In this document: positions 1-64,000 of the stretch, piece after piece | Position numbering within the stretch: the stretch's first letter is position 1 | Layout: every line of letters begins with the position of its first letter | Assembly (NCBI RefSeq): GCF_048403405.1 | Contig: NZ_CP183129.1 | DNA from: Escherichia coli | GTDB taxonomy: Bacteria; Pseudomonadota; Gammaproteobacteria; Enterobacterales; Enterobacteriaceae | DNA length: 64,000 nucleotides | Strand: one strand, 5' to 3' | The notes under the pieces: generated by a model | Seen by the model: the letters and a program-made list of their open reading frames with translations, nothing else | Databases searched by the model: none | Told to the model about the DNA's origin: nothing | Translations under genes and position numbers: made by a program

Positions 1-366
1 TATGCCCTGCGTGATTCCGGATATCGTCTGTGCACGTCCGATGGACAGGCGAACCACCTTTATCGTTTGCCGTTACCCGCTGTTCATTATCAGATGGGAT
101 CGATCCGCCTGAATGTGGCGTTACAGATCCTTGTCGGTCCGGCCTGGCAGTTGTGGGTGGATGATGTGCAACGGGAAGTGTGTTACCGACTTCGTCCGGA
201 ATACACGCCATCTGCGCCGGATGCAGGAATGAGCGGCGCTTCATCCGTCTCTGTGGTCACCCCACTTTCTGCGGGCAGTACGCCATTACCGGTGCCACCG
301 GTGCTTAACACTTCCACTGGTCATACCGATGTGAATAAGGTTCATCGCGGAGGGTGGCTGAAATGA
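1..366 (+). CDS. ICE protein, C-terminal fragment (5' end outside window)
   Basis: Reading frame is open from position 1 through the stop at 366; the 67..366 ORF in the track is its in-frame tail. Confidence 0.4.
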   Translation, partial: YALRDSGYRLCTSDGQANHLYRLPLPAVHYQMGSIRLNVALQILVGPAWQLWVDDVQREVCYRLRPEYTPSAPDAGMSGASSVSVVTPLSAGSTPLPVPPVLNTSTGHTDVNKVHRGGWLK

Positions 367-1103
367 CTCATTCTGAAGAATTGTCCGTAACCCCATTACA
401 TAAAAAAATTTACCGGGGGGTGATTGTGACGGGCGTGGTCGCCTGTGCTCTGGTGGCCGGTATCCCGCTGTTTATCCACAGTAATGTTATCAGTTCACAC
501 TCAGAGGCTCTGTCACAACTCGGACAACGATTACAGGCGATTGAGATGAAGATGGCTGACTCTGTCACGGATGACCGGATGAATGCGCAACTGGACGTGC
601 TCCGTCAGGGGCTGACGACGCTAAAACAGGATGTGGCATCACAGCGCGACACCCTCAGAACGGTGACAGCACAGCTGGCGGTGGCCGGCAAACCGGATGA
701 ACAGATCGCCGTACTGTCTGACGGGCTGGAAAAACGGCTGGCACAACTGGAAACCCGCCAGGCACAGTGGGCACTGGCGTTACATCAGTTGCAGGAACAG
801 CGTCAGCCGGAACAAAAAACGGTCAATCCCCCGGTTGTCAGGGCAAAACCCGCCACGCCGGAAACTTCCCGTCTCGGGGCTTCTGTCCGTCCATCCCGGA
901 CCGTGCCGTTTCAGTTAACCGCGATTGAACAGCGGGGCGGTCGTCTTCTTGCCGCACTGGCTCCTGCGGATATTCGTCAGCTGGGGCAGGTACAGTTACT
1001 GCCGGTAGGCGGACGTTATCAGGGCTGGGAAATGACCGACATTCAGACTGATCGTGTGACATTACGTTATCAGGGGCGCACAGTGACGTTGCGCCTGCCA
1101 TAA
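354..1103 (+). CDS. hypothetical ICE membrane protein
   Basis: 249-aa ORF with N-terminal hydrophobic segment, coiled-coil-like middle; co-oriented with the transfer block. Confidence 0.5.
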   Translation: MAEMTHSEELSVTPLHKKIYRGVIVTGVVACALVAGIPLFIHSNVISSHSEALSQLGQRLQAIEMKMADSVTDDRMNAQLDVLRQGLTTLKQDVASQRDTLRTVTAQLAVAGKPDEQIAVLSDGLEKRLAQLETRQAQWALALHQLQEQRQPEQKTVNPPVVRAKPATPETSRLGASVRPSRTVPFQLTAIEQRGGRLLAALAPADIRQLGQVQLLPVGGRYQGWEMTDIQTDRVTLRYQGRTVTLRLP

Positions 1104-1116
1104 AAGGAATGCCGTG

Positions 1117-1851
1117 ATGAAAAACATAAGATGCGTGGTTTTACTGGGTGGGTGTCTGATGTCCGCACCGCTGACAGCTGCACAGTCTGTTTCCGGGGCA
1201 ACCCGACCGGTTCAGATTGAGGCGGGGAAATCGGCTGAGAGTCAGACACAGTCATTGCAGTATGAGGCGCAGGAATGGGGACTGAGTGCGGAGGAGTATG
1301 CCCGTTTTGAGGCGCTGATGAAAGGGCGGCGCGGTATTCAGTCTCCCGGACTGGATCCCCTGACGACATTGGGTATTGAGGCCCGGTCAGACGAAGAGCG
1401 CCGCCGGCTGGCTGAAAAGTGGGTACAGCAGGAATTTGCCAGGGCAGAAAAAGAGCTGGCGTTTCAGCGGGAAGTAGATGCTGCCTGGAAGCGGCTCTAT
1501 GGTCAGGTATTACCGGTCAGTCTGGGAACATTCGGCAGGATGGAACAGGGAACAGCGCAGCGCCGGCAGGCACTGTTTGTGCAGGCGGAAAATTGTAGCG
1601 CGTGTGATGCCCGTCTGGCTACTCTGCTGGCCGGCAAACAGCCGTTTGATATTTATGTGCTGGGGACAAAGGGGGATGATAACCGCCTGAGGGCTTGGGC
1701 CAGACAAAAAAATATCCCGGCAGAGCGCGTCAGAAAGCGGGAAATTACGTTAAATCATGATGGCGGTCTCTCGCTTCAGTACGGACTGACCACCACACCG
1801 GTGGTGATGCAACAGTTACCGGATGGGCGGTGGCGTCCGCTCACACCTTAA
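1117..1851 (+). CDS. secreted thioredoxin-fold-like ICE protein (CxxC motif)
   Basis: Signal peptide-like N-terminus, CSAC motif; RBS aaaaggaa upstream of ATG 1117. Confidence 0.5.
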   Translation: MKNIRCVVLLGGCLMSAPLTAAQSVSGATRPVQIEAGKSAESQTQSLQYEAQEWGLSAEEYARFEALMKGRRGIQSPGLDPLTTLGIEARSDEERRRLAEKWVQQEFARAEKELAFQREVDAAWKRLYGQVLPVSLGTFGRMEQGTAQRRQALFVQAENCSACDARLATLLAGKQPFDIYVLGTKGDDNRLRAWARQKNIPAERVRKREITLNHDGGLSLQYGLTTTPVVMQQLPDGRWRPLTP

Positions 1852-1863
1852 TCCGGAGGCGTG

Positions 1864-2502
1864 ATGCGTAAAAATTCCCTGCTCACTCTTGTCCTGCTGC
1901 TGTTTTCCGTGCCGTTACCGGCTCGGGAGGTGCCGCCGGGCTACCGTGAGGTGGCCCGGCAGGAGAATGTACCAGCAGAAGCCCTGTATTCCCTGGCACT
2001 GACGGAGTCATCCTGGACATTACCGGCACATCACCCGCAGGCCGGTGAAATCCATCCCTGGCCGTGGACGCTGAATGTGGCTGGTAAAGGATACCGTTAT
2101 CCGACACGGCAGGCCGCCTGGCAGGCTTTACAGTCGTTTTTACAGACGACATCCCCCAGACGTATTGATGTGGGGATTGCACAGGTGAACTGGGGCTGGA
2201 ACGGGCATCACTTCCGTTCCGCCTGGGAGGCCTTTGATCCTTATACCAATTTGCATGTGGCCGCCCGCATCCTGCGCCGCTGTTATGAGGCGTCACCGGG
2301 TAGTTGGATCCGTGCCGCCGGCTGTTATCACCATCCGGCGGGCGGTCAGCCCGCAGTACGCTATAAAAATAGTGTCCGGCGTCAGCTGGCGACACTGACG
2401 GGCGGTACACAACCCGTTCCCGCTCATTTACCGGCAGTCAGTACAGATCGGGCTGTATCGTTTGTGTGGATAGAACCGGAGAACAAAACCGATGCGAAAT
2501 AA
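1864..2502 (+). CDS. putative lytic transglycosylase-like ICE protein
   Basis: Signal peptide, LALTESSW-type segment reminiscent of transglycosylase catalytic region; position typical for ICE transfer modules. Confidence 0.45.
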   Translation: MRKNSLLTLVLLLFSVPLPAREVPPGYREVARQENVPAEALYSLALTESSWTLPAHHPQAGEIHPWPWTLNVAGKGYRYPTRQAAWQALQSFLQTTSPRRIDVGIAQVNWGWNGHHFRSAWEAFDPYTNLHVAARILRRCYEASPGSWIRAAGCYHHPAGGQPAVRYKNSVRRQLATLTGGTQPVPAHLPAVSTDRAVSFVWIEPENKTDAK

Positions 2503-3046
2503 TCCTGAAGAAAAGACAACGCGAGCCTTTTATCCCCTGCCCGTCTTGGGGATGCTGCTGTTTTGCGCAGCCGGCGGCAGTCAGGCGGCATTAACGGTGG
2601 TGGCGGATTATGGCGGGCAACCGGCAGCACCTTTTTATGACGCGATAAATAATGCCCCGAATGAATGGACAGCAAAGCCGGCGTCCCGCCCTCTGCCGTC
2701 CGTGATGGCCCCGTCAATGGTGTTGCCGGTTGAGACACCGGAAATGACGCCGGGGGAGGTGGATGACCGCGTCCTGCATTTACCGGGGATTGGGGCACTG
2801 TATCTGGTGGGGGATGATCCGTTATCCCGGGCATGGCTCACACAGCACGCAGCCCAGCTGAATGCAATGAATGCGGCCGGGATGGTGGTGAATGTGAAAT
2901 CGGAAACCGGGTTACAGGCGCTTCAGGCGCTGGCTCAGGGAGGACTGCTCTCCCCAGCTTCTGGCACCGATTTAGCTCACCGTCTTCAGTTATCACATTA
3001 CCCAGTTCTGATCACGGAAACCGGGTTGACCCAGCAGGTGAAGTAA
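2492..3046 (+). CDS. conserved ICE protein (PFL_4695-like family, tentative)
   Basis: 184-aa secreted protein overlapping the previous gene stop; family assignment from memory only. Confidence 0.4.
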   Translation: MRNNPEEKTTRAFYPLPVLGMLLFCAAGGSQAALTVVADYGGQPAAPFYDAINNAPNEWTAKPASRPLPSVMAPSMVLPVETPEMTPGEVDDRVLHLPGIGALYLVGDDPLSRAWLTQHAAQLNAMNAAGMVVNVKSETGLQALQALAQGGLLSPASGTDLAHRLQLSHYPVLITETGLTQQVK

Positions 3047-3239
3047 TGTTACCGCCGATATGGCCTTCAGATGGGGTTGACTCCCCGGCATTCTGGTTGG
3101 CCGTGCTGATGTGGTGCGTGTTCTTTGTTGTGATGAGACTCCTGGGGAAAAAAAACCGTCCTGCCCGCCGTCATCGTCACTGTCACGGGAAAGAATCGCG
3201 TGTACCGGAAAAAGAAAATCCGTCAGATCCTCCCTGGGG

Positions 3240-3383
3240 TTGAGTGCAGTGAGCACATTGTTTTCCGGACGTGTCGGTGAATTTTCAAACAGTGTTTCCA
3301 GTGGAAACGCTGGATGATTTTTGAACACTGTTTCCACTGGAAACACCGGTGAATTTTTAAACACTGTTTTCCGGGGTAACACC
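3240..3383. promoter_or_regulatory. Array of about four 36-bp tandem units containing GTTTCC-N3-GGAAAC palindromes, upstream of traD; candidate operator array or oriT
   Basis: gtttccagtggaaac at 3294-3308 and gtttccactggaaac at 3330-3344, flanked by degenerate copies (ttttccggacgtg, ttttccggggtaac); related copy at 29781-29854. Confidence 0.55.
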
Positions 3384-3401
3384 AAAAAAGAGTTTGAGAG
3401 A

Positions 3402-5549
3402 ATGAGTGATCGTTATGTGATAGAGGCCTGGCTGCGACCGGCGGTGGAATTGAACAGTGCTCTGGTGTCCGGCGGGGCGGCGTTTGTGTGTGCGGTAGCG
3501 CCCTGGGCAGTGGCATTGTCTCCGTCCGTGAGTTATGTCACCGCCGGTGCGTTTGCCGGTTTTTCCGCATTGCGGGCACATCAGGGATTCCGGGTATTAC
3601 GTTACCGCCGGAATCTCCGGCGTCTGCCCCGCTATCAGGTGACGTCGGCACAGGTGCCGGTCAGCCGGCAGCGTCTGTTTCTGGGAAAAGGGTTTCAGTG
3701 GCAGCAAAAACACACGCAACGCCTGCTGGAAACCCAGCGTCCGGAAGTGGAGCGGTATGTTCAGCCGCCGGCACATTACCGGCTGGCCCGGCAGTTTGAA
3801 CTCCGTTTTGAATCCCGTTTTCCGGCGGTTTGCCGGCTTTTGCAAAAAGACAGTTGGCTGAATCCGGTCCGCCCGCTGACGCCGGTGGGGGGGAATCCGG
3901 TGTTACACGGTGTGGAGCCGGATGAGGTGAATGTGACCATGGATTTGCGTGAACGGGTTGGTCATATGCTGGTACTGGGGACCACCCGTGTCGGCAAAAC
4001 CCGTCTGGCGGAAGTGCTGATCACTCAGGATATCCGCCGGGGGAATATCACGATTGTTTTTGATCCGAAAGGGGATGCGGATTTATTGCGCCGGATGTGG
4101 GCGGAAGCGCATCGTGCGGGGCGCAGTGAGGAGTTTTATGTTTTTCACTTGGGCTGGCCTGATATCAGTGCCCGTTATAACGCCATCGGGCGTTTTGGCC
4201 GAGTATCGGAAGTCGCGGGGCGGGTTGCCGGCCAGTTATCCGGGGAAGGGAACAGCGCGGCGTTCCGGGAGTTTGCCTGGCGGTTTGTTAATATCATTGC
4301 CCGGGCACTGGTTGCTCTGGGGGAGCGTCCGGATTATGCCAAAATTTTACGTTATGTCACCAATATCGGGGAACTCTATCAGACATATTCGATGCAGGTG
4401 ATTAAAGCACAACTACCTGATTTGTTTGCCCAAATCGAGAATGCGCAGAACGCGCTGACGGTCGAGGATGTGCCCCGTCATCTGCAAAGTGATCCGAAAG
4501 CTGTGGCTATCTGGGCAACGGAGCTGGCGTTAAGTAGTGAGAAAGGGAAAAAAATCTATGATCCGATTTTGGACGGGCTGCGCAGTGCGATCCGTTATGA
4601 CCGGACCTATTTTGATAAAATAGTGGCTTCTCTGCTGCCGTTACTGGAAAAACTGACTACCGGAAAAACTGCCGCCCTGTTGTCGCCGGATTACACCAAT
4701 ATGCAGGATCCCCGTCCGATTTTTGACTGGCAGCAGGTGATTCGGAAAAAAGGGATTGTATATGTCGGGCTGGATGCGTTATCGGATGCGGAAGTGGCGG
4801 CAGCGGTGGGGAATTCCATGTTTGCGGATTTGGTCTCGGTAGCCGGGCATATTTATAAATTCGGGACTCAGGATGGACTGCCGGAGGATGAGCACGCCGG
4901 AAAATTACCGATCAGCCTGCATTGCGATGAATTTAATGAACTGATGGGGGATGAATTTATTCCGTTACTGAACAAGAGCGGCGGCGCGGGGATTGAAGTG
5001 ACGGCCTACACACAGACCTGGTCTGATATTGAAGCCCGGCTGGGGAATGCGGCGAAATCGGCGCAGGTCACCGGTAACTTTAATACGCTGGTGATGTTGC
5101 GTGTCCGTGAACTGATGACCGCGAAATTACTGACGGAACAGTTACCGGAAGTGGATATTTACACCAAAACCCTGGTATCCGGGATCACCGATATTTCCAA
5201 TCCGAGGCAGGGGAGTGATTTTACCTCCAATACCCAGGACAGGGTCAGTATGGTGGCTAAACCGCTGCTGTTACCGGCAGATATTATTCAGTTACCGAAA
5301 GGACAGGCGTTTGCGCTGCTGGAAGGCGGGAAGTTATGGAAAATCAGGATGCCCCTGCCGGCGGCAGAGGCTGATGCCCTGATGCCACCGGATTTACAAA
5401 AAATCGCACAGTATATGGAGAAAAATTACCGTACCGGCGAAACTTGGTGGACTGCGTCATCATTTTCGGATGCGCGGTATGACAGCGGCGGTATGAATGT
5501 GGCTGAGATGGCACCGGATACCGAAGGGGGCAACGATGGCAACTGCTGA
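3402..5549 (+). CDS. traD: conjugative coupling protein TraD-like (VirD4 family ATPase)
   Basis: Walker A GTTRVGKT, N-terminal TM segments, about 715 aa; start placed at MSDRYV after the repeat array with a gagag RBS. Confidence 0.85.
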   Translation: MSDRYVIEAWLRPAVELNSALVSGGAAFVCAVAPWAVALSPSVSYVTAGAFAGFSALRAHQGFRVLRYRRNLRRLPRYQVTSAQVPVSRQRLFLGKGFQWQQKHTQRLLETQRPEVERYVQPPAHYRLARQFELRFESRFPAVCRLLQKDSWLNPVRPLTPVGGNPVLHGVEPDEVNVTMDLRERVGHMLVLGTTRVGKTRLAEVLITQDIRRGNITIVFDPKGDADLLRRMWAEAHRAGRSEEFYVFHLGWPDISARYNAIGRFGRVSEVAGRVAGQLSGEGNSAAFREFAWRFVNIIARALVALGERPDYAKILRYVTNIGELYQTYSMQVIKAQLPDLFAQIENAQNALTVEDVPRHLQSDPKAVAIWATELALSSEKGKKIYDPILDGLRSAIRYDRTYFDKIVASLLPLLEKLTTGKTAALLSPDYTNMQDPRPIFDWQQVIRKKGIVYVGLDALSDAEVAAAVGNSMFADLVSVAGHIYKFGTQDGLPEDEHAGKLPISLHCDEFNELMGDEFIPLLNKSGGAGIEVTAYTQTWSDIEARLGNAAKSAQVTGNFNTLVMLRVRELMTAKLLTEQLPEVDIYTKTLVSGITDISNPRQGSDFTSNTQDRVSMVAKPLLLPADIIQLPKGQAFALLEGGKLWKIRMPLPAAEADALMPPDLQKIAQYMEKNYRTGETWWTASSFSDARYDSGGMNVAEMAPDTEGGNDGNC

Positions 5550-6285
5550 GGTACGTCAGGAAACCCCGCGTCACCCGGCAAAAGACCCCGGTTTGCCGGC
5601 TAAATTGTTGTGGCACTGGCCGTGGGCCATCATCGGGGTATTACTGGCCTCCTGGGTATGCAGTCTGTTGATTGAGTGGGTCGGGATTGCGTTTTTCTGG
5701 GCGGACGAAGGGGCGGAGCACAGCCGGCAGGTGATGTTAACCGAGAGCGGGTATCTGTCAGAAGGGTTTACCCGTAGTCTGCTGATGTCCAGTCCGGCGC
5801 AGTGGCTGGCTCATACCGTTGAACAGGCATACCGGTGGCTGTTTGTGGAGTCCGGGCTGATGGAGAGCTGGCAGAACGTGTATCCTGTCAGCGGGAATGC
5901 AGTTGCCCGTGAACTGGATGACTGGCGGATTTGGTTTGTGTCCGAGCTGAGAGACTATCTGCTGGCGACGGTTTATGTGACGCTGACCTTTTTTATCCGG
6001 GTGACTATTCTGGTGCTGTCGATGCCCCTGTTTGTTATGGTGCTGTTGGTGGGCATGGTGGAAGGCTTTAACCGGCGTGATTTGCGGCGTTATGGTGCCG
6101 GGTATGAATCCAGTTTTGTGTATCACCACGCCAAGCGTTTTGTTAAGCCGGCCTTTTTTGTTCCGTGCATGATTTATCTGTCCTGGCCGTCTGCCATTTA
6201 CCCTAATCTGGTGTTGTTACCGGCGGCTCTGTTGTTCGGGCTTGCGGTGGCAGTGGCTACCGCGTCATTTAAAAAATATTTATAG
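5536..6285 (+). CDS. ICE integral membrane protein (PFL_4697-like)
   Basis: Multi-TM 250-aa ORF overlapping traD stop; start at MATAEV. Confidence 0.55.
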   Translation: MATAEVRQETPRHPAKDPGLPAKLLWHWPWAIIGVLLASWVCSLLIEWVGIAFFWADEGAEHSRQVMLTESGYLSEGFTRSLLMSSPAQWLAHTVEQAYRWLFVESGLMESWQNVYPVSGNAVARELDDWRIWFVSELRDYLLATVYVTLTFFIRVTILVLSMPLFVMVLLVGMVEGFNRRDLRRYGAGYESSFVYHHAKRFVKPAFFVPCMIYLSWPSAIYPNLVLLPAALLFGLAVAVATASFKKYL

Positions 6286-6293
6286 GCGCTGGG

Positions 6294-6328
6294 CAGAGAC
6301 ACACAACACTTGTTTTTGTGTGTCTCTG
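6294..6328. terminator. bidirectional hairpin between convergent genes
   Basis: 12-bp perfect stem cagagacacaca / tgtgtgtctctg with T-rich loop. Confidence 0.5.
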
Positions 6329-6372
6329 TCAGCAGACAAGCGGCTAGGCCGCGCGTCAGTGGTGTGATGGGG

Positions 6373-6981
6373 TTATCCTGCGCTGATTGATGGATTGATG
6401 AGTGTGAGCAGTAAATAAAGTGGCGGGTTGTCTGTCGTGATGAGTTGCCAGCCACATTGTGTCAGCAGTTCAGCTAGTGCGGCGATATCACCTCCGATTT
6501 TTACAGGTAGGTGTGCGGTCTGATGACCGTCAGTATCAAAAGCCTGCTCCAGTGCATTTTTGGATAAACAGATGGTGTTGCTGAGCGTATCCGGGCTCAC
6601 CGCATGTCGTCTGTGCCACGATTTATCACTCAATAACTGATAGGCAAAGCCTGCCTCCTTGGCCGATTCAAGCGCATAAGTGAGCCGGAACAGATCGCTC
6701 TGCTCGTGTAATGCGCCTGTACAGGAGCGGTACAGATAATCCAGTTTTTGTGGCAGTTTGGCCCGGCTCCCCAGTGTACGTCCCTGTTGAAGCAGCCAGT
6801 CAATATCCGGCGTAACGTCACGGTCAAAACGGCGTTGCTTTTTGGCGGTTGCCAGCCAGCGTATTAAAAACAGGTTTTTCTGCATGTCGGACTGCACCAG
6901 CCCCTCCCTGCGGGCCAGATGCAGGGCAACCAGTGCACACCAGGCAAAATGCCCAGTTTTTCGGGTGATGGTCTGACTCAT
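6373..6981 (-). CDS. hypothetical protein, divergent from the pore-gene operon (possible regulator)
   Basis: 202-aa ORF on the opposite strand inside the transfer region, with AT-rich divergent promoter region 6982-7127. Confidence 0.5.
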   Translation of the reverse strand: MSQTITRKTGHFAWCALVALHLARREGLVQSDMQKNLFLIRWLATAKKQRRFDRDVTPDIDWLLQQGRTLGSRAKLPQKLDYLYRSCTGALHEQSDLFRLTYALESAKEAGFAYQLLSDKSWHRRHAVSPDTLSNTICLSKNALEQAFDTDGHQTAHLPVKIGGDIAALAELLTQCGWQLITTDNPPLYLLLTLINPSISAG

Positions 6982-7127
6982 AGGCTCACTTTTATTTATT
7001 CATTTCAGCTATTTTCGCAAAAAGCAAGCAATATAAAATTAAAAAATTTGGAAAACTAATTGTTTGCTGTTTTTTCTATCCGCCTTTTTTACCCTGACTC
7101 CACGTTAACCGTCTTTAAGGAGTCGTT

Positions 7128-7454
7128 ATGCGATTATTTTCTCCGCTTATTTCCCTGTTTGCGTTGGTTGTCAGTGCATTTGGGGTATTGCCTGCTCAGG
7201 CCGCTGAAAAAGATGAACTGGCGCTGACGTTAAAGCAGCTCGATCACATCCAGGCCAGCCTGGAGCGCGCCCGTATTCAGGCAAATCAGGACAATCACGC
7301 CCGTTTTTATTTTGATTATTCCCGCGCCTCCAGAGAGGTGGAGATTATCCGGCAGGGGATTGTCCGCTATCTGGAGCCTTCCCGGGCCCAGCCCACGGTG
7401 CCGGTTAATGTGGCGGAGCCGCTGCGCGGGGATTACCGCCGGGAGCAGCGATGA
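7128..7454 (+). CDS. ICE protein, RAQPRD-like family
   Basis: Signal peptide; SRAQP motif near C-terminus; good RBS aaggag. Confidence 0.55.
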   Translation: MRLFSPLISLFALVVSAFGVLPAQAAEKDELALTLKQLDHIQASLERARIQANQDNHARFYFDYSRASREVEIIRQGIVRYLEPSRAQPTVPVNVAEPLRGDYRREQR

Positions 7455-7690
7455 ATCCGTCACAGCAGGCGGCATTTGAGGCTGCTGCCGGCTCGGGGAT
7501 GTCTCCGGCTGTTCTGAATCTGTTGTGTATCGGGGCATTACTGGCGGTGCTGTTTTTATGGGCAGCCTGGGGACTGGTCGATGTTTACCGGGGCTGGGCA
7601 AATGAAAATGTTCGTACTGCAAGGGTGGGGCAGTTTGCTGTCCGGGCAGTGATATTACTGGTGGTCTGCATCTGGATGTTTGCCAGTTGA
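7451..7690 (+). CDS. small ICE membrane protein (PFL_4701-like)
   Basis: 79 aa, two hydrophobic helices, start overlaps upstream stop. Confidence 0.5.
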   Translation: MNPSQQAAFEAAAGSGMSPAVLNLLCIGALLAVLFLWAAWGLVDVYRGWANENVRTARVGQFAVRAVILLVVCIWMFAS

Positions 7691-7731
7691 GTGTGCTGTT
7701 TAATTTATTTTACAGAATGAAAGGTCATTTT

Positions 7732-8100
7732 ATGGATATGAAATCATTTTGGGGACGTGGTGTCCGTCGTATTGGTGCGTCAGTGGTGACGTTATTCACT
7801 TTATTCAGTCTGATGCCGGCGTATGCCGCACTGCCTTCGGTGGAACCCCCTTCTTCCGGTGGCGGCGGCGGACTGATGGACACCATTAAAGGCTATCTTA
7901 ATGACGGCATTGTGATTGGCGGGCTGGTTGTGGCTGCGACGGCTTTTATCGTGGTGGCCATTGCCGCGGTCACCACGTTCAATGAAGTGCGCGACCAAAA
8001 GGCTGGCTGGGGTAAATTCGGTACAATTATTGTAGTCGGTGTCGTCCTGATTGTGGCGGTCGTCTGGCTGGCCGGAAAATCCGCCACTATTATTTTTTAA
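7732..8100 (+). CDS. ICE membrane protein, pilin-like (TIGR03745-like)
   Basis: Signal peptide, glycine-rich stretch, two C-terminal hydrophobic helices. Confidence 0.55.
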   Translation: MDMKSFWGRGVRRIGASVVTLFTLFSLMPAYAALPSVEPPSSGGGGGLMDTIKGYLNDGIVIGGLVVAATAFIVVAIAAVTTFNEVRDQKAGWGKFGTIIVVGVVLIVAVVWLAGKSATIIF

Positions 8101-8112
8101 GCGGAGGCAACG

Positions 8113-8529
8113 ATGCAGACCATCGATTTTATGCCGGATCGCTTAAATGCAGAGCCCACCGTCTTTCGCGGATTTACCACCCATGAAATGTTTGCCGCCG
8201 CCGGTGTCGGTTGTGTGGGCGGGAGCGTTATCAGTATCCCGCTGTTACCGCTGGCCGGGTGGGTGATCCTGCCGACCGGCGCGTTGATAATGCCGCTGTT
8301 GGTGGTGTTTTTTGGCGGCACTTTTCTGACCCGTATCAAACGCGGAAAACCGGAAAATTATCTCTACCGCCGATTGTCCTGGAAACTGCAAACCGGGTTT
8401 GCCCGCACATTGCCGCTGACCGGACGGCTGACTGAAAAATCCCTCATCACCGTATCTCAGGGCTGGTTTTTACGCCGGACGCAGGCGCTGTCACTGTGCC
8501 GGTATATCGCCGGAGGCCGCCATGAGTAA
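8113..8529 (+). CDS. ICE membrane protein (PFL_4703-like)
   Basis: 138 aa with two TM segments, in operon. Confidence 0.5.
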   Translation: MQTIDFMPDRLNAEPTVFRGFTTHEMFAAAGVGCVGGSVISIPLLPLAGWVILPTGALIMPLLVVFFGGTFLTRIKRGKPENYLYRRLSWKLQTGFARTLPLTGRLTEKSLITVSQGWFLRRTQALSLCRYIAGGRHE

Positions 8530-9166
8530 ATTTCGTCATGCCCTGCAAAACCGGGACCAGCACATTCTGACACTGCGGATGATCTGCGGGGTGCTGGTGC
8601 TCTGCCTGTTTGTGGCCTTTGCCGGCTGGATGCGGGCGCCGGCTAAACTGACGATCCATAATCCGCCGGATTTGCGCTCCGGCAGTACCCGGGCATGGTG
8701 GGAAGTGCCGCTGCCGACGGTGTACGCTTTCAGCTTTTATATTTTTCAGCAACTGAATGCCTGGCCGAAAGACGGCGAGGTGGATTATCCGCGAAAGATT
8801 GCACAGCTCAGTGCCTATCTGACGCCGTCCTGCCGGGCGTATTTTGAGAAAGAGGCCGCTTACCGTACTACGCTCGGGGAGCTGAAAGGGCGTTCCCGGG
8901 TGGTGTATGAGATCCCGGGACGCGGGTTCAGTGAGGATAAAGTCCGGGTGATTGACCGGGATAACTGGATCGTGCGCCTGGATTTGGTAGCGGATGAATA
9001 TTTTAGCGCGGAGCCGGTCAAGCGAGCGACGGTACGTTATCCGGTGAAAGTGGTGCGCTGGGAGGGCGATCCGGAAAGTAATCCGTTTGGTCTGGCCCTG
9101 GACTGCTATGACGGGCTGCCTCAGCGTCTGGAAGCGGCGGAGCAGAATAAGGAGGTCAGTCAATGA
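8522..9166 (+). CDS. ICE protein (PFL_4704-like)
   Basis: 214 aa, N-terminal TM, translationally coupled. Confidence 0.5.
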   Translation: MSKFRHALQNRDQHILTLRMICGVLVLCLFVAFAGWMRAPAKLTIHNPPDLRSGSTRAWWEVPLPTVYAFSFYIFQQLNAWPKDGEVDYPRKIAQLSAYLTPSCRAYFEKEAAYRTTLGELKGRSRVVYEIPGRGFSEDKVRVIDRDNWIVRLDLVADEYFSAEPVKRATVRYPVKVVRWEGDPESNPFGLALDCYDGLPQRLEAAEQNKEVSQ

Positions 9167-10059
9167 GCATAAAACGTCATCTGACGGCCTGTGCTCTGGG
9201 GATTTCGGCGGTGTTTTCTGTGGCCGCTCTGCCGCTGCCGGTGCAGGCGGTAGAGCTGGTCCGCTGGGAGCGTATTCCGTTACCGGTTTCTCTGCATGTG
9301 GGGGAAGAGCGCATTGTGTTTGTGGAAAAAAATGTGCGTGTCGGTTTTCCACCGTCTCTGAATGAGAAACTGCGGATCCAGAGTACCGGAGGGGCGGTGT
9401 ACCTGCGGGCGGAAAGCGCCTTCCCGCAGACCCGCCTTCAGTTACAGGATGTGGAAAGCGGGGAAATCCTGTTGCTGGATGTGACGGCCACTGCCGGTAA
9501 AGGGAAGCTGGAGCCGGTGCGGGTGGTGTACAGCGGTGAAGTCAGTACGCAGCGTGACAGTCAGAGCGTCAGACGCAGCGGGCAGGCTGCGGGGGCAGCA
9601 GCCGATGCCGTACCGGAAAGCGTGGACCGCAAAGCGAAAACCCGTTATCCGGCGCCGTTACCGGTCTTACTGACCCGTTATGCCGCCCAGAGTCTGTATG
9701 CACCGTTAAGAACAGTGGAGCCGGTGTCTGGCGTACAACCTTTGCCACTGACCTTACCAAAAACACTGACAGCACTCTACCCGTCTGAACCACTGATCGC
9801 GCGGCCGCTGGCCGGCTGGCAGGCGGCGGAGTACCGGGTGGTGGCGGTGAAACTGACCAATCAGTCCGCTCAGAAAGTCGTGCTGGATCCCCGTCAGTTG
9901 CAGGGGCAGTTTGTCAGCGCCACGTTCCAGCATCAGTGGCTGGACGCGAAGGGCACACCGGAGGATACCACCACAGTGTATCTGGTGATGAAAGGCAAAC
10001 CGGATAAGGCGTTTCCTGCGGAGCCGCCTGTCCGGAGGACGGGAGGGAAAGCCCGATGA
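9163..10059 (+). CDS. ICE periplasmic protein (PFL_4705-like)
   Basis: 298 aa with signal peptide, coupled to neighbours. Confidence 0.5.
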   Translation: MSIKRHLTACALGISAVFSVAALPLPVQAVELVRWERIPLPVSLHVGEERIVFVEKNVRVGFPPSLNEKLRIQSTGGAVYLRAESAFPQTRLQLQDVESGEILLLDVTATAGKGKLEPVRVVYSGEVSTQRDSQSVRRSGQAAGAAADAVPESVDRKAKTRYPAPLPVLLTRYAAQSLYAPLRTVEPVSGVQPLPLTLPKTLTALYPSEPLIARPLAGWQAAEYRVVAVKLTNQSAQKVVLDPRQLQGQFVSATFQHQWLDAKGTPEDTTTVYLVMKGKPDKAFPAEPPVRRTGGKAR

Positions 10060-11552
10060 AAGTGAAATCCAATACGCTGGTCAAAATTCTGGTGCCGTCC
10101 GCACTGGCGTTGGCGGTGCTGATTGGTATCAAAAGCTGCCAGCCCGACACGCCGGTCACCGGCAGCGGACAGGACAACCTGTCTCAGTCAATCAATGACC
10201 TTGACCCAGGGGAGCTGAAGTCACTCGGGATTGAGGGGGATACCCCGGCCGATACACTGAGGACGCTGATTGGCACTATGAAAACGGTACGTGACCGTCA
10301 GGCGGAATTGATCGCCCAGAATGAGAAATTGCTGGAAGAGAATGCGCAGCTGCGTAACCGGCAGCAGAATGTGTCGGGGCAGATCCAGTCTGCGGTGGCT
10401 TCCGTCCGTCAGGAAGCGGAGAGTCAGCAGCGTGCCCTGCAACAGGAGCAGCAGACACTGATGCGGCGTCTGGATAGCCTGGGGGAAACGCTGACAGCAT
10501 CAGGTGGTCAGCCGGCTCAGGGCAGCGGACAAGGCGATATTCCGCTGGGACTGGGGCTGGATACCGGGGGCAGCGGACTGACGGTGAAAGACGGGTTGCT
10601 GTGGGCTGAGCCGCAGGATGCACAACCGGCTGAACCGGGGCGGATGGTGAACGGACAACCGGCTAAACCGGCGTTTCCGACCTCTTTTCTGGAGGATAAC
10701 GCCATTACCCGTCAGAAAGCGGAACTGGACCGGGTGGCCAAAAATCAGCGCACGCTCTCCGGTACAGTGGACGGTGAGGCCCATACCGAACCGGCGTACA
10801 CGATACCGGAGAATGCCACCCTGGTGGGCAGCCAGGCGATGACGGCGTTGCTGGGGCGGGTGCCCATTGACGGTAAAGTGACCGATCCGTATCCGTTCAA
10901 GGTGGTGGTGGGAAAAGACAACCTCACGGCGAACGGCATTGAGTTACCGGATGTGGAAGGGGCGGTGATCAGCGGCTCGGCCACCGGTGACTGGACATTG
11001 TCCTGTGTGCGCGGGGATATCACCTCGATCACCTTTGTTTTTACGGACGGCACGATCCGCACGGTGCCGAAGCCGGCTGACCGGACGGACGGCGGCAGTC
11101 AGGCCAACAGCGGACAGAATGCCCGTAATAACGGCGGGTCGCTCGGCTGGATTTCAGATGAGAGCGGGATCCCGTGTATCAGCGGTGAACGTAAAACCAA
11201 TGCCGGCACCTATCTGCCGACCCTGTTTGCCCTGACGGCAGCGGCCTCGGCCGGGGATGCGATGTCGCAGAGTCAGTATACCGCGCAGAACAACGGGTAC
11301 GGTATCACCTCCTCGCTCTCTGGGGATGCGGGGAAAGCGGCGCTGGGCAGTGCCATCGGCGGCGGGTTTAAGGATGTGGCGGACTGGGTGAAATCCCGCT
11401 ACGGGCAGACCTTTGATGCGGTGTATGTGCCGCCGGGGCAGAAAGTCGCGGTGCATATCAGCCGTCAGATCCCGGTGGATTATGAATCGCAGGGACGCCG
11501 GGTGAATTACGGTTTTTCACTGACAGAGGGTGAGGAAGGAGGTCTGGAGTGA
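10056..11552 (+). CDS. ICE pore protein with coiled coil (PFL_4709-like; VirB10-like role possible)
   Basis: 498 aa, N-terminal TM, Q-rich coiled coil, Gly-rich C-terminal domain. Confidence 0.5.
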   Translation: MKVKSNTLVKILVPSALALAVLIGIKSCQPDTPVTGSGQDNLSQSINDLDPGELKSLGIEGDTPADTLRTLIGTMKTVRDRQAELIAQNEKLLEENAQLRNRQQNVSGQIQSAVASVRQEAESQQRALQQEQQTLMRRLDSLGETLTASGGQPAQGSGQGDIPLGLGLDTGGSGLTVKDGLLWAEPQDAQPAEPGRMVNGQPAKPAFPTSFLEDNAITRQKAELDRVAKNQRTLSGTVDGEAHTEPAYTIPENATLVGSQAMTALLGRVPIDGKVTDPYPFKVVVGKDNLTANGIELPDVEGAVISGSATGDWTLSCVRGDITSITFVFTDGTIRTVPKPADRTDGGSQANSGQNARNNGGSLGWISDESGIPCISGERKTNAGTYLPTLFALTAAASAGDAMSQSQYTAQNNGYGITSSLSGDAGKAALGSAIGGGFKDVADWVKSRYGQTFDAVYVPPGQKVAVHISRQIPVDYESQGRRVNYGFSLTEGEEGGLE

Positions 11553-12034
11553 CGTATTTTGCGAAGCCGGGGGTGCTGGCTGTGACGCCGGTGACGTTTC
11601 CGCTGGTGTTTGTGTTCAGTGCCGGACAGGCCGGTTGTACTGGAAGTCATTTTTGCCTGACGGTGGCCGGTCATCAGGTGTTTGATGAGGAGCAACAGCA
11701 GCTGATTGCCGGCATGTCACCGGCGACGATACAGCTGGCGTGGCAGAGTACCGCCGGTGAGACGCCCGGGGCGGTTCTGTCTGTGGGCCGTCACCGGGTG
11801 GGGCTGAGTGACAACGACATTACCGTTTACCGGTTTGCCCCGCGGGATGAGGCGTGGCCGCAGGACAGTGACTGGGATCGCCTGCTGTACACCGTTTTTA
11901 AAGGGGAGGCGCCGGATAAAGCCGGCTGGCAATGTGTGCCTTTTTCACTATCTGAACTGAGCTGTCACGGTGAGTTTGCCCGGCTGACCTGCCGGGGGGC
12001 GATCCTGAAGGGCGCGGGAGGCGTCATATCATGA
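11549..12034 (+). CDS. hypothetical ICE protein
   Basis: 161-aa ORF with GTG start preceded by ggagg, coupled in operon. Confidence 0.4.
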   Translation: MTYFAKPGVLAVTPVTFPLVFVFSAGQAGCTGSHFCLTVAGHQVFDEEQQQLIAGMSPATIQLAWQSTAGETPGAVLSVGRHRVGLSDNDITVYRFAPRDEAWPQDSDWDRLLYTVFKGEAPDKAGWQCVPFSLSELSCHGEFARLTCRGAILKGAGGVIS

Positions 12035-12468
12035 GAATGATGAAATGTGTGATGAAAAGCAGAGTGCTGTGCGCACTGGTGTTGTTGCTGGCCGGCTGTG
12101 CCACCTCCAAAGAGGAGCTGCTGCCGGCGGGAAACAGCGACATGATGGCCATCTGGTCCGGCAGACAGGCTGATCCGAACGGTGCGGCGGACAGCCGGAC
12201 GGTGACGGAGACCGCCCGCAGCGCCCTGCGACGCGCCCTGACGAATGATGAAGCCGCGCGCCTTCAGCAGGCGGACACCGCGTATACCCGGACACAAAGC
12301 AGTGAGATCCATCAGCAGTTTCCGCGTCTGCCGAACCCGGACATGGTGATGTATGTGTTCCCGCATCTCTCGGCCGGCAATCTGCCGGTGCCGGGATACA
12401 GTACGGTGTTTCCGTTTTACCATCAAGTGCAGTATGCCCTGCCGGGTGAGCGTGTGGAGGGCTTGTGA
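12031..12468 (+). CDS. ICE lipoprotein
   Basis: Lipobox LLAGC after signal peptide. Confidence 0.6.
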   Translation: MRMMKCVMKSRVLCALVLLLAGCATSKEELLPAGNSDMMAIWSGRQADPNGAADSRTVTETARSALRRALTNDEAARLQQADTAYTRTQSSEIHQQFPRLPNPDMVMYVFPHLSAGNLPVPGYSTVFPFYHQVQYALPGERVEGL

Positions 12469-15335
12469 TGGGATTTTCATTATTCCGCTCACGCCGGAAA
12501 GCGCAGGCGGTTTCTGCTGAAAAAACGGATGAAAACAAGGCTGACAAAACCGTACACCGCAGTACACCGGCAGAGAATGCCGGTTTAGGCCGTCAGCCGC
12601 TTTCCCGGCCGGGAAAAATGACCCGGGCGGATGAGCAGAAGATTTACCATGCGAATCCGTCCTTTATTGATTACCTGCCCTGGGTGGAATTTCTGGATGA
12701 GGAGCAATGCCTGCTGCTTGATGACGGGGTGTCGGTCGGGGCGGTGTATGCCGTTGAGCCGGCGCCGACGGAAGGGCGCTCTGCCGGCCGTCTGCTCGAA
12801 ATCCGGGATGCGGTGGAGGATGCGCTTCAGGACAGTCTGGATGAGCATGATGATAACCCGTGGGTGGTGCAGTTTTTTTGTCAGGATGAGGACGACGTGA
12901 GCGTCACACTGGCCACATTGCGGGACTATATCCTGCCGGCGGCCCGGGGCACCGCGTTTACCGAAGCCTGGCTGACCGAAATGGCGCGTCATTTACGGGG
13001 GATTGCCCGTCCGGAAGGGCTGTTTAAGGACACGGAGGTGACCGGACAACCCTGGCGCGGACAGCAGCGCCGGACCCGGATGGTGGTTTACCGCCGGCTG
13101 GGGAACAGCTATACCGATCCGATGCCGCCGGTGGCGATGCTCAATCAGATGTGTGACCGGCTGGTCAGCAGTCTGGGCAGTGCCGGCGTGCAGTGTGTCC
13201 GCCAGGACGGGAGGCAGGTGCATCAGTGGCTGCTGCGTCATTTCAATCCGGCCCCTGACTGGGTGGACCGGGAGACGCTGTACCGGGAAGGGGCGTACTG
13301 GCCGGCGGCGGAGGAAGCCCCGGGCACCCTGCCGGTGCTGAAGGATTTTGCGGAAACGCTGTGGTTTACCCCGCCCCGGTCGGATGTGGAAAACGGCGTG
13401 TGGTGGTTTGATAACCTGGCGCACGGTGTGGTGAATATCGAAAAACTGCGTAAAGCCCCGGGGCCGGGGCACCTGACCGGGGAGCAGAAGCGCGGTGACA
13501 AAAATATCAATGCGCTGATGGACCTGTTTCCGGAAGGGACGATGCTGTCGATGACCATCGTCACACAGCCTCAGGATACGCTGGAGCAGGAATTTACCCG
13601 GCTGGGGAAAAACTCGGTGGGGGAAAACACCGACTCGCAACGTACCCGCCGGGACGTGGAAACCGCCAGAGGTTTACTGGGGCACCGCCATAAGCTTTAC
13701 CGGGCCTCCCTGTCATTGCTGCTGCGTGCCGGCTCGGTGGAGGAACTGAACAAAAAGCGCGTGGATCTGACGGCCACGCTGCTGAATGCCGGTCTGGAGC
13801 CGGTGAAGCCGGAATATGATGTGGCGCCGCTGAACGGGTATCTGCGTGCCCTGCCGATGTGTTTTGACCCGCAGACGGATAAAAAACACTGGTATACCCG
13901 GCTGACCTGGGTACAGCACCTGGCCGGATTACTGCCGGTGACCGGGCGCACCAGCGGCACCGGGCATCCCGGCTGGAGTTTCTTTAACCGGGGCGGCGGG
14001 GTGCTGACCTTTGATCCGCAGAATAAACAGGATCGTACCCAGAATGCGCATCTGCTGTTATTCGGTCCCACCGGGGCCGGTAAATCCGCCACCTTATGCG
14101 CACAGTTATCGCAGCTGATGGCGGTCCGCCGTCCGCGTCTGTTTATTGCGGAGGCCGGTAACTCCTTTGGTTTACTGGCGGACTATTACGCCAGTCTGGG
14201 GCTGAGTGTCAATAAGGTCAGTGTCAAGCCCGGCAGCGGGGTGCGTCTGCCGCTGTTTGCGGATGCGCATCAGCTGCTGATGATGGATGAACAGCGTCTG
14301 GCACTGAATGCGGATGAACTGCCAGAGACGGACAGTGAATCTGAGGATGATGACGGGCAGCGTGACATTCTGGGGGAAATGGAAATCTCCGCCCGCATGA
14401 TGATCACCGGCGGGGATGTGCGGGAAGAAGCGGAGCTGAAGCGGGCTGACCGGGCGATGATCCGCCGGGCGCTGATGGCGGGGGCCCGGGCGTCTTATGC
14501 CGCCGACCGGCAGATGCTGCCGGCGGATTTGCAGGAGGCGCTGTATGCCCTCTCCCGGGGGGAAGGTGAAGAGGAAGGGCGGGCATTAAATCCGCAGCGC
14601 CGGGCGAAAGCGGCCGAAATGGCGGAATCCCTGGGGATGTTTACCGAACCGGGCAGTTTTGAGCATGAGCTGTTTAATCTGCCGGGGGAGCTGTGGCCGG
14701 AGGCGGATGTGACCCTGATTGATTTGGGGCACCTGGCGCGGGAAGGGTATGAGGCCCAGATGGCGCTGACGATGGTGAGTCTTATCAACTCCATCAACAA
14801 TATTGCCGAGCGGGATCAGTACCGGGCCCGGGACATTAATTTTGTGGTGGATGAGGCGCATATCGTGACGGTCAACCCGCTGTTATCCCCCTATGTGACC
14901 AAAGTGGTGAAAATGTGGCGGAAACTGGGGGCCTGGCTGTGGCTGGCGACCCAGAACCTCGATGACTATCCGGACTGTGCCGAGAAAATGCTCAATATGG
15001 CGGAGTGGTGGGTGTGTCTGACGATGCCGCAGAAAGAGGTGGAGGCAATCGCCCGCTTTAAGACGCTCAGTGAGGAGCAGAAACAGGTGCTGCTGTCCGC
15101 AGCCAAACTCTCCGGCTGTTACACGGAAGGGGTGGTGCTGGCGCGGAAAGTGGAGGCGCTGTTCCGGGTGGTACAGCCGAGCTTATATCTGGCGCTGGGG
15201 ATGACGGAAAAAGAGGAGAAGCAGCAACGGCGGGTGCTGATGGAGCAATACGGATGCAGTGAGCTGGAAGCGGCGTTCAGGGTGGCAGATGAACTTGACC
15301 GGAAACGGGGGTTACCGCCCCGGGTGCCGGGATGA
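12465..15335 (+). CDS. traC: conjugative transfer ATPase TraC/VirB4-like
   Basis: 956 aa, Walker A GPTGAGKS, Walker B-like DEAH region, size and position typical. Confidence 0.85.
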   Translation: MMGFSLFRSRRKAQAVSAEKTDENKADKTVHRSTPAENAGLGRQPLSRPGKMTRADEQKIYHANPSFIDYLPWVEFLDEEQCLLLDDGVSVGAVYAVEPAPTEGRSAGRLLEIRDAVEDALQDSLDEHDDNPWVVQFFCQDEDDVSVTLATLRDYILPAARGTAFTEAWLTEMARHLRGIARPEGLFKDTEVTGQPWRGQQRRTRMVVYRRLGNSYTDPMPPVAMLNQMCDRLVSSLGSAGVQCVRQDGRQVHQWLLRHFNPAPDWVDRETLYREGAYWPAAEEAPGTLPVLKDFAETLWFTPPRSDVENGVWWFDNLAHGVVNIEKLRKAPGPGHLTGEQKRGDKNINALMDLFPEGTMLSMTIVTQPQDTLEQEFTRLGKNSVGENTDSQRTRRDVETARGLLGHRHKLYRASLSLLLRAGSVEELNKKRVDLTATLLNAGLEPVKPEYDVAPLNGYLRALPMCFDPQTDKKHWYTRLTWVQHLAGLLPVTGRTSGTGHPGWSFFNRGGGVLTFDPQNKQDRTQNAHLLLFGPTGAGKSATLCAQLSQLMAVRRPRLFIAEAGNSFGLLADYYASLGLSVNKVSVKPGSGVRLPLFADAHQLLMMDEQRLALNADELPETDSESEDDDGQRDILGEMEISARMMITGGDVREEAELKRADRAMIRRALMAGARASYAADRQMLPADLQEALYALSRGEGEEEGRALNPQRRAKAAEMAESLGMFTEPGSFEHELFNLPGELWPEADVTLIDLGHLAREGYEAQMALTMVSLINSINNIAERDQYRARDINFVVDEAHIVTVNPLLSPYVTKVVKMWRKLGAWLWLATQNLDDYPDCAEKMLNMAEWWVCLTMPQKEVEAIARFKTLSEEQKQVLLSAAKLSGCYTEGVVLARKVEALFRVVQPSLYLALGMTEKEEKQQRRVLMEQYGCSELEAAFRVADELDRKRGLPPRVPG

Positions 15336-15429
15336 TGAAACGGGTGGAGCAGGGAGTGGGTAAACCGTGTTGCAGCACGGCTTACCCGGCCGCTTCATTG
15401 GGTATGTTAAAAAGAGGAAACATGACGTC

Positions 15430-17655
15430 ATGAAAACGACGGGAGTTAAAGTAACGCTTTTGTCGCTGGTTGTCAGTTATTCCTGCGCTTTACAGGCCAA
15501 AAACGTGTCACTGGGGGACACGGCCGTGGCCACGGGGCAGCACAGTACGGCTGTCGGTGAGGGCAGTATGGCGCTGGGGAACAATATGACGGCGGAACAG
15601 GCGCAGGCGGCGATGAAAGCCCAGAATGCCCTGTTGCAGAACAGGGCGCAGGCGCATGAGCAGTACATGCAGACGCAGGCCCTGTTTGACAGTAAATCGC
15701 TGGCGAACAGCAATATTCTGGAGCGTCAGGAAGCGATGAAACCGTTGTTGCAGCAACAGGAGACCCTGGCGGGTCAGCGTACCGCGCAACAGCAGCAGGT
15801 GACACAGGCACAGCAGGTCGCTGACCGGATGGCACAGATTTATGAACGCAATCTGGGGGCGGTTTCACAGATTGTGGATGAGAATTTTGTGGCGTTGTGG
15901 CAGCAGGGGCAGGCTGACCGTCTGGCTCAGGAAGTGAAAAAACGGGTTGAGCAGGATACGTCGGTCAGTAATGACACGCAGTTTTATGTCAGTTATGTTA
16001 ATGCCTATATTGAAGCGAAAACCAGAAGTGCTCTGGTTAATGAAACCATCAAAGAGAAAACCGGTTCTCAGATTACGACCAACTATCAGGGTGTGGCCCT
16101 GTCCCCGGTACTGAGTGCCGGCCACAGTGATAAAGCGATGCTGTGGTCGGATGCGGTCACGGACAGCGAGCAGAAGAAACAATTATCCCGTTTACACCTG
16201 AATACCGCGGCCCTGAAGGGCGTTGCCGGTTATCAGGAAGAGCTGGCCAAAATCGCCCTGATCACCTCTGCGGACGGGAAAAAGAATCTGTATCAGGCTT
16301 ATCAGAAAAATGCCCGGCAGCAAATTGAGCAGGGGCTCACCGGGGTGACAGAGGCCGGGAAGCAGATCCTGTCAGAGCTGTATCTGGATAACATCGATGA
16401 AGGCACCTTTAATCAGATGGTCAGCGGTATTTTCACCCGCTATGAGAATCAGCTGAACTACCTGATCCAGCTGGATAAGGTCAACAGTTTATCGCCGGAC
16501 AGCCCGGATTATGCCAAAGAGTTACAGCAACTGCTGGTACTGGAAAGCCGTCCCCGGGATAACACCGTCGGGCTGAATACCAACCCGGAGGCGCTGAAAC
16601 AAAAAGTGGATCAGTACCTTCAGGACAATGCGCTCAGTCACACACAGGCCATGTCGTCACAGGCCACACAGCTGAAACAGCAGTTATCGGCGGAAAAAGC
16701 CGTCACCGATCAGGCACTGAAGCAGGCAGAAACGCAACTCTCCCGGCTGGAAAAGGATCTCTCCGCGCTGGATACAAAGTTGTCTGATTTGCGTCCGACG
16801 CAATCCGAGCTGGAAAACATCCGGGATCTGGAGAAGGTGAAAGCCGAACTGGCGCAGAAACAGGCGGAATATCAGGCGGCGGATAAAGCCCTGAATGAGG
16901 CGCAGAGTACGCTGAGTCAGGGTAAACAGGCTGTTGCGGTCGGGGATAAGAGTCTGGCGCTGGGCGAAAAATCCGTGGCACTGAGTGTGGATGCCCGGGC
17001 GCTGGCGAAAAACAGTGTGGCACTGGGGGACGGCAGCCTGGCTGACCGGGATAACAGCGTGTCCGTCGGCCGTGAAGGTCAGGAACGTTTTCTGACGCAT
17101 GTGGCGGCCGGCATTGCAAAAACGGATGCGGTCAACAAAGGGCAACTGGATGAGGAGCGGGATGCGCGTATTGCCGGCGATAAGCAGACGCTGAAACAGG
17201 CCATGGACTACACCGATGTGAGCATTCAGTACAGTGAGGCGAAGATAAACAAGCGGATTACGGAAGAGCAGCAGGCCCGTATTGAGGGGGAGGAACAGAC
17301 CCTGGCGGCCGCAAACCGCTATACCGATGAGACGTTCGGGCAGGTGACCCACACGGTGCTGGACAATGCCCGGCAGTATACCGACCAGCGTTTCAGTCAG
17401 CTGGACAATAAAATCAGTCAGGTGGAGAAACGGGCCAATGCGGGGATTGCCGGGGTGACCGCAATATCTTCCATTCCGTATGTGAACAGTGAGCGTTTTT
17501 CGTTCGGGATGGCGATGGGGCATTACCGTGATGCACAGGCGATAGCCACCGGGGTGCAGTATAAGCCGACGGCCAATACCAATGTGCGCCTGAATGCGTC
17601 ATGGAATAACGGCGGCGATACCAGTATCGGCGCCGGGTTTGCGGTGGGCTGGTAA
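15430..17655 (+). CDS. trimeric autotransporter adhesin-like protein (YadA-type C-terminal anchor)
   Basis: Signal peptide; head-like repeats (SLALGEKSVALS...SVALGDGSLA), neck-like RFLTHVAAG motif, long Q/A-rich coiled-coil stalk, C-terminal beta-barrel anchor ending FSFGMAMGHY...GAGFAVGW. Confidence 0.65.
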   Translation: MKTTGVKVTLLSLVVSYSCALQAKNVSLGDTAVATGQHSTAVGEGSMALGNNMTAEQAQAAMKAQNALLQNRAQAHEQYMQTQALFDSKSLANSNILERQEAMKPLLQQQETLAGQRTAQQQQVTQAQQVADRMAQIYERNLGAVSQIVDENFVALWQQGQADRLAQEVKKRVEQDTSVSNDTQFYVSYVNAYIEAKTRSALVNETIKEKTGSQITTNYQGVALSPVLSAGHSDKAMLWSDAVTDSEQKKQLSRLHLNTAALKGVAGYQEELAKIALITSADGKKNLYQAYQKNARQQIEQGLTGVTEAGKQILSELYLDNIDEGTFNQMVSGIFTRYENQLNYLIQLDKVNSLSPDSPDYAKELQQLLVLESRPRDNTVGLNTNPEALKQKVDQYLQDNALSHTQAMSSQATQLKQQLSAEKAVTDQALKQAETQLSRLEKDLSALDTKLSDLRPTQSELENIRDLEKVKAELAQKQAEYQAADKALNEAQSTLSQGKQAVAVGDKSLALGEKSVALSVDARALAKNSVALGDGSLADRDNSVSVGREGQERFLTHVAAGIAKTDAVNKGQLDEERDARIAGDKQTLKQAMDYTDVSIQYSEAKINKRITEEQQARIEGEEQTLAAANRYTDETFGQVTHTVLDNARQYTDQRFSQLDNKISQVEKRANAGIAGVTAISSIPYVNSERFSFGMAMGHYRDAQAIATGVQYKPTANTNVRLNASWNNGGDTSIGAGFAVGW

Positions 17656-17733
17656 CCGGTGAAAACCCGCCGGTCACCGGCGGGTTTTGATGCGCTTTTC
17701 TTCTCTCACCGTTCGTTTGTGAGGACTGACCGA

Positions 17734-18174
17734 ATGAAAAAACGATTTTTATCTCTTTCCGGATTGCTGATGCTGTCGCTGTCATGCCTGCCGTTGACCG
17801 CCGGGGCGGCAGTGGTGCTGTATACCACGCAGGATGACGCTCTGCCGCAGACGGACATCCCGTTTGAGGTGGTGTATCTGGATGCGCCTGAACGCCTGCT
17901 GGATGAGGCCCTGCTTCAGCCGGGGACGGAACTGAGTGAAGCGGATGCCCTGCACATCACCGCCCTGTTACAAAGTCCGGCCTGGCAGGCCAGAGAAACG
18001 GCATTACGGCAGGCTTATCAGGGCGTGGTTCAGGCCTGGCAGCTGGGGGTGTCATCTCTGCCGGCGGTCGTCGTTGATGCGCAGTGGGTGGTTTACGGCA
18101 CCACCGATATTGCACAGGCGGTGACGCAGATACAGCAGTACCGGGAACAACAGGAAGGAGGAGGTCAACCATGA
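17734..18174 (+). CDS. ICE periplasmic protein (PFL_4711-like)
   Basis: Signal peptide, about 146 aa, in operon. Confidence 0.45.
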   Translation: MKKRFLSLSGLLMLSLSCLPLTAGAAVVLYTTQDDALPQTDIPFEVVYLDAPERLLDEALLQPGTELSEADALHITALLQSPAWQARETALRQAYQGVVQAWQLGVSSLPAVVVDAQWVVYGTTDIAQAVTQIQQYREQQEGGGQP

Positions 18175-19145
18175 CCCGACAATCACATCGCCGGCGTCTG
18201 GCGGGGGCTTTGTTACTCGGTTGTTCACTGGTGCCGGTGGCGGAAGCCAGTCTGAGTACCGCCACTCTGGTCGCTTCTGCGGCCTCACCGTCGTGTATCA
18301 GCTGGCGTATCAGCGGGATTTGCTACTGGCTGAAGTGTGGCTGGGGCGGCTGCCGTATCCGGACATCTGTCCGGGTGTCACATTTTATTCCGCAGGCGGT
18401 GGTCTCGGCCTACCATGCCCCGGGTGAAAACCCGTGGCGGGAAATGTCACTGGTCAGCGGGGCGGCCGGCGGGATTGAAAATGCCGTGACCGGCGTGCTG
18501 AGCGGGGTATCTGCCGGGGGCGGAAACAGTGAACAGAAGTTTGAGGCAAAACGTAAAACCGCCCTGCACTTTTTTTATGCGGATGCTATCGGTCATCCGG
18601 CAACCACCCTTATCGGCGGCAGTATTCCGGGGTATTCCTGTGACAGCGCAGCCACACCGCTGTTTCCTTATTACCTGAGCACGCTCGACAGTGTGCCGTG
18701 GCGGCTCGGTGTGCCGGAAATGGCGTATCCGGAAGCGATAATTCCCGGGAAACGGGAAATCGGGGGGCAGAGCCGGGGCAACATGTGGGGAAATCTCTAT
18801 CCGCGCAGCGGTTTTGTCAACCAGCAGGACGGGGATAAAGCGGCGGCTGTGGTGGCGCAGCGCGTGGCAGATATTATGACCCGCACCGGGCAGGCGCATA
18901 CCTATGTGCCCCTGAAAGGCAACCGCCGGGATGGCTATTGGCCGCCGGACGCGGTGACGGAGAATACCGGGACAAAAAACCATAAATGGCAGCGCCTGTC
19001 GCCGGGGCTGAAAAACAGCTGTGCGGTGTTTCCGGATGAGGGCGGAGCACAGGCACAGGACGGTAATTATGCCTGGGCATTGTGGCAGCCGTACAGCTGC
19101 TGCAAGCGCATGGGGCAAAAATTTCTGTACAGCACAACGTTTTAA
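18171..19145 (+). CDS. TraU-like ICE protein
   Basis: Cys-rich segment CISWRISGICYWLKCGWGGC typical of TraU-like proteins; RBS ggaggagg. Confidence 0.55.
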   Translation: MTRQSHRRRLAGALLLGCSLVPVAEASLSTATLVASAASPSCISWRISGICYWLKCGWGGCRIRTSVRVSHFIPQAVVSAYHAPGENPWREMSLVSGAAGGIENAVTGVLSGVSAGGGNSEQKFEAKRKTALHFFYADAIGHPATTLIGGSIPGYSCDSAATPLFPYYLSTLDSVPWRLGVPEMAYPEAIIPGKREIGGQSRGNMWGNLYPRSGFVNQQDGDKAAAVVAQRVADIMTRTGQAHTYVPLKGNRRDGYWPPDAVTENTGTKNHKWQRLSPGLKNSCAVFPDEGGAQAQDGNYAWALWQPYSCCKRMGQKFLYSTTF

Positions 19146-19159
19146 GCAGGGATTTTAAG

Positions 19160-20602
19160 ATGATGAAAGCAAAACGACACACGTTTTTTCCGCCGGCGCT
19201 GACACTGATGGTGTTATGCAGTGTACCGGCATTTTCTGTCCGGGCCGGGCTGGATTTTTCTGCCGGTGCGAATGATATCGGCTACGGCGCAAATGTTTCC
19301 GGCGCGGTCTCCGACAAACTGTACTACAACCTGGGCGGCGGCACGGTGTTATCCCAGCCGCCGGGGCGCAGTAATCTGCAACGTCTGGGGATGAGCATGG
19401 GCTGGAACAGTGATCTGATGTGCGGCAATTTTGATATCAAAACCACGGTGGGCAACCAGCTGAACGGGGTGACGGCCGGCTTTAAGAATCTGATGAGTGA
19501 GGTGATCCAGAATGCCACCGGGGCGGTGGCCAGTCTGCCGGCGATGGCTATCCAGCGGGCGAATCCCGGCCTGTATGAAATGCTGACCAACGGGGTGTTG
19601 CAGGCTAATGTGGCGTTTGATAAGGCGCAGCTGAACTGTCAGAACATGGCTAAACGGATGATGGACTTTTCAGAAAATAATCAGTGGACGCAGGCGGCGA
19701 TCCTCGAAGAAGCAAAGAATATCATCAATAACAGTGACGGGGATGCGGTAAAAACTGACCAGCAAATTCAGCAAAGCAGTGGCGATAAAGGGGTTGTATG
19801 GATAGGCGGGAAACAGCGCGGTGGGGTTGGTCAGCCTGCGATTCAGCCGGCGCAGGATTTTGCACAGGCCGGCTTTAATATCATGAACGGTCTGCCGGCA
19901 ACCAGTACGGCCCCGGTGCCGGCCGGCCAGTGTAACGGAGCCGCTTGCAGGCGCTTTGCCAACAGTGAGGAAGCCGCTCAGGTGGTCACACAGGTGCTGG
20001 GCAGCAAATCGGTCCGCACCTGCACCAATCCGGCGGATTGTCAGAGCGGCGGTGAGGCGGAGCAACCGGGCAGTTCCCAGCCAGGAACCGGGCTGGCACC
20101 GGTGCTGGAGACCACCACCCGGGAAAATTTGGAACAGCTGCATAAACTGGTGAACAGCCGGGGCGCGGTCGGGGCGGCAGAGTTGGCGAAACTGAAAACC
20201 GGCAGCCTGACGGTCTCCCGGGGGGTGATTGAAGCGCTGCGCCGGGATCCGGATAAAACGGCATTAACACAGCGTCTGGCCGGTGAGCTGGCGATGGCGG
20301 ACACGATGGAGCTGGCGCTGACGATGCGCCGGATGCTGATCACCGGCCAGGGGGAGCCGAATGCCGGTAATTTTCCGAAAGCCCAGGAGATCGGTAACCA
20401 GTCGGTTGACCAGCTGGATCGCGAAATCGGGATGCTGCAAACGGAAATGGAAGTGCGTAAATCCATTGCCAATAACGCGATGCTGACGGTGATTGAGCGT
20501 GATCAGCAACGGACACAGGCGAACCCTGCCACCCAGACCCCAGATAATACGGATGTGCGTGTACAGGGACTGGAGCAAAACAGTGACACCGGAGGACGTT
20601 AA
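19160..20602 (+). CDS. ICE periplasmic protein (PFL_4712-like, tentative)
   Basis: 480 aa with signal peptide, coupled to neighbours. Confidence 0.45.
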   Translation: MMKAKRHTFFPPALTLMVLCSVPAFSVRAGLDFSAGANDIGYGANVSGAVSDKLYYNLGGGTVLSQPPGRSNLQRLGMSMGWNSDLMCGNFDIKTTVGNQLNGVTAGFKNLMSEVIQNATGAVASLPAMAIQRANPGLYEMLTNGVLQANVAFDKAQLNCQNMAKRMMDFSENNQWTQAAILEEAKNIINNSDGDAVKTDQQIQQSSGDKGVVWIGGKQRGGVGQPAIQPAQDFAQAGFNIMNGLPATSTAPVPAGQCNGAACRRFANSEEAAQVVTQVLGSKSVRTCTNPADCQSGGEAEQPGSSQPGTGLAPVLETTTRENLEQLHKLVNSRGAVGAAELAKLKTGSLTVSRGVIEALRRDPDKTALTQRLAGELAMADTMELALTMRRMLITGQGEPNAGNFPKAQEIGNQSVDQLDREIGMLQTEMEVRKSIANNAMLTVIERDQQRTQANPATQTPDNTDVRVQGLEQNSDTGGR

Positions 20603-20941
20603 ATGACGAAAGGAAAAACCGGGCGCCGGTTATGGCCGGTGCTGAAAGTAACCGGGCTGACCCTGCTCAGTATGGTGGTGTTGCTGGCGGTGGCTCAGCT
20701 GGGGCTGAGTTATTACGGTGAGGCGGACAGTCTGCGCCGGGCGTTTTACCGTGCCCGCTGGTTCTGGCTGGTCTGGCGGTGTGTGTTGTACGGAGCCGTG
20801 GCGGTTGGATTATGGAAACTGTATCACCACCCGAAAGTCAGTGAGACGGCCCGGCGCAGTCTGAAGCGCAGCGGGCTGGCGATGGCCGCCTTTGTGGCGG
20901 TGAGTGAATGGTCAGTCTGGGCGGGAGGTGACGGCTTATGA
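20603..20941 (+). CDS. small ICE membrane protein
   Basis: 112 aa, three hydrophobic helices, translationally coupled. Confidence 0.45.
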   Translation: MTKGKTGRRLWPVLKVTGLTLLSMVVLLAVAQLGLSYYGEADSLRRAFYRARWFWLVWRCVLYGAVAVGLWKLYHHPKVSETARRSLKRSGLAMAAFVAVSEWSVWAGGDGL

Positions 20942-22419
20942 TGACAAACAGTTATCTCGAGTATTTTCTCACGCTGCTGGCCTGGGTGGTGAATAACGGA
21001 TTGTGGTCGGTACTGACCAGCACCGGGCTGTTTGCGCTGCCGCTGGTCTTTAAAGTGCTGGGGATCTGGCTGAAAGTGCGGGAAGAGGGGGAGGATGAGG
21101 GTAACAAAGGTTCACTGGCAATTGTGCGTATCGAGAACGCGCTTTACGGCGCCTTTGTGGTGATCCTGTTTTGTTGTGTGCCGTTGATGGAGGTGAGTGT
21201 CAGTACCCTGCAATTTGATACCAGCCGGACCAAAACCTGCGGCACCTGGACCCCGGTGAAGCCGGCGGAATCCGGTTACAGCGGCGTGGTGTCGTCACTG
21301 GATAATCAGACAGCCAAAATCCCGCTGTGGTGGATGCTGGTACATAAGCTGTCGAAAGGGGTGACTCAGGCGGCGGTGGCCAGCATTCCGTGCCGGCCGG
21401 ATTTGCGTCAGGTGCGTTTTGAGGTGCAGCACAGCAACATTAAAAATCCGGCGCTGGCTGCCGCACTTCAGGATTTTACGGATGACTGTTACTCACGTGC
21501 CCTGTATGACTGGAAAGCGAAAGATCAGGGAAAAACACAGGATGAAAAAACGTTACAGGATATCACCTGGATAGGCTCGGCCACCTTTATGAAAGGGGAA
21601 TATCATCAGATCCAGTCACGGACACCGCGGGCGGGCTTTCCCTGGGATGCCGACCGGGATGACGGGTATGCGAATGTCAACGGCAACGGTTACCCGACCT
21701 GTTATCAGTGGTGGAATGATGCGAATGCAGGGTTACTGAAACTTGTCAAAGAGCAGACCGATGAAGGGATGTGGCTGCGTGCCCGGGCGGCGATGAAGCT
21801 GATTAATAAAAACTCGAAAGAGTTTGAGGAGGCCATCGTCCGCCGGCTGGTGAGTCCGGCGAATCTGGATGTCTCCGGCGGCCGGGTATACCGGGGATAC
21901 GGGGGTAATGCGGATATGACGGTGATGAATGAGCTGGCCAGAATGGGAGGGGTAGCCGGGACTTCGCTGGCGTCACTGGGGGCATTCCCTGCCTTTGATA
22001 CGATGCGACAGTCCTTACCGATGGTGCAGGGGCTGATGTTAATGGCGGTGTATATCATGATCCCGATGGTGCTGATGTTTTCGGCGTATGAATTTAAGAC
22101 GGCGATAACGGTGACGTTTGTGATATTTGCGCTGAACTTTCTGACATTCTGGTGGGAGCTGGCACGCTGGATAGACAGCTGGATGATGGAGGCACTGTAT
22201 AATTCCGATACGCACAGTCAGTGGAATATGAACGGGCTTCAGAACACGTCTGATGATGTCATTATGAACCTGGTAATGGGAACGATGTTTTTGGTGTTGC
22301 CGGCGTTGTGGTTGACAGCATTTGGTTGGGCTGGAGCTAAAGTTGGGTCCGAGCTAGGTAATATGACATCTAACGCGACTTCACCTGCGCATAGTGCGGG
22401 GGGAAAGGAGGACAGTTAG
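20938..22419 (+). CDS. TraG-like conjugal transfer membrane protein (TraG N-terminal domain type)
   Basis: 493 aa polytopic membrane protein, last gene of the GC-rich pore block. Confidence 0.5.
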   Translation: MMTNSYLEYFLTLLAWVVNNGLWSVLTSTGLFALPLVFKVLGIWLKVREEGEDEGNKGSLAIVRIENALYGAFVVILFCCVPLMEVSVSTLQFDTSRTKTCGTWTPVKPAESGYSGVVSSLDNQTAKIPLWWMLVHKLSKGVTQAAVASIPCRPDLRQVRFEVQHSNIKNPALAAALQDFTDDCYSRALYDWKAKDQGKTQDEKTLQDITWIGSATFMKGEYHQIQSRTPRAGFPWDADRDDGYANVNGNGYPTCYQWWNDANAGLLKLVKEQTDEGMWLRARAAMKLINKNSKEFEEAIVRRLVSPANLDVSGGRVYRGYGGNADMTVMNELARMGGVAGTSLASLGAFPAFDTMRQSLPMVQGLMLMAVYIMIPMVLMFSAYEFKTAITVTFVIFALNFLTFWWELARWIDSWMMEALYNSDTHSQWNMNGLQNTSDDVIMNLVMGTMFLVLPALWLTAFGWAGAKVGSELGNMTSNATSPAHSAGGKEDS

Positions 22420-22493
22420 CAGAACAAGCTATTTCTAAAAAAGTTAACTAATAATATTTTGAAGCCAGCTGCAAAATTTAGTTTTGTGGCTGG

Positions 22494-22901
22494 CTAATCT
22501 TCGTCAATATTTATTCCGTTCATATAATATCCAAAACCTTGGTTGCCATTTCTAAAGTCGTCACTATTGCCAACGAGATTGGATTGCCATTCATTATTGT
22601 TATCAGTGGATTGAATGTTATTTCCTGAAGAAATATCAATGTGTTCTATTACAGAAAATAAAATCACCAACGCTCCAAAGGTAAATAGGATGTACAAACT
22701 GAAATAAGCCAGTAACGCGATGACTGCGAGAGTTATAGATACCAGTGGAATATGCCCCAGCCAACCCGGCATATTTTTGCTTTTGGCGCTTGCCACACAG
22801 TTCTTATCGAAAGCCTTCAATTTTTTGATTAGCCATTTTGCTTTATAAGCTGCTTTTATGCCCCAGCGTTCTCCTCTGGAAGCGGCTGTTTTATCACTCA
22901 T
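22494..22901 (-). CDS. hypothetical small membrane protein (AT-rich cargo)
   Basis: 135 aa, central long hydrophobic segment, Asn/Asp-rich tail, very low GC. Confidence 0.4.
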   Translation of the reverse strand: MSDKTAASRGERWGIKAAYKAKWLIKKLKAFDKNCVASAKSKNMPGWLGHIPLVSITLAVIALLAYFSLYILFTFGALVILFSVIEHIDISSGNNIQSTDNNNEWQSNLVGNSDDFRNGNQGFGYYMNGINIDED

Positions 22902-23243
22902 TTCCCCCTCCGGTAATCAGTGAGTCTGATTTATCTCATGCTTGTCGTCTATCGTTAATACAATTTTAGGTCGATTTTTAATCATTGTCTACATCTTGTG
23001 AGTTATGCACATATCCACGGTCACCAAGCCAGTGCAACCCGATGCCAACAAGCAATCGGGTAAACGGGAGCGTACAGGGCATCGGCCCTGATGGTGGCGG
23101 TGGGTATGTGTATAACTTTTTTGTTGCCTTCATATAAAAATCTTATTCTTTCATCTGGATGGATTTATTGAATTTGATTTTTTATGTCAGTTTAAGTAAG
23201 TTTTTAATATGTATCCGAGTCCTTGTATATAGGAGATGATAAT

Positions 23244-23543
23244 ATGAATTTTATTTTTTGGTTTGTGGTCTTAATAGGGGCGGGATATTTGTGGAGGAGG
23301 AGGGGTTGGTTCAGTAAAATAAGGAAGCAATACTCAAGGAGAAAAACAACATTAAATGGTAACAAAGGATGTTTATATAATAAAAAAAATGACAATGATG
23401 CTTTGGAAGGTAATGGGGATTGTAATAATTTTTATTCTGAGAATAAAGAAAGTTTCTTTTGGTTAATGATTGAGAGAGGTATTAAATTTTACAGAAAAGA
23501 ATATTTGACTACGATTACTGAAAAAAATATCATGATAAGTTAG
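23244..23543 (+). CDS. hypothetical small membrane protein (AT-rich cargo)
   Basis: N-terminal TM followed by basic stretch; RBS aggag 8 nt upstream of ATG 23244. Confidence 0.4.
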   Translation: MNFIFWFVVLIGAGYLWRRRGWFSKIRKQYSRRKTTLNGNKGCLYNKKNDNDALEGNGDCNNFYSENKESFFWLMIERGIKFYRKEYLTTITEKNIMIS

Positions 23544-23782
23544 TGAGCTGGTTTGGTGAGAAATGTTATATACATTGTCAGGTTAGTTTAGGGAGTTTAT
23601 TTATATTCCCAAAACAAAAAAATTTTACTGATGAAGAACAAAAACGTTTTTTTTCTGTTTGTAATAGAATGTCCTTGGATTTTATTTTAACATTTAAAAC
23701 TAATATGCCCTTCTTACGTGTTTCTGTTGACTCTATGAAAAATAAACCGCCTGTTTGGGATGTTTATGATAAATCCAAATAA
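23543..23782 (+). CDS. hypothetical small protein, overlapping previous stop
   Basis: 79-aa ORF, ATGA overlap with upstream gene suggests coupling. Confidence 0.3.
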   Translation: MSWFGEKCYIHCQVSLGSLFIFPKQKNFTDEEQKRFFSVCNRMSLDFILTFKTNMPFLRVSVDSMKNKPPVWDVYDKSK

Positions 23783-23957
23783 AAACATATCTGATTGTTG
23801 AGTTTTCGTGATTAAAGATGGCATTGATTATTAATACGATGAAGAACCAACAAGGGGATATTTAATAAAGAGAAAAAGGAGGATGTAAAATATTCTCCTT
23901 TTTCTTTATCGGGTATTGACGAAAAAAGAAAGTTTGATTAAATTTACCACGTTACAC

Positions 23958-24176
23958 CGTTGCTTAATGCAACATTGCCAATGCTTCGGTTGTCTGAGAG
24001 AAGCGCCTACGGGTGACAACAATGCCAATCCGGCAATCTGAGAGGAACGCCTACGGGTGATTGCCACTGCCAATCCTCGGGTCATCTGAGACGAGGGCCT
24101 ACGGGCGATGACAGAACTCCGTTCGTCCTTGAAATCGACGGAGGGTGATAACAGAATAGCGTTATCATCAGGATTA
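23958..24176 (+). repeat. Structured direct repeat copy 1 (three tandem hairpin units plus two further hairpins)
   Basis: Near-identical to 26392-26612; three about 45-nt units with stems gttgtc/gacaac, ggcaatc/gattgcc, gtcatc/gatgac around a conserved loop tgaga..gcctacggg. Confidence 0.8.
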
Positions 24177-24389
24177 ACTGCACTTCAGTGACCATGTCAC
24201 AGCTATCCGGTCACTCGGATATCCACAAAAAAGCAGAGTATGCGATAACGTGTATCTGCCTCTTCTGATGTGTTCTGACGAATACGTCCTGCTTTCTGCA
24301 ACCTTTGTATGCCCGGTATGACGCGTTTCCATTGCGCAGCTTTGGAAAGCGGCATCTTCGGAGCAATACATTGAGCAGCAGAATGATGG

Positions 24390-24436
24390 GCGTGCGTCAC
24401 TTTCGTCAAGTGAAACGAAGACAAAGTGACGCACGC
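24390..24436. promoter_or_regulatory. Long imperfect palindrome upstream of the recombinase-like gene
   Basis: gcgtgcgtcactttcgtc ... gacaaagtgacgcacgc, about 17-bp arms, no flanking T-run. Confidence 0.4.
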
Positions 24437-24824
24437 AAGTGCATACGCTCAGAACGCTTCAATACTGGTCTTACAGCAAAACTGACAATCTGACAGACAT
24501 GTAATGCATTGCTCAGAACGGCTGAAAGTCTTTCAACGCTCAACGTTTATATGATGATAAAAACGTATAACATTATGAAAAAAGGAGAAAAAACGACACG
24601 ATACCAAGGCGACGTCAGGAAACTGACGGACGGAGGTGCCCTGATAACGGGGGCCGGTCTGATGACCGCAAACAGTTCAGAGAACTGATTTGATACCTCT
24701 CAACAACTCAACCTTTTATCGCCCCGGTGCTCAGGTATCTGTCAGGTCGCAGGATGCGCAATATAAAACCGTCGCGCCGGGAAAAGGTAACCAGTTGAGA
24801 GCGAAAGAGGCGGAGAATCAGAGA

Positions 24825-25733
24825 ATGTCCAGAAGAGCAAAAGCCCTGTCCCGTGAAATGCATATCCTTGCACGTCAGGCCGGAGGGAGCTTTAAAACCA
24901 TTGCAGACCGGGTCAAAATTGCAGAACGGGTTGCGGCAGAGCTGGCCGGGTTGAATATTCAGATACGATCTGTTGAGCAACTGAAATCCCGCCATATTGA
25001 AATGTATATCCATGCCCGCAGAGAACAGAATATCAGTTTACGCAGCTGTCAAAACGAAATGTCGGCTATCCGGGCGATATTTCGTGTTGCCGGACGTCAT
25101 AAACTGGCTGACCCTAAACATGAGCGCCTCAGTAATGAGGCGCTGGGGCTTTCAGGTGCCAGCAGGGCTGGCACCCGTACCGCGATATCGGACGAGCGCT
25201 TTCACGAAGCGCTCGCTCGGATTGAGCCTTATGATCAGGGGGTGGCATTAACTATGCAGTTATCCCGTAGTCTGGGATTGAGAAATGAAGAAGCCGTGCA
25301 GTCAGTAAAATCATTACGGACCTGGCAACAGGCGCTTAAAAACGGTAAAGATCGCGTTCATGTGGTTTTTGGGACAAAAGGAGGCAGACCCCGTGAAGCA
25401 TTAGTGCCGGATAAAGCCCGTGTATTAACATTAATTAATAAAGCCATTGAATATGCGGATAAACATAACGGTTATTTAATTAATCGTCCGTCATTACATT
25501 CTGCCAAAGATCGTTATATTAATGTGATGCGACGGATAGGCGGATTTATTCACGAAGAATCAAATCATGGTTTACGGTATGCCTATGCTCAGGATGTTGA
25601 AAAATATTATCTCAGTCAGGGATTCAGTCAAAAGGAAGCCTATGCATTAACCTCCATGGATTTAGGGCATGGTGACGGTCGTGGCGATTATATTAAACGG
25701 GTTTATAGTCAGAAAGGAGATATTGAGGAATAA
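24825..25733 (+). CDS. tyrosine recombinase-like protein (integrase-fold)
   Basis: Motifs in canonical order: LGLRNEE (Arg), HGLRYAYA (HxxR), LGHGDGRGDYIKRVY (candidate Tyr nucleophile); start taken at ATG 24825 after aagaggcggaga, though the ORF could extend to 24690. Confidence 0.5.
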   Translation: MSRRAKALSREMHILARQAGGSFKTIADRVKIAERVAAELAGLNIQIRSVEQLKSRHIEMYIHARREQNISLRSCQNEMSAIRAIFRVAGRHKLADPKHERLSNEALGLSGASRAGTRTAISDERFHEALARIEPYDQGVALTMQLSRSLGLRNEEAVQSVKSLRTWQQALKNGKDRVHVVFGTKGGRPREALVPDKARVLTLINKAIEYADKHNGYLINRPSLHSAKDRYINVMRRIGGFIHEESNHGLRYAYAQDVEKYYLSQGFSQKEAYALTSMDLGHGDGRGDYIKRVYSQKGDIEE

Positions 25734-25740
25734 GATAAAA

Positions 25741-26352
25741 ATGAAAGTCTGTTTAATTATTTTGTTTATTAATTTTGCTTTTTGTTTTCCGTTAATGGCG
25801 AAGACGTTATTTTTAGGTGATTCATTAACGGCTGTTTATGAAATGTCAGCAAAATATGTTTTGGATGAAAAAATAAAAACAGAATATGTTTCCGGTTCGG
25901 GGTTAATAAATAAAAGTAAAAAAGATTGGATCGCTTTCGTGAATAATTTCGATTTGCGGGAGTTTGATAATGTGATTATTAGTCTCGGAACAAATGATTT
26001 TGTTCAATATGGTTCGGATGAATGGCTGAAATATTACAGTCTGGTATTTCAATTCATTGCTGAAATTCAAAGTGAAAATCCGTTAGCGACAATTGTCTGG
26101 ATATCTCCACCACATTTAAAAAATCCGGAACATGAACGTTATTTAATACATACCCGGCATATAATTAAACACAGTGCGATGTTATTAAATATTCATTATC
26201 TGGATATTAATCAGCCTCATATATTAGGAACGCAATGGCAATCTGTTATTCATAATGAAACTGTACGAACTGATGATGGAATACATATTACCCGTAAAGG
26301 GGGAGTACGGGTGATCAGAGAAGTGGTAAAAATCCTGAATGGGCAGGATTGA
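25741..26352 (+). CDS. secreted SGNH/GDSL-family hydrolase (esterase/acylhydrolase)
   Basis: Signal peptide then GDSL block (LFLGDSLTA), GTND block, C-terminal DDGIH; very low GC; RBS gagga. Confidence 0.6.
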   Translation: MKVCLIILFINFAFCFPLMAKTLFLGDSLTAVYEMSAKYVLDEKIKTEYVSGSGLINKSKKDWIAFVNNFDLREFDNVIISLGTNDFVQYGSDEWLKYYSLVFQFIAEIQSENPLATIVWISPPHLKNPEHERYLIHTRHIIKHSAMLLNIHYLDINQPHILGTQWQSVIHNETVRTDDGIHITRKGGVRVIREVVKILNGQD

Positions 26353-26391
26353 CAAAGATAAAAAAACGGCTAAAAATGAATCTGCTTATCT

Positions 26392-26612
26392 CGTTGCGTA
26401 ATGCAACTTGCCAATGCTTCGGTTGTCTGAGAGAAGCGCCTACGGGTGACAACAATGCCAATGTTCCGGCAATCTGAGAGGAACGCCTACGGGTGATTGC
26501 CACTGCCAATCCTCGGGTCATCTGAGACGGGAGCCTACGGGCGATGACAGAACTCCGTTCGTCCTTGAAATCGACGGAGGGTGATAACAGAATAGCGTTA
26601 TCATCAGGATTA
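26392..26612 (+). repeat. Structured direct repeat copy 2
   Basis: Same orientation as 23958-24176; differs by 3 substitutions and two small indels. Confidence 0.8.
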
Positions 26613-26640
26613 TTTTTACGCAACGCTTCATATAACCTGC

Positions 26641-26700
26641 CCGCTGACGGGGAAATCACCCGTCATCAGGGAATTTCTCCGTTTTTTCAGGAGAAATTCA
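26641..26700 (+). promoter_or_regulatory. Two-hairpin leader sequestering the RBS of the downstream gene
   Basis: gacggg-loop-cccgtc followed by tttctcc-TTTTTT-ggagaaa ending 4 nt before ATG 26701; same architecture at 28081-28147. Confidence 0.5.
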
Positions 26701-27063
26701 ATGAAGGTATCTACATTTCCGGAATCGTCTTTTTTTGACGATCTGCACTCTCTCACGCAACTGCATCACCTCTCAGGTGAGCTCGACATGGTTCTTGCTT
26801 TTGTCCGTCTGGATATTGGCGAGCACCCGGACGAAGATAATTTTCCGCCAAACTTCTGGATAATCAGTGCCGTTGCAGAGCAACTGGGCGCGTTATCTGT
26901 GGAGGCTGATTTTACCCGTCCACATCTTGAGAAAATGGTCCGCGCTGTCTGGAAAGCGGCTGAGCAAACGCCTTATGCGTCTGACTTTCGCCGTATCTAC
27001 AACGATGCGATCAAAAATGCACAGTTTGAAGATCCGGTTGAAGCGCTGATGTTTGGTGCTTAA
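26701..27063 (+). CDS. hypothetical acidic protein (ICE cargo)
   Basis: 120-aa ORF directly after the structured leader. Confidence 0.45.
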   Translation: MKVSTFPESSFFDDLHSLTQLHHLSGELDMVLAFVRLDIGEHPDEDNFPPNFWIISAVAEQLGALSVEADFTRPHLEKMVRAVWKAAEQTPYASDFRRIYNDAIKNAQFEDPVEALMFGA

Positions 27064-27144
27064 CGGCGGACATTCACTGATTTTATGACCCATACGGGAA
27101 AACATCCCGTGAGGGCTGTATTCCCTTATCTGAGGATAGCCCTT

Positions 27145-27462
27145 ATGACTCTTTTTACATTGAATTATGGTGTTGCCCACGTAATGTCTGGTATTGCCAG
27201 TTATTTATTTCCGCATTCCCGTGTTTCTCAGCAACTGAAGGCCGTTGCTAATGATGCCCGGATGCTGAAAATCACCGCAGAAGAACTGGAGGTGATACGT
27301 TTGGACGAAAAACGGATGTATCAGAGCGGAGATTACAGAGAACTGCCGTTTATTGAGCTTGATTTGTATACAACGGCATTTCGTTTTGGCGCCCTGATTT
27401 ACTATGGACTCGCAAACCGGTGCCCCCGCATTTTTGCTTCACCGGCTGACAGTCATCGCTGA
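27145..27462 (+). CDS. hypothetical protein (ICE cargo)
   Basis: ORF with gagga RBS; preceded by an acggga-loop-tcccgt hairpin. Confidence 0.35.
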   Translation: MTLFTLNYGVAHVMSGIASYLFPHSRVSQQLKAVANDARMLKITAEELEVIRLDEKRMYQSGDYRELPFIELDLYTTAFRFGALIYYGLANRCPRIFASPADSHR

Positions 27463-27628
27463 GCGGCTCGATCCGGAAATCTGGAATGAAGCCTGGCGCT
27501 GGGGTTACCGCTGCTGCCTGCAACACGAAAATGAAAAGCATGTAACCGACTGATTTAACGGACTCACAGGTGTCAGTCAGCTACCCTGAAATGGGGCTGC
27601 TTCCATTTACTGATCAGGTTTGATAACC

Positions 27629-28051
27629 ATGATTTATGGCATTACCCGCGGACTGTTCTTTGTGGCCGATCACGTCTGTCGCTATTCCCGGAGTTGGGAA
27701 TGGCTGATGTGGCTGGTTGAGGAAGCCCGGACACTGCGAAATGTTGAGGCTGATTTGAAACTGGCTGAAAGGTATGCCGGTGAGCAAAACCGCCCTCATT
27801 CCATTTCGCTGATGAAGTGTACGCTTTATGATGCCGGATTTGCTTACGGCAGATTATTACTGTGGCGTGCGGATGGTCTGATGAGACCCTGGCCGGCATG
27901 TCTGCTTCGCCGTTTACCGGATATCGGTCAGCGGATTGATGCAGTGATCTGGCAGAAAGGCTGTGAAGCCGGCTTGGATGAGACCGTCAGTGAATGGATG
28001 GCAATGGAGATGGCTGATGAATACCTTGTCGGTATCGAACTGAGCGACTGA
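27629..28051 (+). CDS. hypothetical protein (ICE cargo)
   Basis: 141-aa ORF, Trp-rich. Confidence 0.4.
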   Translation: MIYGITRGLFFVADHVCRYSRSWEWLMWLVEEARTLRNVEADLKLAERYAGEQNRPHSISLMKCTLYDAGFAYGRLLLWRADGLMRPWPACLLRRLPDIGQRIDAVIWQKGCEAGLDETVSEWMAMEMADEYLVGIELSD

Positions 28052-28080
28052 TTTGCCGGCATTCATTCTTTTTTTACTTA

Positions 28081-28147
28081 CCTACCCGACGGGGAAACTC
28101 CCCGTCAGGTGGACGTTTCTCCGTCTTTTTTTACCGGAGAAACACAC
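28081..28147 (+). promoter_or_regulatory. Two-hairpin leader sequestering the RBS (second copy)
   Basis: gacgggg-aaact-ccccgtc and tttctccg-tcttttttta-cggagaaa immediately before ATG 28148. Confidence 0.5.
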
Positions 28148-28504
28148 ATGTCTGTTTTACTGCCAGAAAACAAACCGTTTTCATTTCTGAGTCTGATCAT
28201 GCAACGGCTGTACCGTTTTTATGACCGTATACCGTTTGTTTCGTCAGGGATACCCGGTGAATTACCGTGGATAAGTAACCGAACCGGCCGGCGCGCTTAC
28301 CGTGCGACGGTGGTGAAAGTGAATCCCCGGCAGTTCAGGATCCGCATTACTGTACGTCTGGGCGCGCATTCGAAAGAATACCGCTTTCATTCGTTGATAA
28401 CCTCGCTGGACAGCAGGACATTTTGTTCCATAAAAGCGGCCTCCCGTGCCGGATTTGCACTGACATACCAGCTGGCACAGGTGCGTTATGCCTGGTGTCG
28501 CTGA
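28148..28504 (+). CDS. hypothetical protein (ICE cargo)
   Basis: 118-aa ORF following the structured leader. Confidence 0.4.
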   Translation: MSVLLPENKPFSFLSLIMQRLYRFYDRIPFVSSGIPGELPWISNRTGRRAYRATVVKVNPRQFRIRITVRLGAHSKEYRFHSLITSLDSRTFCSIKAASRAGFALTYQLAQVRYAWCR

Positions 28505-28550
28505 TTTGTTGTACTGATAGCACCATTGACTTTTTGTTATGACCCCGCCC

Positions 28551-28592
28551 GGCGGATTGATTTCCGTCAGGAGATGAATCCGCCATTTTTTT
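28551..28592 (+). terminator. Rho-independent terminator
   Basis: Stem ggcggatt / aatccgcc followed by attttttt. Confidence 0.6.
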
Positions 28593-28614
28593 AATCAGAA
28601 TGAGGATTTATCAC

Positions 28615-29127
28615 ATGGGATATACACATTATTTTACACAAAAACAAAGCGTTGACCCCCTGATGTGGCAGAACTTCCGTGAACATCTGGACAAGCTCTA
28701 TCACCACTATCTGGCCAATCCCATATCCGCAGAGCAGATTTGCGGCGGATACCCAGATAAACCTATTGTGTTGTGTGATGGCCTGGAGGAAAAACGGCTG
28801 AATGATGGCTCATTATTCACCGACGACGGTGAGGCGCTTTGTTTTAACGGTAATGCGGCTGATGACATGAATCATGAGACGTTTATTGTTCAGCGCGAAA
28901 TCCCCGTAGAGGACTACTGGGATTTCTGCAAGACAGCATACAAACCCTATGACGTGTTTGTAGTCGCGGCATTACTGTTGTTGTACAACCTGTGCCCGGG
29001 ATATTTTTCGGTCTCTTCTGACGGGGATATCCGGGACTGGCAGCCGGTGCTGGACTATGTCAGTCAGGTATTTCCTTATCTTATCCTGACGTTACCGGAA
29101 GGGATAGGTTTACCGGAGGCAGGATAA
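28615..29127 (+). CDS. hypothetical protein (ICE cargo)
   Basis: ORF with gagga RBS 8 nt upstream of ATG 28615 (alternative ATG at 28600). Confidence 0.4.
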   Translation: MGYTHYFTQKQSVDPLMWQNFREHLDKLYHHYLANPISAEQICGGYPDKPIVLCDGLEEKRLNDGSLFTDDGEALCFNGNAADDMNHETFIVQREIPVEDYWDFCKTAYKPYDVFVVAALLLLYNLCPGYFSVSSDGDIRDWQPVLDYVSQVFPYLILTLPEGIGLPEAG

Positions 29128-29774
29128 TGGCCAGAGCCTGTACGATACGGGAACTGATAGCGGATTTATCCCGCTGCAATCCGGAGGCATTCGTCTTGTG
29201 TGAGATGTGGTTCCCCGATGATGTTACCTATGTTGATGAAACGGCTTGTCCGGCAGAGACACGGGCAACATTAACGCATGTTGCACATCATTTTGATGCG
29301 GAGCTGGGGATCAACTGGGACACGCTGGCGTGTGCGTTATCGTGTGTCAGAGATGCTGAGCAGAAGGGACTCGATATTTACTTTTATGCCAGTGAAAAGC
29401 GTGGTACAGACAAAAGCCGGATACCCGCCTCACGTTACGCAGAAGCGGACAGCGACGGCGATATTGAAGTCGGGTATTTCCGTAAGGTTAATGCGCTGTT
29501 TAAGTGGGTGCATGACCATATCGGGGCTTTTGAGAACTGTGAAAAGGTGCTGGTGACAGAGGCCCATCTGCGGGCTTTACAGCAGGACTTGCAGGCACTG
29601 ACACCGGAAAACTGTCAGACACGGTTCCCGACCACTGAGGGCTTTTTCTTTGGTTCAACGGCTTATGATGAGGCGTACTGGGCTGATGTGGAAGGCGTCA
29701 GACGCTGGCTGTCAGAGATAACGGAGACGTTTGACTTTGACGCAGAGTCACTGTTTTTTGTGGCCTGGTGGTAA
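29127..29774 (+). CDS. hypothetical acidic protein (ICE cargo)
   Basis: 215-aa ORF coupled to upstream gene. Confidence 0.4.
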   Translation: MARACTIRELIADLSRCNPEAFVLCEMWFPDDVTYVDETACPAETRATLTHVAHHFDAELGINWDTLACALSCVRDAEQKGLDIYFYASEKRGTDKSRIPASRYAEADSDGDIEVGYFRKVNALFKWVHDHIGAFENCEKVLVTEAHLRALQQDLQALTPENCQTRFPTTEGFFFGSTAYDEAYWADVEGVRRWLSEITETFDFDAESLFFVAWW

Positions 29775-29780
29775 TCAGGT

Positions 29781-29854
29781 AAGGTGTTTCCCCGGGAAGC
29801 ACTGAACACATTTTAATCAGTGTTTCCACTGGAAACGCCGGTTGAAAATTAACC
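29781..29854. promoter_or_regulatory. GTTTCC-N3-GGAAAC palindrome pair upstream of ardC, related to the traD-upstream array
   Basis: gtgtttccccgggaagcac then gtgtttccactggaaacgcc followed by ggttgaaaattaacc (inverse of ggtgaattttcaaac at 3276). Confidence 0.5.
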
Positions 29855-29926
29855 ATATTGTTTTTTCACCTGATGGTGTATCTCACCGTCAGGACGGGAT
29901 ACACCTTTTTTATTGAGGGTATTCCG

Positions 29927-30901
29927 ATGAAAAAATCTGACCGTAAACGCCGTCCGGCAGCGGATAAGCCGGTTCGCGATATTTATCAGGAAGTGACTGA
30001 CCGTATTGTGGCCGCGCTGGAAAAAGGCACCCGTCCGTGGAAACGACCATGGCGGCCGTCGGAAGGGACAGGCACCGGTTTTCCGGTGAACGCCCTGACC
30101 GGTCATTCCTACCAGGGGATAAATGTGCTGCTGTTATGGTTGTCGGCGGCGGAGCAGGGCTTTGGTTACGATATCTGGCTGACTTACCGTCAGGCACAGC
30201 AACTGGGTGGCCATGTCCGTAAAGGCGAAATGGCGACGAATACTGTGATATTCAAACCGGTGAAGGTGCCGGCAAAAGACCGTCACGGTGAGCTGCTGCG
30301 GGATGAACACGGTGAGGTGGTGATGACGGAGGTGCCGATGATAAAGGCGAATCCGTTATTTAACATAGCCCAGTGTGATGACCTGCCGGCGCATTTTTAC
30401 GAAAACCGGCGACTACCCGGAGAGGAGACAGCAGGGATAACCCTGCCGGCCACGCACCGGGTGCTGGATATCCTGAATGCCAGCGGCGTGAAGGTGACCA
30501 GTGCGGCGCAGAACCGGGCGTATTACAGTCCGTCACAGGACCGGATTGTGATGCCGCTGTCGTCACAGTTTGACCGGAATGCCGATTACCAGGCCACCTT
30601 ACTGCATGAGTTGGTGCACAGTACCGGTCATCCGTCCAGGCTGGCCCGTGAAGGCATCACCTCATCGTCCCTGAAGTTTGGTGACCCGCTGTACAGTTTT
30701 GAGGAGCTGGTTGCGGAAATGGGCAGCGCTTTTCTTTGTGCGCAGTTAAGCGTCGAGGGAGAAGTGAACCATGAAAGCTATCTTGACAGCTGGCTGCGGG
30801 TACTGAAATCGGACAAAAAAGCGTTGTTCCGGGCCGCCGGGCAGGCCCGCCAGGCCTGTGAGTTTTTACTGAATGTGGCCGCATCCCGACAGGCCGCGTA
30901 G
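29927..30901 (+). CDS. ardC: ArdC-like antirestriction protein (ssDNA-binding N-domain plus zincin-like metalloprotease domain)
   Basis: HExxH motif in LLHELVHSTGH, size about 325 aa, basic N-terminus; RBS gaggg. Confidence 0.7.
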   Translation: MKKSDRKRRPAADKPVRDIYQEVTDRIVAALEKGTRPWKRPWRPSEGTGTGFPVNALTGHSYQGINVLLLWLSAAEQGFGYDIWLTYRQAQQLGGHVRKGEMATNTVIFKPVKVPAKDRHGELLRDEHGEVVMTEVPMIKANPLFNIAQCDDLPAHFYENRRLPGEETAGITLPATHRVLDILNASGVKVTSAAQNRAYYSPSQDRIVMPLSSQFDRNADYQATLLHELVHSTGHPSRLAREGITSSSLKFGDPLYSFEELVAEMGSAFLCAQLSVEGEVNHESYLDSWLRVLKSDKKALFRAAGQARQACEFLLNVAASRQAA

Positions 30902-30910
30902 GAGACTGCG

Positions 30911-31210
30911 ATGAACAAAATGACCATTATCCGCTTTCAGTTACTGGTACATCAGTTACTGCAAGTGCATTACGGCATTACGCTGAGTGATACCGGATTG
31001 TCCGATGATGCTGAGGTGTCCCGGATGATTGAACTCGGGATATCGCCGGTATCGGTGGTCAACCGTCTGGTGGATAAGTACCACCTGGATAAACTGAATG
31101 CATCCTGTTATCTGCCGGCATCCCCGTATGTCAGTGACAGCGATGCCTTACTTGCACAGGCTCAGCTGAGCGGTGCCATTAACCCGGATGTCATGCCGGA
31201 TAATCCTTAA
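30911..31210 (+). CDS. hypothetical protein
   Basis: 99-aa ORF coupled downstream of ardC. Confidence 0.4.
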   Translation: MNKMTIIRFQLLVHQLLQVHYGITLSDTGLSDDAEVSRMIELGISPVSVVNRLVDKYHLDKLNASCYLPASPYVSDSDALLAQAQLSGAINPDVMPDNP

Positions 31211-31230
31211 CGATTAACGACTGACATCTT

Positions 31231-31286
31231 TCCCGTGAGGGCTTGTTCCTCACGGGATAAGCCCTCTTTTTTATTCTGAAAAGAGG
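31231..31286 (+). promoter_or_regulatory. Tandem hairpins (terminator/attenuator-like) with second hairpin covering the RBS of the 31295 gene
   Basis: tcccgtgagg / cctcacggga 10-bp stem, then cctctttt / aaaagagg stem ending 8 nt before ATG. Confidence 0.45.
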
Positions 31287-31294
31287 ACATCATC

Positions 31295-32296
31295 ATGCCA
31301 AACTGGTGCTCGAACCGACTTGACATCACCTTACACAACGCGGCGGATATGCCGGCTCTTAAACACTGGATATATGCGGATGATGGGATACCCGCCTGGC
31401 AGACGGCGATAGCACAAAGTCTGCATTTGTTGCTGGCCGGCTGCGCGGGGATACTGAAACCGGTCAGACCGCTGTCTTTTCCGCCGTTACCGGAACTGAC
31501 TTCATACGGTGCAACCGGGCCTGTTTCCCCGGGAAACACGGCTTTCACGCACTGGGTTGACCTGCTGATGACTGCACCGGATTTGACACCGTCATGTTGT
31601 CAGCAAATCCATCAGTGGTATCAGATGTGGTTATCTGAAGGCGGGGCGTACCATTCCTGGGACTCGCTGACGGCGACGCAGAAAGCGAGACTGTCCCCGT
31701 TGTTATCGGGAAGCAGTTTTGACTGGCTTAACCGGTTTACCGGAGAGGATGAGAGCCGGGTGGCGACAGCCTGGGAGGATATTCAGTACCTTCGCAGTAC
31801 CGGAGAAGCCATACCGATGGATATGCGGACTCTGTTACCGACCAGCCTTGCGGCTGAATTACACGGTTTTAACGGCTGTTTATGGAAAACACCGGAGGTC
31901 ATCTGGCGGCAGGCGCGCTGGCAGGCGTTTGCCCCCGGTAACAGTACATATCACCTTTATCAGTGCCGTTATGGTGTGAAATGGCCGAACGGCAGTGGTT
32001 TTCACTGTATTGATGGCGGGTATGCGACGGAGTTATCCGCAGAGTTTGATACTCCGTGGGGGCCGCCGTCAGCAGCGGTTTTGTGTGCTCTGTCTGCGCG
32101 TTTCCGCTGTCAGGTCCGTCATGTCTATGCCGAAGAAGGCTGTGGTTTCTGCGGATACAGCGAGTATGACCATGGCCGGTTAACCGACCATGAATCTGAT
32201 GAGATTGAGTTCAGTGATGAAGAGAATGAGGACGGTTTCCAGGATGTGACGGGACCGGACTATATTCTTGATTCATTGCCACATTACGGAGGGTGA
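31295..32296 (+). CDS. hypothetical protein (N-terminus MPNWCSN; possibly DUF1281-like, unverified)
   Basis: 333-aa ORF, Trp-rich N-domain, acidic C-terminus. Confidence 0.45.
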   Translation: MPNWCSNRLDITLHNAADMPALKHWIYADDGIPAWQTAIAQSLHLLLAGCAGILKPVRPLSFPPLPELTSYGATGPVSPGNTAFTHWVDLLMTAPDLTPSCCQQIHQWYQMWLSEGGAYHSWDSLTATQKARLSPLLSGSSFDWLNRFTGEDESRVATAWEDIQYLRSTGEAIPMDMRTLLPTSLAAELHGFNGCLWKTPEVIWRQARWQAFAPGNSTYHLYQCRYGVKWPNGSGFHCIDGGYATELSAEFDTPWGPPSAAVLCALSARFRCQVRHVYAEEGCGFCGYSEYDHGRLTDHESDEIEFSDEENEDGFQDVTGPDYILDSLPHYGG

Positions 32297-32379
32297 GGTT
32301 TCCGTACTGATTTAACTGACTGAAAACCCGGTAGTGATACCGGGTTTTTTTATTTTTTTCGGAAAACTAATTTCGGCTT

Positions 32380-32766
32380 TTGTTTTATTCCCGCATTGTT
32401 ATCGTGATGCCGTCATTGAATGAGATGGGGGAGAGTGTGATGAGATGTGAATTTGGGCAGGGTGTGAGGGAGTGGGCTCAGGATTTTTGGAATGAAATTC
32501 TGTTTCCTTTTTTTGTCACAGCCGGACTTTTGTTGCCACTGATTCTGGTTGTGGGCGTTTTCCTGGTCTGGGATGAACAGCGCCAGGCTGAGTGGGGGCG
32601 TTATTACCTGACGGAATGTCAGTTGGTGGAAAGAAACAGAAATGCGGGCTTCTGGTCAGGTCGGGAAAATATTCTGCAATGCGGAATGACCCGGGAGCAT
32701 GTGAATGCGGACGCGTATGAAAAGGCCATCCGTGCCTGGCAGCAGAAACAGACAGAGACAGAATAA
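32380..32766 (+). CDS. hypothetical membrane protein
   Basis: 128-aa ORF with one hydrophobic helix. Confidence 0.35.
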   Translation: MFYSRIVIVMPSLNEMGESVMRCEFGQGVREWAQDFWNEILFPFFVTAGLLLPLILVVGVFLVWDEQRQAEWGRYYLTECQLVERNRNAGFWSGRENILQCGMTREHVNADAYEKAIRAWQQKQTETE

Positions 32767-32941
32767 TAAAACATTATTCATGTAATCTTCTGTTTTGTTG
32801 CCGGAATTATTTTTGTGGATGAGTTAACGTAATGAAAATAAGGTGCATTTATTATTTATTCTTATCCTGATATTAAAATAATTTATGTTTTATTTAATGT
32901 TGCGTTGTTGTTTTTACCGAATTAAAGAGGCAGTAACACCG

Positions 32942-34534
32942 ATGTTACCGTGGTTTCGTAAATCGCTTTCCCGGAAAGCGGAAGAGAAAACATTGCGTGT
33001 TTCCCCGGGAAACACGCAGGAAAGGCCATTATTTATCCGTGACAGTGACGGCTTTTATTTACCGCAGGCAGCTGACGTATTGCTGACCACACCGCAGCGG
33101 CAAAACTGGTTACAGCAAATCAGCCGGGTGGTAGCGTTACCGGATAACCAGTACCGGGCACTTTGCCTGTCTCCTTTGCAGACGCTGGCAGAACGACTTC
33201 AGTGTGTGCCGGCATCAAAAACCGGGAAATATGCCGGCGAAGGGGGATTGCTGGATTTAACGCTGAATACGACAGCCTGGTGTATGCGGATGTCCCAGAA
33301 AGAGATGCTGCCCCGCGGGCTTCCGTCGGAAGAGCAGAGCCGTCAGTTCAGCGCCTGGAATGTGTGTGTTTTTTATACCGGACTGTTTTACTGGTTACCG
33401 TTAACGGCACAGTTTGAGGGACAACTGAACAGCCTGTCGGCGTGGCAGCCGGGGATGAGTGCGCCCACCGTACCGTATCGTTTTCGCTTTCATGAGCCGG
33501 TGCCGGATATGACGCATTTTCGCCGGACGACGGGGGCCATGATGGCTTTCCGGCTATTACCGGAGAAGGTAATCCACTGGTTGTCGGGTACACCAAAGGC
33601 GCTTCAGGCGTTGTCTGACGTGGTGACCGAGCCGGTAAACGGTGATAATGATTTACAGCGTGTGCTGAATGAGGCTCTGGCTGCGTTCCCCGCCGGTGCA
33701 TTGCCGGCATTTTCTTCCGTTGTTTCTATGTCAGCGCCTGATGCTTCGTCTTCAGTGCTATCAGGGCAGCCGGAGAATGATATCGCGTCATTGGCGCCTG
33801 CTGAATTGGCGCAAAAGCCACAACCTGAAACTCCGTCTGTAACATCTGTATTGCCTCCGGAGTCTGTTACTTCAGAAAAAACAGAGAACGGAATTCACTG
33901 CGATATACCGCTAATGGTAGTTGCAGAAGCAGAAGGTGCGGTTGTCCATGGGGCACTTGATTCTGCTGATGAAAAAACTGTCTCAGATATGTCTCCTCCG
34001 TTATCTGAGGATATGAAATATGCACTTGAATTATCAGGTTTAATGCCGGAAATCTTATCTGATACTCAGACGGGCAATCGTGATGAGAAGGATGAACAGC
34101 GCGAAAACTGTCTGAGTATAAAAAATGAAGGAGAGGCTTTCTGGGCGTGGTTTAAGTCCGGATTATTGGGCGGAAAACTGGCAATAAATACGCCGGATGC
34201 GAAGGTTCACTGTGTCATGGAGTATTTGTTTTGCCAGAGTCCGGCTGTTTTTTATCAGTACATACAGGAGGCGGGTAAAAATCCGGATGATATCGGCCAT
34301 ATTATTTCTTCTTTTGAATCCCTTAAATTGCACCGGATTATTCGTCATGATACCCGACAAACAGGGCATTTCAGGGCTCGAATTTATGGTGAAAAACTGA
34401 ATCCGCTGAGTGATAACAAAACATTAATTACGTTATCCCATAAAAAAATCAATGGTTACATGATTAAAGGACGTCAGATTTTTGGCATGAATATGCCGGA
34501 GGAATCATTGTTTATTCGTATTGTCGGAAGTTAA
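32942..34534 (+). CDS. large ICE protein next to the integrase; putative relaxase-like (positional inference only)
   Basis: 530-aa ORF with aagagg RBS and AT-rich promoter region; no recognisable relaxase motif found by eye. Confidence 0.3.
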   Translation: MLPWFRKSLSRKAEEKTLRVSPGNTQERPLFIRDSDGFYLPQAADVLLTTPQRQNWLQQISRVVALPDNQYRALCLSPLQTLAERLQCVPASKTGKYAGEGGLLDLTLNTTAWCMRMSQKEMLPRGLPSEEQSRQFSAWNVCVFYTGLFYWLPLTAQFEGQLNSLSAWQPGMSAPTVPYRFRFHEPVPDMTHFRRTTGAMMAFRLLPEKVIHWLSGTPKALQALSDVVTEPVNGDNDLQRVLNEALAAFPAGALPAFSSVVSMSAPDASSSVLSGQPENDIASLAPAELAQKPQPETPSVTSVLPPESVTSEKTENGIHCDIPLMVVAEAEGAVVHGALDSADEKTVSDMSPPLSEDMKYALELSGLMPEILSDTQTGNRDEKDEQRENCLSIKNEGEAFWAWFKSGLLGGKLAINTPDAKVHCVMEYLFCQSPAVFYQYIQEAGKNPDDIGHIISSFESLKLHRIIRHDTRQTGHFRARIYGEKLNPLSDNKTLITLSHKKINGYMIKGRQIFGMNMPEESLFIRIVGS

Positions 34535-34549
34535 AAGCAGGAGGTGTTT

Positions 34550-35620
34550 ATGAAAGATAATCACAGTTCTGATGAACATCAGCAGAAAGTGGATGTATGG
34601 GAGCAAATGCTGAGTAATTACTTTTACAATAAAGTATTACGGCCGGATACGGAGAAAACATACCGTAAGATGGTACGTCTTTTTCTGCGTTATTGCGGAG
34701 TTTGTGAAAATGCGTTACCGCTACCGGATGAAGTGACACATGAGCATGTGCTGAGATGGCGAAGAAATGAGCTGAATATTCAGAAAGTCCGGGAACGGAC
34801 ATGGAACACAAAAACCAGGCATATGCAGTCTCTGTATAATTATTGGATCAAAAAAGGGATTGTTTCACTTAAAGAAAACCCGTTCTCAGAAACACAAATT
34901 GAACCGGGTGAAAAACAGAAAAAAGTCTATACACAATCACAACTGAGAACGATTTATCGTATTCTGGAACAATTTCAGCAACAGGAAAATATGCTGCCAC
35001 CTGATCAGGCTCACTTTCAGGCATGTGCGGTTTATCCCACTCGATTCTGGTTTGCTGTGCTGGAAACGCTGAGGCTGACGGCTATTCGTTTTAACCAGCT
35101 GATTAACCTGCATATTGGCGATCTGGATTTTGAGGAGTGTACGATCACATTGCGCAGTGAAAGCAGTAAAAATCACCGGGAATATCAGATTGCTTTTGTT
35201 CAGCCACTACGTTGTTTACTGGCGCCCTTGGTTGAGGAAATGCGTTGTCACGGGGCGGATAAAAACGATATTTTGTTTGATGTTCATCGTCTTTATCATA
35301 AACGACTATCCCGCTCTGAAACTCCACTCAGTCAGACGATACGTTCTTTTTTCCGTCGTTTATCAAAGGAATGTGGATTTCATGTCAGTCCCCATCGTTT
35401 CAGACATACACTGGCGACGACATTAATGAAACATCCTGAACGTAATATGCAATTGACGAAACAGATGTTAGGACACCGTAGTCTCTCTTCAACTATGGAA
35501 TATATTGCTCTGGATGCATACAGTACAGTCAGGATCTTGGAGAATGAGTTAGGTGAGTTTTTAACAATGGGATTAGGTGGTGAACTTACAAGGCTAGCAT
35601 CAAAAAGACAGAGGATGTGA
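34550..35620 (+). CDS. int: tyrosine site-specific integrase (ICE integrase)
   Basis: C-terminal catalytic region HRFRHTLAT ... LGHRSLSSTMEYI; RBS gcaggagg; adjacent to tRNA-Phe. Confidence 0.85.
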   Translation: MKDNHSSDEHQQKVDVWEQMLSNYFYNKVLRPDTEKTYRKMVRLFLRYCGVCENALPLPDEVTHEHVLRWRRNELNIQKVRERTWNTKTRHMQSLYNYWIKKGIVSLKENPFSETQIEPGEKQKKVYTQSQLRTIYRILEQFQQQENMLPPDQAHFQACAVYPTRFWFAVLETLRLTAIRFNQLINLHIGDLDFEECTITLRSESSKNHREYQIAFVQPLRCLLAPLVEEMRCHGADKNDILFDVHRLYHKRLSRSETPLSQTIRSFFRRLSKECGFHVSPHRFRHTLATTLMKHPERNMQLTKQMLGHRSLSSTMEYIALDAYSTVRILENELGEFLTMGLGGELTRLASKRQRM

Positions 35621-35637
35621 TATAAATAAAAAATATT

Positions 35638-35671
35638 TACACAAAGTTGACTATTTTATCAACTTTGTGTA
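35638..35671. promoter_or_regulatory. Perfect 13-bp inverted repeat downstream of int (terminator or integrase/att-associated site)
   Basis: tacacaaagttga ctatttta tcaactttgtgta; a second hairpin aagggtgtt/aacaccctt lies at 35690-35714. Confidence 0.4.
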
Positions 35672-35853
35672 TAAGCTGGATTTGATTGAGAAGGGTGTTC
35701 TAGGAAAACACCCTTACTTGATAAATCATTGTCAACCACGTGAGAAGTCATGAACGTGATTACAACTGAAATTCAAGTTTTAACCGAGCGTTGGAGATCT
35801 CACTTCCAGCGACCGTGCTAGGGAAACGGTTACACCATTTCCGAAAGGAAAGA

Positions 35854-35929
35854 TGGTGCCCGGACTCGGAATCGAACCAAGGACACGGGGATTTTCAATC
35901 CCCTGCTCTACCGACTGAGCTATCCGGGC
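35854..35929 (-). tRNA. pheV: tRNA-Phe (GAA anticodon)
   Basis: Reverse complement reads GCCCGGATAGCTCAGTCGGTAGAGCAGGGGATTGAAAATCCCCGTGTCCTTGGTTCGATTCCGAGTCCGGGCACCA, the canonical E. coli tRNA-Phe, 76 nt with CCA. Confidence 0.95.
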
Positions 35930-36034
35930 AACGGGGCGCATTAAACCTGATTCGCCTCGTCTCGTCAATCAAATTTCTTCAATTTAGTGCAGACTGCACA
36001 ATCTATCATCACTTTGCCGCTATTGCACGCATTG

Positions 36035-36742
36035 TCAGGCAAACCAGGCGGTCCAGGCGGCGGAAAGCGGCATTGCCAGAAGGAGTGCTGGAAGCATGTT
36101 GACCACCGGGAACATTTTAATGCCACAGATGCGTAATCCGGTTGCCAGCAGCAATAAACCGCCTACGGCGCTGAAGTCTGCCATCATCGACGGTGTGGTC
36201 AGCGGTAATATCAGCGCGGCAGCCCACGCCAGCGTTAACTGGATGATCAGTAATGGAATGCTAATCACCGACACCGCAATACCCAGCGAGCAGGCGAAGA
36301 TCATCGCCGTAAAGAAATCAAGAAATGACTTGGCGATTAAAATACTTGGATCGCCGGTCATCCCTTCGTTCATCGCCCCGAAGATTCCGGTGCCGCTGGC
36401 GCAAAACAGGACAATAATCGCGACAAAATTCTGAATAAAAGATTCATGCGCTGGCTTCTTACGCGAGTGGTGAAACAGATTATGCGCTTTGGCGACCACT
36501 GTATTGACGCCTTTTTCCAGCAGACAAATTTCGCCGATTAATGCTCCGAGTAAGGTTGCTAAAACCATCGCCGGAAGGTTGGCGCATTTCACCACCAGTA
36601 AAATACCAATCCCCAGCGATGCCAGACCAAAAATTGATGTCATGGAGACGCGGATACGTTCCGGTAAGCGTTGGCTAAGGAGTGCGCCGAAAACGCCACC
36701 CAGTAAGACTGCACTTGCGTTGATAAAAGGGCCGATGACCAC
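36035..36742 (-). CDS. yqgA: DUF554 family inner membrane protein YqgA
   Basis: 235-aa polytopic membrane protein in the conserved pheV-yqgA-speC arrangement. Confidence 0.8.
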
Positions 36743-37140
36743 AAGAGTTCCTGTTAGCTGTATTGTTTGATTTTCTTATTATGAACTTTTGGCGCCATCG
36801 ATGGCTTGTTTGTTCGCAAAGTCCTGGCTTGCACGCTTTAGCGAAAGGTGCCATGATTGCGCGAATTTTCTCCTCTCTGTACGGAGTTTGCCCGATGCAC
36901 GCCACCTCCTTACATTCTCTCGCTTATCGCCGTTTCGCGCGAAACTCTTCTCTTTTTATGCTACTGCTCATGCGGTGAAGTTAACGTACGCTCACTGCAG
37001 GACAACAGTAAAATCAGAGCGTTTCTGCTTTTACTGATGTCTGGTGGTCGGAGCTGGTGACCAGTTTGACCCATATCTCATGGGGCAGGGTTTTCCACCT
37101 TGTCCGGTATTCTTACTTCCCCTAAACGGGTTTTGCGCTT

Positions 37141-39276
37141 ATGAAATCAATGAATATTGCCGCCAGTAGTGAACTGGTATCCCGACTTTCTACTCATCGC
37201 CGCGTGGTGGCGTTGGGAGATACTGATTTTACGGACGTCGCGGCAGTCGTCATTACCGTTGCGGATAGTCGCAGTGGCATTCTTGCGTTGCTTAAGCGCA
37301 CCGGTTTTCATCTACCGGTGTTTTTGTATTCCGAACATGCTGTTGAATTACCTGCGGGCGTTACGGCGGTAATCAACGGCAACGAGCAGCAGTGGCTGGA
37401 GCTGGAATCCGCAGCCTGTCAGTATGAAGAGAATTTGCTGCCACCGTTTTATGACACGCTGACGCAGTACGTTGAGATGGGTAATAGCACCTTTGCTTGC
37501 CCTGGACATCAACATGGTGCGTTCTTTAAAAAGCATCCTGCCGGACGCCATTTTTACGATTTCTTTGGCGAGAACATCTTTCGCGCCGATATGTGTAACG
37601 CTGACGTAAAATTGGGCGATCTGCTTATTCATGAAGGATCGGCGAAAGATGCGCAGAAATTTGCAGCCAAAGTCTTTCATGCCGATAAAACCTATTTTGT
37701 GCTGAACGGCACATCGGCAGCGAATAAAGTGGTGACGAATGCGCTGTTAACGCGTGGCGATCTGGTGCTCTTCGACCGTAACAACCATAAGTCGAATCAT
37801 CACGGCGCGTTGATTCAGGCGGGGGCGACGCCGGTTTATCTGGAAGCTTCACGTAACCCGTTTGGTTTCATTGGCGGTATTGATGCGCACTGTTTTAATG
37901 AAGAGTATCTGCGCCAGCAAATTCGCGACGTTGCGCCAGAAAAAGCCGACCTGCCGCGCCCGTTTCGCCTGGCGATTATTCAGCTGGGAACCTATGACGG
38001 CACTGTCTATAACGCCCGTCAGGTGATCGATACCGTTGGGCATCTGTGTGATTACATTCTGTTTGATTCCGCGTGGGTCGGTTACGAACAGTTTAACCCG
38101 ATGATGGCGGATATCTCGCCGCTGCTGTTAGAACTTAACGAAAACGATCCGGGGATCTTTGTGACCCAGTCGGTGCACAAACAGCAGGCGGGATTCTCAC
38201 AGACGTCGCAGATCCATAAAAAAGATAACCATATCCGTGGACAGGCGCGTTTTTGCCCGCATAAGCGGTTGAATAATGCCTTTATGCTCCATGCTTCTAC
38301 CAGCCCGTTCTATCCGCTGTTCGCCGCCCTGGACGTTAACGCCAAAATTCATGAAGGGGAGAGTGGGCGTCGGCTGTGGGCTGAGTGCGTTGAGTTGGGT
38401 ATTGAGTCGCGCAAGGCTATTCTTGCGCGCTGTAAGCTGTTCCGCCCGTTTATCCCGCCCGTTGTTGATGGCAAATTGTGGCAGGATTATCCGACGTCAG
38501 TGTTAGCCAGCGACCGCCGTTTTTTCAGTTTTGAGCCGGGGGCGAAGTGGCACGGCTTTGAAGGATATGCCGCGGATCAGTATTTTGTTGATCCGTGCAA
38601 GCTGTTACTCACCACGCCGGGTATCGATGCCGAAACCGGCGAATATAGCGATTTTGGCGTTCCAGCGACGATTCTGGCGCACTATCTGCGTGAGAACGGC
38701 ATTGTGCCGGAGAAGTGCGATCTCAATTCCATTCTGTTCTTATTAACGCCGGCGGAAAGCCACGAGAAGCTGGCGCAACTGGTGGCGATGCTGGCGCAGT
38801 TTGAACAGCATATTGAGGATGACTCGCCGCTGGCTGAGGTGTTGCCGAGCGTTTATAACAAATATCCGGTGCGCTATCGCGACTACACCCTGCGCCAGTT
38901 GTGTCAGGAGATGCACGATCTGTATGTCAGTTTCGACGTCAAAGACCTACAAAAAGCGATGTTCCGCCAGCAGAGTTTCCCGTCAGTGGTGATGAACCCC
39001 CAGGACGCGCATAGCGCTTATATTCGCGGTGAAGTGGAGTTGGTGCGGATTCGTGATGCCGAAGGGCGAATTGCGGCAGAAGGGGCGTTGCCTTATCCAC
39101 CAGGCGTGCTTTGCGTGGTGCCCGGGGAAGTCTGGGGTGGGGCGGTTCAACGTTATTTCCTTGCGCTGGAAGAAGGGGTGAATTTGTTGCCGGGATTTTC
39201 GCCGGAGCTGCAAGGTGTCTATAGCGAAACCGATGCAGATGGCATGAAACGATTGTACGGTTATGTGTTGAAGTAA
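37141..39276 (+). CDS. speC: ornithine decarboxylase, constitutive
   Basis: 711 aa; sequence recognised as SpeC (PLP-dependent fold III decarboxylase). Confidence 0.9.
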   Translation: MKSMNIAASSELVSRLSTHRRVVALGDTDFTDVAAVVITVADSRSGILALLKRTGFHLPVFLYSEHAVELPAGVTAVINGNEQQWLELESAACQYEENLLPPFYDTLTQYVEMGNSTFACPGHQHGAFFKKHPAGRHFYDFFGENIFRADMCNADVKLGDLLIHEGSAKDAQKFAAKVFHADKTYFVLNGTSAANKVVTNALLTRGDLVLFDRNNHKSNHHGALIQAGATPVYLEASRNPFGFIGGIDAHCFNEEYLRQQIRDVAPEKADLPRPFRLAIIQLGTYDGTVYNARQVIDTVGHLCDYILFDSAWVGYEQFNPMMADISPLLLELNENDPGIFVTQSVHKQQAGFSQTSQIHKKDNHIRGQARFCPHKRLNNAFMLHASTSPFYPLFAALDVNAKIHEGESGRRLWAECVELGIESRKAILARCKLFRPFIPPVVDGKLWQDYPTSVLASDRRFFSFEPGAKWHGFEGYAADQYFVDPCKLLLTTPGIDAETGEYSDFGVPATILAHYLRENGIVPEKCDLNSILFLLTPAESHEKLAQLVAMLAQFEQHIEDDSPLAEVLPSVYNKYPVRYRDYTLRQLCQEMHDLYVSFDVKDLQKAMFRQQSFPSVVMNPQDAHSAYIRGEVELVRIRDAEGRIAAEGALPYPPGVLCVVPGEVWGGAVQRYFLALEEGVNLLPGFSPELQGVYSETDADGMKRLYGYVLK

Positions 39277-39277
39277 G

Positions 39278-39311
39278 AAAAAAAGGGTCACCTTCTGGCG
39301 ACCCGTTTTTC
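39278..39311. terminator. bidirectional terminator between speC and nupG
   Basis: A-run, GC hairpin gggtcacc..ggcgaccc, T-run. Confidence 0.55.
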
Positions 39312-39320
39312 TTTGCGTAA

Positions 39321-40577
39321 TTAGTGGCTCACCGTCTGTGTGCCTGTCGGGACACGAACGTGTTTATATTTGAACATCGCCATGAACGCGAAGGCCAGAA
39401 CCACGGAGTAACCAGCGAAAATCAACCATACGGTCTGCCAGTCGGTAATGCCGTTTTGGGTGTACATCTCAACAACTTTACCGCTCACGATGCCGCCAAG
39501 GATACAGCCGAAGCCGTTAGTCATCATCAGGAACATCCCCTGCGCACTGGCGCGAATTGCCGGGCTAACTTCTTTTTCGACAAACACCGAACCAGAGATG
39601 TTGAAGAAGTCGAATGCGCAACCGTAAACGATCATCGACAGTACCAGCAGCACGGTACCGAACGGAGTCGGGTCGCCGTAAGCAAACAGCGCAAAACGCA
39701 GGATCCACGCCACAATACTGATCATCATTACGTTCTTAATACCGTAGCGGCTTAAGAAGAACGGGATAGTCAGAATGAACAGGGTTTCAGAGATCTGCGA
39801 AATCGACATGATGATTGACGCATGCTGCACAATAAAGCTGCTGGCAAACATCGGATCTTTGTCGAAGCTGTGCAGGAAGGTGTTACCGAACATGTTGGTA
39901 ATCTGCAGTTCCGCGCCCAGCAGCATTGAGAAGATGAAGAAGATTGCCATACGCTTGTTTTTAAACAGCGCGAATGCATCGAGGCCCAGCAGGGTTGTCC
40001 AGCTTTGATTCGCTTGCTGTTTAGCAACCGGAATGTGCGGCAGAGTCAGGGTAAACAGAACCAGAATGGCGGAAAGTGCTGCGCCAATATACAGCTGCAT
40101 GTGGCTTAATTCGAAGCCAGACAGGCTCACCACCCACATTGCCATGATAAAGCCGATGGTGCCCCAGATACGGATTGGCGGGAAGTCAGTAACGATATCC
40201 ATCCCGGCATTTTGCAGGCGATAGTAAGAGATGGTGTTGATTAACCCAAGCGTTGGCATATAAGCAAACGAGTTAATCAATATCACAAGGAACATCGCCT
40301 CCGGCGTCGTGACCTGTGCCGCCATGAACAGCGTGATAGCGCCAATGGTGTGGCAAATGGCATATACCCATTTCGCACTTAACCATTTGTCGGCCACAAT
40401 CCCCAGCAGCGCAGGCATAAAGACCGCGGCGATACCCAGTGAACTATAAACTGCGCCGATAGAAGCACCGTCAAACTTCAGGGTAACAAACATATAGGAG
40501 CCGAGGGTCGTCAGCCAACTTCCCCACAGACAGAACTGCAGAAAAGAGAGGATTTTCAGCTGCAGCTTAAGATTCAT
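39321..40577 (-). CDS. nupG: nucleoside:H+ symporter NupG
   Basis: 418-aa MFS transporter beginning MNLKLQLKILSFLQF; upstream in-frame extension in ORF track judged non-native. Confidence 0.85.
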   Translation of the reverse strand: MNLKLQLKILSFLQFCLWGSWLTTLGSYMFVTLKFDGASIGAVYSSLGIAAVFMPALLGIVADKWLSAKWVYAICHTIGAITLFMAAQVTTPEAMFLVILINSFAYMPTLGLINTISYYRLQNAGMDIVTDFPPIRIWGTIGFIMAMWVVSLSGFELSHMQLYIGAALSAILVLFTLTLPHIPVAKQQANQSWTTLLGLDAFALFKNKRMAIFFIFSMLLGAELQITNMFGNTFLHSFDKDPMFASSFIVQHASIIMSISQISETLFILTIPFFLSRYGIKNVMMISIVAWILRFALFAYGDPTPFGTVLLVLSMIVYGCAFDFFNISGSVFVEKEVSPAIRASAQGMFLMMTNGFGCILGGIVSGKVVEMYTQNGITDWQTVWLIFAGYSVVLAFAFMAMFKYKHVRVPTGTQTVSH

Positions 40578-40778
40578 GTTAATTTCCTCACATCGTGATG
40601 CGGATGAGTGTTTGAAAAAGCACATTTGACCGTGCGAGATGATGCGATTCTATCAACTTCCCGGACTGGTTTTTTGTTACCTGTGGCAAATAATTGCAAA
40701 CATTCCCAATTTGCAAAACGAAATTGTGATGTGGATAACATTTTTACCCCTGAGCATCGTCAGGGGCGGTTAGTGGAA

Positions 40779-41885
<1,107 letters not shown>

Positions 41886-41922
41886 TTATGCAAGTTGCCG
41901 GAGGCGTGCTCCGGCACTGTTT

Positions 41923-42201
<279 letters not shown>

Positions 42202-42225
42202 TCATCCTCTTTATCGACTCACGCG

Positions 42226-43278
42226 CTAAACCGGCGCGCCAGTGCGTAACTGCTGTAACAAACGCTCCACGGGAGCCGCCAGGCCAACTGACGGCGGTTG
42301 CGCTAAGTTATACCAGAGCGCATTGCCTTCATCCATGCAGCCGGTGAATGACGACACGGGAAGCCACATAGGCACAATATCTAAGTGGAAATGGCTGAAG
42401 GTATGCCGAAACGCGGTCAGCTGCGTCAGGTTATCGGCAGAAATCTGTCGTTGCGCCAGCCACTGCCGCAAACTTTCTTCATCGGCAAACTGCGGGAAAC
42501 AGTATAAACCGCCCCACAATCCGCTCGGCGGACGCTGCGCCAGCAATACTTCATCTTCGTGCTGTAACAGCAAAAAGTAGCCGGTGCGCTCTGGCAGCGT
42601 CTGTTTCGGTTTTTTGCCCGGATAAAGCGACCAGCTATTGTTGGCGGCGGCAATACATCCGTTTTGTAGCGGACAGAGCGAACATTTCGGCTTAGAGCGC
42701 GTACAAATCATCGCGCCCAAATCCATCATCGCCTGATTAAACCGTTCCACGCCAACCGCGGGCGTCACCTGCTCGCTCAAACTCCATAGTTTATTCTCGA
42801 CCTCTTTTTTCCCAGGCCAGCCGCTTACAGCATAGCAGCGCGCCAGCACCCGTTTGACGTTACCGTCGAGAATCGGAAAGTGCTTACCCAGAGAAAGCGA
42901 GAGAATCGCGCCTGCGGTGGAACGCCCGACGCCCGGTAACGCCGCGACTTCTTCAAAGGTTTCCGGGAATTTACCACTGTGTAAGGTGGCCACTTGCTGT
43001 GCCGCTTTATGCAGATTGCGCGCGCGGGCGTAATAGCCAAGCCCGGTCCACAAGTGGAGAACTTCGTCGAGCGGCGCATTGGCGAGATCGGTCACCGTCG
43101 GGAAGCGCGCCATAAAGCGTTCAAAATAGGGGATAACGGTCGCAACCTGAGTTTGTTGCAACATCACTTCTGAGAGCCATACTTTGTAGGGCGTCTTGTC
43201 AATTTGCCAGGGCAGAGTTTTTCGCCCGTATTTATCGTACCAGTCCAGAACCTGGGCTGAAAATTGCGACGCTTGCAT
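42226..43278 (-). CDS. mutY: adenine DNA glycosylase MutY
   Basis: HhH-GPD fold, 4Fe-4S Cys cluster (CxxxxxxCxxC), start at [14 protein letters not shown]. Confidence 0.85.
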
Positions 43279-43438
43279 GGTCACCGAATTCACTGTTGTT
43301 GGGGGCAAGATTGCAGCACAGCGACGGCAGGGTGTAAACCGGAACTTTCCGCAGCCACGGCCTTATCATGCTTGCATCCGGCAACTAACTTTGGATAATG
43401 CCCGTTTTCAGAACACTTTCACAAGCGACTAAATCTTT

Positions 43439-44158
43439 ATGAAAAACGACGTCATCTCACCGGAATTTGATGAAAACGGCCGCCCACTGCGCCGTATCCG
43501 TAGTTTTGTGCGCCGCCAGGGGCGACTGGCCAAAGGCCAGGAACATGCGCTGGAAAACTACTGGCCGGTGATGGGCGTTGAGTTCAGCGAAGATATGCTG
43601 GATTTCCCTGCGCTTTTTGGCCGTGAAGCGCCGGTGACGCTTGAGATTGGTTTCGGCATGGGGGCGTCGCTGGTGGCAATGGCTAAAGATCGCCCCGAGC
43701 AGGACTTCCTCGGCATTGAAGTGCATTCACCGGGCGTTGGTGCGTGCCTGGCTTCTGCGCATGAAGAGGGCTTAAGCAACCTGCGCGTGATGTGTCACGA
43801 TGCGGTTGAAGTGCTGCATAAAATGATTCCTGACAATTCATTGCGCATGGTGCAGCTCTTTTTCCCTGACCCGTGGCACAAAGCGCGCCATAATAAACGC
43901 CGTATCGTTCAGGTGCCGTTTGCCGAACTGGTAAAAAGCAAACTGCAACTGGGGGGCGTATTCCATATGGCGACCGACTGGGAACCTTATGCGGAACATA
44001 TGCTTGAAGTGATGTCTTCTATTGACGGGTATAAAAACCTGTCAGAGAGCAATGATTACGTACCGCGTCCGGCATCACGTCCGGTGACGAAATTTGAACA
44101 ACGTGGTCATCGTCTTGGTCACGGAGTATGGGACTTAATGTTCGAGAGGGTGAAATAA
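43439..44158 (+). CDS. trmB: tRNA (guanine46-N7)-methyltransferase
   Basis: 239-aa ORF recognised as TrmB/YggH. Confidence 0.85.
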
Positions 44159-44484
44159 TGGCAAAGAACCGTAGCCGTCGTCTGCGTAAAAAAATGCACA
44201 TCGACGAATTCCAGGAATTAGGATTTTCGGTGGCATGGCGATTCCCGGAAGGTACATCGGAAGAACAGATTGATAAAACCGTTGATGACTTTATTAACGA
44301 GGTTATCGAACCGAACAAACTGGCCTTTGACGGCAGCGGTTATCTGGCCTGGGAAGGTCTGATCTGCATGCAGGAAATCGGCAAATGCACCGAAGAACAT
44401 CAGGCGATTGTGCGTAAGTGGCTGGAAGAGCGCAAACTGGGCGAGGTACGCACCAGCGAACTTTTCGACGTTTGGTGGGACTAA
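44158..44484 (+). CDS. yggL: DUF469 protein YggL
   Basis: 108 aa starting [12 protein letters not shown], overlapping trmB stop. Confidence 0.8.
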   Translation: MAKNRSRRLRKKMHIDEFQELGFSVAWRFPEGTSEEQIDKTVDDFINEVIEPNKLAFDGSGYLAWEGLICMQEIGKCTEEHQAIVRKWLEERKLGEVRTSELFDVWWD

Positions 44485-44516
44485 GAAAGCATACGGGCGA
44501 TGACAAATGCAAAACT

Positions 44517-44596
<80 letters not shown>

Positions 44597-44667
44597 TGGA
44601 TGACATGTACTTTGTTATCAATCTGGGGCCAGCAAATGCTGGCCTGATTTGTTCTTGAGGGAAGACT

Positions 44668-45387
44668 ATGATGCGCAAAATGCTGCTGGCGGCAGCACTT
44701 TCAGTGACGGCAATGACCGCTCACGCCGACTACCAGTGCAGCGTCACGCCGCGTGACGATGTGATTGTCAGCCCGCAAACCGTGCAGGTGAAGGGCGAAA
44801 ACGGCAATCTGGTGATCACGCCAGACGGCAACGTGATGTATAACGGTAAGCAATATTCCCTGAACGCCGCCCAGCGCGAGCAGGCGAAGGATTATCAGGC
44901 TGAACTGCGTAGCACCCTGCCGTGGATTGATGAAGGCGCGAAAAGCCGCGTCGAGAAAGCCCGTATTGCGCTGGATAAAATTATCGTTCAGGAGATGGGC
45001 GAAAGCAGCAAAATGCGCAGCCGTCTGACCAAACTTGATGCGCAGCTGAAAGAGCAGATGAACCGCATTATCGAAACGCGCAGCGATGGCCTGACGTTTC
45101 ACTATAAAGCCATTGATCAGGTTCGCGCCGAAGGCCAGCAATTAGTGAATCAGGCAATGGGCGGAATTTTACAGGACAGCATTAATGAAATGGGCGCGAA
45201 AGCGGTGCTGAAAAGCGGTGGTAACCCATTACAGAATGTGCTGGGAAGCCTGGGCGGTCTGCAATCCTCAATCCAAACCGAATGGAAAAAGCAGGAAAAA
45301 GATTTCCAGCAGTTTGGCAAAGATGTTTGTAGCCGCGTTGTGACTCTGGAAGATAGTCGCAAAGCCCTGGTCGGGAATTTAAAATAA
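44668..45387 (+). CDS. yggN: DUF2884 periplasmic protein YggN
   Basis: 239 aa with signal peptide, conserved position. Confidence 0.75.
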   Translation: MMRKMLLAAALSVTAMTAHADYQCSVTPRDDVIVSPQTVQVKGENGNLVITPDGNVMYNGKQYSLNAAQREQAKDYQAELRSTLPWIDEGAKSRVEKARIALDKIIVQEMGESSKMRSRLTKLDAQLKEQMNRIIETRSDGLTFHYKAIDQVRAEGQQLVNQAMGGILQDSINEMGAKAVLKSGGNPLQNVLGSLGGLQSSIQTEWKKQEKDFQQFGKDVCSRVVTLEDSRKALVGNLK

Positions 45388-45562
45388 TCCTCTATTTTAA
45401 GACGGCATAATACTTTTTTATGCCGTTTAATTCTTCGTTTTGTTACCTGCCTCTAACTTTGTAGATCTCCAAAATATATTCACGTTGTAAATTGTTTAAC
45501 GTCAAATTTCCCATACAAAGCTAAGGGATAATGCGTAGCGTTCACGTAACTGGAGGAATGAA

Positions 45563-46609
45563 ATGGAGTTTTTCAAAAAGACGGCACTTGCCGCACTGGT
45601 TATGGGTTTTAGTGGTGCAGCATTGGCATTACCCAATATCACCATTTTAGCAACCGGCGGGACCATTGCCGGTGGTGGTGACTCCGCAACCAAATCTAAC
45701 TACACAGCGGGTAAAGTTGGCGTAGAAAATCTGGTTAATGCGGTGCCGCAACTGAAGGACATTGCGAACGTTAAAGGCGAGCAGGTAGTGAATATCGGCT
45801 CCCAGGACATGAACGATAATGTCTGGCTGACACTGGCGAAAAAAATTAACACCGACTGCGATAAAACCGACGGCTTCGTCATTACCCACGGTACCGACAC
45901 GATGGAAGAAACCGCTTACTTCCTCGACCTGACGGTGAAATGCGACAAACCGGTGGTGATGGTCGGCGCAATGCGCCCGTCCACGTCCATGAGCGCAGAC
46001 GGTCCATTCAACCTGTATAACGCGGTAGTGACCGCAGCTGATAAAGCCTCTGCTAATCGTAGCGTGCTGGTGGTGATGAACGACACCGTACTGGACGGTC
46101 GCGATGTCACCAAAACCAACACCACCGACGTAGCGACCTTCAAGTCTGTTAACTACGGTCCTCTGGGTTACATTCACAACGGTAAGATTGACTACCAACG
46201 TACCCCGGCACGTAAGCATACCAGCGACACGCCGTTCGATGTCTCTAAGCTGAATGAACTGCCGAAAGTCGGCATTGTTTATAACTACGCTAACGCATCC
46301 GATCTTCCGGCTAAAGCACTGGTAGATGCGGGCTATGATGGCATTGTTAGCGCTGGTGTGGGTAACGGCAACCTGTATAAAACCGTATTTGACACTCTGG
46401 CGACCGCCGCGAAAAACGGCACTGCAGTCGTGCGTTCTTCCCGCGTACCGACGGGCGCTACCACTCAGGATGCTGAAGTGGATGATGCGAAATACGGCTT
46501 CGTCGCCTCTGGCACGCTGAACCCGCAAAAAGCGCGCGTTCTGCTGCAGCTTGCTCTGACGCAAACCAAAGATCCGCAGCAGATCCAGCAGATCTTCAAT
46601 CAGTACTAA
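45563..46609 (+). CDS. ansB: periplasmic L-asparaginase 2
   Basis: 348 aa, signal peptide, TGGTIAG threonine motif. Confidence 0.9.
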   Translation: MEFFKKTALAALVMGFSGAALALPNITILATGGTIAGGGDSATKSNYTAGKVGVENLVNAVPQLKDIANVKGEQVVNIGSQDMNDNVWLTLAKKINTDCDKTDGFVITHGTDTMEETAYFLDLTVKCDKPVVMVGAMRPSTSMSADGPFNLYNAVVTAADKASANRSVLVVMNDTVLDGRDVTKTNTTDVATFKSVNYGPLGYIHNGKIDYQRTPARKHTSDTPFDVSKLNELPKVGIVYNYANASDLPAKALVDAGYDGIVSAGVGNGNLYKTVFDTLATAAKNGTAVVRSSRVPTGATTQDAEVDDAKYGFVASGTLNPQKARVLLQLALTQTKDPQQIQQIFNQY

Positions 46610-46613
46610 TCAC

Positions 46614-46643
46614 CTCGCCCCGGTATCGTGCCGGGGCTTTTCA
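46614..46643 (+). terminator. Rho-independent terminator after ansB
   Basis: gccccgg tatcgtg ccggggc followed by ttttc. Confidence 0.6.
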
Positions 46644-46724
46644 CTTCAGACTTACGTCCATTGCCAATTTTCATTATCCTGATGATAATCACCGGGATAA
46701 ATTATTCCTCGTGAGGGTTTTCGG

Positions 46725-47732
46725 GTGAAAAAGCAATGGATTGTTGGCACGGCGCTGCTTATGTTGATGACTGGTAATGTCTGGGCAGATGGCGAACCGC
46801 CAACTGAAAATATTTTAAAAGATCAATTCAAAAAGCAGTATCACGGCATTCTCAAGCTTGATGCCATCACCTTAAAAAATCTTGATGCTAAGGGTAATCA
46901 GGCCACCTGGTCAGCGGAAGGCGATGTCTCTTCCAGTGACGATCTCTATACCTGGGTCGGTCAGTTGGCAGATTACGAACTGCTCGAACAGACCTGGACG
47001 AAAGATAAACCGGTAAAATTCTCGGCGATGTTAACCAGTAAAGGAACGCCCGCGTCTGGCTGGTCGGTGAACTTTTACTCTTTTCAGGCGGCAGCCAGCG
47101 ATCGTGGGCGGGTGGTCGACGATATCAAAACGAATAATAAATATCTGATCGTGAATAGCGAAGATTTCAATTATCGCTTTAGTCAGCTTGAGTCTGCGTT
47201 GAATAACCAGAAGAACTCGATTCCTGCGCTGGAAAAGGAAGTGAAAGCGCTTGATAAGCAAATGGTGGCGGCGCAGAAAGCAGCGGATGCATATTGGGGA
47301 AAAGATGCAAACGGTAAGCAAATGACCCGCGAAGACGCCTTTAAAAAAATTCACCAACAGCGTGATGAGTTTAATAAACAGAACGATAGCGAGGCTTTCG
47401 CGGTTAAATATGACAAAGAGGTTTATCAACCGGCGATTGTGGCATGTCATAAACAGAGTGCAGAGTGTTATGAAGTGCCAATTCAGCAGAAGCGAGATTT
47501 CGATATCAACGAACAACGGCGACAGACTTTTCTGCAATCACAAAAACTTAGCCGTAAATTGCAGGATGACTGGATAACGCTCGAAAAAGGGCAATATCCG
47601 TTAACGATGAAAGTTTCAGAAATAAACAGTAAAAAAGTCGCGATTTTGATGAAAATTGATGATATCAACCAGGCTAATGAACGCTGGAAAAAAGATACCG
47701 AACAATTGCGGCGCAATGGAGTGATTAAGTAA
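46725..47732 (+). CDS. yggM: DUF1202 family protein YggM
   Basis: 335 aa secreted protein, conserved neighbour of ansB. Confidence 0.75.
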   Translation: MKKQWIVGTALLMLMTGNVWADGEPPTENILKDQFKKQYHGILKLDAITLKNLDAKGNQATWSAEGDVSSSDDLYTWVGQLADYELLEQTWTKDKPVKFSAMLTSKGTPASGWSVNFYSFQAAASDRGRVVDDIKTNNKYLIVNSEDFNYRFSQLESALNNQKNSIPALEKEVKALDKQMVAAQKAADAYWGKDANGKQMTREDAFKKIHQQRDEFNKQNDSEAFAVKYDKEVYQPAIVACHKQSAECYEVPIQQKRDFDINEQRRQTFLQSQKLSRKLQDDWITLEKGQYPLTMKVSEINSKKVAILMKIDDINQANERWKKDTEQLRRNGVIK

Positions 47733-47747
47733 CTCATGTTAAGTACC

Positions 47748-47790
47748 TTTGCCGGATAATATAAAAAGTTATCCGGCAAATTATTTTTTA
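47748..47790. terminator. bidirectional terminator between yggM and TRAP permease gene
   Basis: tttgccggataa / ttatccggcaaa stem followed by ttatttttta. Confidence 0.55.
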
Positions 47791-49089
47791 CATTAGCCCT
47801 AGTAGCTGTGGAATGAACAAGGATATTTGCGGGATGTAAGTGATCATCATCAACGCGATTAACAATGCGGCATAAAATGGCAGCAATGGTTTGATCAAAT
47901 GTTGAATCTTCACACCTGAAATAGAACAACCAACAAATAGCGCACTACCCACCGGCGGTGTTAACAGCCCAATACAAAGGTTGGCCACCATCATAATACC
48001 GAAATGTACCGGATCCATTCCCAGCTCTTGTGCAATCGGCAAGAAGATTGGTGTGAAGATTAGTACAGCCGGTGTCATGTCCATAAAGATGCCGACAATT
48101 AATAAGACGATATTAATCAGCAGCAATATGATCAGTGGGTTATCAGAAATCCCCATCAACGCGTCGCTGATCATATAAGGAATATCAGCATTGGTCATTG
48201 ACCAGGACATGCCCACGGAAAAACCGATCAACAGTAATACAATCGAAGTGGTAACAACCGATTCCAGAATCAGTTTGGGTAAATCGCGCCATTTTACTTC
48301 CCGGTAAATCAGCACCGAGAGAATAAATGTGTAGACAACGGCAATCGCAGACGCTTCAGTTGCGGTAAAAATGCCGCCCAGAATGCCGCCCATTACAATG
48401 AACACCAGAAGCAAACTTGGTAAGGCATCCAGAAACGCTTTACAGGCCTGAGCAAAGGTTGCTCTTTCTGAAAGTGGGTAGCCACGGCGTTTAGCAATAA
48501 TGCCGCAGACTATCATTACCGCAAGACCCATTAAGATCCCTGGCAAATATCCCGCCATAAATAGCGATGCTACAGAAACGCCGCCAGCTGTCAGGGAAAA
48601 CACAATTAACACGTTTGAGGGCGGTATCAGTAATCCAGTAATACAGGATGAGACGTTTACAGCGGTAGAAAATGCCGGATCATAACCTTGTTTGGTCTGA
48701 ATGGGATTCAGTGTGCCACCAACGGCAGCAGCTGCCGCAACGGCTGAACCAGAAATGGAACCAAACATCATATTCGCCAGGACGTTCACATGACCAAGTG
48801 AACCAGGAACGCGGCCAACCATTACCTGGGCGAGGTTAATCAAACGTATCGCAATACCGCCGCTGTTCATCAGCGTTCCGGCAAAGATGAAAAAGGGGAT
48901 TGCCAATAGGGCAAAGTTATCCAGTCCATTAGCCAGTCGCTGCGAAACAGTGATTGCCGCGATATCCCAGGGAAACATCAACAGCATTGAAGCTACAGTG
49001 GCAATACCGATTGAGAACGAAATGGGCACACCAATAAAGACCAGCACAAAAAAACAGCCAAATAGTGTAAGCGCAATATAACTATCCAT
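47788..49089 (-). CDS. TRAP transporter large permease subunit (DctM family)
   Basis: 433-aa polytopic membrane protein, overlaps small permease gene by 1 nt. Confidence 0.8.
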   Translation of the reverse strand: MDSYIALTLFGCFFVLVFIGVPISFSIGIATVASMLLMFPWDIAAITVSQRLANGLDNFALLAIPFFIFAGTLMNSGGIAIRLINLAQVMVGRVPGSLGHVNVLANMMFGSISGSAVAAAAAVGGTLNPIQTKQGYDPAFSTAVNVSSCITGLLIPPSNVLIVFSLTAGGVSVASLFMAGYLPGILMGLAVMIVCGIIAKRRGYPLSERATFAQACKAFLDALPSLLLVFIVMGGILGGIFTATEASAIAVVYTFILSVLIYREVKWRDLPKLILESVVTTSIVLLLIGFSVGMSWSMTNADIPYMISDALMGISDNPLIILLLINIVLLIVGIFMDMTPAVLIFTPIFLPIAQELGMDPVHFGIMMVANLCIGLLTPPVGSALFVGCSISGVKIQHLIKPLLPFYAALLIALMMITYIPQISLFIPQLLGLM

Positions 49090-49601
49090 TAACTGGCCTC
49101 CTGCGCAGGTTGTTTCAGTTGTTGAATGCTTTGATTAATAAAACACAAGGCATAAAACATCATCACCACTCCACTTAATGGCAGAATGATATATACGTAT
49201 CCCATCGGTATTTGCATCGCGGCAGATACTTGTGATGTTGCCAGCGTTTTATCAATTAATTTCAGGCCACCAGTCACAATGACCGAACCGGCAAAACCTA
49301 AAATGAGAATGTTAATGACTATACTAAGAAGTAATTGCTTGCGCTTATTCAGGGCGAGAGCAAATAAATCGATAGAGAGATGTCTCTGCGCGCCGACGGT
49401 ATATGCAGCACCTAATAATCCTACCCAGATCATCAAAAAGCGTGCCAGCTCATCGGTTAATGTACTTGGCTGGTTAAGTACGTAGCGGCTAAATACTTGC
49501 CAGACTACGCATACAACCAGAGCAAGCATTACGGCGACAGAAAACGCGGCAATGACGCGGTCTACCGCAAGTTTCAGGCGGTTAAATATCATTGTAAGCA
49601 T
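49089..49601 (-). CDS. TRAP transporter small permease subunit (DctQ family)
   Basis: 170 aa, four TM helices, between DctP and DctM genes. Confidence 0.75.
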   Translation of the reverse strand: MLTMIFNRLKLAVDRVIAAFSVAVMLALVVCVVWQVFSRYVLNQPSTLTDELARFLMIWVGLLGAAYTVGAQRHLSIDLFALALNKRKQLLLSIVINILILGFAGSVIVTGGLKLIDKTLATSQVSAAMQIPMGYVYIILPLSGVVMMFYALCFINQSIQQLKQPAQEAS

Positions 49602-49636
49602 CCTGGAAAATCAGGGCCAGAGACTGGCCCGAAATA

Positions 49637-61765: not shown

Positions 61766-62201
61766 GATGCCCTCCAATATGGTTATTTTTTATTGTGAAT
61801 TAAGATAGGTGAGTACGACGTAAAAAGATGTGAAGCAAATCACATCAGTGTAATCGCTTACACTAACATTTATCTTAATTATGATTTAAGTGCATGAAAA
61901 TAATTGAGTTATATCATCATAGATTAAACGCTGTTATCTGCAATTAAGACTTTACTGAAAAGAAATGTAACAACTGTGAAAGCTGAATAATAATATGAAA
62001 ATATTACAAATATTTGGCTGGTGTGGTTGGTGTAATCGGTTTCAGTAGTGATGATAATTTGCGGTAAAACGTGTTGAGGAAGAATGATGTTATTGTGCGG
62101 GCGGTTTTTTTGCCGGATGCGGCGTGAATGTCTATCCACCGCGGTGAGGTAAAAGAAAAAGGCCAGCGCGAGGCTGGCCTTTGAAAGCAGGTGAAGAAAG
62201 A

Positions 62202-63356
62202 TTACTTCAGACCGGCAGCATCGCGCAGCAGCTGCGCTTTGTCGGTTTTTTCCCACGGGAAATGTTCGCGACCAAAGTGACCGTATGCTGCGGTTTCTTT
62301 GTAGATCGGGTGCAGCAGATCCAGCATCTGAATCAGACCGTATGGACGCAGGTCAAAGAACTCACGTACCAGCAGAGTCAGTTGTTCAGAAGGCACTTTC
62401 TCGGTACCGAAAGTTTCCACCATGATGGAAGTCGGTTCAGCCACGCCAATTGCGTAGGAAACCTGAATTTCACAACGATCGGCCAGGCCAGCAGCAACGA
62501 TGTTTTTCGCGACATAACGTGCTGCGTACGCTGCGGAACGGTCCACTTTTGATGGATCTTTACCAGAGAATGCACCACCACCGTGACGTGCCATGCCGCC
62601 GTAGGTATCAACGATAATTTTACGACCAGTCAGACCGCAGTCACCCATCGGGCCACCGATAACAAAACGACCGGTCGGGTTGATGAAGAATTTGGTGGCA
62701 GAAGTCAGCCATTCAGCGGGCAGAATCGGCTTGATGATCTCTTCCATTACCGCTTCTTGCAGCGATTTCTGGTCGATTTCTTCAGAGTGCTGAGTGGAAA
62801 GCACGACAGCATCGATACCAACGATTTTGCCGTCGTCATACTGGAAAGTCACCTGGCTTTTCGCGTCCGGGCGCAGCCACGGCAGAGTGCCGTTTTTACG
62901 CACTTCAGCCTGACGCTGTACCAGACGGTGTGCATAGGTGATAGGCGCTGGCATCAGCACGTCGGTTTCATTGGTTGCGTAGCCAAACATCAGACCCTGG
63001 TCACCCGCGCCCTGTTCCAGCGGATCGGCACGGTCAACGCCCTGGTTGATGTCAGGAGACTGTTTGCCGATAGCGCTCAGAACCGCACAGGAATTAGCGT
63101 CAAAGCCCATGTCGGAATGCACATAGCCAATTTCGCGAACGGTGTTACGGGTGATCTCTTCGATGTCTACCCAGGCGCTGGTGGTGATTTCGCCGCCAAC
63201 TAAAACCATGCCGGTTTTTACGTAGGTTTCGCAAGCAACGCGTGCTTTCGGATCCTGTTCGAGGATCGCGTCTAAAACGGCATCAGAGATTTGGTCAGCA
63301 ATTTTGTCAGGATGCCCTTCAGAGACGGACTCGGACGTAAAAAAGTGTTTTGCCAT
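62202..63356 (-). CDS. metK: S-adenosylmethionine synthetase
   Basis: 384 aa starting MAKH(F/L)[13 protein letters not shown]; GGGAFSGKD motif. Confidence 0.95.
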
Positions 63357-63659
63357 ATTTAATATCACCTAAAGAGAATTTGGTTAGCTCAAACTGTTGT
63401 GTGGATTTTCTGTGGTAGCGGATCCTACCACGACTCTGCAGGTTAAAAACACTGGCAGTCTGAGTGTTAATCGGTATGGATGGATTAACATCTGGATGGC
63501 TATTTTAGGTCAATTCTTCACCCGATTTCCACTTTTTTTTGAATCGTGTCTCATTCTGTTAAAAACGTGGCTGGAAATTTTTCCTGACAATGCTGGCATT
63601 CTGCGTATTTATCTTTTGCAATTTTCTGCCATTGTGGGGTATAAAACGCGGCGCGCGGC

Positions 63660-63875
63660 TTAAATAAAAAGCACACGACGTTTCTTTCGTGTTGCCACTT
63701 CCAGCCGGGTTGAAATCAGAGTTTTGGCTTGTGGGTTCGTCTTAACAGGCGGCCGTGGAGGTGATACGAAATAATGAACCGTTGTCTGCTGCTTAACCTG
63801 TCTCACCGTTCTGGTGAAGATTCGTTCCCCGCACTCTGCATCTCTGCTTTGCATACCTGCCGATGTTATACCCAT
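63660..63875 (-). CDS. small hypothetical ORF upstream of metK (possibly yqgC-like)
   Basis: 71-aa ORF in the metK upstream region; weak support. Confidence 0.2.
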
Positions 63876-64000
63876 CTCGGCGCTTCTCAGGATTCAAGAG
63901 CTGGTTACAGTTACTGAGGACTGAACAAGGGCGCTCTTGTAAAAACAAGAGTTTTCTCGTGGTTTCGCCGAACTGTCACACTTACGTTCGGTTATGTGCT

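Follow-up and report, generated by a model that had tools for sequence, protein, structure and literature searches.

The window (the stretch of 64,000 nucleotides of DNA analysed here) is a segment of an Escherichia coli chromosome containing the right-hand 36 kb of an ICEPm1-like ICE of the PFGI-1/ICEclc/SPI-7 type, with genes in the order pilL … traD … T4SS genes … taaP … traG … ardC … traI-int-tRNA-Phe. Immediately upstream of traD, and bounded by a possible small ORF (3046–3243) on one side and the traD start (3402) on the other, is an array of 36-bp units, each containing a 17-bp palindrome (TGTTTCC-N3-GGAAACA) followed by a 19-bp A/T-tract spacer (Table 1). Read directly, the palindromes at 3293–3309, 3329–3345 and 3365–3381 are spaced by exactly 36 bp, and Tandem Repeats Finder reports a repeat at 3275–3383 with a period of 36, 3.0 copies and 77% matches; the distance from the last base of the array to the traD ATG is 21 bp. 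These two approaches together support the first-pass annotation of this DNA, which had described about four tandem 36-bp units before traD (here 3254–3383); the two 15-mers that it placed at 3294–3308 and 3330–3344 are exact, with the palindrome reaching 17 bp. A promoter scan of 2950–3500 finds no sigma-70-like promoter, and Rfam returns for the array region only sub-threshold miRNA-hairpin matches, which are due to the palindromes.

A second pair of palindromes is located upstream of ardC with the same 36-bp spacing, and the A/T-tract spacer of this pair is partly in the opposite orientation. The pair had also been described in the first pass, with a partly inverted flank, and is confirmed at 29785–29837; a promoter scan of this region likewise finds no sigma-70-like promoter. 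Two further copies are within coding sequences, one in a DUF1281-family gene and one close to the 5′ end of traI, where the 17-mer (32998–33014) occupies codons 18–25 of the MOBH relaxase gene (CDS 32942–34534). These perfect copies (at 31522 and 32998) had been missed in the first pass. The 17-bp odd-centred palindrome is far above chance and confined to the ICE: a search with TGTTTCCNNNGGAAACA allowing at most one mismatch gives six matches in the window compared with 0.03 expected from 100 shuffles, none of which reaches six, and all six matches are in the ICE part (1 to about 35.9 kb; the tRNA-Phe gene is at 35854–35929).

Table 1. Palindromes, spacers and adjoining genes in the window.
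Feature	Coordinates	Strand	Description
traD-proximal array	3254–3383		Four 36-bp units, each palindrome plus A/T-tract spacer (direct read, repeat finder)
Unit 1	3259–3275		TGTTTTCCGGACGTGTC; degenerate remnant, left arm kept with 1-nt insertion, right arm gone
Unit 2 palindrome	3293–3309		TGTTTCCAGTGGAAACG; 1 mismatch
Unit 3 palindrome	3329–3345		TGTTTCCACTGGAAACA; perfect 17-mer, 8-bp arms
Unit 4 palindrome	3365–3381		TGTTTTCCGGGGTAACA; 2 mismatches
Two 19-bp spacers	3310–3364	-	3310–3328 and 3346–3364; minus strand GTGTTCAAAAATCATCCAG, GTGTTTAAAAATTCACCGG
traD	3402–5549	+	Type IV coupling protein gene, directly 3′ of the array
ardC-proximal palindrome 1	29785–29801		TGTTTCCCCGGGAAGCA; 1 mismatch, 126 bp 5′ of the ardC ATG (29927)
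ardC-proximal palindrome 2	29821–29837		TGTTTCCACTGGAAACG; 1 mismatch, 90 bp 5′ of the ardC ATG
ardC	29927–30901	+	ArdC-family gene 3′ of the second array
Copy in DUF1281-family CDS	31522–31538		TGTTTCCCCGGGAAACA; perfect, within CDS 31295–32296
Copy in traI	32995–33017		GCGTGTTTCCCCGGGAAACACGC; perfect 23-bp palindrome, 11-bp arms plus central base, 5′ end of traI

The part of the ICE to the left of the window was read from E. coli HM670, which carries the same ICE (99.9% identical over the compared region). It contains parA, dnaB-PI and genes for a 549-aa 'ParB family protein', a DUF2857 protein and proteins of the STY4528 and PFL_4669 families, then the topoisomerase III gene and a gene of the STY4534 family. 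Between the STY4534-family gene and pilL is cargo of about 45 kb, siderophore-related and other. Three perfect 36-bp units (TGTTTCCACTGGAAACAGTGCTCAAAACTTAACCGG) directly follow the STY4528 stop codon and one further unit is 164 bp 5′ of the PFL_4669 gene. These four copies, beside the parB-bisC-STY4528 module, are outside the window and were therefore invisible to the first pass. The traD array consists of the unit of this primary array in inverted orientation, and its spacers are the A-tract spacer found across the family (see below), inverted relative to the primary array beside parB. In total, at least six palindrome clusters are thus distributed over about 75 kb of the ICE, two of them within genes, so that the sites are not restricted to the fronts of two operons as had been proposed; none is present in the cargo or the flanking chromosome. 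When the clusters of ICEPm1 and of the related ICE of E. coli AHB10 are taken together, five of eight are 17–164 bp 5′ of a gene (PFL_4669, topB, traD, RAQPRD and ardC). These five genes open transfer or maintenance blocks.

The palindrome in related ICEs and its covariation with ParB

For a survey of the family, 75 loci from other species were fetched through an alignment of ParB homologues, and six E. coli ICE lineages were read from complete genomes. Palindromes were sought de novo, and most loci for which the flanking DNA was long enough (about 45, in addition to the six E. coli lineages) have a lineage-specific 17-bp odd-centred palindrome after the STY4528 gene, of the form TG[T/C/A]T[G/T]NNN-N-…CA; across about 50 ICEs with an assignable site the form is TG[T/C/A]T…-N-…A[A/G/T]CA. 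The half-sites include TGTTGACA, TGTTGGCA, TGTTGCCA/C, TGTTGCG, TGCTGCG, TGCTGGCA, TGCTGTCA, TGCTGCC, TGATTAGA and TGATTACA, in addition to the TGTTTCC of the present ICE. Arrays with a 36-bp period are frequent (14 units in E. coli SF-088, nine in ECOR29 and eight in Prodigiosinella), although this period is not universal, the unit being 53 bp in one TGTTTCC lineage and 46 bp in PFGI-1 (PMC2647930). The spacer, approximately GTGGTTAAAAATTGTACGG (a 19-bp A-tract), is conserved even among lineages with different palindromes; ParB binding alone is insufficient to account for this, and the spacer could mark a second factor. As a candidate IHF site it has no convincing match to WATCAANNNNTTR, judged by eye.

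The positions of the sites vary among the E. coli lineages. Sites close to traD are absent from three of the five other lineages, and this position is therefore not required family-wide. In the same three lineages traD overlaps the preceding gene, implying co-transcription; this overlap, together with the lack of a sigma-70-like promoter in the region and the 21-bp distance to the ATG, indicates that the traD array is probably intercistronic and not a promoter element. E. coli LF82 has five perfect dispersed copies of TGTTGACA-N-TGTCAACA, three within genes and the others 0.45 and 1.8 kb upstream of traD, and related ICEs have many copies of the palindrome within coding sequence. E. coli AHB10 is a natural mosaic in which a divergent maintenance module is combined with traD and ardC regions about 92% identical to the window. 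It retains both distal arrays, and although its ParB is only 62% identical the recognition helix is the same. In AHB10, unit 4 of the traD array is the perfect TGTTTCCCCGGGAAACA (unit 1 is a remnant there also), both ardC-proximal palindromes are conserved and closer to perfect than those in the window, and an additional site is located 5′ of the RAQPRD gene, the first of the T4SS cluster. As regards the motif scan of the ICE and its relatives suggested in the first-pass annotation, the motif is conserved at both positions in AHB10 and is missing before traD in the three lineages noted above. We also considered distal arrays as required 're-loading stations' beyond the approximately 45 kb of oppositely transcribed cargo between the primary array and pilL-traD, and rejected this because AHB10 has the traD array without cargo at that location.

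Sequences of ParB, BisC, STY4528, PFL_4669 and a 94-aa neighbour were aligned from the 48 loci with an assigned palindrome, and every alignment column was scored against the site. Changes in the palindrome from lineage to lineage follow ParB residue 183 (ICEPm1 numbering, within PVS-I-SHISKM), which accounts for 93% of the entropy of half-site base 3 (MI/H 0.93); the next-best column in any of the five proteins reaches at most 0.72. Base 3 is C where residue 183 is N or D (12 of 13 loci), A where it is Q (8 of 8), and T where it is A, F, H, I or Y (27 of 27), a rule that is consistent in 47 of the 48 loci. In the AlphaFold model the predicted recognition helix (183–196) starts with residue 183, and the pairing of residue with base is chemically sensible. 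Three switches are seen within clades at 85–91% N-domain identity: A/D in Xenorhabdus (88–91%), F/N in Erwinia (86–90%), and a third, A/N. In the Erwinia pair the BisC (DUF2857) proteins are 100% identical and the sites differ, which excludes BisC as the reader of base 3. A prediction set beforehand was that ParBs 55–63% identical overall and with the recognition helix SISHISKME or SFSHISKME should use TGTTTCC. It held, with the corresponding contigs carrying TGTTTCC-N3-GGAAACA as seven units of 53-bp period after STY4528 and as single sites before and after topB. The rule is not absolute, in that N183 lineages (L044, L081 and L089) carry mixed TGC/TGT units, and some of the covariation could stem from parB and the nearby primary array being inherited together.

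The candidate cognate protein is the 549-aa product (WP_000845359-type) encoded some 55 kb further left, beyond the window, beside the DUF2857/BisC homologue; PF11198 matches the gene adjoining parB in relatives. It scores 344 bits against TIGR03764 (ICE_PFGI_1_parB; cut-off 144) and retains the motifs G92NTR95 and E134N135xxR138, which are invariant among 94 homologues. The AlphaFold model has a confident N-domain, a helical C-domain and disordered linkers at 296–363 and 378–414, with a predicted HTH formed by a helix at 167–176 followed by that at 183–196. A Pfam scan of this ParB homologue finds nothing even at E = 10, nor does a PDB sequence search with a 13-sequence profile, so that the fold is assigned by modelling together with Foldseek, for which the best matches are Noc, KorB, ParB and Spo0J with a probability of 1.0 (including the KorB structures 8qa9 and 8qa8). 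This protein thus has the GxxR and ENxxR motifs of the CTP pocket along with a predicted HTH and a predicted ParB-type N-domain fold, and its gene is paired with a bisC-type gene in the maintenance module, as in the BisDC system of ICEclc. From its sequence and model, the 549-aa protein is predicted to have the architecture of ICEclc BisD.

We estimate a probability of roughly three in four that the traD array represents clustered parS-like (bisS-type) sites of the ICE-encoded BisD-like ParB. Covariation of the site with a protein of predicted ParB fold favors parS/bisS-type loading sites over classical promoter operators. The first-pass annotation had proposed a common dimeric regulator for the traD and ardC arrays. 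Of this, the shared protein stands, since ParB covariation points to a single ICE-encoded dimeric DNA-binding protein common to both arrays, but the promoter-operator character of the sites does not.

Comparison with known ParB sites and repeats

The closest parallel is the BisD-bisS system of ICEclc, a Pseudomonas ICE of the same superfamily (PFGI-1/ICEclc/SPI-7 type T4SS). BisD is a 550-aa ParB-like protein with GNTR and ENxxR motifs that binds and hydrolyses CTP, and it loads at two odd-centred 23-bp bisS palindromes (GAGCTATCCCCnGGGGATAGCTC) inside inrR and ssb (Antar et al., NAR 2025; PMC12409273, in which KorAB is also treated). From these it spreads about 50 kb and, with BisC, activates 11 transfer-competence promoters, for which the C-terminal domain and BisC are both needed (PMC12409273). 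BisC of ICEclc is a DUF2857 protein. The present 549-aa protein matches BisD in length, in both motifs, in having a long disordered linker and a helical C-domain, and in its DUF2857 neighbour. The sites are similarly odd-centred palindromes, some of them within genes; the traI copy has the same 11-bp arms and single central base, and the primary sites adjoin the gene at the inrR position. However, the sequence TGTTTCC-N3-GGAAACA is unrelated to GAGCTATCCCCnGGGGATAGCTC, which is not found, even when six mismatches are allowed, in either the window or the left-hand part of the ICE. Furthermore, ICEclc has two single sites 2 kb apart, whereas the sites of the present ICE are in tandem units of 36 bp in which the A-tract spacer is conserved, and their clusters number at least six over about 75 kb, several of them directly before genes. 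A different sequence, tandem 36-bp arrays with a conserved spacer, and many clusters including those before traD and ardC are thus new relative to bisS. The ICEclc system has been studied experimentally, whereas the present one is known from sequence and a model.

Two groups of plasmid systems share individual features with these arrays. KorB of plasmid RK2 is a regulatory ParB-fold CTPase, and its operator OB, a palindrome of odd length, recurs at many scattered positions, several of them near promoters. KorB shares the ParB fold with the present protein and, as noted above, its structures are among the best fold matches. However, there is no detectable sequence similarity, KorB acts as a repressor together with KorA on a plasmid rather than an ICE, and its OB sites are single whereas the present sites are in tandem arrays. 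F sopC and P1 parS consist of tandem direct repeats, each with an inverted repeat bound by a dimer of a ParB-family protein (SopB and ParB, respectively), and are located beside parA-parB. Unlike the present arrays, these centromeres are at one locus, serve partition only and have no copies before transfer genes; the sopC repeat period is 43 bp, compared with 36 bp here.

The half-site TGTTTCC can be read as the TGTTTC of chromosomal parS (TGTTTCACGTGAAACA) merged with TTTCC from the Noc-binding site. Most ICE lineages retain the outer TGTT…AACA, and Noc and ParB are among the best fold matches. The ICE palindrome nonetheless differs from chromosomal parS in being 17 bp with an extra central base rather than 16 bp, and the present protein is far larger than chromosomal ParB or Noc and is missed by Pfam and PDB sequence searches.

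Repeats at the position of the primary array have been described in related elements as putative replication origins. [quoted passage not shown] All are in the same location between the STY4528-type and PFL_4669 genes, and have inverted repeats of the TGTT…AACA class within direct repeats. The iteron reading in these reports (PMC2647930, PMC2258188) was made by sequence alone, and neither ParB covariation nor copies at transfer genes were described; the covariation with ParB suggests that repeats of the AGTGTTGTGGGCCACACCACT type are ParB sites rather than iterons.

Alternative readings and a proposed mechanism

The foremost alternative, which we regard as unlikely, is that the sites are purely a partition centromere, binding ParB solely so that, with ParA, the excised and replicating ICE is segregated, and having no role in gene regulation. 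The tandem arrays of 3–14 units with inverted repeats do resemble F sopC, a ParA gene is located upstream of parB, and the primary array is within the maintenance module. However, a single centromere would suffice and the ICE has at least six clusters, and the protein has a BisD-type C-terminal domain and a BisC partner, the two elements needed for promoter activation in ICEclc. The location of five of the eight clusters shortly before genes that start transfer or maintenance blocks also makes regulation seem likelier than partition alone. Less probable again is a classical operator array, with a dimeric repressor or activator of conventional type acting at traD and ardC promoters. Perfect palindromes just 5′ of two genes, in an arrangement kept in the 92% identical regions of AHB10, are what such an operator array would look like, but the promoter scans find no sigma-70-like promoter in either region, the overlap of traD with its upstream gene in other lineages implies co-transcription, perfect copies are inside the DUF1281 and traI coding sequences as well as within LF82 genes, and the site covaries with the recognition helix of ParB.

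The remaining readings are all very improbable. The first-pass annotation had considered the traD-proximal array as a reasonable oriT candidate, in which case it would be the nick region of the MOBH relaxase. Regions with oriT function typically contain inverted repeats, the array adjoins the coupling-protein gene, and ICEclc has two regions with oriT activity (PMC5812530). This proposal fares poorly given that an oriT should be unique or nearly so, whereas the motif is in at least six clusters; the motif also tracks ParB specificity across lineages rather than the relaxase or transfer module, is missing before traD in three lineages whose transfer genes are homologous, and is at odds with the related ICEHin1056, in which a putative oriT is near traI and not traD (PMC2258188). 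Sites for a replication initiator are hardly more plausible: the PFGI-1 'putative oriV' repeats with AGTGTTGTGGGCCACACCACT belong to the same TGTT…ACA class (PMC2647930) and the primary array, unlike those at traD and ardC, follows the gene for the STY4528 'replication protein', with a conserved spacer that could still be bound by another factor, but no STY4528 column predicts the palindrome as residue 183 of ParB does, copies before traD and ardC and in traI make no sense as origins, and PFGI-1 was noted as encoding no Rep protein (PMC2647930). The least probable is that the repeats upstream of traD act as intrinsic terminators in tandem, or as an attenuator, by forming RNA hairpins followed by U runs. 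A scan of 2950–3500 does identify five hairpin-plus-T-run sites compared with 0.6 expected, three of them on the array palindromes. However, the stems are short with only half of their bases G or C, the T run begins about 5 nt beyond them, the unit is reversed at the primary array and partly so at ardC, copies are present within coding sequence, the palindrome is lineage-specific as a terminator function would not be, and no Rfam family is found.

If the arrays are ParB loading sites, a mechanism can be proposed from the precedents of ICEclc BisD, KorB and ParB. A ParB dimer would bind at each palindrome, and the site would catalyse the CTP-dependent closing of the dimer to form a clamp that slides along DNA. 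From the sites just upstream of traD and ardC and from that in traI, such clamps would then spread over the transfer genes and, together with the BisC homologue, could switch on or otherwise set the expression of transfer-competence genes. Regulation could be in either direction, with activation as for BisD or repression as for KorB. These sites may in addition serve in partition, as a centromere.

More tentatively, it is possible that in Enterobacterales ICEs of the SPI-7/ICEPm1 type the 'putative oriV iterons' are in general the loading array of a BisD-type ParB clamp, and that the 36-bp unit has been seeded before distal transfer and anti-restriction genes. Residue 183, by setting one base, might then give each lineage a private address code (orthogonal, predictable and re-programmable) for activation, clamping and possibly incompatibility. 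Long-range regulation by ParB-type CTP clamps has so far been shown for KorB of RK2 and BisD of ICEclc; if the ParB-site reading is correct, the mechanism would extend to a large ICE group found in Proteus, Providencia, E. coli, Salmonella-type islands, Erwinia, Xenorhabdus and Photorhabdus, which carry virulence, siderophore and resistance cargo. It would also provide handles on the control of transfer, with the cis sites, the protein and one specificity residue all named, and would give a new reading to repeats that had been designated a replication origin in earlier papers purely on the basis of their sequence. For annotation, the arrays are appropriately labelled as predicted ParB-family binding sites, and not as oriT or promoter operators.

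Palindromes and arrays within coding sequence

Both intragenic palindromes of the window, in the DUF1281-family gene and in traI, contain an identical 19-mer, TGTTTCCCCGGGAAACACG, which is read in the same frame in the two genes and encodes Val-Ser-Pro-Gly-Asn-Thr. Their shared sequence and reading frame suggest that the DNA motif is under selection within these coding sequences. A degenerate copy in the window and a perfect lineage-specific palindrome in E. coli LF82 lie at nearly equal positions, 34–74 nt into the TIGR03759 gene. In Pantoea spp. and Enterobacter ludwigii a four-unit array is located inside parB, in the region encoding a disordered linker, and therefore appears in the protein as 12-residue repeats.

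Features of the integrative element and related loci (L-numbers denote loci outside the window)
Feature	Location	Context
Possible 65-aa ORF	window 3046–3243	stop 15 bp ahead of unit 1 (remnant) in the traD-proximal array
Hairpin GGTGTATC…GATACACC, then TTTTTT	window 29876–29911	15 nt before ardC start codon
Palindromes with shared 19-mer	window 31519–31540; 32995–33017	DUF1281-family gene; traI
Degenerate palindrome TGTTTCCGGGGCAACCC	window 1188–1204	TIGR03759 gene
Perfect lineage-specific palindrome	L005 (LF82) 18182–18198	TIGR03759 gene
Four units of TGTTGCCA-N-TGGCAACA, 36-bp period	L049, L050, L062, ~10924–11123	inside parB
19-bp spacers	window 3310–3328, 3346–3364, 29802–29820	window arrays
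Spacer-bearing arrays	L081 8430–8750; L090 7846–8330	
Three direct repeats G[GT]ACGAAAATCGAACT, spacing 45/44 bp	L004 13658–13810	STY4528 CDS, left part of same ICE

Spacers and a second repeat set

The 19-bp spacer separating the palindromes (roughly GTGGTTAAAAATTGTACGG, with an A5–6 tract) is kept across lineages in which the palindromes themselves differ, and its orientation is reversed in some arrays, as in loci L039 and L048 where it presents a T-tract. ParB binding does not explain this conservation.

A second set of repeats is present in the STY4528 gene. In the ICE of the window, these direct repeats precede a long palindrome, tacgtacgtaa…TTTACACAGAGTGTAAA…tacgtacgta. Other lineages have two to four copies of AGTTCGGA-N-TCCGAACT, the sequence being kept across lineages. 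In PFGI-1, the first half of the 'putative oriV' is this same set of repeats, which is also similar to the ICEclc 'bisS-3' candidate, a sequence that BisD did not bind.

Neighboring genes and a mosaic ICE

The possible ORF preceding the traD-proximal array is annotated in only some genomes; its product would combine a single hydrophobic segment with a basic tail (MLPPIWPSDGVDSPAFWLAVLMWCVFFVVMRLLGKKNRPARRHRH…). The hairpin lies downstream of the ardC-proximal palindrome pair; it may act as a terminator or attenuator, or form a single-strand structure. The PFL_4669-family gene closely follows the primary array, and its product (PFL_4669/TIGR03761) matches Pfam AcaB (PF08900) in precomputed Pfam assignments (L085 14957–15670, L087 13986–14735); AcaB is the IncC plasmid transfer activator family.

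The ICE of E. coli AHB10 (NZ_OZ546984.1; L091, L002, L082) is a mosaic of maintenance and transfer modules of different relatedness. The maintenance module has a ParB ~62% identical to that of ICEPm1 and array units of 53 bp, and the transfer module is ~92% identical to the window, with the region after traG replaced by haemagglutinin/two-partner secretion cargo.

Follow-up and report, generated by a model that had tools for sequence, protein, structure and literature searches.

Background

ICEPm1 is a tRNA-Phe ICE with hosts in Proteus, Providencia, Morganella, Escherichia and Klebsiella (PMC11278526). It carries TaaP (PMC12016157), the 'trimeric autoagglutinin autotransporter of Proteus', whose gene, PMI2575, occurs on ICEs with a T4SS (PMC12388390). 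The passages on TaaP in PMC11599158 and PMC10469602 describe autoaggregation and affinity for the extracellular matrix, and the functions reported for it, as cited second-hand in these papers and PMC12016157, comprise cell-cell autoagglutination, extracellular matrix binding and an advantage in urinary-tract colonisation. Surface adhesins that promote donor-recipient contact are encoded by conjugation modules as well, e.g. PrgB of pCF10 and TraN of the F plasmid (PMC10588982).

Among trimeric autotransporter adhesins (TAAs), YadA from Yersinia and SadA from Salmonella have the C-terminal anchor, stalk, neck and YadA-like head repeats in common with TaaP. The homology is limited to approximately the C-terminal third of TaaP (aa ~495-741), whereas its ~430-aa helical module and extra N-terminal tip have no counterpart in YadA or SadA. 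Saa, the STEC autoagglutinating adhesin from plasmid pO113, resembles TaaP in being a TAA of a mobile element that causes autoagglutination, and Saa genes on E. coli plasmids match the C-terminal portion, aa 473-761, of a TaaP relative discussed below (P0143) with 36-40% identity. However, no similarity extends to the N-terminal passenger module, and Saa is located outside any T4SS operon.

Identity of the gene

The window analysed here is a stretch of 64,000 nucleotides from Escherichia coli (contig NZ_CP183129.1). The DNA of the gene at 15430-17655 is 100% identical both to RefSeq taaP (WP_004239700.1), as present in 12 or more E. coli genomes, and to the copy in Proteus mirabilis ATCC 29906, while alleles from mouse E. 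coli show 94% nucleotide identity. TaaP orthology is indicated by the sequence identity to the named protein together with the place on a tRNA-Phe ICE with an MPF_G T4SS, and the gene is very probably taaP (PMI2575), accessory cargo of ICEPm1 inserted at tRNA-Phe in the E. coli chromosome. It corresponds to TaaP of P. mirabilis HI4320 / ICEPm1 as the same gene (741 aa, about 78 kDa) in the same tRNA-Phe ICE context, and differs in that the host is E. coli and not Proteus. The tRNA-Phe gene marks the right end of the ICE (Table 1), and beyond it the E. coli chromosome continues with yqgA and speC. Positions 1-37704 of the window are 99.6-99.9% identical to E. coli M24, and the RefSeq annotation of the identical M24 locus was the source of the neighbour-gene calls. 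A megablast search of the PLSDB plasmids with taaP gave no matches. TaaP is shorter in other alleles (ICEPm2/3-type, Providencia), with 691 or 680 aa, because of in-frame deletions of aa 106-155 or 416-476, both inside the aa 55-485 module.

Thus, the gene was already known, as a published adhesin on a published ICE; its re-identification therefore adds little, and what the window documents is ICEPm1, taaP included, in an E. coli chromosome. The initial annotation had missed this named and experimentally studied identity, for which autoagglutination and matrix binding are the published activities.

Table 1. Coordinates of taaP, the parts of its product and the neighbouring features in the window
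Feature	Position	Strand	Basis
Conjugative transfer ATPase, TraC/VirB4-like, PFL_4706 family, MPF_G T4SS; upstream slot border	12468..15335	+	RefSeq; PF11130 TraC_F_IV in homologues
Intergenic gap, 94 bp, with AAGAGGAAA ribosome-binding site	15336..15429	+	sequence
taaP (trimeric autotransporter adhesin TaaP), 741 aa + stop	15430..17655	+	ORF and translation
Sec signal peptide, aa 1-23, MKTTGVKVTLLSLVVSYSCALQA	15430..15498	+	inspection of translation
N-terminal YadA-head-like repeats, aa 25-52	15502..15585	+	Pfam YadA_head aa 29-52, E 0.0047
TaaP-specific passenger module, mostly alpha-helical, aa 55-485	15592..16884	+	no Pfam family
YadA-like head repeats, aa 495-550	16912..17079	+	Pfam YadA_head aa 497-518, 526-547; PDB matches SadA, BpaC, YadA heads
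Neck, aa 553-575, RFLTHVAAGIAKTDAVNKGQLDE	17086..17154	+	Pfam PF05662 aa 556-575, E 3.9e-5
Coiled-coil stalk, aa 576-670	17155..17439	+	PDB YadA stalk fragments 3h7x, 3lt7 over aa 622-681
YadA-type membrane anchor, aa 671-741, four beta-strands per monomer	17440..17652	+	Pfam PF03895; PDB 2lme, 3emo, 2gr7
GC-rich hairpin AAAACCCGCCGG-TCA-CCGGCGGGTTTT, intrinsic-terminator-like, 6 nt past taaP stop	17662..17688	+	sequence, RNA fold
TIGR03757/DUF1525 integrating conjugative element protein; downstream slot border	17734..18174	+	RefSeq; PF07511 in homologues
TIGR03756 (TraU-like) T4SS gene	18171..19145	+	RefSeq; PF06834 TraU in homologues
tRNA-Phe, integration site, right end of ICE	35854..35929	-	ARAGORN

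Reading frame and expression signals

In the ORF listing of the window, the open frame containing taaP extends on the + strand from a GTG at 15367 to 17655. The Shine-Dalgarno-like AAGAGGAAA precedes the ATG at 15430, from which the 741-aa product is read and which is also the RefSeq start. That the frame is a chance ORF or a decayed pseudogene has a negligible probability: the many overlapping minus-strand ORFs, usual in GC-rich DNA, are all that speaks for it, and it is ruled out by strong domain matches (Pfam, NCBIfam, PDB) and by intact copies, 99.7-100% conserved in at least 12 E. coli genomes among the matches listed, and by its membership in a cluster of 658 protein sequences.

A consensus-based promoter scan of the 94-bp gap upstream of taaP found no sigma-70-like site, so transcription of the gene may depend on the T4SS operon. 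Such dependence would fit a role linked to transfer as well as a role as pure cargo. The hairpin that follows the stop codon folds with -26.9 kcal/mol (z = -3.2 against shuffles), and a simple terminator scan gave no call there.

Domain architecture

Judged by its sequence, TaaP is a genuine type Vc (YadA-class) trimeric autotransporter adhesin, which combines a YadA-like anchor and a Sec signal peptide with head, neck and stalk modules, a set of features for which chance is excluded by a wide margin. The signal peptide, recognised by inspection, displays a basic n-region, a hydrophobic core and an A-x-A-like site at the junction of MKTTGVKVTLLSLVVSYSCALQA with the following K. The Pfam YadA_head model produced three matches, each weak alone, but the head-neck region aligns strongly (E 1e-16 to 1e-12) with SadA, BpaC and YadA in the PDB, the matches being SadA (2yo0, E 2.5e-16), BpaC (7o23, E 6.9e-13) and the YadA head (1p9h, E 1.6e-12); the YadA anchor (2lme, E 1e-6) and Hia (3emo) were identified as well. 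The RFLTHVAAG motif occupies aa 553-561 within the neck, which aligns residue by residue with the necks of SadA and BpaC in the PDB sequence search. The NCBIfam YadA_autotrans model covers aa 622-741, accompanied by a match to the BimA C-terminus, and the Pfam YadA_anchor (PF03895) was found at aa 687-741 with E 9.5e-11, the protein ending in GAGFAVGW with the aromatic residue W741. The initial annotation had described a 741-aa YadA-type protein with signal peptide, head repeats, RFLTHVAAG neck, stalk and GAGFAVGW anchor, and had named the match to the YadA anchor model as a test; every one of these elements is present and the anchor search was positive. The anchor also contains Gly-708, the residue reported as essential for trimerisation, and TaaP was reported by Alamuri et al. 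in 2010 to be an obligate homotrimer on the outer membrane.

No Pfam match was obtained across aa 55-485, and an AF2 model of this module, built from a four-sequence alignment, is all-helical with low confidence (pLDDT 48). By inference from the family, TaaP would be exported via Sec by means of its N-terminal signal peptide, three C-terminal anchors would assemble into a 12-stranded outer-membrane barrel, and the passenger would be threaded outward to form a surface fibre. Beyond the stalk, neck and YadA-like head, this fibre would continue distally with the helical module peculiar to TaaP and with a small head-like tip at the N-terminus.

Relatives of the N-terminal module

Among the 1.84 billion representative proteins searched, the N-terminal module has, besides the TaaP alleles, only two distant relatives, P0142 and P0143, both encoded directly 3' of VirB/Trb-type T4SS operons, on the same strand and after the VirD4 coupling protein. 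A third relative was found on an Acinetobacter megaplasmid, ~6 kb from traN/traG; this record was the only match in a tblastn search of plasmids with the P0143 module. The N-terminal head-like repeats are kept in all three relatives. Neither full-length TaaP nor the four-sequence alignment of the N-terminal module, used as queries in a word-indexed search, led beyond the TaaP alleles, and P0142 and P0143 were missed too. In a near-identical plasmid backbone, a PcfJ-like gene stands in place of the TAA.

Gene order in the transfer operon

The gene is read on the strand of the T4SS operon, with the TraC-like ATPase gene before it and the TIGR03757 gene after it, and a TraG_N gene is also among those 3' of it. 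The location between a VirB4/TraC-like ATPase and TraU-like/TraG-like genes, as given in the initial annotation, is borne out by the ATPase end at 15335 and the TIGR03757/TIGR03756/TraG_N genes from 17734. The slot between ATPase and TIGR03757 genes spans from 62 bp to >10 kb in 80 related loci, only two of which, both ICEPm1, contain taaP. It was not found at the slot in the closest non-ICEPm relatives or in Pseudomonas MPF_G elements, and gene order confines it to the ICEPm1/2/3 clade. One close relative without taaP still has 145 nt left over from the 3' end of the gene, and one element with a truncated T4SS retains an intact taaP. A small ORF 3' of the ATPase, present in at least 25 relatives, was sought in the window and is absent from ICEPm1.

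The slot is empty in six Photorhabdus loci, and at 16 Xenorhabdus loci it holds intimin/invasin-type inverse autotransporters, which are like TaaP in slot, strand (that of the operon) and nature as type V surface adhesins, but belong to subclass Ve, have no sequence relationship to TaaP and come from another host clade. Other relatives carry there VgrG/Rhs, IteA/IteS, FHA, a retron, dCTP deaminase, a TonB-dependent receptor, a type Va autotransporter or DsbA/RadC. The cargo classes outside ICEPm comprise autotransporters of types Va, Vb and Ve, effectors of the T6SS and anti-phage systems.

Because the anchor matches its model and the gene is absent from nearly all relatives, taaP can be regarded as encoding a true YadA-type TAA and its status as a lineage-specific insertion into the mating-pore operon is supported. 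The initial annotation had likewise placed the adhesin outside the conserved ICE core, as a lineage-specific insertion, and the gene-order comparison it proposed came out in favour of this: taaP does not occupy the position in most family members. Very probably, taaP entered a cargo hotspot of the MPF_G operon in the ancestor of the ICEPm1/2/3 clade, in operon orientation and with its own terminator-like hairpin behind it, and does not belong to the T4SS core.

It is very improbable that taaP encodes a conserved structural part of the MPF_G mating pore, such as a TraN replacement or an outer-membrane pore element, as the core T4SS genes flanking it in the same orientation might suggest. A core gene of the MPF_G type (ICEHin1056 / PAPI-1 / ICEclc) would be expected at a conserved position in most members, but taaP is absent from 78 of the 80 loci, and its alleles tolerate in-frame deletions of 50-61 aa. 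A core component is refuted by this comparison.

Possible role in conjugation

Or perhaps TaaP could be primarily a conjugation accessory, an aggregating or mating-pair-stabilising adhesin produced together with the T4SS, by which donors and recipients would be clumped and ICE transfer increased, mainly in liquid, host adhesion being a side effect? We consider this unlikely, though several observations point that way. The gene is co-oriented within the T4SS operon and has no predicted promoter of its own, autoagglutination is the phenotype known for TaaP, and the slot of related ICEs repeatedly holds operon-oriented type V surface proteins (Va and Vb besides Ve). Since the distant relatives of the N-terminal module adjoin unrelated conjugation operons or sit on a conjugative megaplasmid, a role in mating aggregation is possible. 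PrgB aggregation substance and TraN offer this proposal a functional analogy only, with no homology to TaaP. Against it, the slot also accepts the unrelated cargo listed above, from retron to DsbA; most family members transfer with no adhesin there, as the empty Photorhabdus slots illustrate; the hairpin 3' of taaP is what a self-contained cassette would have; and the T4SS-truncated element keeps taaP intact. Adjacency to a T4SS is not very improbable on plasmids of ~40 kb, and a PcfJ-like gene takes the place of the TAA in a near-identical backbone. The literature searched yielded neither a report of a transfer phenotype of TaaP nor a link between TAAs and mating-pair stabilisation.

A broader version, to which we also attach a low probability, is that TaaP belongs to a small TAA family restricted to conjugative elements, defined by the ~430-aa helical module and recruited next to T4SSs of three unrelated kinds (the MPF_G type of ICEPm1-3, the VirB type on two plasmids and the F type on the Acinetobacter megaplasmid), which would be selected for donor-recipient aggregation, with a slot that may favour type V adhesins (Va, Vb, Vc, Ve). 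If clumping by TaaP raised transfer, a 'virulence factor' would become a selfish transfer aid, and Gram-negative ICEs would gain a counterpart of the Gram-positive aggregation substance. The ATPase-TIGR03757 junction itself is a hotspot for cargo throughout the family, which has received all four adhesin-type type V classes as well as defence and T6SS cargo.

Identity and domain composition of TaaP

The taaP gene lies in the single long plus-strand ORF revealed by the ORF listing of the window (15367–17655), in which the ATG at 15430, also chosen as the start codon by RefSeq, is preceded by AAGAGGAAA and gives a product of 741 aa. In the PDB sequence search, aa ~495–578 aligned to the head and neck of SadA (2yo0, E-value 2.5e-16), BpaC (7o23) and YadA (1p9h), and aa 622–741 to fragments of the YadA stalk as well as to the anchors of YadA and Hia. 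Among the NCBIfam models, those for YadA and BimA matched in their C-terminal parts, with scores well under the full-length cut-offs, as expected for a trimeric autotransporter adhesin (TAA) with a differing passenger. Together with the Pfam matches to the head, neck and anchor and the two motifs read from the translation (Table), these results confirm every detail of the initial annotation, which had described a YadA-type protein of this length, and its C-terminus does match the YadA anchor model.

The megablast search of complete E. coli genomes revealed 26 chromosomal matches to taaP, at least 12 of them at 99.7–100% identity and thirteen at about 94%; all among the matches listed are annotated as 'taaP: trimeric autotransporter adhesin TaaP'. 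E. coli M24 encodes the product (WP_004239700.1) in an element that is bounded by tRNA-Phe and also contains PilL2, TraD, a series of TIGR037xx 'integrating conjugative element' genes, a conjugative ATPase, TraG_N, ArdC, a TraI-domain relaxase and a tyrosine integrase. The M24 locus and positions 1–37704 of the window are 99.6–99.9% identical, a match that extends to yqgA and speC, E. coli genes located past the tRNA-Phe, and therefore the window represents an E. coli chromosome with this ICE. P. mirabilis ATCC 29906 shows 99.9% identity over 22.9 kb of the same region.

From the literature the element is identified as ICEPm1, a tRNA-Phe-specific element of 92.6 kb that is common in P. mirabilis and near-identical in Providencia, Morganella, Escherichia and Klebsiella; the mouse E. 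coli elements at ~94% correspond to ICEPm2 (PMC11278526). TaaP is carried by ICEPm1 (PMC12016157), and PMI2575 is listed among genes on ICEs with a T4SS (PMC12388390). Three further papers name TaaP the 'trimeric autoagglutinin autotransporter of Proteus' and describe autoaggregation as well as an affinity for extracellular matrix (PMC11599158; PMC10469602; PMC8232601). Publications thus already cover the gene and its family as well as the phenotype and the ICE. Residue 708 of TaaP, which falls in the anchor, is a glycine. Alamuri et al. in 2010 reportedly described TaaP as a trimer-forming protein of ~78 kDa with a requirement for Gly-708, which mediates autoagglutination and aids colonisation in mice; the length of 741 aa and the glycine at this position are consistent with that description.

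The promoter scan identified no sigma-70-like promoter in the 94-bp gap upstream of taaP, which contains a ribosome-binding site. Six nucleotides past the stop codon starts a AAAACCCGCCGG-TCA-CCGGCGGGTTTT hairpin (-26.9 kcal/mol, z = -3.2), which resembles an intrinsic terminator. Within taaP the GC content falls to 51–57%, versus 59–65% in the upstream T4SS genes and 59–62% just downstream. The gap, the hairpin and the GC dip would fit an acquired cassette read from the operon promoter.

A cargo hotspot in the transfer operon

The gene occupies a slot between the TraC/VirB4-like conjugative ATPase gene and the TIGR03757 gene of the MPF_G transfer operon. For comparison, 14 ATPase homologues were aligned, 80 loci were fetched (one genome per species) and the flanking genes were placed by tblastn; handles with prefix L denote these and other loci compared below. 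The distance from the ATPase end to TIGR03757 varies widely: the slot is empty (62–102 bp) in six Photorhabdus loci, measures ~0.5–0.7 kb where a small ORF is its sole content, reaches 9.7 kb among loci with both borders located, and extends over 10 kb or more in 19 loci whose downstream border falls outside the fetched flank. In most Enterobacterales relatives the small ORF directly follows the stop codon of the ATPase gene or overlaps it; its family was sought in ICEPm1 and found absent there.

According to tblastn, only the two ICEPm1 loci among the 80 encode TaaP. The nearest non-ICEPm relatives (ATPase 85–86% identical) have a 136–147-aa ORF of this same family alone in the slot, and in Pseudomonas MPF_G elements it holds a DsbA-like protein, or a thioredoxin-domain protein and RadC. 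This gene-order comparison bears out the proposal of the initial annotation that the adhesin gene is a lineage-specific insertion in the mating-pore operon. In L087 and L088, which otherwise lack taaP, the small ORF is followed, in fusion, by a remnant of ~145 nt with ~80% identity to the final 145 nt of taaP, stop codon included; therefore a TaaP-like gene was formerly present in that lineage and was later deleted. The slot both gains and loses cargo. With TaaP and the intimin-like proteins counted, four type V subclasses (Va, Vb, Vc and Ve) occur in it, and it is a general cargo hotspot in which surface proteins of type V are noticeably represented.

Features of TaaP, of the slot in related loci and of distant relatives
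Feature	Location	Remarks
YadA_head repeats (three)	TaaP aa 29–52, 497–518, 526–547	Pfam, each weak alone
RFLTHVAAG motif	TaaP aa 553–561	translation
Neck/stalk motif	TaaP aa 556–575	Pfam, E-value 3.9e-5
YadA_anchor	TaaP aa 687–741	Pfam, E-value 9.5e-11
GAGFAVGW	TaaP C-terminal end	translation
Helical segments deleted in other alleles	TaaP aa 106–155 and 416–476 (window 15745–15894 and 16675–16857)	
Small post-ATPase ORF, ~131–147 aa	L073:12823–13227, L087:10874–11317, L089:10859–11269	at least 25 loci; no family assignment
taaP 3' remnant	L087:~11301–11441; also L088	
ATPase–DUF3438 fusion	L090:8001–11051	
Intimin/invasin-type inverse autotransporters (type Ve), ~1081 aa	16 Xenorhabdus loci, e.g. 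L075:2682–5927 (+); also L027, L030, L032, L035, L036, L044, L046, L048, L061, L064, L072 and others	all on operon strand; NF033627, E-value 1e-132
Classical type Va autotransporter (PF03797 beta-domain, PEPEPQ linker)	L005:13371–15773 (+), L004:10962–13472 (+)	both Xenorhabdus; Pfam run on L005
Filamentous-haemagglutinin two-partner pair	L011:14277–22828 (+)	Serratia marcescens
VgrG and Rhs	several Xenorhabdus loci	
IteA/IteS	L015	
Retron Ec67	L050	
Anti-phage dCTP deaminase	L074	
TonB-dependent receptor	L053	
Two distant TaaP-family TAAs	L082:10001–12286, L083:10001–12012	26–29% identity in N-module
Acinetobacter TAA	L084:13884–18560 into L085:1–1362	across record origin

The passenger N-module and its distant relatives

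No Pfam family matched aa 55–485 of TaaP (the N-module), and the AF2 model of this region is helical and unreliable (pLDDT 48). In other TaaP alleles, of 691 and 680 aa, segments of 50 and 61 aa inside the N-module are cleanly deleted in frame, a pattern typical of spacer-like segments in a fibre. When 1.84 billion representative proteins were searched exhaustively with phmmer, the only matches besides TaaP alleles and fragments were two distant relatives, P0142 (29% identity) and P0143 (26%), which possess the whole architecture of TaaP, including motifs such as W..G..D.LA....VE.GT....FY..Y. Their genes are located directly downstream of VirB/Trb-type T4SS operons on the same strand, in the order VirB4, TrbL, VirB8, CagX, TrbI, VirB11, VirD4, small ORF, TAA. 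The Serratia plasmid pE36_3, with a near-identical backbone, has a PcfJ-like gene where the TAA would be, and therefore the TAA is accessory on those plasmids too. In L082, TopB and Hha are encoded downstream of the TAA.

A third relative, a TAA of >1,570 aa with a TaaP-like N-module, is encoded on the 299-kb Acinetobacter plasmid NZ_CP015111.1, ~6 kb from traN/traG. The gene runs across the start of the record and for this reason is unannotated; a stop codon in frame divides it from the annotated 'YadA C-terminal' CDS. Extra homologue searches with the N-module alignment and tblastn of the P0143 N-module against plasmids identified no family members beyond this record.

Adhesion or mating-aggregate stabilisation

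TaaP is very likely a genuine type Vc adhesin, encoded as cargo in the ICEPm1 transfer-operon hotspot, whose function at the cell surface is autoagglutination and adhesion to matrix. Alternatively, as the initial annotation proposed, TaaP could stabilise mating aggregates, as its autoagglutination phenotype, the position and orientation of its gene inside the transfer operon and the location of all known N-module relatives on conjugative elements may suggest. This appears unlikely, since unrelated, mixed cargo occupies the same slot elsewhere, many relatives have it empty, and a terminator-like hairpin follows taaP. Moreover, L090, a 91% relative (ICEPm-like, GCA_031872095.1), retains the 691-aa allele intact, although its ATPase gene is fused to the N-terminus of DUF3438 (TIGR03749-like) and the TIGR03752 and TIGR03751 genes are missing; its T4SS is probably defective. 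The literature searched yielded no TAA tied to mating-pair stabilisation. The adhesin role and a role in mating aggregates are compatible and not mutually exclusive. Modest additions to published knowledge, open to testing, are the survey of slot contents, the taaP remnant left by deletion and the association of the N-module with conjugative elements.

Other features of the element

Just past the TraG_N gene, at window 22500–24000, the GC content falls sharply to 30–38%, versus 55–62% in the T4SS module; the identical M24 locus is annotated here with a gene for DUF3742 and with small hypothetical ones. Repeats of ~160–220 bp are present inside the ICE (window ~23958–24176 and ~26392–26612), with cross-matches at 85–97% identity to two places in L001, and near 24017–24061 the window and E. 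coli M24 differ slightly in length.

Follow-up and report, generated by a model that had tools for sequence, protein, structure and literature searches.

Gene content downstream of traG

The window, a stretch of 64,000 nucleotides of Escherichia coli DNA, contains an ICEPm1-type conjugative element integrated at tRNA-Phe. The tRNA-Phe site, the TIGR037xx transfer genes and taaP that mark such elements were all found, as annotated by RefSeq for the identical region of E. coli CRE287, where ICE transfer genes, taaP and tRNA-Phe flank the locus. Over the stretch of the ICE that was compared (~22420-23900) the window and CRE287 were 100% identical, and over 20938-24800 only 6-7 positions differed from the copies in P. 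mirabilis ATCC 29906 and Providencia stuartii. The element thus resembles ICEPm1, ICEPm2 and ICEPm3 of Proteus mirabilis in its integration at tRNA-Phe, its taaP gene and its near-identical 20938-24800 segment. In contrast to ICEPm1 of Proteus mirabilis, described in PMC11278526, it lies in the E. coli chromosome at pheV and its copy of traG carries a private frameshift. ICEPm1 and its relatives form a family that has ICEclc-type transfer genes in common. Plasmid searches for the region gave zero matches.

Base composition changes sharply across the locus. The GC fraction falls from 0.57-0.65 further upstream to 0.54 in traG, 0.385 in ORF1 and 0.29 in ORF2 and ORF3. The first-pass annotation had read this stretch as an AT-rich trio of small membrane-protein genes, one on the minus strand and two overlapping on the plus strand. 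The AT-richness is real and the three reading frames are present at 22494-22901, 23244-23543 and 23543-23782, yet there is no trio of small membrane-protein genes. ORF1 and the ORF2/ORF3 gene also differ in evolutionary status, the former belonging to the backbone of the element and the latter being cargo in a variable slot. The features discussed below are as follows.

22312-22419, plus strand: variable C-terminal tail of TraG, a VirB6-like TraG_N protein (identity drop relative to locus L002)
22463-22495, no strand assigned: hairpin where traG and the DUF3742 gene converge, its 14-nt arms 86% complementary (inverted repeat; function predicted)
22494-22901, minus strand: ORF1, DUF3742-family inner-membrane protein of 135 aa (RefSeq name, Pfam, homologous clusters, alignment)
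22497-22645, minus strand: type-specific C-terminal tail of DUF3742, type A (comparison with L002 and other loci)
22963-22991, minus strand: putative sigma-70-like promoter of ORF1, TAGACA, 17-nt spacer, TAAAAT (consensus scan)
23001-23124, no strand assigned: conserved structured non-coding element at the left edge of the cargo slot (inverted repeat, RNA fold, conservation)
23125-23913, no strand assigned: variable AT-rich cargo slot, from the backbone (DUF3742 leader, structured element) to STAXI (comparison of relatives)
23244-23782, plus strand: pseudogene of a membrane-anchored DUF2726 protein (intact homologues P0001 and P0002; tblastn)
23244-23543, plus strand: ORF2, anchor at the N-terminus, linker and beginning of the domain, 99 aa from ATG (the listed ORF starts at TTG 23223)
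23521-23527, plus strand: A7 homopolymer, A8 in intact genes, which splits ORF2 from ORF3 (alignment)
23543-23782, plus strand: ORF3, remainder of the domain without its core, 79 aa from a GTG start, overlapping the TAG of ORF2 by 1 nt
23697-23705, plus strand: site where 102 bp are lost in frame between a pair of AAACTAATA direct repeats (alignment)
23871-23905, plus strand: hairpin and T-run, putative terminator of the DUF2726 gene (inverted repeat, 93% complementary)
23958-24115: STAXI (RF01728), 112.1 bits, Rfam threshold 40.5
24593-24744: EFASI (RF02957), 78.1 bits, Rfam threshold 51.2

We hold with high confidence the identities given here to ORF1 and to ORF2/ORF3, including the pseudogene call. 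The combined reading, in which ORF1 is a backbone gene proposed to act as a partner of TraG in exclusion and ORF2 and ORF3 are the remains of a dead cargo gene, we put at a probability of roughly 0.55.

ORF1 is a DUF3742 gene convergent with traG

ORF1 is named a DUF3742 family protein by RefSeq. Its score against Pfam PF12553 was 26.5 bits, just under the cutoff of 27.2, and a PF12553 match is precomputed for P0004, a protein 99% identical to it. Apart from this slightly sub-cutoff score, ORF1 is like the DUF3742 proteins encoded beside traG in ICEclc- and PFGI-1-type ICEs in sequence family, in length (~125-140 aa) and in a position convergent with the TraG_N gene. This tail-to-tail arrangement was seen in the window and in every fetched locus that reached far enough; a genome-contig search with the DUF3742 alignment returned 2 loci only, its peptide patterns being too specific. 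The DUF3742 gene is likewise convergent with the TraG_N gene in ICEs of P. syringae (PMC8895235), a paper that mentions DUF3742 merely in an annotation table. A full-text literature search for the term found no published function for DUF3742.

The first-pass annotation had considered the ORF calls weak. This was borne out for ORF3, which lacks a ribosome-binding site, and is wrong for ORF1. Homologues of ORF1 fell into 34 protein clusters, its dN/dS was 0.17-0.28 (codons 1-85), and a GGAGG ribosome-binding site lies at 22907-22911, 6 nt upstream of the ATG. ORF1 is under purifying selection and is a genuine backbone gene of the conjugative element. In the region of its putative promoter the proximal 100 nt are kept, in the alignment, even in elements that do not have the structured element.

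The protein consists of a basic N-terminus (net +9), a single long hydrophobic segment of ~33 aa (residues ~53-86) and an acidic variable tail (net -7), whose end carries a Gly/aromatic motif conserved in the alignment of homologues. AlphaFold gave a low-confidence model of the DUF3742 protein (pLDDT 59.8, below 50 in the tail) that hints weakly at one long helix. A topology with the basic N-terminus in the cytoplasm, one long helix and a disordered acidic tail would suit these features. Of the three frames, each at first credited with a single hydrophobic helix, ORF1 has one; ORF2 has an N-terminal anchor of 17 residues only, and in ORF3 nothing resembles a membrane segment (highest 19-residue Kyte-Doolittle mean 0.86).

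On the other side of the junction, TraG matched the TraG_N Pfam model at 259 bits, and its tail immediately follows the final membrane helix (...PALW, residue 458). The end at 22419, given in the first-pass annotation as that of the pore operon, is private to the window and E. coli CRE287. It results from a 1-nt deletion (AAGGGAGG to AAGGAGG at 22397-22398) that shortens TraG to 493 aa. The Proteus and Providencia copies retain the missing base, a G, and so do the three other aligned E. coli copies (L004-L006), whose TraG has an annotated length of 504 aa, which places its end at the window equivalent of 22451. The stop codons of ORF1 and traG are accordingly 75 nt apart in the window and 43 nt apart in copies without the private frameshift. 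The hairpin at 22463-22495, which overlaps the stop codon of ORF1, is probably a bidirectional terminator, to judge by its inverted repeat.

The tails of TraG and DUF3742 change type together

Comparison of the window with L002 showed 97-100% identity except at 22312-22645, where identity fell to 52-65%. This divergent patch comprises precisely the tails of TraG and DUF3742 with the hairpin between them, and the three together behave as one replaceable unit. Among 15 loci we distinguished ~6-7 discrete tail types, labelled A (that of ICEPm1), E (that of ICEPm2) and B, C, D and F. The types of the TraG and DUF3742 tails coincided (Mantel rho 0.63, p = 0.0002, 15 loci), while the corresponding value for the TraG core against the DUF3742 tail was 0.09 (same 15 loci). 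The same tail type was found on diverged backbones (L002 and L018) and different types on near-identical backbones (L002 and L005). Within a type the tails hold 80-100% identity while the N-terminal parts of DUF3742 differ by up to 40%, and in all types the edges of the patch match the membrane/solvent boundary in both proteins.

The co-variation of the tails is thus independent of the backbone. It is a correlation with physical linkage as a confounder: the two genes meet at their 3' ends, a single recombination tract thus carries both tails, and linkage by itself could produce the pattern. Weak constraint may also contribute to the divergence, since both tails look disordered (that of DUF3742 with a pLDDT below 50).

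A possible type-specific exclusion pair

The exclusion gene adjoins traG in SXT/R391, IncA/IncC and F-like systems. ORF1 is similarly a small inner-membrane protein (135 aa) encoded beside traG, and it has a variable region that co-varies with a region of TraG, in discrete types, a likeness to TraG/Eex (SXT/R391, IncA/IncC) and TraG/TraS (F-like) that is correlative and confounded by linkage. Unlike in those systems, the DUF3742 gene is convergent and not co-directional with traG, there is no sequence homology, and TraG is a short TraG_N-only form of ~500 aa, which lacks the C-terminal domain bearing exclusion specificity in F-type TraG. Pfam and NCBIfam scans found no homology of DUF3742 to known exclusion families; DUF3742 was the sole Pfam match of note, the other three being far below their cutoffs. 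In the Eex/TraS systems, according to PMC5812530 and PMC11493245, a small inner-membrane protein acts with TraG, and short variable regions of both partners determine specificity and define exclusion groups. The 2017 ICE review (PMC5812530) describes no exclusion system for the ICEclc-ICEHin1056 family, and no exclusion determinant for ICEPm1/ICEclc-type elements was found in the literature that we examined.

We tentatively propose that the tails of TraG and DUF3742 form a type-specific entry-exclusion pair in ICEPm1-type elements, and possibly in all ICEclc-type elements; we regard this as possible but short of probable. DUF3742, expressed from its own promoter reading towards traG, would be a partner of the VirB6-like channel protein TraG, and the two C-terminal tails would serve as a type-specific recognition pair. 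A cell that carries the element would display the DUF3742 tail, and the displayed tail would block transfer from a donor whose TraG has a tail of the same type, in a manner analogous to TraG/Eex of SXT/R391 and IncC or TraG/TraS of F. We infer both the physical TraG-DUF3742 interaction and the exclusion phenotype of DUF3742. Entry exclusion, suggested earlier for the whole trio, is viable for ORF1 alone, where the position beside traG, the separate promoter and the joint switching of tail type are circumstantial evidence, and is not supported for a functional trio.

Two observations on natural strains bear on this proposal. ICEPm1 and ICEPm3 were reported to be co-resident, and a survey of 99 P. 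mirabilis genomes yielded no pair of the same type, an absence that the authors attributed to selection and not to exclusion (PMC11278526). Exclusion groups set by tail type would account for the co-residence of ICEPm elements of different type and for the failure to find same-type pairs. Against the proposal, E. coli strain 2547 has elements at pheU and pheV that share an identical DUF3742 and are both of tail type A; this same-type pair could have arisen by re-integration inside one cell.

ICEclc of Pseudomonas knackmussii B13 offers a further comparison. There, an opposite-strand cluster (orf52324-orf53196) converges on the TraG_N gene orf53587, has its own promoter and is expressed in anti-phase to the transfer genes: in stationary phase the orf52324-53196 transcript changed by log2 -1.2 and the traG operon by +4.2 (PMC2892462). 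The two loci are likened by arrangement and not by sequence; the ICEclc cluster has three genes and the window one.

The same tail co-variation would also fit if DUF3742 were a subunit or regulator of the transfer machine in the donor itself, its tail binding the matching TraG tail, for example to gate or assemble the channel, with no part in excluding incoming DNA. We find this doubtful. It gains from the observation that deletion of ICEclc traG (orf53587) was not complementable, for which the authors suspected a polar effect, and the convergent neighbour gene lay outside their tests (PMC10018362). Yet DUF3742 is encoded on the other strand and has a promoter to itself, the anti-phase expression of the ICEclc cluster would be odd for a structural subunit, and it is hard to see why a role within the donor should call for tail types that are discrete and exchangeable.

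It is also improbable that the patch is a neutral recombination hotspot at convergent 3' ends, where two weakly constrained disordered tails and a terminator exchange divergent alleles by chance and DUF3742 has an unrelated membrane function. Such a hotspot would be in keeping with the physical adjacency of the tails, the predicted disorder of the DUF3742 tail and the frequent recombination in the adjoining cargo slot. It would not account for patch edges that fall at the membrane/solvent boundary of both proteins in every type, for tail types that stay 80-100% identical across backbones whose DUF3742 N-terminal parts are up to 40% different, or for the persistence of the Gly/aromatic motif at the end of the tail.

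The cargo slot and its left border

Beyond the DUF3742 leader the backbone gives way to cargo. Locus L026 matches the window up to 23122 and from 23914 onward and has different cargo between. On this DUF3742 side, relatives carry an intact DUF2726 gene or else Gabija-like, contact-dependent inhibition (CDI) or AraC-like genes or VapBC pairs; the slot in relatives houses genes of predicted defence and competition functions. The structured element flanks the slot on one side and the STAXI and EFASI motifs flank it on the other; the STAXI and EFASI pair is also present in L026.

The structured element proper (23001-23117, 117 nt) has 26-nt imperfect inverted-repeat arms that close a multi-hairpin core, followed on the plus strand by TTTTTTG. 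The predicted fold of the plus-strand RNA had an energy of -71.1 kcal/mol (z = -6.3), and the minus strand gave z = -3.5. Identity of the element was 92% or more among 7 variants and in 25 E. coli genomes. At this identity (at least 92%) the 7 variants held no compensatory pairs, and the structure rests on thermodynamics. No Rfam family was found for 23001-23117, and there was no match to the element in plasmids or in the viral-contig scan. An attC-like reading was dropped; the GTTAT...ATAAC ends are opposite to the integron R''/R' box arrangement. A 51-aa minus-strand ORF at 22978-23133 was rejected as a gene, its start being lost in L007-L009 with indels of 4-6 nt nearby, and it had no Pfam, NCBIfam or PADLOC match.

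ORF2 and ORF3 are remnants of one DUF2726 gene

The two plus-strand frames, first taken as separate genes, are fragments of a single frameshifted and internally deleted gene. Two intact homologues with the same synteny, P0001 (213 aa) and P0002 (212 aa), cover 100% of ORF2 plus ORF3. The reading frame in tblastn switches at 23522-23525, within the shortened A tract. ORF2 is preceded by an AGGAG ribosome-binding site (23231-23235), and the GTG start of ORF3 corresponds to a valine codon inside the intact gene. The 102-bp deletion takes out 34 aa (NNNIICIIELDDESHNREDRKKRDDMLNYLMTET) and with them 8 of the 11 family columns that are invariant or nearly so (E162, L163, D164, D165, H168, R173, R176 and D177); of the core, D146 is left, with E93 and L100 (P0001 numbering). 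Against PF10881, ORF3 scored 13.6 bits (cutoff 24.7) and ORF2 gave no score, whereas the intact homologues scored 70.8-74.9 bits; what the window carries is thus the remnant of a DUF2726 member, not a member. A hairpin at 23871-23905, also present in L002, is probably the terminator of this gene, given its complementary arms and T-run.

DUF2726 (PF10881) is placed in the PD-(D/E)XK superfamily and grouped with the Vsr/DUF559 endonucleases. The literature assigns this putative nuclease family a restriction-endonuclease fold and ties it to mobile elements and defence fusions (PMC3424549, PMC3710099). P0001 and P0002 match the family and, like most of its members, carry the D...ELDD..H...R..RD motif (D146, E162-L-D-D165, H168, R173 and R176-D177 in P0001) and an N-terminal membrane anchor, in contrast to the frameshifted window copy, which lacks the core motif. 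For P0001, AlphaFold gave a model with a pLDDT of 86. Its best-ranked Foldseek matches were mostly restriction endonucleases, TnsA, the RE-like 3ijm and the homing endonuclease I-Bth0305I, of which a single one had E < 0.001, and TM-scores were low. A PDB sequence search with P0001 gave nothing significant, and P0001 and P0002 had no PADLOC match. We infer for the intact gene a nuclease or defence role.

The same wrecked gene occurs in Proteus, Providencia, Morganella, Klebsiella and E. coli, and the exact ORF2 and ORF3 sequences were found on ~1000 contigs. This wide spread reflects hitch-hiking on a successful element. Other copies have decayed further, by insertion of ISEc75 and by extra homopolymer indels. 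The A tract is one base shorter in L004, and in P0195 (178 aa) back-translation implies some five A's, with which the gene is back in frame. Phase variation of the tract as a functional switch was considered and rejected, the core being absent in every variant. The frame-restored variant and the wide persistence may point to a residual non-catalytic function; the locus most likely makes no functional protein. The idea of toxin or abortive-infection effectors is likewise not supported: ORF2 and ORF3 are remnants of a 213-aa gene, and PADLOC, NCBIfam and Pfam gave no toxin or defence match for ORF1-3, only DUF3742 and a weak DUF2726.

That ORF2 or ORF3 or both are nevertheless functional small proteins (in toxicity, abortive infection or exclusion, perhaps switched by the poly-A tract) is highly improbable, for although the exact sequences are widespread, the tract varies in length with one variant back in frame, ORF2 keeps a ribosome-binding site and membrane anchor, and RefSeq annotates both as coding sequences, the two match a single intact gene over their full length, the core motif is missing from all copies, that with the restored frame among them, ORF3 has neither ribosome-binding site nor hydrophobic helix, other copies are broken further by an IS element and indels, and there are no family matches.

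Implications

Much of what was found here is ordinary. ORF1 is an annotated backbone gene, and the dead cargo gene has been misannotated by RefSeq as two hypothetical proteins on ~1000 contigs, so that its correction is a small but real gain. What is new is that a divergent patch joins the tails of TraG and DUF3742, whose types change together. Elements of the ICEclc-ICEHin1056 family spread virulence, catabolic and resistance genes among Proteus, Pseudomonas, Klebsiella and E. coli, and the matched tails, ~45-50 residues each, supply specific segments for a cheap and concrete exclusion hypothesis. If it is true, tail types A, B, C, D, E and F would define exclusion groups.

The AT-rich stretch downstream of traG

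The stretch directly after traG (22440-23782), described in the first-pass annotation as an AT-rich trio of small membrane-protein genes, is ordinary in content, and that description was partly mistaken: it holds one backbone gene of a known family and one pseudogene. GC content does fall: it is 0.54 in traG, 0.385 in ORF1 and 0.29 across ORF2 and ORF3. All three ORFs were found at the positions given. However, ORF3 lacks the hydrophobic helix that had been assigned to each of them, and ORF2 and ORF3, listed as separate genes, are both pieces of one dead gene. The features of the region are:

22463-22495: hairpin between the converging traG and DUF3742 genes
22494-22901 (-): ORF1, 135 aa, DUF3742
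23001-23117: structured non-coding element, 117 nt, with 26-nt closing inverted-repeat arms and several inner hairpins
23244-23543 (+): ORF2
23521-23527: frameshift lesion, A8 to A7 (DNA alignment)
23543-23782 (+): ORF3
23697-23705: junction of a 102-bp in-frame deletion between two AAACTAATA repeats (DNA alignment)
23958-24115: STAXI motif, 112 bits
24593-24744: EFASI motif, 78 bits

The window carries an element of the ICEPm1 type described in PMC11278526. Positions 22420-23900, the stretch compared, are 100% identical to the E. coli CRE287 chromosome, where RefSeq marks out an integrative conjugative element: transfer genes of the TIGR037xx type, taaP for an adhesin, genes for a TraG_N protein and a relaxase, and an integrase gene adjoining tRNA-Phe. 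Near-identical copies, with only 6-7 differences over 20938-24800, reside in Proteus mirabilis ATCC 29906 and Providencia stuartii NCTC11800. The integrase/tRNA-Phe/yqgA junction (34600-36700) is 100% identical to strain GN02323 and only 99.0% identical to CRE287. The coupling-protein gene traD (3321-5549) is recorded as frameshifted in CRE287; in the window it is a single 742-aa ORF from TTG.

ORF1 is a backbone gene of the DUF3742 family

ORF1 is genuine and belongs to the backbone. RefSeq lists it as a DUF3742 family protein, although its score against the Pfam model (26.5 bits) is just under the 27.2 cutoff. Its homologs form 34 protein clusters in Enterobacterales, dN/dS over codons 1-85 is 0.17-0.28 against four relatives, and a GGAGG ribosome-binding site stands 6 nt 5' of the ATG. 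ORF1 and the TraG_N gene converge in all fetched loci long enough to show it, as they do in Pseudomonas syringae ICEs (PMC8895235); of three papers returned by a full-text search for DUF3742, that one carries the family name in an annotation table only. A deletion series in the type IV secretion system of ICEclc starts at the TraG_N gene and leaves this neighbour out (PMC10018362). The protein has a basic N-terminus (52 residues, net +9), a hydrophobic segment of ~33 residues and a variable acidic tail (net -7) with a conserved Gly/aromatic motif at its end. In a low-confidence AlphaFold model (pLDDT 59.8) the hydrophobic segment is one continuous helix and the tail is disordered. Within the ORF1 cluster, a 113-aa DUF3742 variant with another N-terminus (MANQKLKAFDK...; P0216) is found on 297 contigs; its start may have been called differently, or there may be a lesion upstream of it.

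ORF2 and ORF3 are remnants of a DUF2726 gene

When ORF2 and ORF3 were joined, the query was covered completely by two intact proteins, P0001 (213 aa, 78% identity) and P0002 (212 aa), both carrying PF10881 (DUF2726) and both encoded in the window's gene order: TraG_N, opposite-strand DUF3742, DUF2726. Shortening of the A tract shifts the frame, creating the ORF2 stop and the apparent start of ORF3, a codon that specifies an internal valine in the intact gene. The family numbers 1976 representative proteins at E <= 0.001. In a 40-sequence alignment most members have an N-terminal hydrophobic anchor, and 8 of 11 invariant or nearly invariant residues (E93, L100, D146, E162, L163, D164, D165, H168, R173, R176 and D177) are removed by the 102-bp deletion. 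DUF2726 has been placed in the PD-(D/E)XK superfamily with Vsr/DUF559 and tied to mobile elements and defence-type fusions (PMC3424549, PMC3710099); the top structural matches to the P0001 AlphaFold model (pLDDT 86), whose scores are weak, are mostly restriction endonucleases, together with TnsA and I-Bth0305I, a homing endonuclease resembling Vsr.

All other copies examined (E. coli loci L004-L006, two metagenome contigs, Proteus and Providencia) share the two lesions, and sequences identical to ORF2 and ORF3 were found on ~1000 contigs from Morganella, Proteus, Providencia, Klebsiella and E. coli. Decay has gone further in E. coli CM IVRI KOL-1, where ISEc75 (IS1595 family; L006 2563-3287) interrupts the ORF2 part at the equivalent of 23482, and in another E. 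coli copy with extra homopolymer indels. In P0195 (178 aa) a shortened A tract restores the frame, yet the core is still missing. This is a pseudogene hitched to a successful element. The tract at 23521-23527 has eight A's in intact relatives, seven in the window, one fewer in L004 and an inferred five or so in P0195, and the length of a second tract (23376-23383) differs by one base in L004 and L006; slippage or sequencing noise may account for these differences.

The flanking cargo slot and structured element

Compared with a related element (L026), the backbone is kept up to ~23124 and resumes at 23914. The contents of the intervening slot (23125-23913) vary among relatives (L012-L019, L026-L030) and include an intact DUF2726 gene accompanied by an AcrVA2-like one, Gabija-like genes (DUF2813/OLD-TOPRIM and a UvrD helicase), ShlB-type contact-dependent inhibition genes, two VapBC pairs and AraC/GyrI-like genes. 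The site beside DUF3742 is a cargo hotspot, and given the defence and competition cargo there, the intact DUF2726 protein may plausibly have such a role; PADLOC had no model for P0001 or P0002.

At the slot edge, the 117-nt element is followed by TTTTTTG on the plus strand (to 23124). Its folding far exceeds that of shuffled controls and is strongest for the plus-strand RNA (-71.1 kcal/mol, z = -6.3). Identity is 92% or more across seven variants, among which no compensatory changes were seen, and in 25 E. coli genomes, none of which annotates the element. It matched no Rfam family and was not found by alignment in more distant relatives. It may serve as a terminator or an insulator, encode an sRNA, or be a DNA site, for instance oriT. 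Further on, STAXI and EFASI form a tandem ahead of a gene with an integrase domain (24690-25733, PF12834/PF12835), in the same order as in L026; together with ArdC beyond, they may mark the leading region of the element.

TraG and DUF3742 have linked C-terminal tails

The traG stop at 22419 is present in the window as first called, but it is the product of a private 1-nt deletion at 22397-22398 (GGG to GG), which turns AAGGGAGG into AAGGAGG. The base is retained in three other aligned E. coli copies and in those from Proteus and Providencia; TraG is annotated at 504 aa in those three E. coli copies, against 493 aa in the window, which would put its end 32 nt beyond 22419. Either a true mutation or an error in the assembly could account for the deletion, which alters only the last residues of a variable tail.

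Between the window and the related locus L002, identity is 97-100% across the transfer genes and the DUF3742 leader but drops to 52-65% at 22312-22645. This patch starts directly after the last TraG membrane helix (...PALW, residue 458) and ends directly after the DUF3742 hydrophobic segment, and therefore comprises the soluble C-terminal tail of each protein plus the intervening hairpin. In 15 loci, identity of the TraG core (the 200 residues that precede the tail) is 74-100%, while the TraG and DUF3742 tails sort into one shared set of six or seven types. Identity matrices of the two tails are correlated (Mantel rho 0.63, p = 0.0002); for TraG core against DUF3742 tail, rho is 0.09. L002 and L005 carry different tail types on near-identical backbones, and L002 and L018 share one type on diverged backbones.

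The specificity regions of the TraG/Eex and TraG/TraS exclusion pairs show this pattern, and by this analogy the two tails might form an exclusion pair, a possibility to which we give a probability of roughly 0.3. Consistent with it, an opposite-strand transcript beside traG in ICEclc falls in stationary phase as transfer genes rise (PMC2892462), and among 99 P. mirabilis genomes ICEPm1 and ICEPm3 were co-resident but a same-type pair was never found, which the authors credited to selection (PMC11278526). Against it, the tails are physically adjacent, so that linkage alone could explain the correlation, and Pfam and NCBIfam scans gave no homology of ORF1 to known exclusion proteins. Moreover, E. 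coli 2547 (NZ_CP072980.1) holds two ICEPm1-type copies, both of tail type A with identical DUF3742, at pheU (1.476 Mb) and pheV (5.178 Mb), although re-integration within one cell, without entry from outside, could account for this pair. In the second copy, traG and another transfer gene are annotated as frameshifted. The linked tails of TraG and DUF3742 provide a new lead, modest but testable.

Follow-up and report, generated by a model that had tools for sequence, protein, structure and literature searches.

Two direct repeats of about 220 bp, each built of small hairpins, bracket genes for a tyrosine-recombinase-like protein and a secreted hydrolase in a 64,000-nt stretch of Escherichia coli DNA (hereafter the window). 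The layout raises the question of whether the repeats are sites at which the protein moves the segment between them or structured noncoding RNA genes. Both readings had been offered in an earlier note made from the sequence alone.

Identity and fold of the repeats

Pairwise alignment of 23958-24176 with 26392-26612 yields three substitutions, one 1-nt indel and one 3-nt indel, and an independent repeat search of the window recovered the same two repeats, confirming their extent and differences as first described. Both are full-length matches (model positions 1-153 of 153) to STAXI, a motif described by Weinberg et al. 2010 (PMC2864571) and held in Rfam as RF01728. The left copy matches over 23958-24115 with 112.1 bits and the right copy over 26392-26551 with 123.3 bits, against a gathering score of 40.5; the two E-values, 3e-23 and 5e-26, exclude chance. 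The earlier statement that the repeats match no named element class was therefore wrong: they are STAXI, with no difference at the motif level.

Each copy consists of a 5′ hairpin, three H-type pseudoknot units (the family has at least two, usually three) and two 3′ hairpins. The three units of about 45 nt, the stems quoted for them, the tgaga...gcctacggg core and the 3′ hairpins noted previously are all readable in the sequence and in the Rfam alignment. In the left copy, the first 3′ hairpin pairs CTCCGTTCG with CGACGGAG around the loop CCTTGAAA, and the second pairs GGTGATAAC with GTTATCATC. Two features had been overlooked: the GTTGC..GCAAC hairpin that opens each repeat and the pseudoknot helices of the units (GCTTC/GAAGC, GTTCC/GGAAC and CCTCG/CGAGG). 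Every unit in the window carries a UACG tetraloop, and the neighborhood is that of the family, with topB, STY4534/ssb, Integrase_1 and ArdC nearby.

Fold statistics were drawn from 143 STAXI units, 120 of them distinct. Paired cells amount to 97.6% across units. The pseudoknot helix, which is absent from the search model used to collect the units, is 95.8% paired and shows compensatory changes at 5/5 pairs among the 120 distinct units. A G.U wobble is conserved in 101/119 units, and over all units G.U outnumbers A.C by 168 to 10, which identifies the sense strand as the folding strand. The tetraloop is UUCG in 103/120 units and UACG in 8/120, for a UNCG total of 111/120. Thermodynamic folding gave no significant excess over shuffles (z of -1.4 to -1.8), so the structural case rests on covariation, which is strong and supports the earlier suggestion of selection for a folded single strand.

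A sigma-70-type promoter-like site, passed over in the earlier note, lies just 5′ of each repeat (Table 1). Its -10 hexamer ends 13 nt ahead of the first hairpin in the left copy and 14 nt ahead in the right copy, where the -35 hexamer overlaps the stop codon of the hydrolase gene. Such a promoter stands 12-15 nt before the first hairpin in 21 of 25 STAXI copies, compared to 2.2% at random positions (binomial P about 1e-31). In related islands, the variable cargo stops at about 23903-23913, just 5′ of the left site.

STAXI RNAs have been detected in published work, as 228-nt species by RNA-seq in Pectobacterium and by RT-qPCR in E. coli vesicles. The promoter, pseudoknot covariation, G.U bias and UNCG tetraloops point to a sense-strand RNA, and with these published RNAs fit the earlier proposal of a pair of structured noncoding RNA genes.

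Table 1. Features of the repeat-bracketed segment and its flanks, in window coordinates
Feature	Position	Strand	Basis and details
Sigma-70-type promoter-like site, left copy	23916..23944	+	Scan; TTGACG, 17 nt, TAAATT
Left STAXI copy	23958..24176	+	RF01728 match, repeat extent by alignment, unit covariation, G.U bias, tetraloops
Conserved hairpin in the STAXI-EFASI gap	24390..24436	+	14-bp perfect inverted repeat; GCGTGCGTCACTTT..19 nt..AAAGTGACGCACGC
EFASI motif	24593..24744	+	RF02957, 78.1 bits (gathering score 51.2)
Tyrosine-recombinase-fold protein, 302 aa, WP_004252296.1	24825..25733	+	Pfam Phage_int_SAM_2 and Integrase_1
Signal-peptide SGNH/GDSL (DUF459) hydrolase	25741..26352	+	Pfam DUF459/GDSL
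Sigma-70-type promoter-like site, right copy	26349..26377	+	Scan; TTGACA, 17 nt, AAAAAT
Right STAXI copy	26392..26612	+	RF01728 match; architecture as left copy; heads small-ORF/ArdC antirestriction operon
Conserved leader	26644..26703	+	Repeat search and locus comparison; between right STAXI and first ORF (ATG 26701)

STAXI positions in the island backbone

The window belongs to a conjugative island of the ICEPm1 type at tRNA-Phe; the island has an integrase of its own adjoining the tRNA gene, and TraI lies at the opposite end. A third near-identical STAXI copy, beyond the reach of the earlier note, lies in the same island about 44 kb upstream of the window start, between topB and a STY4534-family gene. 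The three copies are 96-98% identical over the Rfam-matched span, with similarity through the whole repeat of about 220 bp, and all point in gene direction, heading three transcription units: (i) topB > STAXI > STY4534/ssb; (ii) STAXI > conserved hairpin > EFASI > tyrosine-recombinase-fold gene (plus the SGNH gene here); and (iii) STAXI > small ORFs > ArdC. Downstream of the right copy, the genes extend as far as ArdC, a CbtA-family gene, DUF1281 and TraI.

The conserved leader of unit (iii) holds a hairpin, GACGGGG..CCCGTC, and then TTTCTCC-GTTTTTT-cAGGAGAAA, which can mask the Shine-Dalgarno sequence or serve as an attenuator. A second copy of this element occurs at 28088-28129, and the same element is found 3′ of right-hand or topB-type STAXI copies in 11 loci.

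Homologues of the protein led to 10 loci, all of which keep the order STAXI > hairpin > EFASI > gene, with an optional extra gene and, in 9/10, a second STAXI copy after it; the surrounding synteny is TraG-N ... ArdC/DUF1281. Because the arrangement recurs across these loci and in dozens of Enterobacterales species, it is an old backbone and not a cassette. A species-wide scan anchored on STAXI returned 94 arrays in 79 loci, comprising 36 left-type, 22 topB-type and 16 (plus 5 probable) right-type arrays, and none of the 94 was on the strand opposite its marker genes.

The earlier note had named membership of a known, widespread repeat family found without the recombinase as something that would count against it. 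This is partly the case, as STAXI is named, widespread and also present without the recombinase. Dispersed repeats of the REP/ERIC/MITE kind can be rejected: STAXI occurs at one to six places per E. coli genome, and all copies examined lie within islands or plasmids at fixed positions.

The hydrolase gene proposed earlier is real, with a DUF459/GDSL match and an N-terminal signal-like segment followed by FLGDSLT. Its GC content is 0.33, compared to 0.46 for the neighboring gene. In other elements the gene in this slot differs or is missing, and in the STAXI-anchored scan SGNH homologues occupy it only in Proteus, Providencia and Xenorhabdus loci. The gene is a lineage-specific passenger.

These comparisons bear on the proposal that the two STAXI copies are att-like sites, acting as folded single strands like integron attC, between which the tyrosine recombinase moves the 2.4-kb segment. 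Direct repeats of 98% identity do flank a gene whose product has a complete tyrosine-recombinase catalytic set, 9/10 homologous loci are bracketed by two copies, and structure is kept while stems vary, as in attC sites. However, STAXI also follows topB where no recombinase-like gene is near, once in this island and in 22 further arrays, spread over many islands. The bracketed content always includes the same gene at the same backbone position, and this layout is conserved across many genera with proteins only 42-57% identical to WP_004252296.1 (one 98% near-relative excepted). Left and right copies are just 57-86% identical to each other in 7/10 elements, every copy carries a promoter of its own and tetraloops of the RNA type, and the sense strand folds throughout. 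No empty-site or amplified variant occurs among the 27 E. coli carriers, each of which shows the full arrangement; the gene is classed as a relaxase in the literature, and the island has a separate integrase at tRNA-Phe. Repeats serving as ends of an excisable or amplifiable cassette are thus not supported, and we regard this reading as very improbable.

The near-identity of the island copies would instead arise through gene conversion rather than site-specific recombination. The two STAXI copies of strain 774 share 97% identity with each other but about 70% with those of the window; in a sister record with identical match statistics, EFASI and the gene are 96.7% identical to those of the window. 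As 98%-identical direct repeats of 220 bp, the two copies could still allow RecA to delete or duplicate the 2.4-kb segment from time to time.

The three downstream contexts bear equally on a type III toxin-antitoxin-like system, with the tandem pseudoknot RNA as a ToxI-like antitoxin against a downstream toxin. The likeness to ToxI/CptI is superficial: tandem pseudoknot units of about 45 nt with a promoter before and hairpins after. The unit stems differ, unlike near-identical processed repeats, and the downstream genes differ at the three positions (STY4534, the relaxase-like gene and small ORFs), with no ToxN/AbiQ-type nuclease among them by NCBIfam or annotation. With divergent units and no nuclease-like gene, we set a ToxIN-like system aside as extremely improbable.

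The tyrosine-recombinase-fold gene and the noncoding block before it

The protein between the repeats is encoded by a real ORF and has, as the earlier note surmised, a tyrosine-recombinase fold. Its AlphaFold2 model has a pLDDT of 88, and the top Foldseek matches are all Xer, lambda Int, Tn1549 Int, XerH or Cre (TM 0.5-0.6). Invariant across homologues are R153, K185, H248xxR251, H282, Y289 and Y294 (the RKHRH-Y set), and the protein thus combines the two-domain fold and the R-K-H-R-H/W-Y residues of the superfamily. A sequence-profile search of the PDB returned no match, so the relationship to tyrosine recombinases is remote. No paired core sites were identified, nor any excision or inversion variants in the comparative data (27 E. 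coli carriers and 10 loci).

A recent preprint (bioRxiv 10.64898/2026.01.13.699239) names WP_004252296.1 and the SGI-4 protein WP_033567157.1 as seeds of its MOB_M relaxase profile, a bioinformatic assignment. Tyrosine-recombinase-like relaxases have been characterized experimentally in the literature, MpsA and MobK showing site- and strand-specific nicking by the catalytic tyrosine and a role in transfer. Flannery et al. 2011 showed that ICEPm1 requires 'a relaxase'. The protein is most likely the relaxase of the island, as part of a relaxase/oriT module. Against this assignment stand a TraI-domain protein, likewise encoded in the island, and the MOBH typing of related plasmids.

The noncoding block upstream of the gene is more strongly conserved than the gene itself. 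EFASI and a conserved hairpin, both overlooked by the earlier note, lie within it. The conserved sequence around the hairpin spans about 24334-24451; in all 11 elements compared the hairpin is present, with nine invariant stem pairs and three with compensatory changes. A search with nhmmer found it in 35 of the loci from the species-wide scan and, besides these, in O157 TAI islands and small plasmids, and the Rfam search of the window returned no family match for it. EFASI begins 417 nt past the end of the left STAXI repeat and ends 80 nt before the ATG at 24825; it occupies the same position in 10/10 homologous loci.

Elements that encode no relaxase keep this block. Small ColE1-type plasmids of 4.4-8.4 kb, with neither relaxase nor recombinase, carry STAXI with its promoter, the hairpin and EFASI; for two of them, the same strain contains a large block-bearing plasmid as well. 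O157 TAI (ter) islands likewise carry it without the relaxase gene, and the preprint describes them as oriT-only islands with an oriT resembling that of SGI-4. In the literature, the intergenic region 5′ of MOB_M genes is taken as the inferred oriT, and the SGI-4 oriT is reported to have been localized experimentally. Retention by relaxase-less plasmids and islands fits an oriT region, and we propose that they keep the block because it contains oriT: the left STAXI copy, hairpin and EFASI would together form the oriT-containing region, with the hairpin a candidate recognition or nic-region hairpin.

The same observations invite a different account, in which the protein is a true site-specific recombinase, such as a multimer resolvase, acting at the conserved hairpin; small plasmids would borrow the resolution site, and STAXI and EFASI would merely be 5′-UTR regulators. 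The fold has both core-binding and catalytic domains with all catalytic residues, unlike MobK, TcpM and MpsA, which have no core-binding domain; a TraI-type protein is already present in the island; and ColE1-type plasmids depend on multimer resolution, with two co-residing with a large block-bearing plasmid. However, integrated O157 ter islands, where a resolution site would be useless, keep the block. The core site of a tyrosine recombinase has a spacer of 6-8 bp, and a hairpin of 14-17 bp with a loop of 19-21 nt does not resemble such a site. A position between mating-pair and antirestriction genes is typical of oriT, and the preprint likens the block to an experimentally localized oriT. 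We consider a resolvase unlikely.

Retention of the whole block, STAXI and EFASI included, could equally mean a cis-acting role of STAXI at the DNA level. STAXI would then be folded single-stranded DNA on the transferred strand, serving as an ssi-type priming site or other establishment signal in the recipient, comparable to Frpo/ssi of F and ColIb-P9. The association with ssb, topB, ArdC and the oriT/relaxase region agrees with this, as do the three dispersed, co-oriented copies and the retention of STAXI beside the hairpin in relaxase-less elements with no downstream gene to regulate; the possibility was raised in Weinberg 2010. It is weakened by the tetraloops, of which 111/120 are UNCG, mostly with a C-G closing pair, and stabilize RNA but not DNA; by a 3-bp inner helix with a conserved G.U that would be weak as DNA; by a promoter of the double-stranded type fixed 12-15 nt upstream in 21/25 copies, with RNA detected; and by promoter hexamers that lie outside any hairpin, unlike those of Frpo. 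A role as single-stranded DNA seems to us quite unlikely.

A candidate relaxase/oriT module among known systems

Taken together, we think it probable, with some reserve, that the segment is the DNA-processing (relaxase/oriT) module of an ICEPm1-type ICE, punctuated by STAXI, rather than a mobile cassette. Transcription from each promoter-like site would start a few nt before the first hairpin, and STAXI would function at the RNA level, as a promoter-proximal leader or an sRNA of about 225 nt common to three operons. In such a shared-leader role, STAXI would couple expression of the three operons, possibly by offering three equivalent pseudoknots to one binding partner. The left copy would also drive transcription across the oriT hairpin.

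A bolder extension, tentative and on balance doubtful, makes STAXI and EFASI working parts of oriT, with transcription from the STAXI promoter across the hairpin, the STAXI and EFASI RNAs, or both, needed in cis for the relaxase-like protein. Such a requirement would account for the intact promoter and the two intact RNA motifs in relaxase-less hitchers. If true, it would describe an RNA-assisted or transcription-activated origin of transfer and give a function to two orphan Rfam motifs.

STAXI (2010) and EFASI (2017) were defined bioinformatically and are among many bacterial RNA motifs still without a function, and MOB_M relaxases and their oriTs were recognized as abundant only in 2025-2026. 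The locus joins these threads: STAXI, EFASI and a hairpin better conserved than its neighboring genes make up the noncoding block before the MOB_M gene across a large enterobacterial family of conjugative islands, and plasmids and islands with neither a relaxase nor a recombinase gene have copied the same block. The function of STAXI is now approachable by direct experiment, through mobilization, and elements that current typing tools label non-mobilizable are identified as likely mobilizable. The outcome is mostly clarifying, a known motif in a conserved backbone module and not a new cassette system. We did not find in the searchable STAXI literature the positioned promoter, the 3′ hairpins outside the Rfam model, the three fixed island positions or membership of an oriT-region block.

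Compared to known systems, the repeats match the STAXI family in their triple pseudoknot, UNCG tetraloops, occurrence in Enterobacterales and ssb, topB, antirestriction and integrase-like neighbors. EFASI has been described in the literature as lying downstream of STAXI and upstream of integrase genes, and here it sits in just this way, a few hundred bp past STAXI and directly before the 'integrase' gene. In contrast to that description, the 'integrase' is now placed among the MOB_M relaxases, and EFASI also occurs on small ColE1-type plasmids without such a gene.

Integron attC sites and cassettes share with this locus conserved structure with variable sequence and an adjacent gene for a tyrosine-recombinase-fold protein. 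In contrast to integron cassettes, the bracketed gene is constant, the arrangement is full in 27/27 carriers with no empty/filled polymorphism, and there is no single imperfect palindrome; STAXI repeats come with promoters of their own and are found at a distance from the protein gene too, as in the 22 topB arrays that lack it.

The Frpo/ssi repeats in the leading regions of F and ColIb-P9 are dispersed, co-oriented, of about 200-330 bp and placed upstream of ssb/antirestriction-type establishment genes near oriT, a layout shared by STAXI. In Frpo, a single long hairpin of the template (transferred) strand restores the -35 and -10 boxes. The STAXI fold is formed by the sense strand (G.U 168 vs A.C 10) and consists of small pseudoknots with tetraloops of the RNA type. 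Its promoter hexamers are upstream of this fold and outside it, so STAXI is not a single-stranded promoter of the Frpo/ssi kind.

With the MOB_M systems (TcpM of pCW3, MobK of pIGRK, MpsA/MpsB with the SGI1 oriT, and SGI-4), the locus shares a tyrosine-recombinase catalytic domain with a conserved tyrosine and a gene directly 3′ of a structured, inverted-repeat-rich noncoding region, between the mating-pair genes and the remainder of the element. Unlike MobK, TcpM and MpsA, the protein has its own N-terminal core-binding-like domain (PF12834). Nicking and transfer are demonstrated for MobK and MpsA, whereas the relaxase role proposed here is read from sequence, in an island that has a TraI-domain protein. 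The SGI1 oriT is a 125-bp GC-rich segment, compared to the conserved block here of about 800 bp with two Rfam motifs.

Identity and fold of the repeats

The two direct repeats reported in the earlier note differ, on pairwise alignment, by 3 substitutions, a 1-nt indel and a 3-nt indel, and a repeat search of the window also recovered them together with an internal periodicity of ~47 nt. All stems and hairpins quoted in that note are present in the sequence. It overlooked an opening hairpin, GTTGC-TTAAT-GCAAC, and a second set of pairings, in which bases 5′ of each stem are complementary to the 3′ portion of the supposed loop (GCTTC/GAAGC, GTTCC/GGAAC and CCTCG/CGAGG). Each repeat unit is therefore an H-type pseudoknot.

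An Rfam scan over the whole window at gathering thresholds returned four hits: two STAXI motifs coinciding with the repeats, one EFASI motif between them and a tRNA.

Positions of the features in the window
Feature	Position	Strand	Basis or remark
Cargo slot between TraG-N and left promoter	22420-23905		34% GC, small ORFs
Terminator-like hairpin in this slot	23871-23905
Promoter-like site, left STAXI	23916-23944		promoter scan
Left direct repeat	23958-24176		pairwise alignment
STAXI (RF01728), left	23958-24115		Rfam, 112.1 bits (threshold 40.5), full length
Conserved region with hairpin	24334-24451		alignment of 11 elements
Conserved hairpin	24390-24436		alignment of 11 elements
EFASI (RF02957)	24593-24744		Rfam, 78.1 bits (threshold 51.2)
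Tyrosine-recombinase-like gene	24825-25733		302 aa, WP_004252296.1
SGNH/DUF459 hydrolase gene	25741-26352
Promoter-like site, right STAXI	26349-26377		promoter scan
Right direct repeat	26392-26612		pairwise alignment
STAXI (RF01728), right	26392-26551		Rfam, 123.3 bits (threshold 40.5), full length
Repeated leader, first copy	26644-26703		ahead of small ORF
Repeated leader, second copy	28088-28129		ahead of small ORF
tRNA-Phe	35857-35929	-	Rfam tRNA hit; island attachment site

STAXI was described as a tandemly repeated pseudoknot near genes for Ssb, topoisomerase, antirestriction proteins and XerDC integrases, and a single-stranded-DNA role was weighed there, with RNA preferred owing to the UUCG tetraloops (Weinberg et al. 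2010). The EFASI family description places that motif a few hundred bp 3′ of STAXI and 5′ of integrase genes. RNA-seq in Pectobacterium has shown STAXI RNAs of 228 nt, one of them a topB 3′ UTR, and both STAXI and EFASI have been detected by RT-qPCR in E. coli vesicles. No function for either motif is reported in the searchable literature.

With a 44-nt single-unit covariance model, we collected 143 units (120 distinct) from 64 loci. Standard pairs fill 97.6% of the cells in the unit alignment, compared to 82.3% after shuffling and 30-43% with the partners shifted. The pseudoknot helix lies outside the search model and so provides an independent test; it is 95.8% paired, with compensatory changes at 5/5 pairs. 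The inner hairpin opens with a G.U pair in 101/119 units, and overall we counted 168 G.U pairs against 10 A.C pairs. An A.C pair on one strand is a G.U pair on the other, and this excess therefore identifies the sense strand as the folding strand. Of the 120 units, 103 have a UUCG tetraloop and 8 a UACG tetraloop, and a C-G pair closes the loop in 104; tetraloops of the UNCG type stabilize RNA, not DNA. Minimum-free-energy folding of one STAXI unit as RNA, DNA or antisense DNA was uninformative (z -1.4 to -1.8), as nested folding cannot represent pseudoknots. A role as a CsrA sponge was dropped upon inspection of the loop sequences, which carry no consistent GGA motifs.

Arrays differ in length, with two pseudoknot units in some and four or more in others (retrieved loci L005 6936-6979, L015 6199-6370 and L034, and the SGI-4 locus L009 2068-2172). 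The three-unit Rfam model starts or ends inside such variable arrays, so that Rfam coordinates understate STAXI in some lineages.

For 21 of 25 copies, a -35 element (mostly TTGACA or TTGACG), a 16-18-nt spacer and a -10-like hexamer end 12-15 nt before the first hairpin, an arrangement that the same test finds at 2.2% of positions drawn at random from these loci (binomial P about 1e-31). In the 4 exceptions, the Rfam hit opens at a later unit of a longer array. Despite this shared geometry, the regions 5′ of the copies are not alignable. Given the promoter position, the repeat begins near the predicted start and closes with the second 3′ hairpin, a length of ~225 nt, in agreement with the 228-nt Pectobacterium RNAs. 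STAXI thus looks like a transcript start. The repeats are STAXI elements, pseudoknotted, folding on the sense strand, adjacent to promoters and fixed in position.

A conserved module within an integrative conjugative element

The recombinase-like protein (302 aa) has homologues on E. coli chromosomes and on plasmids of Salmonella (pSGI4), Klebsiella, Erwinia and Pantoea; we scanned the loci of these homologues with Rfam. Apart from one 98% near-relative, these proteins are 42-57% identical to that of the window. All 10 loci carry, on one strand, STAXI, ~350-450 nt, EFASI, ~100-150 nt and the gene. A second STAXI follows the gene, or the gene and one small variable gene, in 9 of them; the remaining locus has cargo inserted downstream. 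Synteny is constant across the loci, running from TraG-N through variable genes, the module and small ORFs to antirestriction/ArdC and DUF1281. The slot behind the recombinase-like gene is variable: its SGNH/DUF459 hydrolase gene in the window has 33% GC compared to 46% for its neighbor, and a species-wide scan found homologues in this slot only in Proteus, Providencia and Xenorhabdus loci. The bracketed module is a conserved backbone and not a cassette. The earlier note had weighed an excisable or amplifiable cassette against structured non-coding RNAs; the former is not supported, and the latter is.

Left and right STAXI copies of one element are between 57 and 97% identical, and near-identity is thus no requirement. 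In E. coli strain 774 (L007 6262-6412 and 8653-8803), a single divergent variant with two units has replaced both copies, which are 97% identical to one another and ~70% to those of the window; each keeps its own flank, close to that of the window; the EFASI and gene of a sister record with identical match statistics in the genome survey are 96.7% identical to the window's. Judged from these sequences, this appears to be the signature of gene conversion among dispersed copies rather than of site-specific exchange. We rejected concerted evolution as proof of site-specific recombination, the 57-97% range being what occasional gene conversion would give.

The 3.2-kb region occurs in 27 of 5,426 complete E. 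coli genomes, always chromosomal and always complete. Annotation of an identical copy places it in an ICEPm1/PFGI-1-type integrative conjugative element, in the order traD and mating-pair genes, taaP, TraG-N, the segment, small ORFs, ArdC, a CbtA-family gene, DUF1281, a TraI-domain protein, a site-specific integrase and tRNA-Phe; the upstream part carries the nrp/pks cargo of ICEPm1. The integrase and TraI-domain genes lie immediately inside the tRNA-Phe, which indicates that the real integrase of the island sits at the attachment site, ~8 kb from the segment. A third STAXI copy (121.3 bits) lies between topB and a STY4534-family gene, co-oriented with them. The three copies are 96-98% identical over the Rfam-matched span, and on alignment their likeness covers the whole ~220-bp repeat, including two 3′ hairpins outside the Rfam model.

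Variable cargo of closer island relatives (CDI toxins, NRPS genes) stops at window ~23903-23913, just 5′ of the left STAXI promoter. The same slot in the window holds sequence of 34% GC with small ORFs; in view of the cargo in the relatives, it is a hotspot for cargo insertion, bounded precisely by the promoter.

Several further observations concern the island. The annotation of strain CRE287 gives a frameshift in traD (L001 1-1850; window about 3700-5550); the copy in this strain is identical to the window across the query region, and it may be transfer-defective. The strain 774 island carries a group II intron D1-D4-7 fragment (L007 11959-12100; Rfam, 59.9 bits) 3′ of the CbtA-family gene. 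Two small ORFs behind the right repeat share a leader consisting of a hairpin (GACGGGG..CCCGTC) followed by TTTCTCC-GTTTTTT-cAGGAGAAA-ATG, which can hide the Shine-Dalgarno sequence or serve as a terminator or attenuator. The leader has no Rfam entry; the same element is present behind STAXI in 11 or more other loci, among them the topB copies of strains LF82 and EC554.

STAXI also occurs apart from the protein. Of the 5,426 E. coli genomes, 642 contain STAXI-like sequence, and LF82 and EC554 have the order topB, STAXI, STY4534. Neither these topB copies nor the STAXI copy that O157 and O145 strains carry in their ter/ure island has an Integrase_1 gene nearby. Scanning one genome per species for the exact pattern gave 80 loci, almost all from Enterobacterales genera, in 79 of which nhmmer and tblastn delineated 94 STAXI arrays. 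Thirty-six precede the hairpin/EFASI, followed by the gene in 27 cases and by no gene in 5 although the sequence extends on; in 4 the locus ends too early to judge. A further 22 are of the topB type (STAXI before STY4534, often then ssb), 16 lie directly behind the gene, 5 are probable right-type copies 5′ of ArdC, and 15, mostly in short loci, are unclassified. None of the 94 arrays lies on the strand opposite a marker gene. One Pantoea brenneri locus (L075 6206-7890) has STAXI, then an Integrase_1-type gene and then a zinc-finger primase-like gene, and neither EFASI nor the hairpin was detected in it; it is possibly a small mobilizable island with its own version of the module.

The recombinase-like protein and the block upstream of its gene

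The description of the protein as tyrosine-recombinase-like was correct. Pfam assigns Phage_int_SAM_2 and Integrase_1 domains, and R153, K185, H248-x-x-R251, H282 and Y289/Y294 are invariant in the family alignment. Searching the PDB with a sequence profile of the family detected no recombinase or other solved structure, and NCBIfam gave only sub-threshold XerC/XerD hits among ten local proteins and nothing for the small ORFs. As the relation is undetectable by sequence profile, a fold search was needed. The AlphaFold2 model (pLDDT 88) matches tyrosine recombinases only, over both domains (Xer, lambda Int, Tn1549 Int, XerH and Cre; TM 0.5-0.6, 11-18% identity), showing, at the level of a predicted structure, a tyrosine-recombinase fold.

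A recent study uses this protein and its SGI-4 counterpart (WP_033567157.1) among the seeds of a profile for MOB_M, the tyrosine-recombinase-related relaxase class of TcpM, MobK and MpsA, and links MOB_M to MPF-G islands with the oriT between the mating-pair operon and the relaxase gene (bioRxiv 10.64898/2026.01.13.699239). For MpsA and MobK, experiments support a role as atypical relaxases, each next to an oriT with many inverted repeats. The window protein is accordingly classed as a putative MOB_M relaxase, a bioinformatic assignment to be read with the caveat that the island also encodes a TraI-domain protein. We set aside the idea that EFASI is a guide ("bridge"-type) RNA for the recombinase, as the protein is classed as a relaxase and EFASI is also found without the gene.

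The literature classes the region upstream of the gene as an oriT family. In our alignment of 11 elements from the left STAXI to the start codon, a hairpin between STAXI and EFASI has nine invariant stem pairs (GCGTCACTT/AAGTGACGC), and three further pairs toward the loop change in a compensatory way. Its conservation exceeds that of the flanking genes, the proteins of the same elements being only 42-57% identical to that of the window. In other lineages the stem is ~17 bp (CTGCGCG...CGCGCAG). The hairpin matches no Rfam family and is a candidate for the relaxase-recognition hairpin of oriT.

The block of left STAXI, hairpin and EFASI also occurs with no gene behind it, in six STAXI-anchored loci (L073, L038, L071, L082, L048 and L057). 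Rfam RNAI was found in 4 of 4 gene-less loci scanned, identifying them as small ColE1-type plasmids; those with the block come from Pantoea, Mixta, Chimaeribacter, Cronobacter and Kosakonia. Complete plasmids of this kind, 4.4-8.4 kb in size, are present in a plasmid collection and come from Pantoea, Cronobacter, Kosakonia and Mixta. Two that we examined whole (CP134743, L098, 4398 bp; CP101598, L099, 6233 bp) encode Rop and a few small proteins, contain no relaxase or recombinase and are typed as non-mobilizable. The small plasmids retain the positioned promoter. Two of them co-reside with a large block-bearing plasmid: CP134743 with the MPF-G plasmid CP134742 (L012, full module) in P. agglomerans FC61912-B, and CP155070 with CP155068 in Pantoea sp. 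BRR-3P. These plasmids are likely hitchers that mimic an oriT. Rahnella aquatilis pHW30076 (L100, 5857 bp), which encodes Rop, matches EFASI well and STAXI less well at ~1428-1996, with part of the hairpin; its block may be degenerating or used in part.

In the ter/ure island of O157:H7 EDL933 (L002 6984-7760) and in O145:H28 (L004), STAXI and the hairpin are followed by a diverged EFASI below the Rfam threshold and then by IS66 elements, with no relaxase gene; this is the STAXI copy that is common among EHEC genomes. Such islands, termed TAI, have been described as carrying an oriT only; their oriT region shares 60% identity with the experimentally localized SGI-4 oriT, and they have almost no other similarity to the helper islands (bioRxiv 10.64898/2026.01.13.699239). 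Since the block is the similarity found between TAI and SGI-4, it very likely contains that oriT.

Proposed role and relation to known elements

We hypothesize that STAXI is a shared promoter-plus-leader, or an sRNA of ~225 nt, that would head three DNA-processing operons, and that the left copy would drive transcription across the oriT hairpin. Promoter, STAXI and EFASI are kept even in hitchers that have no relaxase; the RNAs, or the act of transcription, may be part of how the oriT works.

What remains of interest is the function of STAXI and EFASI and the link made here between both motifs and the oriT region of tyrosine-recombinase-like relaxases. The earlier note was a correct and careful observation of elements that already had names: the feature itself is not novel, its motifs having entered Rfam in 2010 and 2017 and its relaxase class having been described in 2026.

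What the first reader, a model, noticed from the sequence alone, without database searches (positions are those of the whole stretch)
24390..24436. 17-bp-arm palindrome between the first structured repeat and the recombinase gene
gcgtgcgtcactttcgtc and gacaaagtgacgcacgc form a long inverted repeat with a roughly 12-nt spacer and no T-run, so it is not a typical intrinsic terminator. Its position upstream of the recombinase-like gene makes it a candidate operator or recombinase core site.
Basis: seen in the sequence. Interest (0 to 1): 0.35.

Follow-up and report, generated by a model that had tools for sequence, protein, structure and literature searches.

The report
Conserved hairpin between STAXI and EFASI
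The palindrome is real: it is one copy of a strongly conserved, apparently undescribed stem-loop that lies between two catalogued but unexplained motifs (STAXI and EFASI), upstream of a recombinase and anti-restriction operon in enterobacterial conjugative elements, and it does not have the layout of an operator or a classical recombinase core site.

Summary
The inverted repeat at 24390-24436 exists as described: 14 perfect pairs, a bulged C, 3 more pairs, a 12-nt loop and no T-run. It is rarer than chance allows.

It lies in an ICEPm1-like integrative conjugative element, between a STAXI motif (23958-24115) and an EFASI motif (24593-24744). It is 389 nt upstream of a PF12834/PF12835 tyrosine-recombinase gene.

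Of 80 loci chosen only for a homologue of that gene (50-100% identity, many Enterobacterales genera), 73 carry a hairpin with the same invariant 9-bp core, GCGTCACTT/AAGTGACGC. Four more have one mismatch. The stem below the core, the pair above it and the apical stem vary with compensatory changes. The distance between the two cores ranges from 10 to 23 nt in these loci.

The same STAXI-hairpin-EFASI unit also occurs on small ColE1-like plasmids that have no recombinase.

These facts argue for a folded single strand. They argue against a duplex operator or a core site with a fixed spacer.

A conserved sigma-70-like promoter sits just upstream of STAXI, and no conserved promoter lies before EFASI. 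The sense strand folds better. My best reading (confidence about 0.4) is a protein-recognised stem-loop in a roughly 870-nt structured leader RNA. Single-stranded-DNA roles remain open. Rfam has no family for this hairpin.

The parts
23916..23944 (+). Sigma-70-like promoter (TTGACG, 17-nt spacer, TAAATT). Its -10 hexamer ends 13 nt before STAXI.
   Evidence: Found. A promoter-like site in the same register (-10 ending 12-16 nt before the STAXI start) is present at 25 of 39 upstream STAXI copies in related loci.
23958..24115 (+). STAXI motif, copy 1 (three pseudoknot-type repeats spaced 44-48 nt apart).
   Evidence: Rfam RF01728, 112.1 bits against a gathering score of 40.5. The repeats are family D1.
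24390..24436 (+). The hairpin of the finding: 14 pairs, a bulged C24404, 3 more pairs, and a 12-nt loop.
   Evidence: Conserved in 77 of 80 integrase-selected loci.
24394..24402 (+). Invariant left core, GCGTCACTT.
   Evidence: Invariant in all 52 distinct aligned sequences.
24424..24432 (+). Invariant right core, AAGTGACGC.
   Evidence: Invariant in all 52 distinct aligned sequences.
24431..24442 (+). Possible alternative 3' mini-hairpin, GCAC-GCAA-GTGC. It shares the distal nucleotides of the right arm.
   Evidence: Read directly from the sequences. Most group-1 relatives have GCGC-GNA-GCGC at the same place (listing). The window's A:T substitution is matched on all three strands of the pairing. 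This is inferred and was not tested statistically.
24488..24494 (+). Conserved ATCTGAC block, 52 nt 3' of the hairpin.
   Evidence: Conserved in both subgroups of loci. It resembles the (C)AATCTGAGAG core of the STAXI repeats (family D4).
24593..24744 (+). EFASI motif.
   Evidence: Rfam RF02957, 78.1 bits against a gathering score of 51.2.
24825..25733 (+). Tyrosine-recombinase-like gene (302 aa; PF12834 Phage_int_SAM_2 plus PF12835 Integrase_1).
   Evidence: Candidate catalytic residues (R153, K185, H248-x-x-R251, H282, Y289/Y294) are invariant in 20 homologues.
25741..26352 (+). SGNH/GDSL hydrolase gene (present in this lineage only).
26392..26551 (+). STAXI motif, copy 2, heading the small-ORF/ArdC/CbtA block. 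No hairpin or EFASI follows it.
   Evidence: Rfam, 123.3 bits. 96.8% identical to copy 1 over 222 nt.

Best explanation
The palindrome is the central stem-loop of a long structured leader (about 870 nt: STAXI, about 275 nt, hairpin, ATCTGAC block, EFASI). This leader is transcribed from a sigma-70 promoter just upstream of STAXI and runs into the recombinase gene and the small-ORF/ArdC/CbtA 'establishment' operon of this family of MPF_G/MOBH conjugative elements.

The hairpin forms within one strand, the sense strand, most probably in the RNA. Its invariant 9-bp helix, flanked by a bulge or internal loop, is the recognition site for a conserved protein.

I favour a double-strand-specific processing or stability site that separates or stabilises the STAXI and EFASI-mRNA parts and so sets expression of the downstream operon. 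On small plasmids the same RNA is made as a free-standing non-coding RNA.

Shown here: the hairpin, its conservation and covariation, its fixed place in the unit, the promoter-like site, and the orphan copies. Inferred: that the folded molecule is RNA, that a protein reads the core, and the processing or stability role.
For: - Conservation: 73 of 80 loci chosen only for the recombinase carry the exact core, and 4 more have one mismatch.
- Covariation: 9 pairs never vary. The pair above the core is G:C in 25 sequences and U:A in 24. The pair below the core takes all four Watson-Crick forms. The covariation score is 0.187 against 0.063 in shuffles (0 of 500 reach it), and sliding the partner columns destroys the pairing.
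- Apical stems change sequence but keep pairing, for example CCGT/ACGG, CCCGC/GCGGG and ACGGC/GCCGT.
- Transcription: a promoter-like site sits at a fixed distance upstream of STAXI in 25 of 39 cases. No conserved promoter lies in the 160 nt before EFASI. The unit always has the orientation of the downstream genes.
- Strand: the sense strand folds better in 30 of 43 apical variants against 12 for the antisense strand. It has more pairs (264 against 244) and more G:U pairs (13 against 7). Whole-hairpin folding agrees. Two of the one-mismatch cores are T:G wobbles on the sense strand.
- STAXI and EFASI are curated as RNA motifs, and Rfam notes the order STAXI, several hundred bp, EFASI, integrase. 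Both were detected by RT-qPCR in vesicle (OMV) preparations from an E. coli strain (PMC12370729; PMC2864571).
Against: - A fully paired 9-bp helix that never varies is unusual for an RNA element. It is more typical of DNA hairpins read by proteins.
- Many apical loops are GNA triloops or GNYA tetraloops, including C-GAA-G (GCGAAGC). From general knowledge, these are best known as DNA mini-hairpin motifs rather than GNRA RNA loops.
- Wobble counts in the basal stem do not favour either strand (5 G:T against 7 A:C).
- The strand preference is modest (about 1 kcal/mol) and the sequences are related, so the p-values are not independent.
- No candidate binding protein or nuclease has been identified, and no transcript-end data exist for this locus.
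- The elements that carry the unit all pass through single-stranded DNA stages.
Confidence: 0.4

Rival explanations
1. The hairpin acts in single-stranded DNA as a priming or early-expression signal, comparable to ssi, sso or Frpo elements. It would fold on the strand exposed during conjugative entry, relaxase-driven rolling-circle replication of the excised ICE, or lagging-strand synthesis of small plasmids. A host enzyme (RNA polymerase, primase or primosome) would recognise it to start complementary-strand synthesis and/or transcription of the establishment genes.
For: - The unit heads a one-directional block of small ORFs plus ArdC and CbtA, like the leading regions where Frpo-type elements sit (PMC11541004).
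- The STAXI authors themselves raised a single-stranded-DNA role.
- Orphan units lie about 1 kb downstream of the ColE1-type origin. In 4 of 4 plasmids with an RNAI hit, the complement of the Rfam strand is the lagging-strand template.
- ICEclc-type elements replicate through TraI and oriT (PMC6561031), so a single-strand origin would be useful.
- The invariant helix and the GNA/GCGAAGC loops look DNA-like.
Against: - The strand predicted to be single-stranded (the template or lagging strand) is the complement of the strand with the better hairpin signals.
- No -35/-10 pair can be placed in the stem, which is too short (17-22 bp) for an Frpo-like promoter.
- The oriT and the transferred strand of this ICE family could not be established here.
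- The orientation on small plasmids may simply reflect shared ancestry of the rop-HTH-unit block.
Confidence: 0.25
2. The folded hairpin (as single-stranded DNA or a cruciform) is the substrate or docking site of the PF12835 tyrosine recombinase, or of the MOBH relaxase. It would be an oriT-like or attC-like site. Orphan copies on small plasmids would then let those plasmids be mobilised or conducted by a co-resident element.
For: - The hairpin is very tightly linked to the recombinase gene (77 of 80 loci).
- An invariant core would fit a shared protein specificity across elements.
- There are precedents for tyrosine-recombinase-like atypical relaxases whose oriT has GC-rich inverted repeats next to the gene (MpsA of SGI1 and TcpM; PMC6414798).
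- A MOBH relaxase needs an inverted-repeat hairpin at its nic site (PMC6736028).
- The small plasmids with orphan units are typed non-mobilisable and have no relaxase. In Pantoea sp. BRR-3P one co-resides with a 163-kb MPF_G plasmid that carries a hairpin of the same subtype together with the recombinase.
Against: - No conserved nick-like sequence lies directly next to the hairpin. The 5' flank is not conserved, and the nearest conserved block (ATCTGAC) is 50-70 nt away.
- Only one conserved box lies in a 17-22-bp helix, too little for two recombinase monomers.
- The attC R-box signature is absent.
- The ICE has a standard TraI_2 relaxase and its own P4-type integrase.
- Similarity to MpsA was not tested. 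A profile of the recombinase family matches no solved structure by sequence.
Confidence: 0.15
3. One reading: a duplex-DNA operator for a dimeric regulator, or a classical tyrosine-recombinase core site (two inverted arms around a 6-8-bp crossover region).
For: It is an inverted repeat with invariant 9-bp half-sites upstream of a recombinase gene. In well-known systems such as Cre/loxP, recombinase target sites lie near the gene (general knowledge).
Against: - The spacing between half-sites varies from 10 to 23 nt.
- There are compensatory changes outside the half-sites.
- Bulges make the arms unequal.
- There is no partner copy.
- The site is far from both the promoter and the start codon.
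- Orphan copies exist without the gene.
Confidence: 0.05

Closest known systems
STAXI (Rfam RF01728) and EFASI (RF02957) motifs
   Same: The hairpin lies between them on the same strand and in the same order in ICEs, large MPF_G plasmids and small ColE1-like plasmids. Rfam's own text notes that EFASI lies several hundred bp downstream of STAXI and upstream of integrase genes.
   Different: Neither model covers the hairpin, and no Rfam family matches 24390-24436 even at E up to 10. The hairpin goes with EFASI and the recombinase rather than with STAXI as such: the second STAXI copy has no hairpin.
Frpo/ssi single-stranded-DNA promoters of plasmid leading regions, and sso elements of rolling-circle replicons
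   Same: They are structured non-coding elements upstream of one-directional anti-defence or establishment genes in conjugative DNA. They are orientation-dependent hairpins with some conserved stem sequence (PMC11541004; otherwise general knowledge).
   Different: The stem is far shorter than Frpo (about 300 nt), and no -35/-10 pair can be placed in it. The better-folding strand is the sense strand. A normal duplex promoter lies upstream.
Integron attC sites and the CTX-phage attP(+): folded single-strand substrates of tyrosine recombinases
   Same: An imperfect hairpin with an unpaired base, a variable terminal structure and a conserved stem segment, next to a tyrosine-recombinase gene.
   Different: Only one conserved box is present, and it lies in the middle of the stem. 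There is no R-box (GTTRRRY) signature. The helix is too short for two monomers. The copy is single rather than part of an array. The attC and attP features are recalled from general knowledge, and only the sequence comparison was made here.
oriT of SGI1 with MpsA, and oriT of the gonococcal island with the MOBH relaxase TraI
   Same: GC-rich inverted repeats next to a tyrosine-recombinase-like gene (SGI1), and a hairpin required by a MOBH relaxase (gonococcal island).
   Different: No nick site or conserved flanking nucleotides were identified. In the gonococcal island it is the structure of the repeat, not its sequence, that matters, whereas here the sequence is invariant. Mobilisation was not tested.
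RNase III-type processing hairpins in phage and operon leaders (for example lambda sib and T7 R1.1)
   Same: A helix of about 20 bp with a small internal loop or bulge, no U-tract, inside a long transcript that includes a recombinase gene.
   Different: No cleavage data exist. RNase III sites are not known to need a 9-bp invariant sequence. This comparison rests on general knowledge only.

Membership tests
Intrinsic (Rho-independent) terminator | A GC-rich stem-loop followed directly by a T/U-run. | tested here: not met
   On the + strand no T-run follows the stem in the window or in the 61 variants. The + strand terminator scan does not report it. The only overlapping hit is a different 8-bp stem on the - strand.
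Classical tyrosine-recombinase core site (lox, FRT, dif type) | Two inverted binding arms separated by a fixed 6-8-bp crossover region. | tested here: not met
   The invariant cores are 21 nt apart in the window and 10-23 nt apart across loci.
Classical tyrosine-recombinase core site (lox, FRT, dif type) | A partner site elsewhere in the element or host genome. | tested here: not met
   No second copy in the window, even allowing up to 2-3 mismatches per arm. One copy per ICE-carrying E. coli genome.
Duplex-DNA operator of a dimeric regulator | Half-sites at a fixed centre-to-centre distance, overlapping or next to a promoter. | tested here: not met
   Spacing varies. The nearest conserved promoter-like site is about 440 nt upstream. 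None lies between the hairpin and EFASI.
Conserved structured element (hairpin selected for pairing) | Base pairs kept through compensatory changes in diverged homologues. | tested here: met
   Six pairs have changes on both sides. Pair 19:41 is GC 25 / UA 24. The covariation score is 0.187 against 0.063 in shuffles (0 of 500 reach it), and slid controls collapse to 28-50% paired.
STAXI-EFASI unit | Located between a STAXI hit and an EFASI hit on the same strand. | tested here: met
   Seen in the window, Pantoea and Duffyella plasmids, small plasmids and metagenome contigs.
Any Rfam 15 family | A covariance-model match at the hairpin. | tested here: not met
   No hit overlaps 24390-24436 at E up to 10.
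Frpo-type single-stranded-DNA promoter | -35 and -10 hexamers brought into duplex form inside the hairpin. | tested here: not met
   Only a GTGACG (-35-like) element lies in the stem, and no conserved -10 lies 16-18 nt away on either strand (read from the alignments).
Frpo-type single-stranded-DNA promoter | Lies on the transferred strand of the leading region. | not testable with these tools
   The oriT and the transferred strand of this ICE family could not be established.
Integron attC-like folded site | Conserved R box (RYYYAAC/GTTRRRY) at the base of the stem, an L box, and extrahelical bases. | tested here: not met
   The base of the stem is variable and the conserved box is internal with an unrelated sequence. 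A bulged base is present in most variants.
MOBH-type oriT | Hairpin with a nic site and required conserved nucleotides directly next to it (3 nt 5' of the repeat in the prototype). | tested here: inconclusive
   The 5' flank is not conserved across subgroups. The 3' flank is conserved only within group 1.
XerCD multimer-resolution site (cer/dif type) | XerC arm, a 6-8-bp spacer, and the XerD arm TTATGTTAAAT. | tested here: not met
   The 3' flank resembles XerC arms (GCGCATAA, GCGTACAA) but no XerD arm follows. Each small plasmid has a separate genuine cer-like site elsewhere.
Tyrosine recombinase (the neighbouring gene) | Phage-integrase-type N-terminal and catalytic domains with the R..K..HxxR..H/W..Y residues. 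| tested here: met
   PF12834 (1.3e-35) and PF12835 (4.4e-51). R153, K185, H248, R251, H282 and Y289/Y294 are invariant in 20 homologues. Catalytic activity was not tested.

The most novel reading that the evidence does not exclude
The hairpin is a folded single-stranded-DNA site, oriT-like or attC-like. Its invariant 9-bp helix would be read by the PF12835 tyrosine recombinase acting as an atypical relaxase or single-strand recombinase, as proposed for MpsA and TcpM. The small 'non-mobilisable' ColE1-like plasmids that carry an orphan STAXI-hairpin-EFASI unit would then be hitchers, mobilised in trans by MPF_G elements.
Probability: 0.12. Interest if true: 0.8.

Novelty: new member of a known kind. 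Interest (0 to 1): 0.45.

Why it matters
STAXI (described in 2010) and EFASI (2017) are widespread motifs of mobile elements whose function is still unknown, and it is not even settled whether they act as RNA or as single-stranded DNA.

This work adds a third, sharply defined part to their unit: a hairpin with an invariant 9-bp helix and clear covariation around it. That gives a small, mutable handle for experiments, such as pull-downs with the folded RNA or DNA oligonucleotide, compensatory mutants and end mapping.

The work also shows that the whole unit has a conserved promoter. It heads the recombinase/ArdC 'establishment' block of a large family of enterobacterial ICEs and plasmids. It also travels as an orphan on small plasmids typed as non-mobilisable. 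That last point could bear on how such plasmids spread.

Tried and rejected
- **Plasmid identity:** megablast of the region against plasmids found nothing. Relatives appeared only with the distant mode.
- **Apparent 810-bp insertion:** some E. coli hits seemed to carry an insertion. This was an artefact of joining a second STAXI match, and the locus is collinear.
- **Strand choice from wobble pairs in the basal stem:** undecided (5 G:T against 7 A:C).
- **XerCD site:** rejected. No XerD arm follows the hairpin, and the small plasmids have separate cer-like sites.
- **HTH_17 gene next to orphan units:** it is not related to the recombinase.
- **oriT and transferred strand of this ICE family:** not found in the papers available here, and the key paper is not held. 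The region upstream of traI holds only a terminator-like repeat.
- **Internal promoter before EFASI:** none is conserved.
- **Metagenome pattern scan:** more than half of the matches (43 of 81) were unrelated terminator-like or other hairpins that share the 9-mer and have no shared neighbouring genes. The bare pattern is therefore not specific.
- **STAXI-like match on a 260-kb E. coli plasmid:** uninformative context.
- **EFASI paper supplements:** not held.
- **Solved relative of the recombinase:** a sequence search found none.
- **Not run:** structure prediction and a covariance model of the hairpin, because neither would separate the rival explanations.

Full report
**Observation.** There are 14 perfect pairs (24390-24403 with 24423-24436), then a bulged C24404 and three more pairs (GTC/GAC). 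This leaves a 12-nt loop, and no T-run follows. Either strand folds far better than its shuffles (+ strand -30.4 kcal/mol, z = -5.95; - strand -27.8, z = -5.5). In the whole 64-kb window only two perfect inverted repeats of at least 14 bp with a loop of at most 25 nt exist. Only 1 of 40 dinucleotide shuffles reaches 14 bp.

**Where it is.** The window is an E. coli chromosomal integrative conjugative element (ICE) of the ICEPm1 type. It carries the TIGR037xx ICE genes, TaaP, TraI_2 and an integrase next to tRNA-Phe.

- Rfam places a STAXI motif at 23958-24115, an EFASI motif at 24593-24744 and a second STAXI at 26392-26551.
- No Rfam family covers the palindrome, even at E up to 10.
- The gene that starts at 24825 encodes a 302-aa protein with PF12834 and PF12835 domains. 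The usual tyrosine-recombinase residues are invariant among 20 homologues.
- Downstream, all on the same strand, come an SGNH hydrolase gene, STAXI copy 2, a run of small ORFs, ArdC, CbtA, DUF1281, the MOBH relaxase and the ICE integrase.
- Rfam's description of EFASI already says it is usually found several hundred bp downstream of STAXI and upstream of integrase genes (quoted in PMC12370729). The STAXI authors left open whether STAXI acts as RNA or as single-stranded DNA (PMC2864571).

**Conservation.** Pantoea and Duffyella MPF_G plasmids have the same order: STAXI, hairpin, EFASI, recombinase, STAXI. I then fetched 80 loci from one-genome-per-species contigs using only a profile of the recombinase (50-100% identity; Providencia, Proteus, Citrobacter, Erwinia, Serratia, Photorhabdus, Yersinia, Pantoea, Pectobacterium, Brenneria, Dickeya and others).

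- In most of these loci the strongest hairpin upstream of the gene is this one, usually 280-530 nt before the start codon.
- 73 of the 80 carry the exact core GCGTCACTT...AAGTGACGC. Four more have one mismatch, and two of those are T:G wobbles on the sense strand. Three have none; one of them has only 578 nt of upstream sequence.
- There are 61 distinct versions.
- In an alignment of 52 distinct sequences, nine pairs never vary. The next pair inward is G:C in 25 and U:A in 24. The next pair outward is G:C, C:G, A:U or U:A.
- The covariation score is 0.187 against 0.063 in shuffles (0 of 500 reach it). Sliding the partner column drops pairing from 83% to 28-50%.
- The basal stem has 2-8 further pairs of differing sequence, often after a bulged G.
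- The apical part differs entirely between lineages but usually forms its own short stem, for example CCGT-GTCA-ACGG, CCCGC-GACA-GCGGG, ACGGC-GCAAA-GCCGT or GC-GAA-GC.
- The distance between the invariant cores ranges from 10 to 23 nt.

**What this excludes.**

- A dimeric duplex-DNA binder or a tyrosine-recombinase core site needs fixed spacing (6-8 bp for the latter). Neither would select for compensatory changes outside the contacted bases.
- The arms are also made unequal by a 5' bulge in one subgroup, and by a 3' bulge plus a conserved T:G in the other.
- There is no partner copy in the window. There is only one copy per ICE-bearing E. coli genome.
- The same unit occurs without any recombinase gene on small ColE1-like plasmids of Rahnella, Pantoea, Cronobacter and Mixta (4.4-8.4 kb, typed non-mobilisable). 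The motifs were found on all of them, and the hairpin was confirmed in the two I scanned for it.
- It also occurs on 2.6-6.5-kb metagenome contigs (6 of the 38 family members found by a pattern scan).
- Those small plasmids have a separate cer-like XerCD site, so the unit is not their dimer-resolution site.

The operator or core-site reading is therefore not supported, although the link to the recombinase gene is real.

**RNA or DNA, and which strand.**

- A sigma-70-like promoter lies just upstream of STAXI (window 23916-23944). The same register, with the -10 hexamer ending 12-16 nt before the STAXI start, recurs at 25 of 39 upstream STAXI copies.
- No promoter is conserved in the 160 nt before EFASI.
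- STAXI, hairpin, EFASI and the recombinase gene should therefore be one sense transcript with a leader of about 870 nt.
- The sense strand folds somewhat better than its complement. For whole hairpins the mean difference is -1.0 kcal/mol with RNA parameters and -0.4 with DNA parameters. For apical parts the sense strand is better in 30 variants and worse in 12, with 264 against 244 pairs and 13 against 7 G:U pairs.
- STAXI and EFASI RNAs were reported by RT-qPCR in vesicle (OMV) preparations from an E. coli strain.
- On this basis I favour an RNA stem-loop whose invariant helix is a protein-recognition site, most plausibly for processing or stability (confidence about 0.4). The protein and the effect are inferred, not shown.

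**Why the DNA readings stay open.**

- A 9-bp helix that never varies is more typical of DNA hairpins read by proteins.
- Many loops are GNA or GNYA, including GCGAAGC. To my knowledge these are the classic stable DNA mini-hairpin loops rather than GNRA RNA loops.
- All carriers of the unit pass through single-stranded stages.
- The unit heads a one-directional small-ORF/ArdC/CbtA block that is conserved across the ICE family. This resembles the leading regions where Frpo-type elements lie (PMC11541004).
- On four small plasmids with an RNAI hit, the unit lies about 1 kb beyond the origin. There the complement of the Rfam strand is the lagging-strand template.
- That strand, however, is the opposite of the better-folding one. 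No -35/-10 pair fits in the stem. I could not establish the oriT or the transferred strand for this family.
- A role as a hairpin substrate of the recombinase or the MOBH relaxase has precedents (MpsA and TcpM, PMC6414798; the gonococcal island TraI, PMC6736028). It would also explain orphan copies on small plasmids that co-reside with a large MPF_G plasmid carrying the same hairpin subtype.
- Against that role, no conserved nick-like sequence adjoins the hairpin.

**Other conserved features of the unit.**

- An ATCTGAC block lies 50-70 nt 3' of the hairpin in both subgroups. It resembles the core of the STAXI repeats (family D4).
- In group 1 the distal nucleotides of the right arm can also pair with a downstream segment: GCGC-GNA-GCGC in most relatives and GCAC-GCAA-GTGC in the window, with matching substitutions. 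This hints at an alternative conformation. I read it from the sequences and did not test it statistically.

**Novelty and verdict.** The hairpin is a conserved structured element that is absent from Rfam 15, and the sources I could consult do not describe it. It belongs to the known but functionally unexplained STAXI-EFASI unit. I rate it a new member of a known kind, with moderate interest (0.45). Its function is unproven, but it offers a compact and testable handle on a long-standing open question.

Noticed in passing
window 3270-3390 (palindrome 3292-3346): This is the only other long perfect palindrome in the window (17-bp arms, 21-nt spacer). It lies within three direct repeats of about 30 nt, each containing GTTTCC(A/C)(G/C)TGGAAAC, just upstream of the traD start. 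It could be an oriT or a regulator-binding array for the transfer genes.
   Followed up: partly
window 23916-23944: A sigma-70-like promoter (TTGACG, 17-nt spacer, TAAATT) lies 13 nt upstream of STAXI. A promoter-like site in the same register is found at 25 of 39 STAXI copies upstream of recombinase homologues. This implies that STAXI marks the 5' end of a transcript.
   Followed up: yes
window 24023-24033 (STAXI repeat 2): TGCCAATCCGG is identical to 11 nt of the R64 shufflon sfx site, that is its core GTGCCAA plus the start of the right arm TCCGG (sfx sequences in PMC4176322). Repeats 1 and 3 carry insertions at this point, so this may be coincidence. It could also hint that the STAXI repeats are recombinase sites.
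   Followed up: partly
window 24488-24494; related loci: An ATCTGAC block 50-70 nt 3' of the hairpin is conserved in both subgroups of loci. It resembles the (C)AATCTGAGAG core of each STAXI repeat.
   Followed up: partly
window 24431-24442: A possible alternative mini-hairpin, GCAC-GCAA-GTGC, reuses the end of the right arm. Relatives have GCGC-GNA-GCGC at the same place, often GCGAAGC. The adjoining sequences GCGCATAA, GCGTACAA and GCGCGCAA resemble XerC-binding arms, but no XerD arm follows.
   Followed up: partly
window 26392-26612: The second STAXI copy is 96.8% identical to the first over 222 nt, including about 60 nt of 3' flank with a small extra hairpin. It has no promoter-like site, hairpin or EFASI of its own. 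It directly follows the SGNH hydrolase gene and heads the small-ORF/ArdC block.
   Followed up: partly
L085, L086, L091-L094 (small ColE1-like plasmids): Orphan STAXI-hairpin-EFASI units lie convergent to a short gene just beyond rop. On L091-L094 this is annotated as an HTH-domain gene, confirmed as HTH_17 on L091. All have the same orientation relative to RNAI and the direction of replication. Each plasmid has a separate cer-like XerCD site.
   Followed up: yes
L037, L043, L044, L048, L052, L053, L057, L061 (about 10 nt upstream of the recombinase start): A different palindrome is present here, with arms of up to 19 bp (12 perfect in L053) around an 8-nt spacer of the form TCACNNNG, for example GGTGAGTCAGGTATTCCGT-TCACACGG-ACGGAATACCTGACTCACC. 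The arms co-vary between loci. It has the geometry of a recombinase core site or of a translation-blocking hairpin. It is absent from the window.
   Followed up: no
L050, L051, L055, L067, L074, L075, L078, L084 (about 670-715 nt upstream of the recombinase start): Further hairpins of 13-20 bp occur in Brenneria, Lonsdalea, Pectobacterium and Acerihabitans loci, for example GCTCCTTACTGGATTTCTATGGAATAGAAATCCAGTAAGGAGC. Their relation to STAXI was not examined.
   Followed up: no
L096-L175 (metagenome contigs): 43 of 81 exact matches to the core pattern are unrelated hairpins with no shared neighbouring genes. Some look like terminators and others are long GC-rich palindromes. The 9-mer inverted repeat alone is therefore not a specific marker of this family.
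   Followed up: yes
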